Shown here piece by piece: positions 1 to 39,301 of a stretch of DNA of 39,301 bases. The notes beneath the pieces are model-generated. The model had not been told where the DNA came from. It saw nothing but the letters and a program-made list of their open reading frames with translations, and did no database searches. The stretch comes from Polymyxa betae A26-41 (Eukaryota; Protista; Endomyxa: Phytomyxea). Each line of letters begins with the position of its first letter. Positions within the stretch are counted from its first letter, which is position 1. Location of the stretch: NCBI GenBank assembly GCA_003693705.1, contig RBZT01000649.1, positions 1 to 39,301 on the forward strand, in the 5' to 3' direction. The translations under genes and the position numbers were made by a program.

Positions 1-13100: not shown

Positions 13101-14432
13101 TATCTGTAAGCAAGGAAAGCGTCAATCAGGCTGCTTGGACAAGAAACAGAAAGATAAAATCTGATAGCTTATATGTTGGATACAAGGTACAATGTTCGCC
13201 GAAATCTGAGTCGTTTGCCAACCTCATCTGATTACGAGAAGCATTTAGCCTGGCTATAAGCGCCAACCATTCGAGCACAGCGTTCAGACAGTCGGGACCT
13301 CCAATGAAAATTTTGTTGATAACCTAAGAGAGGCGAAATCAACAAGCATTGAACAACTGAAGGATCCAGGCGAACTGATATCAAACATATCAAAAAGAAA
13401 AATGAGAAAGGTGTAGCAGACCTGATGGACATTTGTGACCAGAAGATTGAAGGTCGAAGCGACTTCGTTCGACCACTGATCAACAAATCCCTGAGTCTGT
13501 TGCTTGATGTTCTGCAAGGGCGGCCATGACAACGACAGAATCCGCCCAAGGAGAGTCTGAGCGACAGCCGTGGCACCCGTCATACCAGGAACTTGCACAA
13601 CCTATAAGCGAGGCGTTAGACATCAACGCAATCAATAAAAGCAGCAGAATAATCCATCAAACAAAACCGAAAATGATTGACAACGGTTAAGGAATGGAAA
13701 GCTGAAATGAAGACGTTAAACGAAACAGTACGACTTTGAAAAATCGGCTTTCAACGAAGAACGGAATGGCGCCCTTCATGTCCAGGAATTGACGAAGAGT
13801 ACGAAGCGGCAGCAGAGCATCGTCCATACGTCGGCACTCATTAGTCTTGGTCTCGATCTGCTCAAGGATGCTCTGAAACAGAGCCTGTGCCATGCTTGCA
13901 TCTTGGTCTTCATCGATCATTAGCTTCAGAAAATTCGGCGGAAGCGCTCGGTTTCGTTTCGGATCTGCAGACAGCAATAAGATGAAGGCCTGCACCGACT
14001 TCTCGGAAGCCTGCGCGCTTAAGACTCCAGGGCTGAGCAGCAAGACAGAAAAAGCTGCCAGGCGGGAGCATAATGTCTAAGGAAACTTTAGAAATTGGAA
14101 AAGCAAAGTTTCATGGACGAAAAGTTGACAAAGATTAGTTTAGCTATTGATACCAAAAATGGAAAAAGCGAAACCTGAGCAAGATTAGAATCAGGAATTG
14201 AAGCAGCTTTCTCATAGGCGCGAACGATGTAATCGAAATGGGTTCGTTGGGTGGAGAACCCGGGCAGCTGAAGCCTTTCAAGGAGGATGATATCCAACAG
14301 ATCCACCGAAAGCTGATTATTCTGTGAAGCAAATTCGGGCAGATAGGTAGGCGAAGGTCGCGACGTCGGCGTCAGGGACACATCCAGAATTTCAGCTATG
14401 ACTTCATGCTCATCTTTGGAGATGGAACCCAT
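10121..14432 (-). CDS. UFD2: Ubiquitin conjugation factor E4 (UFD2/UBE4), U-box protein, many exons
   Basis: C-terminal U-box VPDEFLDPIM..LMQDPVILPMSRQIMDRAVIERHLL..DPFNRQPL; core motifs LKNPHLRG, VDRMAQMLDYYLVVLVGP and DGRSYKPALF. Confidence 0.93.
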
Positions 14433-14646
14433 TAGAAAGTCAGCAACGATCAAAAGCAGATAAAGGTCGGATGAGAGCGTCAGAGCGCTCTGCTGCGCAA
14501 CAAAAAACATTTTAGCCGTTCAGTAATTACAGTAACAAGTTTTTATTATTTGGCACTGCGCAAAAAAGTGCAAAATCGGCAGTCTGTAACTGCGCAACTG
14601 TTTGAACCATCATCCAGATTATGTTCATTTTCAAACCGATTCAGCC

Positions 14647-15632
14647 ATGAGGTCGTTGTCGTGGATGCGACCTTGCCTGCGAGCTCTTCCGCAATTACAA
14701 GGGCGGGTTCATTACGTTGGATTTCGCCCATCAGTTCGGTTGATGCCAATATGGCGTCAAGGGATGACACAGCGCTGGTTCGCCAAATCGTCGTCGTCGA
14801 AGCAGGCGGAAATCAAAGTGCCATCGCTGGGCGATTCCATCACTGAGGGCGAAGTCGTGGAAATCTCAAAGCAAGTTGGGAATTATATCAATATCGATGA
14901 TGTTGTTGCTGTCCTTGAAACTGACAAGGTTATCCAGATTGATGTCGCTGACCTTGAGTTTGTTTGCTACTTTCCTTTGATTGTGCCAAGCTTTGATTTC
15001 ATCAAGTGCTAGAACTTTTTTTGATTGTTTTGTTGCGATTTTTGTCTAATTTTTTAAAATTTGAAGAAAAATCCTGAAAGAAGCAATTTCATTTATGCTG
15101 TTTTACAATGCATTTATAAGTAATCGTGTTACTGCTATAGGTCAGCGTGGATATTCGCTCAGAGCATTCTGGCACCATAACTAGTGTCAAATATGAACCT
15201 GGAAACACTGTTAAGATCGGCGATGTGCTGTTCACCCTCGATACCGACCCAGATTCAGTCTCCAGGCCGCATCCAGTGTCACCCCCTCCTCCAGATTCCA
15301 ATGCCGCTAAACTCACTCATGTTGCGAAAGCTGCTGAGACTCCTGCTGAGACTCCTTTGGAGCCGAAACCTTCAGCTGGTATCCCTGCCGCTCTTCCTTT
15401 TGCTGAGTCGGCGTCATCGTCTTCTTACGCGCCCTCAATCCAGTTCCGATATGGAGTTCGGGAGACCGCTGTTTCAACATCACAAAGGTTTGAATCTGCA
15501 GGAAGCGACGCGTCGCCAGCGGATGCACCCTGGGTGCCGACTCCGGAACGATATCGACGCCCGCGTGTCTCACAAGCAGAGATTGATGCTATTGAATCTG
15601 GCGGCGCCACTTTCAGGTCAATGTTTGCCTGA
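14647..15632 (+). CDS. Mitochondrial lipoyl-domain protein fused to a KGD4/MRPS36-like C-terminus, without acyltransferase domain (exons 14647-14928 and 15141-15632, 257 aa)
   Basis: Arg/Ser-rich presequence; IKVPSLGDSITEG..VAVLETDK|VSVDIRSEHSGTI..VKIGDVLFTL lipoyl domain; Pro/Ala linker; PSIQFRYG and PERYRRPRVSQAEIDAIESGGA motifs just before the stop. Confidence 0.85.
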
Positions 15633-16328
15633 TATTCTCGTAAATTATGATTTCTATATTTTCTCGCAATGCATAAAACTATCAATAATATTTGGCGTGA
15701 GAACAGAGGAGAGCATTCAGAGAAAAGAGATGGCTTCCGGAGGCGATGCTTGAAAGAACTCTGGTACGATCATCGAACTCTATATCGGCAATGATAACAG
15801 CTCGGAAGCGTTCCAGTACGGGAATGTCTCCATGACGAAGCCACCGACATCACTGGACGATCCGGCCGCTATAAAAACACCACTTTGTGCTTACTGCATG
15901 GGCACACTTATCGATGATTGCGATATGACGATTTCATCAGTGTTGTTATACGACTTGCGATCTCGAACAATTTTGAAATCGAAGTTGCTGCACTGATTAC
16001 GTCCAATAACAAAAATCTAGAAAATGCCCATAGATCGAACATCAAACTTTTGTAGACCAATCGCAAGATTACAGCGGCAAGACCAACTCGATCATCTCCA
16101 AAAGTTCGAGCAGGATCGTCTGAGCAACTAACGGGAAAGTTTGAACTTTTGTATTTCGCTTACAATTGATTCCTCTCTTCAATCAATCTTGAAGGTAGAG
16201 CAGAGAGCGGCCTATTTGCACACCGTGCGCTTTTTTAGGCGTCTTTCACTATTTCTGAGTTTATTGACTCTTTGGCGCCTTCATCGACATCGTCCTTTGC
16301 CGCCATCCCAAGCGGATCGAAGTCCTGC

Positions 16329-17529
16329 ATGTCTGCTCCGGATTCTGCTTCGAGGTCGTCGTTGACCTTGGAGTGTATTCTGCAGAGCGTCCGATACTTA
16401 CCCACTGTTCAGTATCTGAACGAGGCTGACCTTTCTTCTCTTAGATCCACGTCGAAATCTATCTGTGAAGGTTTGATCGTTGGTTTAATAGCATCGCGCA
16501 TTCAATAAGCAATGTATAGAGTATGCTCGTGTTTCCTTTCGCTCAAGAAAGAAATCTTGGAGACTGTATCCGCATCAAGCCCCATATCTTGAAGATCAAA
16601 TTTCGAACTGGTATCAATATCGATACCAGAAATCATGTCATTTGCTGGTTCTCAGGACATGGGACAAGTTCTATTTGCTTCATCCATCCTGTACGGTTCT
16701 GGATGCTTTCAAGTATTTCGGCGAGAATCTTGATTTCGACCGTATCGAGTTTCCGCTCATTGTGGAGCATTTCGACATTCAATATCCCGGTGTTATTGAA
16801 AACGAACTACGAGGCGAGTTGAGCTCCGAATATGTCCCCGTCAAATCCTACGAAGTCTGGGATCCAAGTATAACCTTCAAAATGAAAAGTCGCGAGCAAA
16901 ATCGCCCGCTACATTCAATTCTAAAGCTCGGGTTTCGGTATGGCCTTGTCGATCCGGAAGATCAAGATCGCTATGAGCCGTCAAACATTGCAAATTTCAG
17001 TGTTTATGGCCGGGCTCTATGTGATTGGCGTCCTGATTCAGATCCGCTTTATATTCGGCCTGTTCAACCTGACGACTATCTTCGTATTCTAAATCCGTTA
17101 TCCATTAAGCCGCTGGGACCCGATCCTGTTGCTGATCGTTTCCCCCGAATTGCTCGGTATCTGCATTCGGGAACTTGTGGCTGGGAAATATATTCTGAAC
17201 ATTGCATACTGGGATTTTTTACGCAATTGCAGTATCAACCTTTCTATATCTCTTTTGAATCGGATACGACGTCTTCGATGCTACCCATCTTCAAGCAACT
17301 GGAAGATGTTCTTGGAGAGCACTACGGAGACGTAAATACTCATTCGCCTGACGTTGAATGTCATACCGACTTCAATTTCCAGTCATTTTCGTCCAAAAGA
17401 AGAAGGGTCGTCACAATCAATTTCACTGATAGCCGATACTCTATTGCTTCTGGTTGGGGCGACTTTGCCTTCGATTCCTTATTTAAAATGTTTTATTGGA
17501 TGAATTTCCTCAGCCAAACCCGACCGTAG
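16329..17529 (+). CDS. Hypothetical protein with an F-box-like N-terminus (intron 16471-16519)
   Basis: Exon 1 ..LPTVQYLNEADLSSLRSTSKSICE splices in frame to the 295-aa ORF. The rest is not recognised. Confidence 0.6.
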
Positions 17530-18091
17530 ACGGCAATATATTCTGTCTGTGGTGGTTCCAGTCCGAGTTCTGCTTCCTCAAACCTTGATAACAGGAAATT
17601 GTTGGTTGATGATGGATTCTCCCGCCTATAGTGGGCGAATGTGTCGGCAACACACAGTACTCGGCCCGATGCTGGCATTCTGCCCTCAACGTCCTCCATT
17701 AAGCGTATTTCGCCCGGTTTGGGATTAATGAGATCATTGCCGATCATTGTTCCGTTTTACTGATTGTGTGATTTCTGTCTGTGCCTTTTATTGTAAGGCT
17801 ACTTCACATTCGGGTCGGGACGCCTCGGTCTGGCCATAGTCTTCGAACGCCATTTTTAAGAGCTATTCTTACGTGCCCTTTCACGATTGGCTGCAATTGA
17901 TTAATACCTATCTGATTTTTGGTTTCAGCCAACACTCCTTAATTTTATTCTCGAATGTAATTTCGCAATTATTCCACTTTGGCGTTTTTCGTCGTATGCA
18001 GCAGCATCAATTGAAAATTAGCTTGCAAGGACTTCGCAGTGAACATTGGCCGACCAGGTAACGAGCTTAAGCTGTCAATGCACTGTAAAAA

Positions 18092-19349
18092 TCAGACGAA
18101 TTGATATTCGCCACAGTCTGAGATTGTGATGATCGGCTCAGGGCGTTCATTACACGTTGTCGAAGTGCCGATCGCATTCAGCACCTCCAGGCCGTCAATA
18201 ACGCGCCCGAAAGCCACCTTCTTGTAATCGAGATACTTTAGATCTCGTAGAGTAATGAAGAATTGACTGCCGTTCGTATGTGGTTCGCCTTCGTTGGCCA
18301 TGGACTAGGATATTTCAGACGAATATATTTTGACATCGTGATTGCTACCAGAATCCCAGCTCGGTCGTGCTTTATGGTGAACGATTCATCTTCGAATAGA
18401 GTGAGAACAGCACTTCGTGTTCTATCTCCATTTCCTCCAACAATATCTTTAAACGATTAAAAACGAAATGCTTCGAATACTGTTGTCAAACCTCCGCCTT
18501 GGATCCAAGCGTCTTTCACAATCCGATCTGTTGACAAATCAGTACGACAACTGTGAAACTTGACAGCAATAACGTATTGGTGTCTGCAAATAATGAAGCT
18601 TCGCGCCATCGTAAGAATGATCTCCAGTGCACAGCAGTCGAAAGTTCTCGCAGGTTTTCGGCATTAGTGATTTGAATAGCTCGAAGACGATTGTGCCCAA
18701 TGGAAGCCCATCCCGGTCAAATTTCATAAACACAAATATGCTATCCTAGTCGAACTTCTAATCAGTAAAGGATTGATCAAATAAACGGCTCAAATTCCAA
18801 GAAAATAATCTGAAACCCCAAAAGAAATTGCTTTCGGGACTCTGCGAACTGCTAAAATCCAGGCAGGGATGAAAAAAGGTTTCACAAACTTTGGCTCGCG
18901 ATTTGCAAAATGTTCGGAGGCTCTCGCGAGCGAGTCGTTGGTAATCAGGTCGCTGCTGGCCCTCTGGCGGCTCAAGCTGGAACCTATTAGCAGCCCAGTC
19001 TTGCAGTTCAGCGACGTTGTGAGCAACGAACCCGAGCGTTGTATGATAGGCCAGCAGATCTTGGCATTCGCCTACAATATGGGCGCCGTATATCTGTCCA
19101 GTATCAGCAGCTTGCATGAACCAGCTACGAAGGATCTTACAAGCTGAATCTCCTTCAGTTTGACAGGCCAGTCGAGATCGAGAACATCGACGGTCTCGAT
19201 GGAAAATTGATCATTGACGATACGTTGCAGTTGCTGGAAGTATTCAGCCTTTGTAAAAACACAGATAAGTTTCTTACTGCAGCAACATGTTTCGCTTCTT
19301 GGTATGCAGGTGATAAGCAACGTCCGCATACGACTAATCTGGCAACCAT
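18092..19349 (-). CDS. PPIL6: Cyclophilin PPIL6-like (radial spoke protein 12 type), multi-exon
   Basis: IVFELFKSLMPKTCENFRLLCTG, RIVKDAWIQGG, FEDESFTIKHDRAGIL, MANEGEPHTNGSQFFITL, KVAFGRVIDG. The N-terminal extension LVVCGRCLSPAYQEAKHVA resembles PPIL6. Confidence 0.82.
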
Positions 19350-19645
19350 GATAGGCTCGAACTTTGGTTCTGTGACGTTTGCGCATGTTATCATGACTCT
19401 TGACAGCAAGCTCTGAGGCGCATGATGATATTATCCATGATATTCCTTGTGATTAGATCCACTAAATCCAATACTTGATGCAAGAAGTTCTTAAAAGAAG
19501 ACTAAAAAGGTGCTGAAATAGTTGATTATGTTGCTTGATTGAATCGCTGAGCGACGCTGATTCGACCAAACACAATGGGAACGAAAGGCTTGACAGATGT
19601 GAGATGAAAAGAGCCACGTTTATTGGAGGGCGATAAGTGGAAATG

Positions 19646-21680
19646 TTATGCGATATTCTTTCTGGGTTTAAATGGCGAAGAGGCAGCAACGATATCCCTC
19701 ATGTGATCTAAAATCACTCAATAGTTGCTGAAACATGTTGTTGAGAGAGCGAACCGTGGAAAGTTGAGCCCAGCATGACCGAAGAAAAATCCCTGGACAG
19801 TTCTGCGAATGAGGACTATAAACACAGCAAGTAAGTTCAGAAATAGTGAAAAGCGTTCAAAAGCATTGGACTCAATGCAAAGCGGACTCATTGAATACAT
19901 TCAGACGAGCATCAAAATATTACAAACATCATTCAAATATGTATGTCATAACAAGCGATTCAAAACACAATACATGCAATGGGTGATCACAGTTATCATC
20001 TGTGACTTCTCTGGGTTTTAAAAGCATTTTCATTCTCCAATCAACAAGGATTTGATCAGTTGATATCAACTCCTAGTAGCTGATCAGCTATGAACGGAAA
20101 TGAGTTCAGTTTCTGCACCCGGATTAGAGCGAATCCGGATTGAAGGCTATCAAAATCGTTTTTAGATTCGTTTGTGAAAGCCATCAAGTAACGCCTTGTA
20201 AATGTGACGACTGCATTAGAGGGTAGACCGCGCTCAAGAATTAAGCCAAGGTTCTTTCGAATCATTGTACGTTTTAAAGCCTCAAACAATTCATGAGGGT
20301 GTTGTTGCCAGGCGATGAAAACCTACATGAACATCAAAATAAAGAAAGCAACATAAAATGCATAACAACCCTGAAACGATTTCACAACCACAGCACAAGT
20401 AAAACCGAATCAATGAAAAAAAGTTTGCAATTACTGTGCCTGAAAGTTTCGATTCGCAAACTTCATTCACGTCAACGAAGCATTTCCCAATAAACGGGGT
20501 ATTATCGGATGAGACTTTCCTAGTGTTTAAATTATTCATGCAAAAGAACTGCGATCCGATTTGAACAGCTTGATAGCAGTTAAATGGATCGATTTCATCC
20601 GGCTTATATCCATGACAGGAGCAAACCTGGCTTTTTGATCACTCACTGCGTACGAATTTTGTGGGCGATGTACCTTTTCTATTTGAGGCAGTGCGAGCGT
20701 TTCCAAGAACGGTCTGATCGAGATTTCAATCTGCGATTTCAAGTGGACTTTAAATAATGGTGACAAGTCCAACGAGCATTTGGTTGGATGCAACAGCTGT
20801 TCTCTAATATCCATGAAGACGTATTCCCAAGCATCTGGACCTAAAATCGACTAAGACAATTTGCGAAACAGGTCCAGAAAGAAAAAATACCCTCAAAATA
20901 ACAGCGACCGTTAGATAAATTACTAAATGAAAAATGACATAAACCGACTTGGAACAATTGCATCTATCCTGTGCATCAGGTTGGCTGTTTGTAGGGCAAA
21001 ATGAAATTCTCGCAATTCTTCAGTTTCTCCACTAAAGCAGACTGGATAAAATGTGAAAGCAACCTCTTTAGGAGCGCATCTGAGAATTGTCTAAAACAGC
21101 CATTTATTCGTGAATGAGAAGAAAAAGTGCAATTTGAGAAAAGATCGCCAGATACAACCAGAGAAAAGCCATCAATGAAACGATAAAAGCGTGATGCATA
21201 CCGATAGAGTTTCGCTTTCATAATTACAGGAAAACAACACGATTTGCTTCAGGTTTTCATCGGTGCAGAATCGGAATGAGTTGACGACTGCCTGGCCTTA
21301 AATGGAATTCTACCTGAATACGGTCTAACCTTACTGCTCTTTTGGGAATCAATTGGACTGGACCCGATAATCTCGCTATCGAGGCGATTATCAATCCATC
21401 GCACTGCTTCATAACAAGTATGCAGCAGATATGGAGGCGACAGGATCCTTTCGCAATCGTCTGGATGAGTTCGGCATACAATTAGGGAGATATCGTCCTT
21501 GCACTATCATCAAACCTTAATTAAACGCCACCCAGCAGATCCTACCTGTTTCTCTTCGGTCATGCAATGCAGATTCAGCAGCTCCAGCAATTTTTTGCGA
21601 ACTGGTTCTAGAAACATTCTCGTCGCATCGATTTCTGCGCTGACACGACCGAGGCGAATGTCGACAATCACTGCCAACAT
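19646..21680 (-). CDS. Multi-exon hypothetical protein, possibly with a vWA-like N-terminus
   Basis: Successive minus-strand exons with GT-AG junctions (MLAVIVDIRLG..EEKQ|CKDDISLIVC..|..LKQIVLFSCN). Boundaries are approximate. Confidence 0.5.
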
Positions 21681-21740
21681 GACGATATGAATAGTGAGCT
21701 CATCTTGAAAGAGGGCACCTGATGACAGAGGCAATGTCGG

Positions 21741-21879
21741 GCGCAGCCAGCTCCTACATTTGTAATTGGAAAATGACCTGTAAGCGCAGCCAGCTGCTGT
21801 TTCATATTGGAATGACATGTAGGCGCAACCAGCTGCTTCATTGTAGATTGGAAAGATCCTGTAAGCGCAGCCAGCTGCT
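21741..21879. repeat. Degenerate ~39-43 bp minisatellite (about 3.4 units) in a divergent intergenic region
   Basis: gcgca(g/a)ccagct(g/c)ct starts at 21741, 21784, 21823 and 21865; copies 2-4 are each preceded by ttggaa..ga..tgta. Confidence 0.85.
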
Positions 21880-21964
21880 CACAATGCAATGAGCATCATC
21901 AAGTTCAGCAGATGATGAGACTTTTCAAAAGGCGGCGACCTCCCGCAGTTATGAAACTTTAAAA

Positions 21965-22965
21965 ATGCAGCTCTTGGCGATTGATCCATCAGCCCAAGTT
22001 CTGCTAGAGAGCGTTCAGCGTCATCTGCCTCGACGCCTGCCAGGCAGGGACAAACGTCGCCGAAGAATATGCCAACGATTCGCTTTCGATTTGGCGACTG
22101 TTGTATTGGGGTACCGGACCTGTTTTCTTCTCGATGAGTTCGTGATAGACCCGGTTGCGCTATCTTTTTTGTTATCGGAGCTGCAGGAGAGCTGCCCAAC
22201 TGTGAAACTACAATTTGGTTTACAAAATAATCATATACTGACTGCTGCCAGATTCCCGATTTGAAGCAAATTCGGGTGCTTCTAATCAACGAGGATGCCT
22301 TGTTCATATGCCATCAGGCTGCTATGATTCAACGCCTGCAGGACGCGATATCTTGGCTTCCATCGATTGTCTTTATTGATGTTAACCCAAAGCTGTCTGA
22401 ACCGAAGGTAGGGTTGTTGAGGTTTTTGTTTTTCTTTCTTGTCAATTCCTCAAACACGATTAGTTAATGCAGTCCGATATGATTCCACATTTTCTGGAAA
22501 TATTCTCAGGTGTGATTACTGGTATGAACTCCAGCTCGTTAATCGTTAAATCAACACTCCAAAATTCAACATTGTCGCTATCATCTATTTGCGCCCCATT
22601 ATTGGAATATCCTGTATGCTACGTACTTCAAAGAGACCAAGGTCAATTTTCGCTGCTTCAAACCTATTTCAACTTCACTGTTAAGTTCTGCAGCTTGACC
22701 GTTTTTAAAGTTGCTGTTCTTTGCAAAATGCATCACTCTTCATGCTGACATCCTTGATCCAGGAGACTCATTTCGACCGAATTGCCTTGGCAACGTTCCT
22801 CTGGTAGTTTTTGACATTGCCCTTAAACTCGGCGATGAAGACGTGACGGCTTTTCGCTATTCATGTCCAGCTGCGCTTTGTCAACATGTAATTTCAGATA
22901 GTCTGTCGTCTGCAAAGTTCATTATAACTTCGAAAGTTGTCACGCTGCCGATCATCACGCTTTAA
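21965..22965 (+). CDS. UPF0739/C1orf74-like (DUF4504) protein, multi-exon
   Basis: DLATVVLGYRTCFLLD, PLLEYPVCY, NCLGNVPLVVF, FRYSCPAAL and terminal VTLPIITL*. Confidence 0.75.
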
Positions 22966-23138
22966 ACATGAATTCGATTGGTCGTATAATTCCAGTAGTC
23001 AGTTTCTTTGATTCGGCTACGCTGCCTCATCGCAAGGAGTGACATTTAGGTTCTCATCAATATTCATTCTATGTCACCATATCCTATCTTCTACAGCTAC
23101 GGAAATACGTTCGAATTATCTCAGGATCGCTTTTACTA

Positions 23139-23688
23139 TCACTGATGCGTCCGGATCGCCTTCTCTAACCGCGCTTGATCAGCACCAACAATGACATCGA
23201 CCACATTCGATCCTTTGATGAGTTGAAAAGTCGGAACAGCTGAATGTGTTGATCAAAATCTAATCCAATCGCAATACGACTCCTTACATGTTATGGATGC
23301 TTTGGCAACATACTCTTGAGCATCATCAATATCGACTTTGATAAAATCTGCAGCTTCTTTAAATTTCTTGGACATTGCCTCATAAGCTGGTGCAAATGAG
23401 CGACATGGGCCGCACCTATAATTCACGATATCTCATGCAAGATTTCCTCCTAAATGCCATTTGTACCAAGATGCTGAATAGTCGCTAGAGATATTTAAGA
23501 ATTGATACAGCTGTGCATTGTTCAACCTACACGACAAGCAGCCGGTCCTGAGGAGCGCTTGAGATCAACCTGCTGAGAGCTTTCCCATCCGATGCAATCA
23601 CAACCGACAAGGCTCGGGTTCTTGGCAACCAGGCCCGCAGCATTCCGATCCGATTCATTGTCGTGGCCCTTGGAAAGGCGACGAACAT
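23139..23688 (-). CDS. Thioredoxin with a probable mitochondrial presequence, multi-exon
   Basis: Spliced DYSASW|CGPCRSFAPAY, FIKVDIDD and AVPTFQLIKGSNVVDVIVGAD..*. An intron interrupts the WCGPC active site. Confidence 0.9.
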
Positions 23689-23886
23689 AACAATGCGCAA
23701 TGATTGAATCGTCACAACTATTTCAGAAATCGCAGATTTACATGGAAACTTTGCAATGATGGTTAAGTCTCCAGACCAAAGTTTTCTAGGTAAAAGTAAT
23801 AATAGTGTCTAAATGATAAAATGTTACAGGCAAACGTTAGCAGAGACGAAGTTAACGGAGGTCGGAGAAGTCATATTTGATCAAAC

Positions 23887-25813
23887 ATGTCGTCGGGAGC
23901 ATCGAAGGCGTCCTACGCCAAACAACTGGTCGACTTTATTCAGTCGTCGCCGTCTCCATTCCACACAGGTATGATACAAGCTGTTTGCCTTACTGTGCTC
24001 TTGCTTATCGTTATTCAGTCGAGTCGGTTTCACATCTGCTAACTGCCAATGGATACAAGAAGCTCAATGAGCGCAATGACGATGATTTTAAAATCGTACC
24101 GAATGGGAAGTACTTTTTCACTCGAAACCAGACGACCGTCTTTGCTTTTGCCGTTGGTGGCAAATATGTTCAAGGCAATGGCATCAGCATTGTTGCTGCT
24201 CACTCGGATTCGTATGGAAGAAATTCTGCCCACAGGTGCATAATTTCTCAAGAAATCATAGGCCTTGTCTTCGCGTTAAACCGATATCGAAGATAACTTC
24301 AGCTGGAATTGCTCAGGTAGTGTATATATTGATTGATGTGTTGATTTCGTTAGAGAAATGGCTTGGTTTGAAGATACCGTTTGGTTAAAGTTAATCCAGG
24401 TTGGAGTTCAAGTTTATGGTGGAGGATTATGGCATACGTGGTTTGACAGAGATCTTTCTCTGGCGGGTCGGGTCATGGTCAGCAATGGCAACAAGATACA
24501 ATCCCGCCTTGTAAATATCAAGAAACCATTGATGTTCATTCCGAATCTGGCCATTCACCTTAACCGCGATGTAAACTCGGAAGGCTTCAAACCGAACTTT
24601 GGTGAGTAATCCATCGTGACTGTTTTTTTATCTTCAGTTGATAAAGCTTTGTTTAGAGAACCATCTTGTCCCAATAATTGCAACAGAAGTAAGGCGGCTC
24701 TGTTCCGGTTTATGTAAATGCTGGTTGTTAAGCCCCGACTTAGGTCAAAGCGTTGCTGGAAAAGGCTGAGAATCAGCCCTGCCATCATCCAGTGCTGATG
24801 AAATGTCTCGCTAACGAGTTGAACTGCCAGACAGAAGACATTCGCGATTTCGAATTGTCTTTGTATGCGACTCAGCCTCCCTCTATCGGCGGCGCCTTGG
24901 ATGAGTAATTGAAACTCAACAGTTGTTTGACAATTTAGTCATGATTGTTAGGTTCATTTTCGCTCCTCGCCTGGACAATCTTGGGATGTCTTATTGCTCG
25001 ATTCGCGGTTTAGTTAATGCCGATTTGTCGCTAAACGATGACACGTAAGAAAGTCTGTTTTTGAGAAGACGAAACTGATTACCACAAAGGAACATTCGTA
25101 TGGTCACGATCTTTGATCATGAAGAAATTGGGTCACAATCAGCTCAAGGAGCCGCCTCGATCATGCTGCATAGCACCATTCGTCGTATTACGGGAGACAA
25201 AATGGAATCTTCAATTGCAAAATCATTCCTTGTATCTGCCGATATGGCTCATGCTTGTCAGTTTCGTTATACTGAGTAAAGGGTTCGTAACCGTGTCTCT
25301 TGCTCAGGTCATCCAAACTATTCGGAAAAGCACGAGGCTCGTCATCGGCCCAAAATACATGGAGGTGTAACTATCAAGCACAATGTCAACCAAAGGTGAG
25401 ATTTTATATTGGTTTCTGGTTTGTGACATTTTGTTAGCAAAATATCAAATACCACTTCACGTGCTCAATTGATTTCAGATACGCGACGAATAGTGAAACA
25501 TCTTGTATTATCAAGGAAATAGCTCGAAGGAAGAACCTCCCGCTTCAGGAATTTGTGGTTCGTAATGATACAGGCTGCGGATCAACAGTCGGCCCCATTC
25601 TCGCTGCCAATACCGGTAAGATTACAGGAGAGATCATACAGAAATGGTGTTGAAGCTTCGTCAGGTCTCCGCACCATCGATGTTGGTGTTCCTCAGCTTT
25701 CTATGCATTCGATTCGTGAGGTCTGTGGAGTCGACGACATCGATCACGGCGTACGCTTGTTGCAAGCGTTCTTTGAGTTATATCCGGAAATTGACGCCAT
25801 GATCAACAACTAA
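23887..25813 (+). CDS. DNPEP: Aspartyl aminopeptidase (peptidase M18), multi-exon
   Basis: FIQSSPSPFH, FFTRNQTTVFAF, AAHSDS, YGGGLWHTWFDRDLSLAGRV, IPNLAIHL, PRLDNL, FDHEEIGS, SADMAHA and DVGVPQLSMHSIRE. Confidence 0.96.
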
Positions 25814-25951
25814 ATGTTGTATGAATGTTAATAATTTAGAACATTTTATTCACTCCAAATCGCGGTGTGCGCGGCGCCGACGTGGTTGTAAATGACTGAC
25901 GGTTTTGACATTTGAAAGATGACCGTAGTTGTCTCCTACCACTATCAACTC

Positions 25952-26872
25952 ATGAGGCGTTTCCTCGCGTCTATAGTCTTGTTTTGTTTATCGATGGATT
26001 TTGTCAGAGCAGCTGAGAGCAGATCGGTGCTTGTAGAGAGGCGAGCGGTTGATAACGATTCCCAGGAATCTTCCAACGTGATCTTAAGGCGCACATGCAC
26101 TCGCGACATTTGCGATTGTACAGTCTGTCAAGCGAGGCAATGGGCTTTCGATTCCATTGATGATGCCTCCAGTTCCTGTTATCGCTCTGAAGTCGAGCTC
26201 GCCAAAACGGAAAAGCTTTTCGACGAGCGGCAAGCTCGAGCTGAATCTGTAGTTGCTCTGTTACTGGATGCATCTGGAGATATGTTCACAACCATGATGA
26301 ACTGGGCGTTTGAGGATTGCTCTCGGGATGATATTATCGCCGCTTTTTGTGATATCGCGATCTTCAACAATCTCCCTGTGAAGACTGTATTTAAATCTGA
26401 GAATCTGTCGCTTCTGATAGGCTGGCTTCGTTCTGCAACAATTTCCGACTATGATATTGTTCGCTTGCTGTACAAGCAATGGCTGTTAGCTGATGGAGAA
26501 ACGATTCGATGCTTGATCGCTCTATTCCCTCCAGCTGAAGCTGTAATCATTCTCAGGCGAGAATTCAAATTAGACGATCATTCGAGCTCTAAATCCAAAA
26601 CTATATCAAGGATAATGCATGAGCGTCGTAGATTGGCATCTGCTCTGGATCATGCTCGCAAAATCACAAAGAGTAAAGCGAAAATGATCCTTGATGAGAC
26701 CTCTAAAAGACGGCCTGTTATTGGTTTGGCTGTCGAATCGACCTCAAAGCCAGCAGCTTCCGTTCTCACAGTCGATGTATTGAAGAAGCAGCCAGAAAAG
26801 TTGACAGGAGGCGATTGTCTGATCGGAGATCTGTTTCTGTCTCCGCACAATTTGGACTTCAGATTCGTTTGA
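25952..26872 (+). CDS. Single-exon secreted protein of unknown function (effector candidate)
   Basis: Uninterrupted ORF with signal-peptide-like MRRFLASIVLFCLSMDFVRA, Cys cluster CTRDICDCTVC and a helical remainder. Confidence 0.65.
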   Translation: MRRFLASIVLFCLSMDFVRAAESRSVLVERRAVDNDSQESSNVILRRTCTRDICDCTVCQARQWAFDSIDDASSSCYRSEVELAKTEKLFDERQARAESVVALLLDASGDMFTTMMNWAFEDCSRDDIIAAFCDIAIFNNLPVKTVFKSENLSLLIGWLRSATISDYDIVRLLYKQWLLADGETIRCLIALFPPAEAVIILRREFKLDDHSSSKSKTISRIMHERRRLASALDHARKITKSKAKMILDETSKRRPVIGLAVESTSKPAASVLTVDVLKKQPEKLTGGDCLIGDLFLSPHNLDFRFV

Positions 26873-27140
26873 TCTATTTCTTTGGATTTTAACGACTTAC
26901 TATAAATCTGTAACGCCTTATTGCAGATTGTATGAATCTACAATTCTTATAACTTCGGCTAAGCGCTTTCGGAAACCCTGGGGTTTTTATCGTTCTCATA
27001 GGATGGAAACTGGTCTGAATGGAAGATTAAACAGAAAGTGCGCGCTCAATCAGATTCAAAACGAGCAATCCAAAACTGCGCGGGAATTTGTCAAACTCAC
27101 AAGCCGCTTTACAAACTGCGCAGTCTCAAAAATCTCTTCC

Positions 27141-27698
27141 ATGTCGTTCCGATCATGGGCTCGGATGGCGTCTCAATATGCTGCCAGGAGGATGTCTCGT
27201 GTAGCAGTACCCCGTCGGCCATCGTATCGTCCAGCGTTTGATTCGCGTTCTGGACGTGTTCATTACCCGGGCGCCATCTTCGGTGTGCTGGGCTGCAGCG
27301 CTGTGATCTGGAACATCACCGCTGCTGATGATGCTCCGATCTCCATCACACCAACGTTAGATCCAGAGACAGCTACCGAAGAAGATCTGCAGCGAATGAT
27401 GACAACGATGATTGAAGATTCGAAATGTCCATCGTGCGCGAGGGCGATGCTTCAGGGGCCCTGCGGCATTCATCTGCTTCGATTATTACTCTGCTACAGC
27501 AAGGGCGACGATCAGCAGAATATCGAATCGTGTGCATTGAAGTATGGCCCGGCGTTGACCGCCTGCATGGAGAAGCATCGCGCGTATTACGGGCTGGATG
27601 ATGCCCAGCCATCGGAACCAACATCGACGAAGTCCCCGGTGTCAGATGGCCGGCAATCTCCAGACAGTGAACTAATAGCCGCTGATGAAAGACAATAA
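27141..27698 (+). CDS. Mia40/GCK-like twin-Cys helical hairpin protein with presequence and hydrophobic segment
   Basis: Arg-rich N-terminus, GAIFGVLGCSAVIWNI, then CPSC..GPCGIHLLRLLLC (CX9C)..CALKYGPALTAC (CX10C) MEKHRAYY. Confidence 0.7.
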   Translation: MSFRSWARMASQYAARRMSRVAVPRRPSYRPAFDSRSGRVHYPGAIFGVLGCSAVIWNITAADDAPISITPTLDPETATEEDLQRMMTTMIEDSKCPSCARAMLQGPCGIHLLRLLLCYSKGDDQQNIESCALKYGPALTACMEKHRAYYGLDDAQPSEPTSTKSPVSDGRQSPDSELIAADERQ

Positions 27699-28539
27699 AG
27701 GCGCTTCGTCATTGTTGCAGTTCACCTCATTGCTTTGCTGTGAGATGTTGTTGCAAGCAGAGGGTGTTCTATGAGCCTGCTTTTGTCTTTGTTTAAGAGC
27801 ACAACGTTATATGGTGAATTCAGTCAGCAGAGATCCATCGCAGAGCTGCCTGATAGAGCTTGTTCCGTACAATCGGCTCTGCAAAAGAGTCCTTTCTAAG
27901 CGCCCGTTCTCAAAAAACTGCTCTCGTCATTATTGCTGCAGTGCAGCATTCCTTGCAACTAATGATTGCCACTTCACGATAGCAACAGTCGGCGTCAGGA
28001 TTGACATAATGGAGCACCTGAATGCCTGGTCCTTATCGATGAGGTATTACATGGCTGGTTATCGAGTGCGCTTCAGCCGATGTTGTAACAAAATGCTACA
28101 AAAAACGGTTGCACAGGGCTCTTTCAAAATCTTCACCAAGAGAGAAGTACCAACCTTTGGAGGATCGCTGGCATCAATAATGAGATCATTTTGGGAGCTG
28201 GCAACTGCTGGGCTCCCTGATCTGTTTCAGAAAAAACAACAATAGTAAATTGAATAAAATTGATAATTTCGGAAAATCCATAAAAATACTTTGAAAAGAC
28301 GGCTTGATCGTTGCCGGCGTGGTCCGCCACCACGGCGCTGGGACCTGTACTGCCACGTGCCCAGATGTCCGATTGGTATCAGTACAGACGCCTCTCGGCC
28401 GTCTGCAATCAGCGAGAACGGCCCGCAGGCGATGGCAATACAGCCCCATCATCGCTTGCAACGCTGCCGACCATTAGCGCCGCTTGTTGACACAGAACAA
28501 CAAATCGAATACATTCTATTCAGTGATGATCCTACGAGT

Positions 28540-29778
28540 CATGGTCCATGAGCATGATGTTATGCAAACGATTTTGACTCAGACGGGGGTCAGCTCTGGA
28601 TGCCAGTACCCCATTCAAGAGTGCCTCTTATGACCACTTCATGATTAAGAAACGAGCGCATAAAAAAATAACCATATTCTCCAACAGAAGATGCATCCAG
28701 GGCCCTTACCAACAGGGCTAGTGCTCAATCTGCAAAAATAGCAAGATATAATAGTTCATGATGTTTTAATCGAGATACCGATAGTAGACAGAATGCTTGA
28801 GATCCTTGCACATTCGAATTTGTCATATGAGACGGTACTGGAAGACAAGCTGCTAACGGGAAAGCTGTAACGTTTGCCTGCAAATTGGACATGAGCAAAA
28901 ACAACCAGGTTGGTACATATGACGAAGAATTTCTAGGAAAGCACTTCCGAATCGACATTTCTTCAGTTCCATGGTTGCCACCGATTCGAACAACTTCGAA
29001 AGTTCGAATTAAAGTCGCGATCACGACGCAGATTTTTACGATTGGTCGACAAATAGAAAACTGTGAAGATTGACGACAGACTTGATGACCAGCCTCAACC
29101 TAGCTTGATCATGTAGAGCAGAAAGAACTATAATAAAAAAGCATATAACTCCACCAATGTGTGTCTACTGGGAAAAGTGTAAATACCGTACGATCCCGGG
29201 GAAATAACCACCACAACGCACTTTTTTCCCAAATTCAATTTCTGGAGACGAAAAATGGACTTCGCCAAATTTTTTGTTTTATATACTGTACTGATAGTTT
29301 CTCTGCTTCTTTGGAAACGTTCTTGAGCATCCCTATTTTTAGAGCTGTGGGACACAATACAGAGAAAAATTGCAATCATCTCATCAACATCCATATTGCG
29401 TGTACTCTGCAAACCTCCAGATATTACGAGCTCACGCTTGAGCTTGTTAAAATTGGGTGTACTCATGCGAAGGGTCTCGTATATACGAACTGGGTTACCA
29501 CTCATTAATTCTATCACCCATTCGGCTCCTTGGAGCCCCGATGTTCTACATGGGTCCTTGACACAGTAAGATTGGACATACCACTCTCCTACGAGGCATG
29601 ACGCAGCTCGATTTCTTCGCTGAAGAGAATCGTATTCGTCATCATCAGAGGAACTCATGATCGTTTGGTGCGACATAACCTACGTAAACCCGTATTTTGC
29701 GCAAACCGGTTTTATCATTAGGAAGAACTAGTTTGCGGATAAACCGGATTTGAAATTCCGTGGCATCCAAACGGGCCC
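28540..29778 (-). mobile_element. PIF/Harbinger DNA transposon relic: one TIR plus the 5' part of the transposase
   Basis: Minus strand tta-GGGCCCGTTTGGATGCCA (29761-29778, TAA/TTA flank). ORF 29128-29676 has GAEWVIELM..RIYETLRMS..EMIAIFL..RDAQERFQRSRETIS. A possible LHN remnant lies near 28560. DDE core not seen; left boundary uncertain. Confidence 0.82.
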
Positions 29779-30014
29779 TAAGACCCTGGTTCAAGTAAAT
29801 AGGTAGACGCCTCGGACTATCTCAGAAATTGCGGTCAAAGTATAATAGATCGCCCATCAATTTAGTAAGAAATAAGATCAACAGTTTCTGCGTGAGTGGC
29901 GCAACAAATTCTGAGTCAGTACAGACTGGTCGCGCAATGACAATGCTTGCCTTGCTTCCAATTTAGCTTCGATGTAGTTTTCCACTTGTGATCGTTGAAA
30001 TCTAACCTGTGCAA

Positions 30015-30460
30015 ATGAGCTCTGAGCAGATATCAACGTTATTACCCAACGGGTTCAGCCAAGAATCCTCCCCTGTCACTGCAACCGACACCAATGCAGC
30101 AACGCCTTCGAAAGGAAAGGGACGAAAACCGAAATCAGAGAAATCTGATGAAAGGGATTTGCGGTGGACGATCCCGATGATCGAGACGCTACTGAAGGTT
30201 CGTCGAGAGACACACGTAAAGTACTTTCAGAGCAAGCATAATCCGAAAGCGGCGGGTGAAGGCTGGGCTTTAGTTGTGAAGGACTGGTGCCAACGCCCAG
30301 CAGCATGAACGGAATGTTCCGTTAAGCAAGATTCGTCCGAAGTACGATGCACTCCTGAAAAAGTGGAGGGATTTCAGGCCAACTGAAACGGAATCAAAGA
30401 AGACTGATAACGTAAAACCTGATCCTAACACCATAGATGATCCAGTTCTGGCTGTATATA
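30015..30460 (+). pseudogene. Myb/SANT (trihelix)-like DNA-binding gene relic, Harbinger ORF1 type
   Basis: LRWTIPMIETLLKVR..GWALV then a stop and frameshift to KYDALLKKWRDF. Confidence 0.65.
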
Positions 30461-30665
30461 GGGGTCTCGTCTTCCCGCCCCCTCCCCTGCCCCATCAGGT
30501 GCGCTTGCAAAAATTTCACAAAATTTTCACACGATGGTTTGAAACCGAAATTTAATCGTTTTGATGACTGTGGTTAACACAATCAAAAGTTTGTGTCTGA
30601 TGGTTTGTCTGAATCTTTTTGCCCCTTCGCACGCTTTGAGTACGACTCAATCGGTGTCAGAACGT

Positions 30666-32282
30666 ATGGGAAATCCGTCCACGTTCGGCCGCACAAACTG
30701 GCACCTGGAGGATGTCCTTGGAGGTAACGGATCGAGGGCGTTTATTCAAACACATCGCCCACCAGGCGATGCGGCTGGTGGTCCACATGTTTCACTGTAC
30801 CATCCCACTTTCGGAAAGAATTTCTAAAAGAAAGCACCTCGATCATACCTGATCGTAACGATTGTTCCACCACTGCCAAATTTATCGCAGCCATGTCACT
30901 TTATTATGAACAGGAGAAAGATCGCCGCCAGAGTGCTGGCATTAACATACTACAGGGTTATTTTGATAGAACGTAAGAACGATATCTTCACCAGTTTATC
31001 AGCTCACGGATGGAACGATCATGTTCACACAACAATCTCTTCAGGCCATGATCGCAAATTTTAAATTTAAAGCTGAAAGTGGCCGTGGTGGGTCGGACGC
31101 TGTCATGCAAAATGTGGGATATTTTGTAACAAAAATACATGGACTGCGGGGTTCTTTTTAGAACAGCTTCCAAAACGACTGGAAGCACTGCTAGATGCTG
31201 ACGAAAAAAAGTCACTGATGGCGCAAGTTAATCGTCTTTTTAAAGAAAAAGCTCTGAAAAAAATCGGAGATGTAATTCAAAAGGCCGAAGACGAACTTAA
31301 ACATGAATACATCCGCGAAAAAATCAAGGAGGCTATCAATGATCAGAAAGTTTTTAAAGCCGTATCGGCTGAAACTAGTAAGACTGCGATAGAAGTTTAA
31401 AAAGACGAAGGAGTGTGCCATTGCTCGAATCGCGTCTTATCACATCACAATTGTCGGCCCAACATTGACGATCTATGATGAAGTGTACCTCAGCAATGAC
31501 AAAGGGATATTTGTGGATCCATTGACGCCCGCTTTGCACCTGTTGCTGATGCAAGACGATCCATGGGCGATGAAACGACTCGCATCGACTCTGCGCGCTC
31601 TCAAAAATTCGTTCACAAACCTGGAGAATGCCTATCGGATTGATTTCAGTACAGGTTGTGAATTGGACCAGCGTGGATTCCCATATTCCACAGAGCGTTC
31701 CAGCCATTATACCTTCAAGTGCACCAAACAAATGTCACGTCACGTTTTCCTTGCCACAGTGGACTTCAATGATGGGACCCGGCGTAACTCGACTCCTGCA
31801 GTTGGTACGTCCGTTGTTGTTAAATTCTCCAACATCGGTTTTGTCGCGACCCTACGATGTCCTGACTAATGCGAAAATCGTTTACCCCAACGTTATGGAC
31901 ATACTACGAGCTAGATCCATGGTGGCATGTCACCGTATCCGATTTCATTCCGGATGCAGAACATTATGTCCCATCACCAGTGCACAATCGTCGCTTGAAA
32001 ACTGCTGTGAAGGCACTCCATGATGCATCAATTGTACATGGCGATCTGAGACCCCCTAATGTATTGGTTGTCCGTGGTTCCGAACTAATCTACATAATTG
32101 ATTCTGAATTCGCTGGGCGTTGCAGTCGCGGCGCAAAATACCCCCTGTTTTTGAATCATATCGCGATTGACTGGCCGGATGTCGTATCGGATGCAGCGCT
32201 AATGAAGATAGAGCATGATAATGAGATGCTGACTCTGTCAAACAGCCGTCGCCATGTGCGCGTGCATCAACCGATATTGTGA
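30666..32282 (+). pseudogene. Crinkler-type REase + protein kinase pseudogene with frameshifts and an internal insertion
   Basis: HRPP..VSLYHPTFG; KFKAESGRGGSDAVMQNVGYF; IVGPTL..VDPLTP; VVVKF; LHDASIVHGDLRPPNVL..IIDSEFAG..YPLFLN..DWP..HDNEML. Motifs fall in different frames. Confidence 0.8.
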
Positions 32283-32519
32283 TCAAGGGTCTCGTGCCCA
32301 GCCGTACTTTGACCTTCTTTATGTTAATACATCATTCTGCTATTTCAATCCCTAGTAGCGCCTCCTAAGTTCGCTTGCTCCTATCAGACTCGTCTAACTG
32401 GAGATCGAGTGGATTGAGTGCTTGTTACAGTGCTGATTCCTCACGCACTTGAAAAAAATCAGCAAATTTCATTTCGACCTGATATATTGATTTATACAAA
32501 TTCCGATTACAGTTAGGGA

Positions 32520-33920
32520 ATAATGTTTGGGTGGATTGATGGAGAGGGGAAATTCGTCGCTTAGTCAGGCTCGCTTCCGATACGTTCCAGGCACTTAATC
32601 GATCTTCCAGTAATGTTAGGATGGTCGCGGGCCAGTGCGGTACTTATGGATATCAAGATGGTCATGGATTATCTGGGAATGCTCTCAGGCTGCTGTTCGA
32701 TCAGAATCGAAGTCGTCTCTATGCATCAGATTACAGGAACGGTCGTATTTGGCAATATGACCGCATCAATCGAATATAGTATCGACAATAGCAGGAAATG
32801 GGATCACTTCATGCGACGCTTTTCGGTTTGCTGCAGAGTCTTTAGATTCGCCTTTGTATATGACATTGGACTCAAATGACGACCTGGTTCGCATTGATCA
32901 TGGGAACCCTAACCCCAGCTAAAAGGTTATGCAAAGACTCATAATCAATGGACCTGGTATTGCTGCTGCCATTACTGGATTGGATTAAAACTAGTTTAGG
33001 TGATGTGACACCAGGGCGGCGCTCTTTCCCATCGCTCAGGGCCCTGAGTCCGTAATTCCGTGACGATCACAGAACTTCACCCATTCAAGGCAACCGTTTA
33101 CGAGGGCGTTGCCTGTCCACCGGCCTCTAAGACATTTCTCCCACAATTGGTACCACGCTGTGTGATAGCATCGTAAATTCGTCAGAAATAAACTACCTTG
33201 GTTCGACTCGGGCCTTGGACCTCTCGAGTATTTAATAAAGTGCACGACAGCTACACGGCCACTGCTGCCATTACTGTAGTGATATTTCCTTCTGTCATTG
33301 CTGACACGATATTCAATCCAAATCGATATTAAGGCGACATCAGCTATTATGGGATCGCTGTTGATAGCCACGAAAGCATCTTCAAACCCAGATAGAATCC
33401 CTGCTATTGATCGTTATTTCTGTATCTTACCAGGCTGCAGCCAGATGAAGTTTTTGAATACGTTTGGTCAGTTGGTGTTTCAATAGTTACAGCTGGGCCT
33501 GGCATTGAACCATAAAACGACCCTGATCTATGCTTGCAATTCTGTCACATCAAATGCTCTCTTCGTATTCAGTGGCTCTGGATTTGATCTTCTCAATATC
33601 CAATCAGACATACGGATACGATATCAGTGTCGACGATAGGACTGGTCAATGTGATACAAGCGGGTTCCGTGAAGGCCGTGCGCAATCCGTCCTGTTCGCT
33701 TTCCGCAGTCAGATTGTTCTAATCTGCTCATCAGATTATACGATTCAGTATCAAGAACAGTGACGATTCTAGACGGAAACGGAACCCTCTCTGGCTTTAA
33801 CAATGGCGCTGCGCTTTCATCTGCCATTGGCTGCCCAGCATACCCATCTCTTGATCCAAATGGCGATATTGTGTTTATATCACATCTATCTTCTGATCGA
33901 GTATCTGATTCCGTGATTTA
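32520..33920 (+). pseudogene. NHL-repeat (beta-propeller) protein pseudogene
   Basis: Fragments VRMVAGQCGTYGYQDG..RLYASDYRNGRI, TGQCDTSGFREG and DCSNLLIRLYDSVSRTVTILDGNGTLSGFNNG..DPNGDIVFIS, separated by stops and frameshifts. Confidence 0.65.
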
Positions 33921-35162
33921 AGAGGTTGACACTCAACAGGCCATCAGCTCTGTCTCCGTCAACTAACAGTGTTAAATTCTTGCGAATGCAAACAGAAGCT
34001 GATTTGGTTGATATCAATCGATCCAATCTGTAAAAAGGGCTCAACAATTACTTTAGCTGAATGAAGGGAAGGCGGTTCATGGAAGATCAGGCGAGATATA
34101 TCTGGCTGGAGATCAGCATATTTCTATGCTCTCTCGTATAGACAATACGATCGAGTATTTAAGCGATCGTGCGCCATTACAACTTCCAGTGAGACACGAT
34201 AGTGACGCCGATACATTACTGAGTCAAGATCTGTCCCATTGGACAACACGATCAACAAAAAAAACGGTTACAAAATCTGGCCATGTTCGCCTTCAACGTT
34301 CCTGCGACGGCTGTAGATGATGCTCGAGAAAATGGCTTTTCATCAAGACAACAATATCGTAGTTTTAGGCCCCAGACCCATAATCGTCATACTGGCCAGT
34401 ATGTAGGTTTATCTTACACCGCGACGGAAGGGTAAGCTGTATGGCCACCTTCATCGCAGTGATATCTGCACGCTCTAACTCCAACGAGTCCATTGCTCTT
34501 TCTCCAGCCTCATCTCCTGCAAAACTCGTTGTCACATTTCTCCGCACTTACTCACAATCAGTGTTGGGCTCATAAACAGGTTGAAGAATTCTTCTCCCAA
34601 TTTCATTGTTTCGCCATTTGCTCATAATTGCATTGCTGCTTCAATCCTCAAATCCGCCAGAGCCAACAAAAACAGCAATGGTGACCAGATTACTTAACTC
34701 TGATGGGAAACATCAACAGCCTGTAACAAAATTCGCTTGTTGTGTGATACAGATGACAAATAAACCAAAAGGAACACATTTAGTTTGTTTTTGATACTTT
34801 CTAACAATAAAACTGGAGCATGATATCAGGTCGAATTTGCTGCAAAGTGGAAATCGCGGAGCTCGCCCGTCGGGCATACCGGCCATCGACTGATTCCGCG
34901 ACCCGCAGTGCTGTCGGAGCGCGCGCTACTCGGGCTGAGATAGACCACTCCGATCTGTCGCGACTGGGCTGCGTTCGTAGCTGGTCTCAGCCGAGGTCCA
35001 GCAGACGTTCACTTTATTACAGAGAGATAATCATTCATCCGGAAACCTGCCGCATTTATATCACCAGAATCAGATTTCGTGCCGCGCAACTTTTGATTTT
35101 CATATTTTTCGTCACTGGAAGCGATCAAATTTTTTTTCACAGAAGCACGATGTCCTTTATTG

Positions 35163-36826
35163 CTAAGTTCGACGTGGGATGAGACGACCCCAGACCCCAT
35201 TCTTCGGGCTCGGGAACAGACTCTCGTACGACGGCTCGAACGTCTGCCCGGGTCGGAATTCGAACTCGAACTGGGCCAGCAGGGCGGCGATCACGACCCG
35301 GATCTGGGTCAGGGCCAGATACCGGCCCGGGCATTCACGGACTCCGCCGGAGAACGGCAGGTACGCACACTTCACCGACCCCTCGGGCATCTCACAGACC
35401 GATCCGTCCGCTTTCAGGAACCGCTCCGGCTGGAACGCGTCCGCGTCGGGCCAGTACGCCGGATGCCGCGACAGCAACGCAGTCCCGACAAAGACGATGG
35501 TGCCGGCCGGAATCGGGACGCCATCGATCTCGATGTCTTTGGCCACGTTGCGGCCGAGCCCGGGCGCCGGCGGGCGAAGGCGCAGCGTTTCCAGTACGGT
35601 CGCGTGGAGATACGGCATCCGTTCCAAGTCCGTGAGTGTGAGCGCGCGGCGTCCGCCCAGGACAGAGTCGACTTCGGCTCGGCATTTGGCTCGGACGGCC
35701 GGGTGCTCACAGAGCACCGCCATCAACGAGGTCATGGCCGCGGTCACCGCGTCTTTGCCTAGACGTACGGTGAGTCCGATTGTGTAACGGAATCGCGAGT
35801 GGGCAACGTTACCGCCCACCATCGTCTGCATGAGTTCGTCGCGGATCTGGTCATGGCTGAGTTCGTTGCCGTGCCGATCGCGATAGAGTAGCTGGGCCTC
35901 TATGAACGGAGTCTGTTTGGGGTCAGCGATTCTTGCGTTCGTCATAGTGAGGAGTTCGTTGTTGATGGGGTCCCGGGGCAGACCCCGGCGTCTTTCTTCT
36001 ATCGTCTCGTCCAGAAATACACGAATGCGATCCCGCAACTTGCGCAGTTTGTATTTCACAGGGAGCGGCAGCCAGCTGAGCGTCCGCGACACGACCATCG
36101 GGGTTTCCGCATACTGTGTCGCCAGCTTCATCATTGCGTTGAAGGCTTCGTAAATTTCCAACGGCACGTTACGTCCCAGAACGATCCGCGAGATCGTCTT
36201 GAACGAAACCCTGTGAAAGAATTCATCGAAGTTGATGTCCTTGTCGGTGAATCCCCTGCACGTAAAACCCTAAGCCCTAGCCTGAAATGTCAACAGCTGA
36301 CGTACTCTAAGAAGCCGTCCTCCTGAATGAAGTCCCGTATCATCTCCGCGTATTGCGTCTGCAGATTCGGGCGCAGAGTCGGACTGACGAGGGCGCGTCG
36401 ACTGCGGTGCGCGGCCGCGCTCAAATTGCCCAGGGCGAGCGGCCCCATGGGCTCCATCAGCAGACGGACCAGAATCATCTGTTCCAGTGAGTCGCGGTCC
36501 CCACCGATCTGATGGGTCAGTACGGCCTGGGCCAGGTCCGGGTCGAGGATCATGAACGACGGGTGCGGGCCGAAGAAGAACATCTTGATGCGGCCGCTGT
36601 CGGCGATGGCCGCGCCCGTACGCTGCAGCAGCTCGCGCCGGAACCACAACAGGTCGCCGATTAGGGGCAGAGGCCGCCCCGACAGGACCAGGTCACCTGG
36701 AGGCCTCGCCCTCGAGAGCCGCTGATACTTGTGGTAGACCATCTGCGGCCGGACCAGCAGCTGAAACCCGAGGACCAGTACGACGCCGATCACGAAGACC
36801 TTCAGGCACGTCAGCAACGCCTGCAT
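35163..36826 (-). CDS. Cytochrome P450, 3 exons (introns 36256-36305 and 35759-35812)
   Basis: N-terminal membrane anchor, PLPLIGDL hinge, ETLRL (ExxR), FQPERF and heme motif PFSGGVRECPG. Both introns are GT-AG and in frame. Confidence 0.95.
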
Positions 36827-36971
36827 TGAGGTTCGGGCAGGTTAGAGATATGCCCAGCCAGCCCGGTCGAAAAGGCCGCTGGGAAAACCCCCAACTCCGC
36901 CACAGAGTTAAGGGGCTCATCAGCCATGCGCAACCTGCGCCAATGCGTGACAAGGAGACCACCCATACCAG

Positions 36972-37097
36972 AATGATATTATTGAAACAAAAAACCCAAA
37001 AATATCACGTTATAGGGTCTTATAACGTGATATTATTGAAAAACGATTTCAAAAATATCACATTAAAAGACCTTTTAATTATGGGTGGCAACTTATG
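36972..37097. repeat. AT-rich foldback segment between the P450 5' region and the LTR
   Basis: Perfect 14-bp stem aatatcacgttata/tataacgtgatatt (37001-37034); tgatattattgaaa..aaaaatatcac occurs twice. Confidence 0.65.
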
Positions 37098-39170
37098 AAG
37101 CCTCGGCAATGAATCTCACCGAGGATGATTAATGACGAACGAAGCCTCACTGGGGTACCAGTGGGGCAAGACCACTGGCCACGGACTTAACTTGCCATCA
37201 TGTCGGAAGGTGCGGGCTGCGCTTGCCAGGACTGCGCCTCGGTGGGTTGCGCCGGTCTGTATGTCCCTGACATCCTCTCCGCTGTAGAACCCCTCTAGGA
37301 CGATCGGGATTTTCTTCGTGAAAGTCTTCAATAAGCTTCAAGATCAGACCATCGCGGCATAGTTCGGAATATGGCTCCCATGAGTTATCTTCGGGGCCGT
37401 AGCCTTCCCATTGAACGAGGTATTGAAGTTGTCGGTGATGAAAGCGAGAATCCAAAATCTTGGCCACAACATAATAGGGTTGTCCTGAGTCGTCAAGAAT
37501 TAGTGGAGGAGGAGGAGTAAGCTTGCGATTAGGAAATCGGTTCTCGTGATACGGAGCCAGTAAGGAACTATGGAACACTGGATGGATTTTCATAGTGGCG
37601 GGTAATTCAAGTTCGAATGCAACGGGATTAATCTGGCGTTTGATTTTGAACGGTCCGAGTTTACAGTGATCGAGTTTCTTGCAAGGCCTTGTTGCTCGAA
37701 TGTTGGAGGATTGCAACCATACTTTATCACCAACTTGGAAAGGAGTTTCTTGGCGGTGTTTATCTGCATGGCGCTTATACTGAGTTTTTGCGAACTCAAG
37801 CTGTGAACGTAACCACTTATGGGCGGATTGGAGATCCTTTACTATAGATTCCGCTCGTGGGACGAGAGTGGAGGAGGGGGTGGTGATCTCAAACCGAGGA
37901 TGAAAGCCAAAGTTCGCCCAAAACGGTGAAAGGGTTGTTGAAGAATGCCAGGCATTGCTGTATGCAAATTCGGCGAGTGAAAGCAGTGCAACCCAGTCGT
38001 TTTGTCTATAGTTGACAAAGATGCGCAAAAACTGCTCAAGATTTTGATTAACACGCTCTGTCTGCCCATCCGATTGAGGATGGTATGACGATGATGGAGA
38101 CAAATGGATCTTCAGAAGATGACAGAGTCGTTTCCAAAACTTAGAGATGAACTGGGAGCCTCTATCGGATACAATGTCTTCAGGTAACCCATGCAACCGG
38201 AAAATATCAGATACAAAACGACGAGCGGTTGTTTCAGCATCCGGTATCGAATGGAACGCAGCGAAATGAGCCATCTTTGTGAAACGACAGACAACGACCA
38301 TAATACATGTCATTCCTTCTGAACGTGGAAGGTCTGTAATGAAATCGACAGAGATATGAGTCCATGGTCGTTCAGGTGTGGAAAACGGCGTCAAAGAACC
38401 GAAAGGCAAATGCCGTCGTGGTTTCGTTCGAGCACAAGTCTCACAGGAATCGATATAATCGGAAACGTCTTTACGAACTGAAGGCCACCAGTAATTCCGC
38501 TGAAGAAGATGAAGCGTTTTCGAACGTCCGAAATGGCCTGCGGTAACCGAATCGTGACACAGCTGAATTATTTCAAGCCGCAGAGAACCTGCTGGGACGT
38601 AAATCCGCTCTTTGTAATACAGAACTCCGTTACTATTTCGAAAGTGTGTATATGAAGCAGCTTGGTTTGTCGGAATTTCTTGACGAATCTGTCCGTCATA
38701 GAAGCCTGCTGAATTCTTTCGTAGAACTTAGTCGTTGGCGACTGAGGTGCATGAGAAATCGCAAAGTTTTCTGCTTGAAACATAGGATTAGGAACTGGAG
38801 CAGGTTGTTGATAATCTTCTCTTCGAGATAAAGCATCAGCTTTTCCATTTTTACTCCCCGGGCGATATCTGATCACGAAGTGAAAGCGACTGAAAAATTG
38901 CGACCATCTGGACTGACGAGCAGATAAAGATTTCATAGTTTGGAACTCTTTGAGCGATTGGTGGTAGGTGAGGACTTCGACAGGAAGAACAGCGCCCTCG
39001 AGATAATGTCTCCACGTCTGAAATGCCACTTTGATTGCCAAAAGTTCCTTATCACGGGTATCATAGTTTCGTTCAGCAGGTTGCAATGACCTAAAATAGA
39101 AAGCCACGGGTCTAACCTTGCCATCGGTGCCCTTCTGGGACAATATCGCACCCAAGGCAAATTCCGAGTG
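37098..39170 (-). mobile_element. Degenerate Ty3/Gypsy chromovirus LTR retrotransposon: RNase H, integrase, chromodomain, PPT and partial 3' LTR
   Basis: ALGAILSQ..AERNYDTRDKELLAI..NGKADALSR; frameshift; HHCC motif; ISVDFITDLP, IVSDRGSQF, PQSDGQTERVN, GPF, HPVFHSSLL; chromodomain KILDSR..YLVQWEGYGPEDNSWEP. Purine tract followed by TGTCA at 37272. Confidence 0.95.
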
Positions 39171-39301
39171 TGTAGTATGGTTGTCTCACATTAGAGACAA
39201 ATAGACAAACTGAGTCAATCGATGTCACTGATTGATCCAGTATATTAATCCATCGGAACGAGTCCGTGGAAAACCCTAGGGCCACTGTGAAACACACCCA
39301 A

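What the first reader, a model, noticed from the sequence alone, without database searches (positions are those of the whole stretch)
14647..15632. Lipoyl domain fused to a KGD4/MRPS36-like module: a candidate E3BP-like adaptor for 2-oxoglutarate dehydrogenase
Seen: a complete 2-exon gene encoding a presequence, an E2o-type lipoyl domain with intact lipoyl-Lys (ETDK|VSVD), a Pro/Ala linker, then PSIQFRYG (15432) and PERYRRPRVSQAEIDAIESGGA (15543-15608) and a stop. There is no succinyltransferase domain. Known: yeast Kgd4 and mammalian MRPS36 are small lipoyl-less adaptors that recruit E3 to the OGDH core; they have a P-x-I-x-F motif and a C-terminal PxRxRR..I/LSxxEIxxIxxGG motif, and their E2o lacks the peripheral-subunit-binding domain. 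Inference: this adaptor carries its own swinging lipoyl arm, paralleling E3BP/protein X in pyruvate dehydrogenase. It may be an intermediate showing KGD4 arising from a duplicated E2o that lost its catalytic core. Pipelines would probably label it a truncated DLST. I cannot confirm whether this architecture has been reported before.
Basis: partly seen in the sequence, partly recalled or inferred. Interest (0 to 1): 0.85.

Follow-up and report, generated by a model that had tools for sequence, protein, structure and literature searches.

The report
Lipoyl-domain-bearing Kgd4/MRPS36 adaptor gene
This two-exon gene encodes a mitochondrial protein that joins a lipoic-acid-carrying "swinging arm" domain to the small adaptor (Kgd4/MRPS36) that ties the E3 enzyme to the 2-oxoglutarate dehydrogenase complex; the combination is a conserved family in many protists and algae that I could not find described in the literature.

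Summary
Exon 1 (14647-14928) encodes a presequence and the first half of a lipoyl domain, ending on the lipoyl-lysine codon. A 212-nt GT..AG intron follows. Exon 2 (15141-15632) encodes the rest of the lipoyl domain, a Pro/Ala/Ser linker and a complete Kgd4/MRPS36 module with both conserved motifs.

Homology to Kgd4 is solid:
- Pfam PF10937 scores above its cut-off on the last 70 residues.
- 21 of 34 relatives hit PF10937.
- A profile of the tail finds fungal "ribosomal protein S36/YMR-31" at about 1e-10, and hhalign gives 99.3%.

It is a family, not a one-off. At least 59 fetched proteins share the architecture, from Spongospora, Pythium/Globisporangium, Nannochloropsis, Heterosigma and Eimeria. 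Atlas leads point to diatoms, green algae and haptophytes.

The genome encodes a separate full-length E2o with its own lipoyl domain and no E3-binding domain, plus E1o and E3. It has no second Kgd4 module, and this contig carries no acyltransferase domain.

Most likely this is the organism's only Kgd4: an E3-recruiting adaptor with its own lipoyl arm, analogous to E3BP. Function is inferred, not shown. The idea that Kgd4 arose from a truncated E2o is untested. No paper describing the fusion was found.

The parts
14647..14808 (+). Start codon and putative mitochondrial presequence (residues 1-54)
   Evidence: First ATG of the frame. The 54 residues hold 10 Arg/Lys, 0 Asp/Glu and 8 Ser/Thr. Orthologues have variable N-terminal extensions before the lipoyl domain. 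Targeting is inferred from composition only.
14809..14928 (+). First half of the lipoyl domain, ending on the lipoyl-lysine codon (14926-14928, ETDK)
   Evidence: PF00364 profile positions 2-40, 32.4 bits. TIGR01347 sucB is the best NCBIfam hit. GDSITEG and ETDK are near-invariant in the family.
14929..15140 (+). Intron, 212 nt, phase 0, GT..AG
   Evidence: Donor AAG|GTTATC and acceptor ...CTATAG|GTC. GC is 31% against 53% in the exons, and there are in-frame stops. Removing it restores ETDKVSVD as in orthologues. No RNA reads could be laid.
15141..15239 (+). Second half of the lipoyl domain
   Evidence: PF00364 profile positions 42-73, 22.3 bits. It aligns to the orthologue's lipoyl domain, which AlphaFold2 models at pLDDT above 90 (P0001 residues 55-130). 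Foldseek matches lipoyl domains and E2o.
15246..15425 (+). Pro/Ala/Ser-rich flexible linker (about 60 residues)
   Evidence: Low-complexity segment, variable in length and sequence across the family. The equivalent stretch of the orthologue is predicted disordered, pLDDT about 50.
15426..15461 (+). Kgd4 N-terminal motif (YAPSIQFRYGVR). It is homologous to the region of Kgd4/MRPS36 that contacts E3.
   Evidence: Pro, Ile and Phe are invariant in 34 of 34 family members. Fungal Kgd4 has RTPLIKFLGKR at its mature N-terminus. The N-terminal part of Kgd4/MRPS36 binds E3 (PMC4214781, PMC9974300).
15462..15542 (+). Variable spacer between the two Kgd4 motifs
   Evidence: Poorly conserved, with variable length, in family and fungal alignments.
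15543..15608 (+). Kgd4 C-terminal motif, running from PERYRR through SQAEIDAIESGGA. It is homologous to the region that docks on the E2o/E1o core.
   Evidence: PF10937 profile positions 93-116, 25.2 bits. hhalign against fungal Kgd4 gives probability 99.3%, E 3.5e-20. The orthologue has a predicted short helix here at pLDDT 82-86. The C-terminal part of Kgd4/MRPS36 binds the core.
15630..15632 (+). Stop codon (TGA), 7 residues after the GGA motif
   Evidence: Most orthologues end 0-12 residues after the GG(A) motif (Eimeria and a few others run longer). There is no PF00198 match anywhere on this contig.

Best explanation
The gene encodes the organism's only Kgd4/MRPS36 orthologue, in a form that carries an N-terminal E2o-type lipoyl domain.

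Proposed mechanism:
1. The presequence directs the protein into mitochondria.
2. [quoted passage not shown]
3. The P-x-I-x-F-R-x-G motif holds the E3 (dihydrolipoamide dehydrogenase) dimer. This replaces the peripheral-subunit-binding domain that the E2o of this genome lacks.
4. The lipoyl domain is lipoylated on the Lys encoded at 14926-14928. It sits on a flexible linker of about 60 residues and acts as an extra swinging arm next to the tethered E3. This parallels the lipoyl domain of E3BP/protein X in pyruvate dehydrogenase.

Shown here: the gene structure, both domains and both motifs, family-wide conservation, and the genomic context of the complex.
Inferred by homology: mitochondrial import, E3 and core binding, lipoylation and catalytic use of the arm.
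For: - Domain calls: lipoyl domain and PF10937 on the exons.
- Family: 50 exhaustive phmmer hits, most aligned end to end with the same architecture. 59 fetched proteins have the lipoyl Lys plus the tail motifs and no DHRxxDG. P, I and F are invariant and GDSITEG/ETDK near-invariant.
- Kgd4 homology: 21 of 34 members hit PF10937, best E 5.3e-9. The tail profile finds fungal 'Ribosomal protein S36/YMR-31' proteins at 6e-11 to 1e-9 in 5.8 billion sequences. hhalign gives 99.3%, E 3.5e-20. Fungal Kgd4 shows the same two motifs.
- Genome context: E2o on C976 has its own lipoyl domain, a Pro/Ala/Lys linker and a catalytic domain with DHR. PF02817 is found only at the E2p, E2b and E3BP-like loci, not at E2o. 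E1o and E3 are present. This is the single Kgd4 module in 27 Mb.
- Lipoyl domain type: the best hits outside the family are eukaryotic E2o proteins at 45-58% identity, and sucB is the top NCBIfam model.
- Fold: the orthologue model shows a confident lipoyl barrel, a disordered linker and a C-terminal helix, with no other domain.
- Literature: Kgd4 N-terminus binds E3 and its C-terminus binds the core (PMC4214781; PMC9974300). Kgd4 is already called E3BPo for this role (PMC10203282).
- Transcripts: complete ORFs from transcriptome assemblies of other species carry the fusion (P0053 TRINITY, P0044 TSA).
Against:
- There is no biochemical evidence of lipoylation, import or binding in any family member.
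- PF10937 on the whole of exon 2 scores 21.8 bits, just under the cut-off of 22. Only the isolated tail passes.
- 13 of 34 relatives do not reach E<=0.01 for PF10937, for example the oomycete and Eimeria forms whose tails have diverged.
- The mammalian cryo-EM study did not see Kgd4 in OGDHc at all, so even the adaptor model has critics (PMC11436768).
- The lipoyl domain could be structural rather than catalytic.
Confidence: 0.75

Rival explanations
1. The protein is a working Kgd4-type adaptor, but its lipoyl domain is not a catalytic arm. It would serve as a structural anchor that parks on E3 or E1o, as a regulatory or redox-sensing module, or as a sink for lipoylation, without carrying succinyl groups.
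For: The Chaetomium OGDHc study proposes that surplus, unloaded lipoyl domains act as anchors (PMC10203282). The genome's E2o already has its own lipoyl domain. Opisthokont Kgd4 works without one.
Against: The lipoyl Lys and the surrounding GDSITEG...ETDKVSVD signature are near-invariant across distant phyla and as well kept as in true E2o. That points to selection on cofactor attachment and on recognition by E1o.
Confidence: 0.17
2. The protein serves a different or additional 2-oxoacid dehydrogenase complex, for example a 2-oxoadipate dehydrogenase that shares E2o, rather than the TCA-cycle OGDHc.
For: A second E1o-like gene lies on contig C613. Adaptor specificity is inferred only from fungal and animal Kgd4.
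Against: The lipoyl domain is closest to E2o. E2p and E2b in this genome keep their own E3-binding domains and need no adaptor. A complex that shares E2o would use the same adaptor, so this is an extension rather than an alternative.
Confidence: 0.04
3. It is a decaying or functionless truncated DLST paralogue, and the Kgd4-like tail is a chance resemblance.
For: Automatic pipelines name relatives 'E2 component' or 'DLST, partial'. The tail is short and lies next to low-complexity sequence.
Against: The frame is intact and both motifs are conserved in dozens of sequences from several phyla. The profile matches to fungal Kgd4 are highly significant. No remnant of a catalytic domain lies downstream, and the tail shows no similarity to E2o.
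Confidence: 0.02
4. It is a gene-model or assembly artefact: the lipoyl half and the Kgd4 half belong to two separate genes.
For: The splice was not verified with reads.
Against: The lipoyl domain itself spans the intron, and its second half lies in the same open frame as the Kgd4 module. Orthologues encode the whole architecture in one uninterrupted ORF on genomic contigs (P0005 on L015, P0087 on L012-L014) and in transcript assemblies.
Confidence: 0.02

Closest known systems
Kgd4 (yeast Ymr31) / MRPS36, the fourth subunit ('E4', 'E3BPo') of the mitochondrial 2-oxoglutarate dehydrogenase complex, Pfam PF10937
   Same: Both conserved motifs are present in the same order: R-x-P-x-I-x-F-(R/L)-x-G-K-R near the start of the module, and P-x-(R)-(Y/F)-x-R-x-x-x-S-x-x-E-I-E-A-I-x-S-G-G-A at the C-terminus. 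The Pfam score passes the cut-off on the tail, hhalign gives 99.3%, and this is the only such module in the genome. The presumed role is the same: tether E3 to an E2o that has no PSBD.
   Different: It carries an N-terminal lipoyl domain and a linker of about 60 residues, which the described fungal and animal proteins (about 100-135 aa) lack. The papers read here describe Kgd4 homologues in fungi and animals or 'eukaryotes' and do not mention a lipoyl-bearing form.
E3-binding protein (E3BP, protein X) of the eukaryotic pyruvate dehydrogenase complex
   Same: The logic is the same: a non-catalytic subunit that carries its own lipoyl domain on a flexible linker, binds E3 and is anchored in the E2 core.
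   Different: The binding parts are not homologous. No PSBD (PF02817) appears in any of the 34 members, and there is no E2-like core domain. The lipoyl domain is E2o-like rather than E2p-like. This genome appears to have a separate E3BP-like E2p paralogue on contig C259.
Dihydrolipoyllysine-residue succinyltransferase (E2o, DLST, SucB)
   Same: The lipoyl domain is closest to E2o lipoyl domains (45-58% identity to eukaryotic E2o; sucB is the best NCBIfam model). It shares the signature GDSITEG...ETDKVSVD with the genome's own E2o.
   Different: It has no acyltransferase domain and no DHRxxDG motif. The region after the lipoyl domain has no detectable similarity to E2o.

Membership tests
Kgd4/MRPS36 (PF10937) | Match to the family profile at or above Pfam's gathering score (22 bits) | tested here: met
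   The last 70 aa score 25.2 bits. The whole of exon 2 scores 21.8 bits, marginally below the cut-off. The six-frame genome search gives 20.9 bits, or 22.3 with neighbours. 21 of 34 relatives match at E<=0.01, best 5.3e-9.
Kgd4/MRPS36 (PF10937) | Conserved C-terminal core-binding motif ending in S-G-G-A | tested here: met
   hhalign of the family tail profile against 13 fungal Kgd4 sequences gives probability 99.3%, E 3.5e-20 over this motif. The motif is visible in alignments A2 and A3.
Kgd4/MRPS36 (PF10937) | Conserved N-terminal P-x-I-x-F-x-G-K-R motif (E3-binding half) | tested here: met
   P98, I100 and F102 of exon 2 are invariant in 34 of 34. Fungal Kgd4 shows R-T-P-L-I-K-F-L-G-K-R, with I, F, G, K and R invariant. 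hhalign reported only the C-terminal block, so this motif rests on alignment by eye.
Kgd4/MRPS36 (PF10937) | Small single-module protein (about 100-135 aa) with no other domain | tested here: not met
   A lipoyl domain and linker precede the module, giving 257 aa from the two exons. This is the difference that makes it a variant.
Kgd4/MRPS36 (PF10937) | Physical binding to E3 and to the E1o-E2o core; mitochondrial matrix location | not testable with these tools
   Only a presequence-like N-terminus supports location (10 basic and 0 acidic residues in 54). No multimer prediction or experiment was available.
Lipoyl domain (PF00364) of 2-oxoacid dehydrogenase E2 type | Biotin_lipoyl fold with the modifiable Lys in the E-T-D-K hairpin | tested here: met
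   Profile positions 2-40 and 42-73 lie on the two exons, at 32.4 and 22.3 bits. The orthologue model has pLDDT above 90 for the barrel, and Foldseek hits lipoyl domains. Actual lipoylation was not tested.
E2o / DLST (succinyltransferase) | C-terminal 2-oxoacid_dh catalytic domain (PF00198) with DHRxxDG | tested here: not met
   There is no PF00198 match on contig C873. The four such loci lie on other contigs. The stop follows 7 residues after GGA. Family members lack DHRxxDG.
E3BP / protein X of PDC | Peripheral-subunit (E3) binding domain PF02817 and an E2-like inner core domain | tested here: not met
   PF02817 is absent from the hit list of all 34 members at E<=0.01. In this genome it is found only on C375 and C683, and weakly on C259. 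It is an analogue, not a member.

The most novel reading that the evidence does not exclude
The lipoyl-bearing form is the ancestral eukaryotic fourth subunit of OGDHc. On this reading the complex of early eukaryotes, having lost the PSBD from E2o, used an E3BP-like lipoylated adaptor built with an E2o-derived lipoyl domain. The small Kgd4/MRPS36 of fungi and animals would then be a secondarily reduced version that lost the arm. In most eukaryotic lineages outside opisthokonts, OGDHc would therefore have two kinds of lipoyl carrier.
Probability: 0.3. Interest if true: 0.75.

Novelty: new variant of a known kind. Interest (0 to 1): 0.6.

Why it matters
Kgd4/MRPS36 is treated in the literature as a small, lipoyl-less adaptor of fungi and animals. 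How E3 is held on a PSBD-less E2o is still debated, and MRPS36 variants cause Leigh syndrome.

A conserved form that carries its own E2o-type lipoyl domain, and is the only Kgd4 in its genome, does three things:
- It extends the adaptor well beyond opisthokonts.
- It gives OGDHc a true counterpart of E3BP.
- It offers a natural experiment on what an extra swinging arm placed next to E3 does to the complex.

It also corrects a systematic mis-annotation, in which these proteins are labelled 'E2 component' or 'DLST, partial'. And it gives tractable systems (diatoms, Nannochloropsis, oomycetes, coccidia) a testable fourth subunit.

Tried and rejected
1. The search for homologous proteins with exon 2 found nothing, because of its word prefilter. 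The exhaustive phmmer search then found the family.
2. PDB sequence searches with exon 2 and with the tail profile found no solved Kgd4/MRPS36 chain, only lipoyl or biotinyl domains and a chance hit.
3. The lipoyl-domain tree (49 rows, 77 columns) did not resolve whether the family's lipoyl domains form one clade or where they sit relative to E2o. It needs 6 label changes, none forced by supported branches. No evolutionary direction can be drawn from it.
4. The test of 'truncated E2o' was hhalign of the tail profile against 21 full-length E2o sequences. It gave probability 0.08%, so there is no residual similarity.
The runs holding 59-71% of the words are of unknown library type and cannot tell DNA from RNA.
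6. The look-up of encoding contigs and the listing of cluster members gave mostly unnamed metagenome contigs. The family's taxonomic range therefore rests on a handful of named members plus ESM Atlas cluster labels, which are leads only.
7. Seven literature searches found no description of a lipoyl-Kgd4 fusion. The library lacks most subscription journals, so prior description cannot be excluded.
8. The exons were searched separately by reference. The full-length Spongospora orthologue P0001 stood in for the fold and the tree. In one search the two exons' DNA was pooled only to count G+C.

Full report
**1. The observation**

The region was read directly and the two exons were translated separately.

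- An ATG at 14647 opens a 94-codon exon that ends ...ETDK at 14928.
- The next bases are GTTATC. At 15140 a pyrimidine-rich stretch ends in TAG.
- Exon 2 starts at 15141 with VSVD and runs 163 codons to TGA at 15630-15632.
- The intron is 212 nt, with 31% G+C against 53% for the exons, and it contains in-frame stops.
- Reading through the donor would give ...ETDKVIQIDVADLEF... and a stop, which destroys the domain.

Pfam places Biotin_lipoyl profile positions 2-40 on exon 1 (32.4 bits) and 42-73 at the start of exon 2 (22.3 bits). Kgd4-YMR31 (PF10937) lies at the end of exon 2, scoring 25.2 bits on the last 70 residues against a cut-off of 22, and 21.8 bits on the whole exon.

The first 54 residues have 10 basic and no acidic residues, as a mitochondrial presequence would. 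No predictor was available, so targeting is an inference.

The exons were searched by reference, and a full-length orthologue was used wherever a whole protein was needed.

**2. It is a family**

A word-indexed search with exon 2 found nothing. An exhaustive phmmer search over 1.84 billion cluster representatives gave 50 hits at E<=1e-3. Most are 170-290 residues long, are aligned over query positions 1 to about 156, and end at their own C-terminus.

Their sequences show the same order of parts:
- a variable N-terminal extension;
- a lipoyl domain with GDSITEG and ETDKVSVD;
- a Pro/Ala/Ser-rich linker;
- a block P-x-I-x-F-R-x-G-K-R;
- a variable spacer;
- a C-terminal block ending S-G-G-A.

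Pro, Ile and Phe of the first block are invariant in 34 of 34 sequences. Among all proteins fetched, 59 have the lipoyl Lys plus the tail pattern and lack the catalytic DHRxxDG, and 50 others are true E2o.

Named members come from:
- Spongospora subterranea (Rhizaria; the closest relative, 43% identity to exon 2);
- Pythium oligandrum, P. insidiosum, 'P.' brassicae and Globisporangium ultimum (oomycetes);
- Heterosigma akashiwo and Nannochloropsis salina (ochrophytes);
- Eimeria magna and E. flavescens (Apicomplexa).

The ESM Atlas puts the orthologue next to two eukaryotic clusters. One is mostly Bacillariophyta (154 members, 20% with PF10937). The other is mostly Chlorophyta (60 members). 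A haptophyte cluster scores lower. These are leads, not proof.

Complete ORFs from transcriptome assemblies (P0053, P0044) and uninterrupted genomic ORFs (P0005 on L015, P0087 on L012-L014) carry the whole architecture. The fusion is therefore not a modelling artefact.

From the best hit and the 27-Mb genome, the window's organism is probably a plasmodiophorid. This was not verified.

**3. Homology of the tail to Kgd4/MRPS36**

- 21 of the 34 aligned members hit PF10937 at E<=0.01, best 5.3e-9.
- A profile of the tails alone (A2, 84 positions) was searched against 5.8 billion proteins. It retrieved fungal proteins named 'Ribosomal protein S36, mitochondrial' or 'YMR-31' at 6e-11 to 1e-9.
- Thirteen of these fungal proteins align with R-T-P-L-I-K-F-L-G-K-R at the mature N-terminus and E-L-P-x-R-F-x-R-...-E-E-I-E-A-I-E-S-G-G-A-S at the C-terminus.
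- The stramenopile fused forms even share P-L-I-K-F-L-G-K-R-S letter for letter.
- hhalign of A2 against the fungal alignment gives 99.3% probability, E 3.5e-20, over the C-terminal block.

According to Heublein et al. 2014, the N-terminal part of Kgd4 binds E3 and the C-terminal part binds the Kgd1-Kgd2 core (PMC4214781). Cross-linking in mammals agrees (PMC9974300). The Chaetomium study renamed the protein E3BPo (PMC10203282).

**4. Genomic context**

The window is the whole of contig C873 in a 27.1-Mb, 1001-contig assembly. PF00198 catalytic domains occur at four loci, none of them on C873.

| Contig | Gene | Evidence |
|---|---|---|
| C976 | E2o | Lipoyl domain (76.9 bits), Pro/Ala/Lys linker, catalytic exons ending in DHRIIDG |
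| C375 | E2p-like | |
| C683 | E2b-like | |
| C259 | E2p paralogue | Catalytic motif reads DRR, as in an E3BP-like protein |
| C966 | E1o | A second E1o-like gene lies on C613 |
| C68 | E3 | 580 bits |

The E3-binding domain PF02817 is found at C375 and C683, and weakly at C259, but not at the E2o locus. PF10937 and the family tail profile each find exactly one place in the genome, and it is this gene.

The organism therefore has a complete OGDHc gene set, an E2o that cannot bind E3 through a PSBD, and a single Kgd4, which is the lipoyl-bearing one.

**5. The lipoyl domain**

Outside the family, the best matches of the orthologue are eukaryotic E2o proteins at 45-58% identity over the lipoyl domain. 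The top NCBIfam model is sucB. Its lead over the E. coli-type E2p model is small for the full-length orthologue (78.9 versus 74.7 bits) and about 5 bits for exon 1 (34.2 versus 29.3).

AlphaFold2 on the Spongospora orthologue, with a 35-sequence alignment, gives:
- a confident barrel (residues 55-130, pLDDT above 90);
- a disordered linker;
- a short C-terminal helix (232-239, pLDDT 82-86);
- no other domain.

Foldseek matches E2o and isolated lipoyl domains.

A maximum-likelihood tree of 49 lipoyl domains is unresolved. The tail profile has no similarity to any part of E2o beyond the lipoyl domain. The lipoyl domain is therefore E2o-like. Three scenarios remain open:
- the protein arose from a whole-gene E2o duplicate;
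- a copied lipoyl domain fused to a pre-existing Kgd4;
- opisthokonts lost the domain.

**6. Mechanism and confidence**

I consider it near certain (about 0.95) that this is a real gene for a lipoyl-domain plus Kgd4 protein. It is likely (about 0.75) that it works as the E3 adaptor of OGDHc with a functional lipoyl arm.

The main rival (about 0.17) is that it is an adaptor whose lipoyl domain is structural or regulatory. Pseudogene, artefact and other-complex readings are unlikely, for the reasons given under rivals.

**7. Novelty**

The papers read here describe Kgd4/MRPS36 in fungi and animals or 'eukaryotes' as a small adaptor, and none mentions a lipoyl-bearing form. Seven full-text searches, including searches for the Pfam name, found nothing on such a fusion.

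Automatic annotation already records the co-occurrence of PF00364 and PF10937 on some members, and names others E2 components. The sequences are therefore public, but the architecture appears uninterpreted.

I class it as a new variant of a known kind, of moderate to good interest. The caveat is that subscription literature was not searchable.

**8. Limits**

- The taxonomic range rests on few named sequences.
- All functional statements are by homology.

Noticed in passing
G000:C259 about 44800-47320 (L010 2204-3820): This is an E2p-like paralogue with a lipoyl domain, a weak PSBD match (17.9 bits) and a catalytic-domain motif that reads DRR instead of DHR. It looks like an E3BP (protein X)-like inactive subunit of pyruvate dehydrogenase in this protist.
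   Followed up: partly
G000:C613 118761-119252 (minus strand): A second, more divergent E1o-like gene sits here (OxoGdeHyase_C, 40.9 and 32.4 bits) besides the main E1o on C966. It may be a 2-oxoadipate dehydrogenase-type E1 that would share E2o and this adaptor.
   Followed up: no
window 15465-15596 (last 70 aa, residues 16-59): There is a weak match to Pfam LEA_3a (PF03242, E 0.0058, 17.5 bits, below the cut-off), over the stretch around W-V-P-T-P-E-R-Y-R-R-P. No other family member showed it at E<=0.01, so it is probably chance. Plant LEA_3 proteins are mitochondrial, so it may still be worth a look.
   Followed up: partly
proteins P0168, P0169, P0176, P0185, P0192, P0198: Many metagenome 'proteins' of 120-150 aa are exon fragments of the same family that begin inside the second half of the lipoyl domain. 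Other lineages therefore also have introns within the lipoyl domain, but at positions different from the Lys-codon boundary seen here.
   Followed up: no
proteins P0133 and P0151: Two NCBI gene models of a Globisporangium-like oomycete, named 'DLST ... partial', are mis-modelled versions of this family. One retains intron sequence inside ETDK...VSVD. The other skips part of the lipoyl domain and reads through the stop into 140 unrelated residues.
   Followed up: no
proteins P0135 and P0138 (Eimeria): The coccidian members are much longer (377-405 aa). They have a long N-terminal extension, a diverged first motif (P-x-I-L-F-R-S) and a C-terminal extension after the GG motif.
   Followed up: no
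window 14088-14646: A divergently oriented ORF (14088-14510, minus strand) starts only 136 nt upstream of this gene's ATG, so the two genes probably share a short bidirectional promoter.
   Followed up: no
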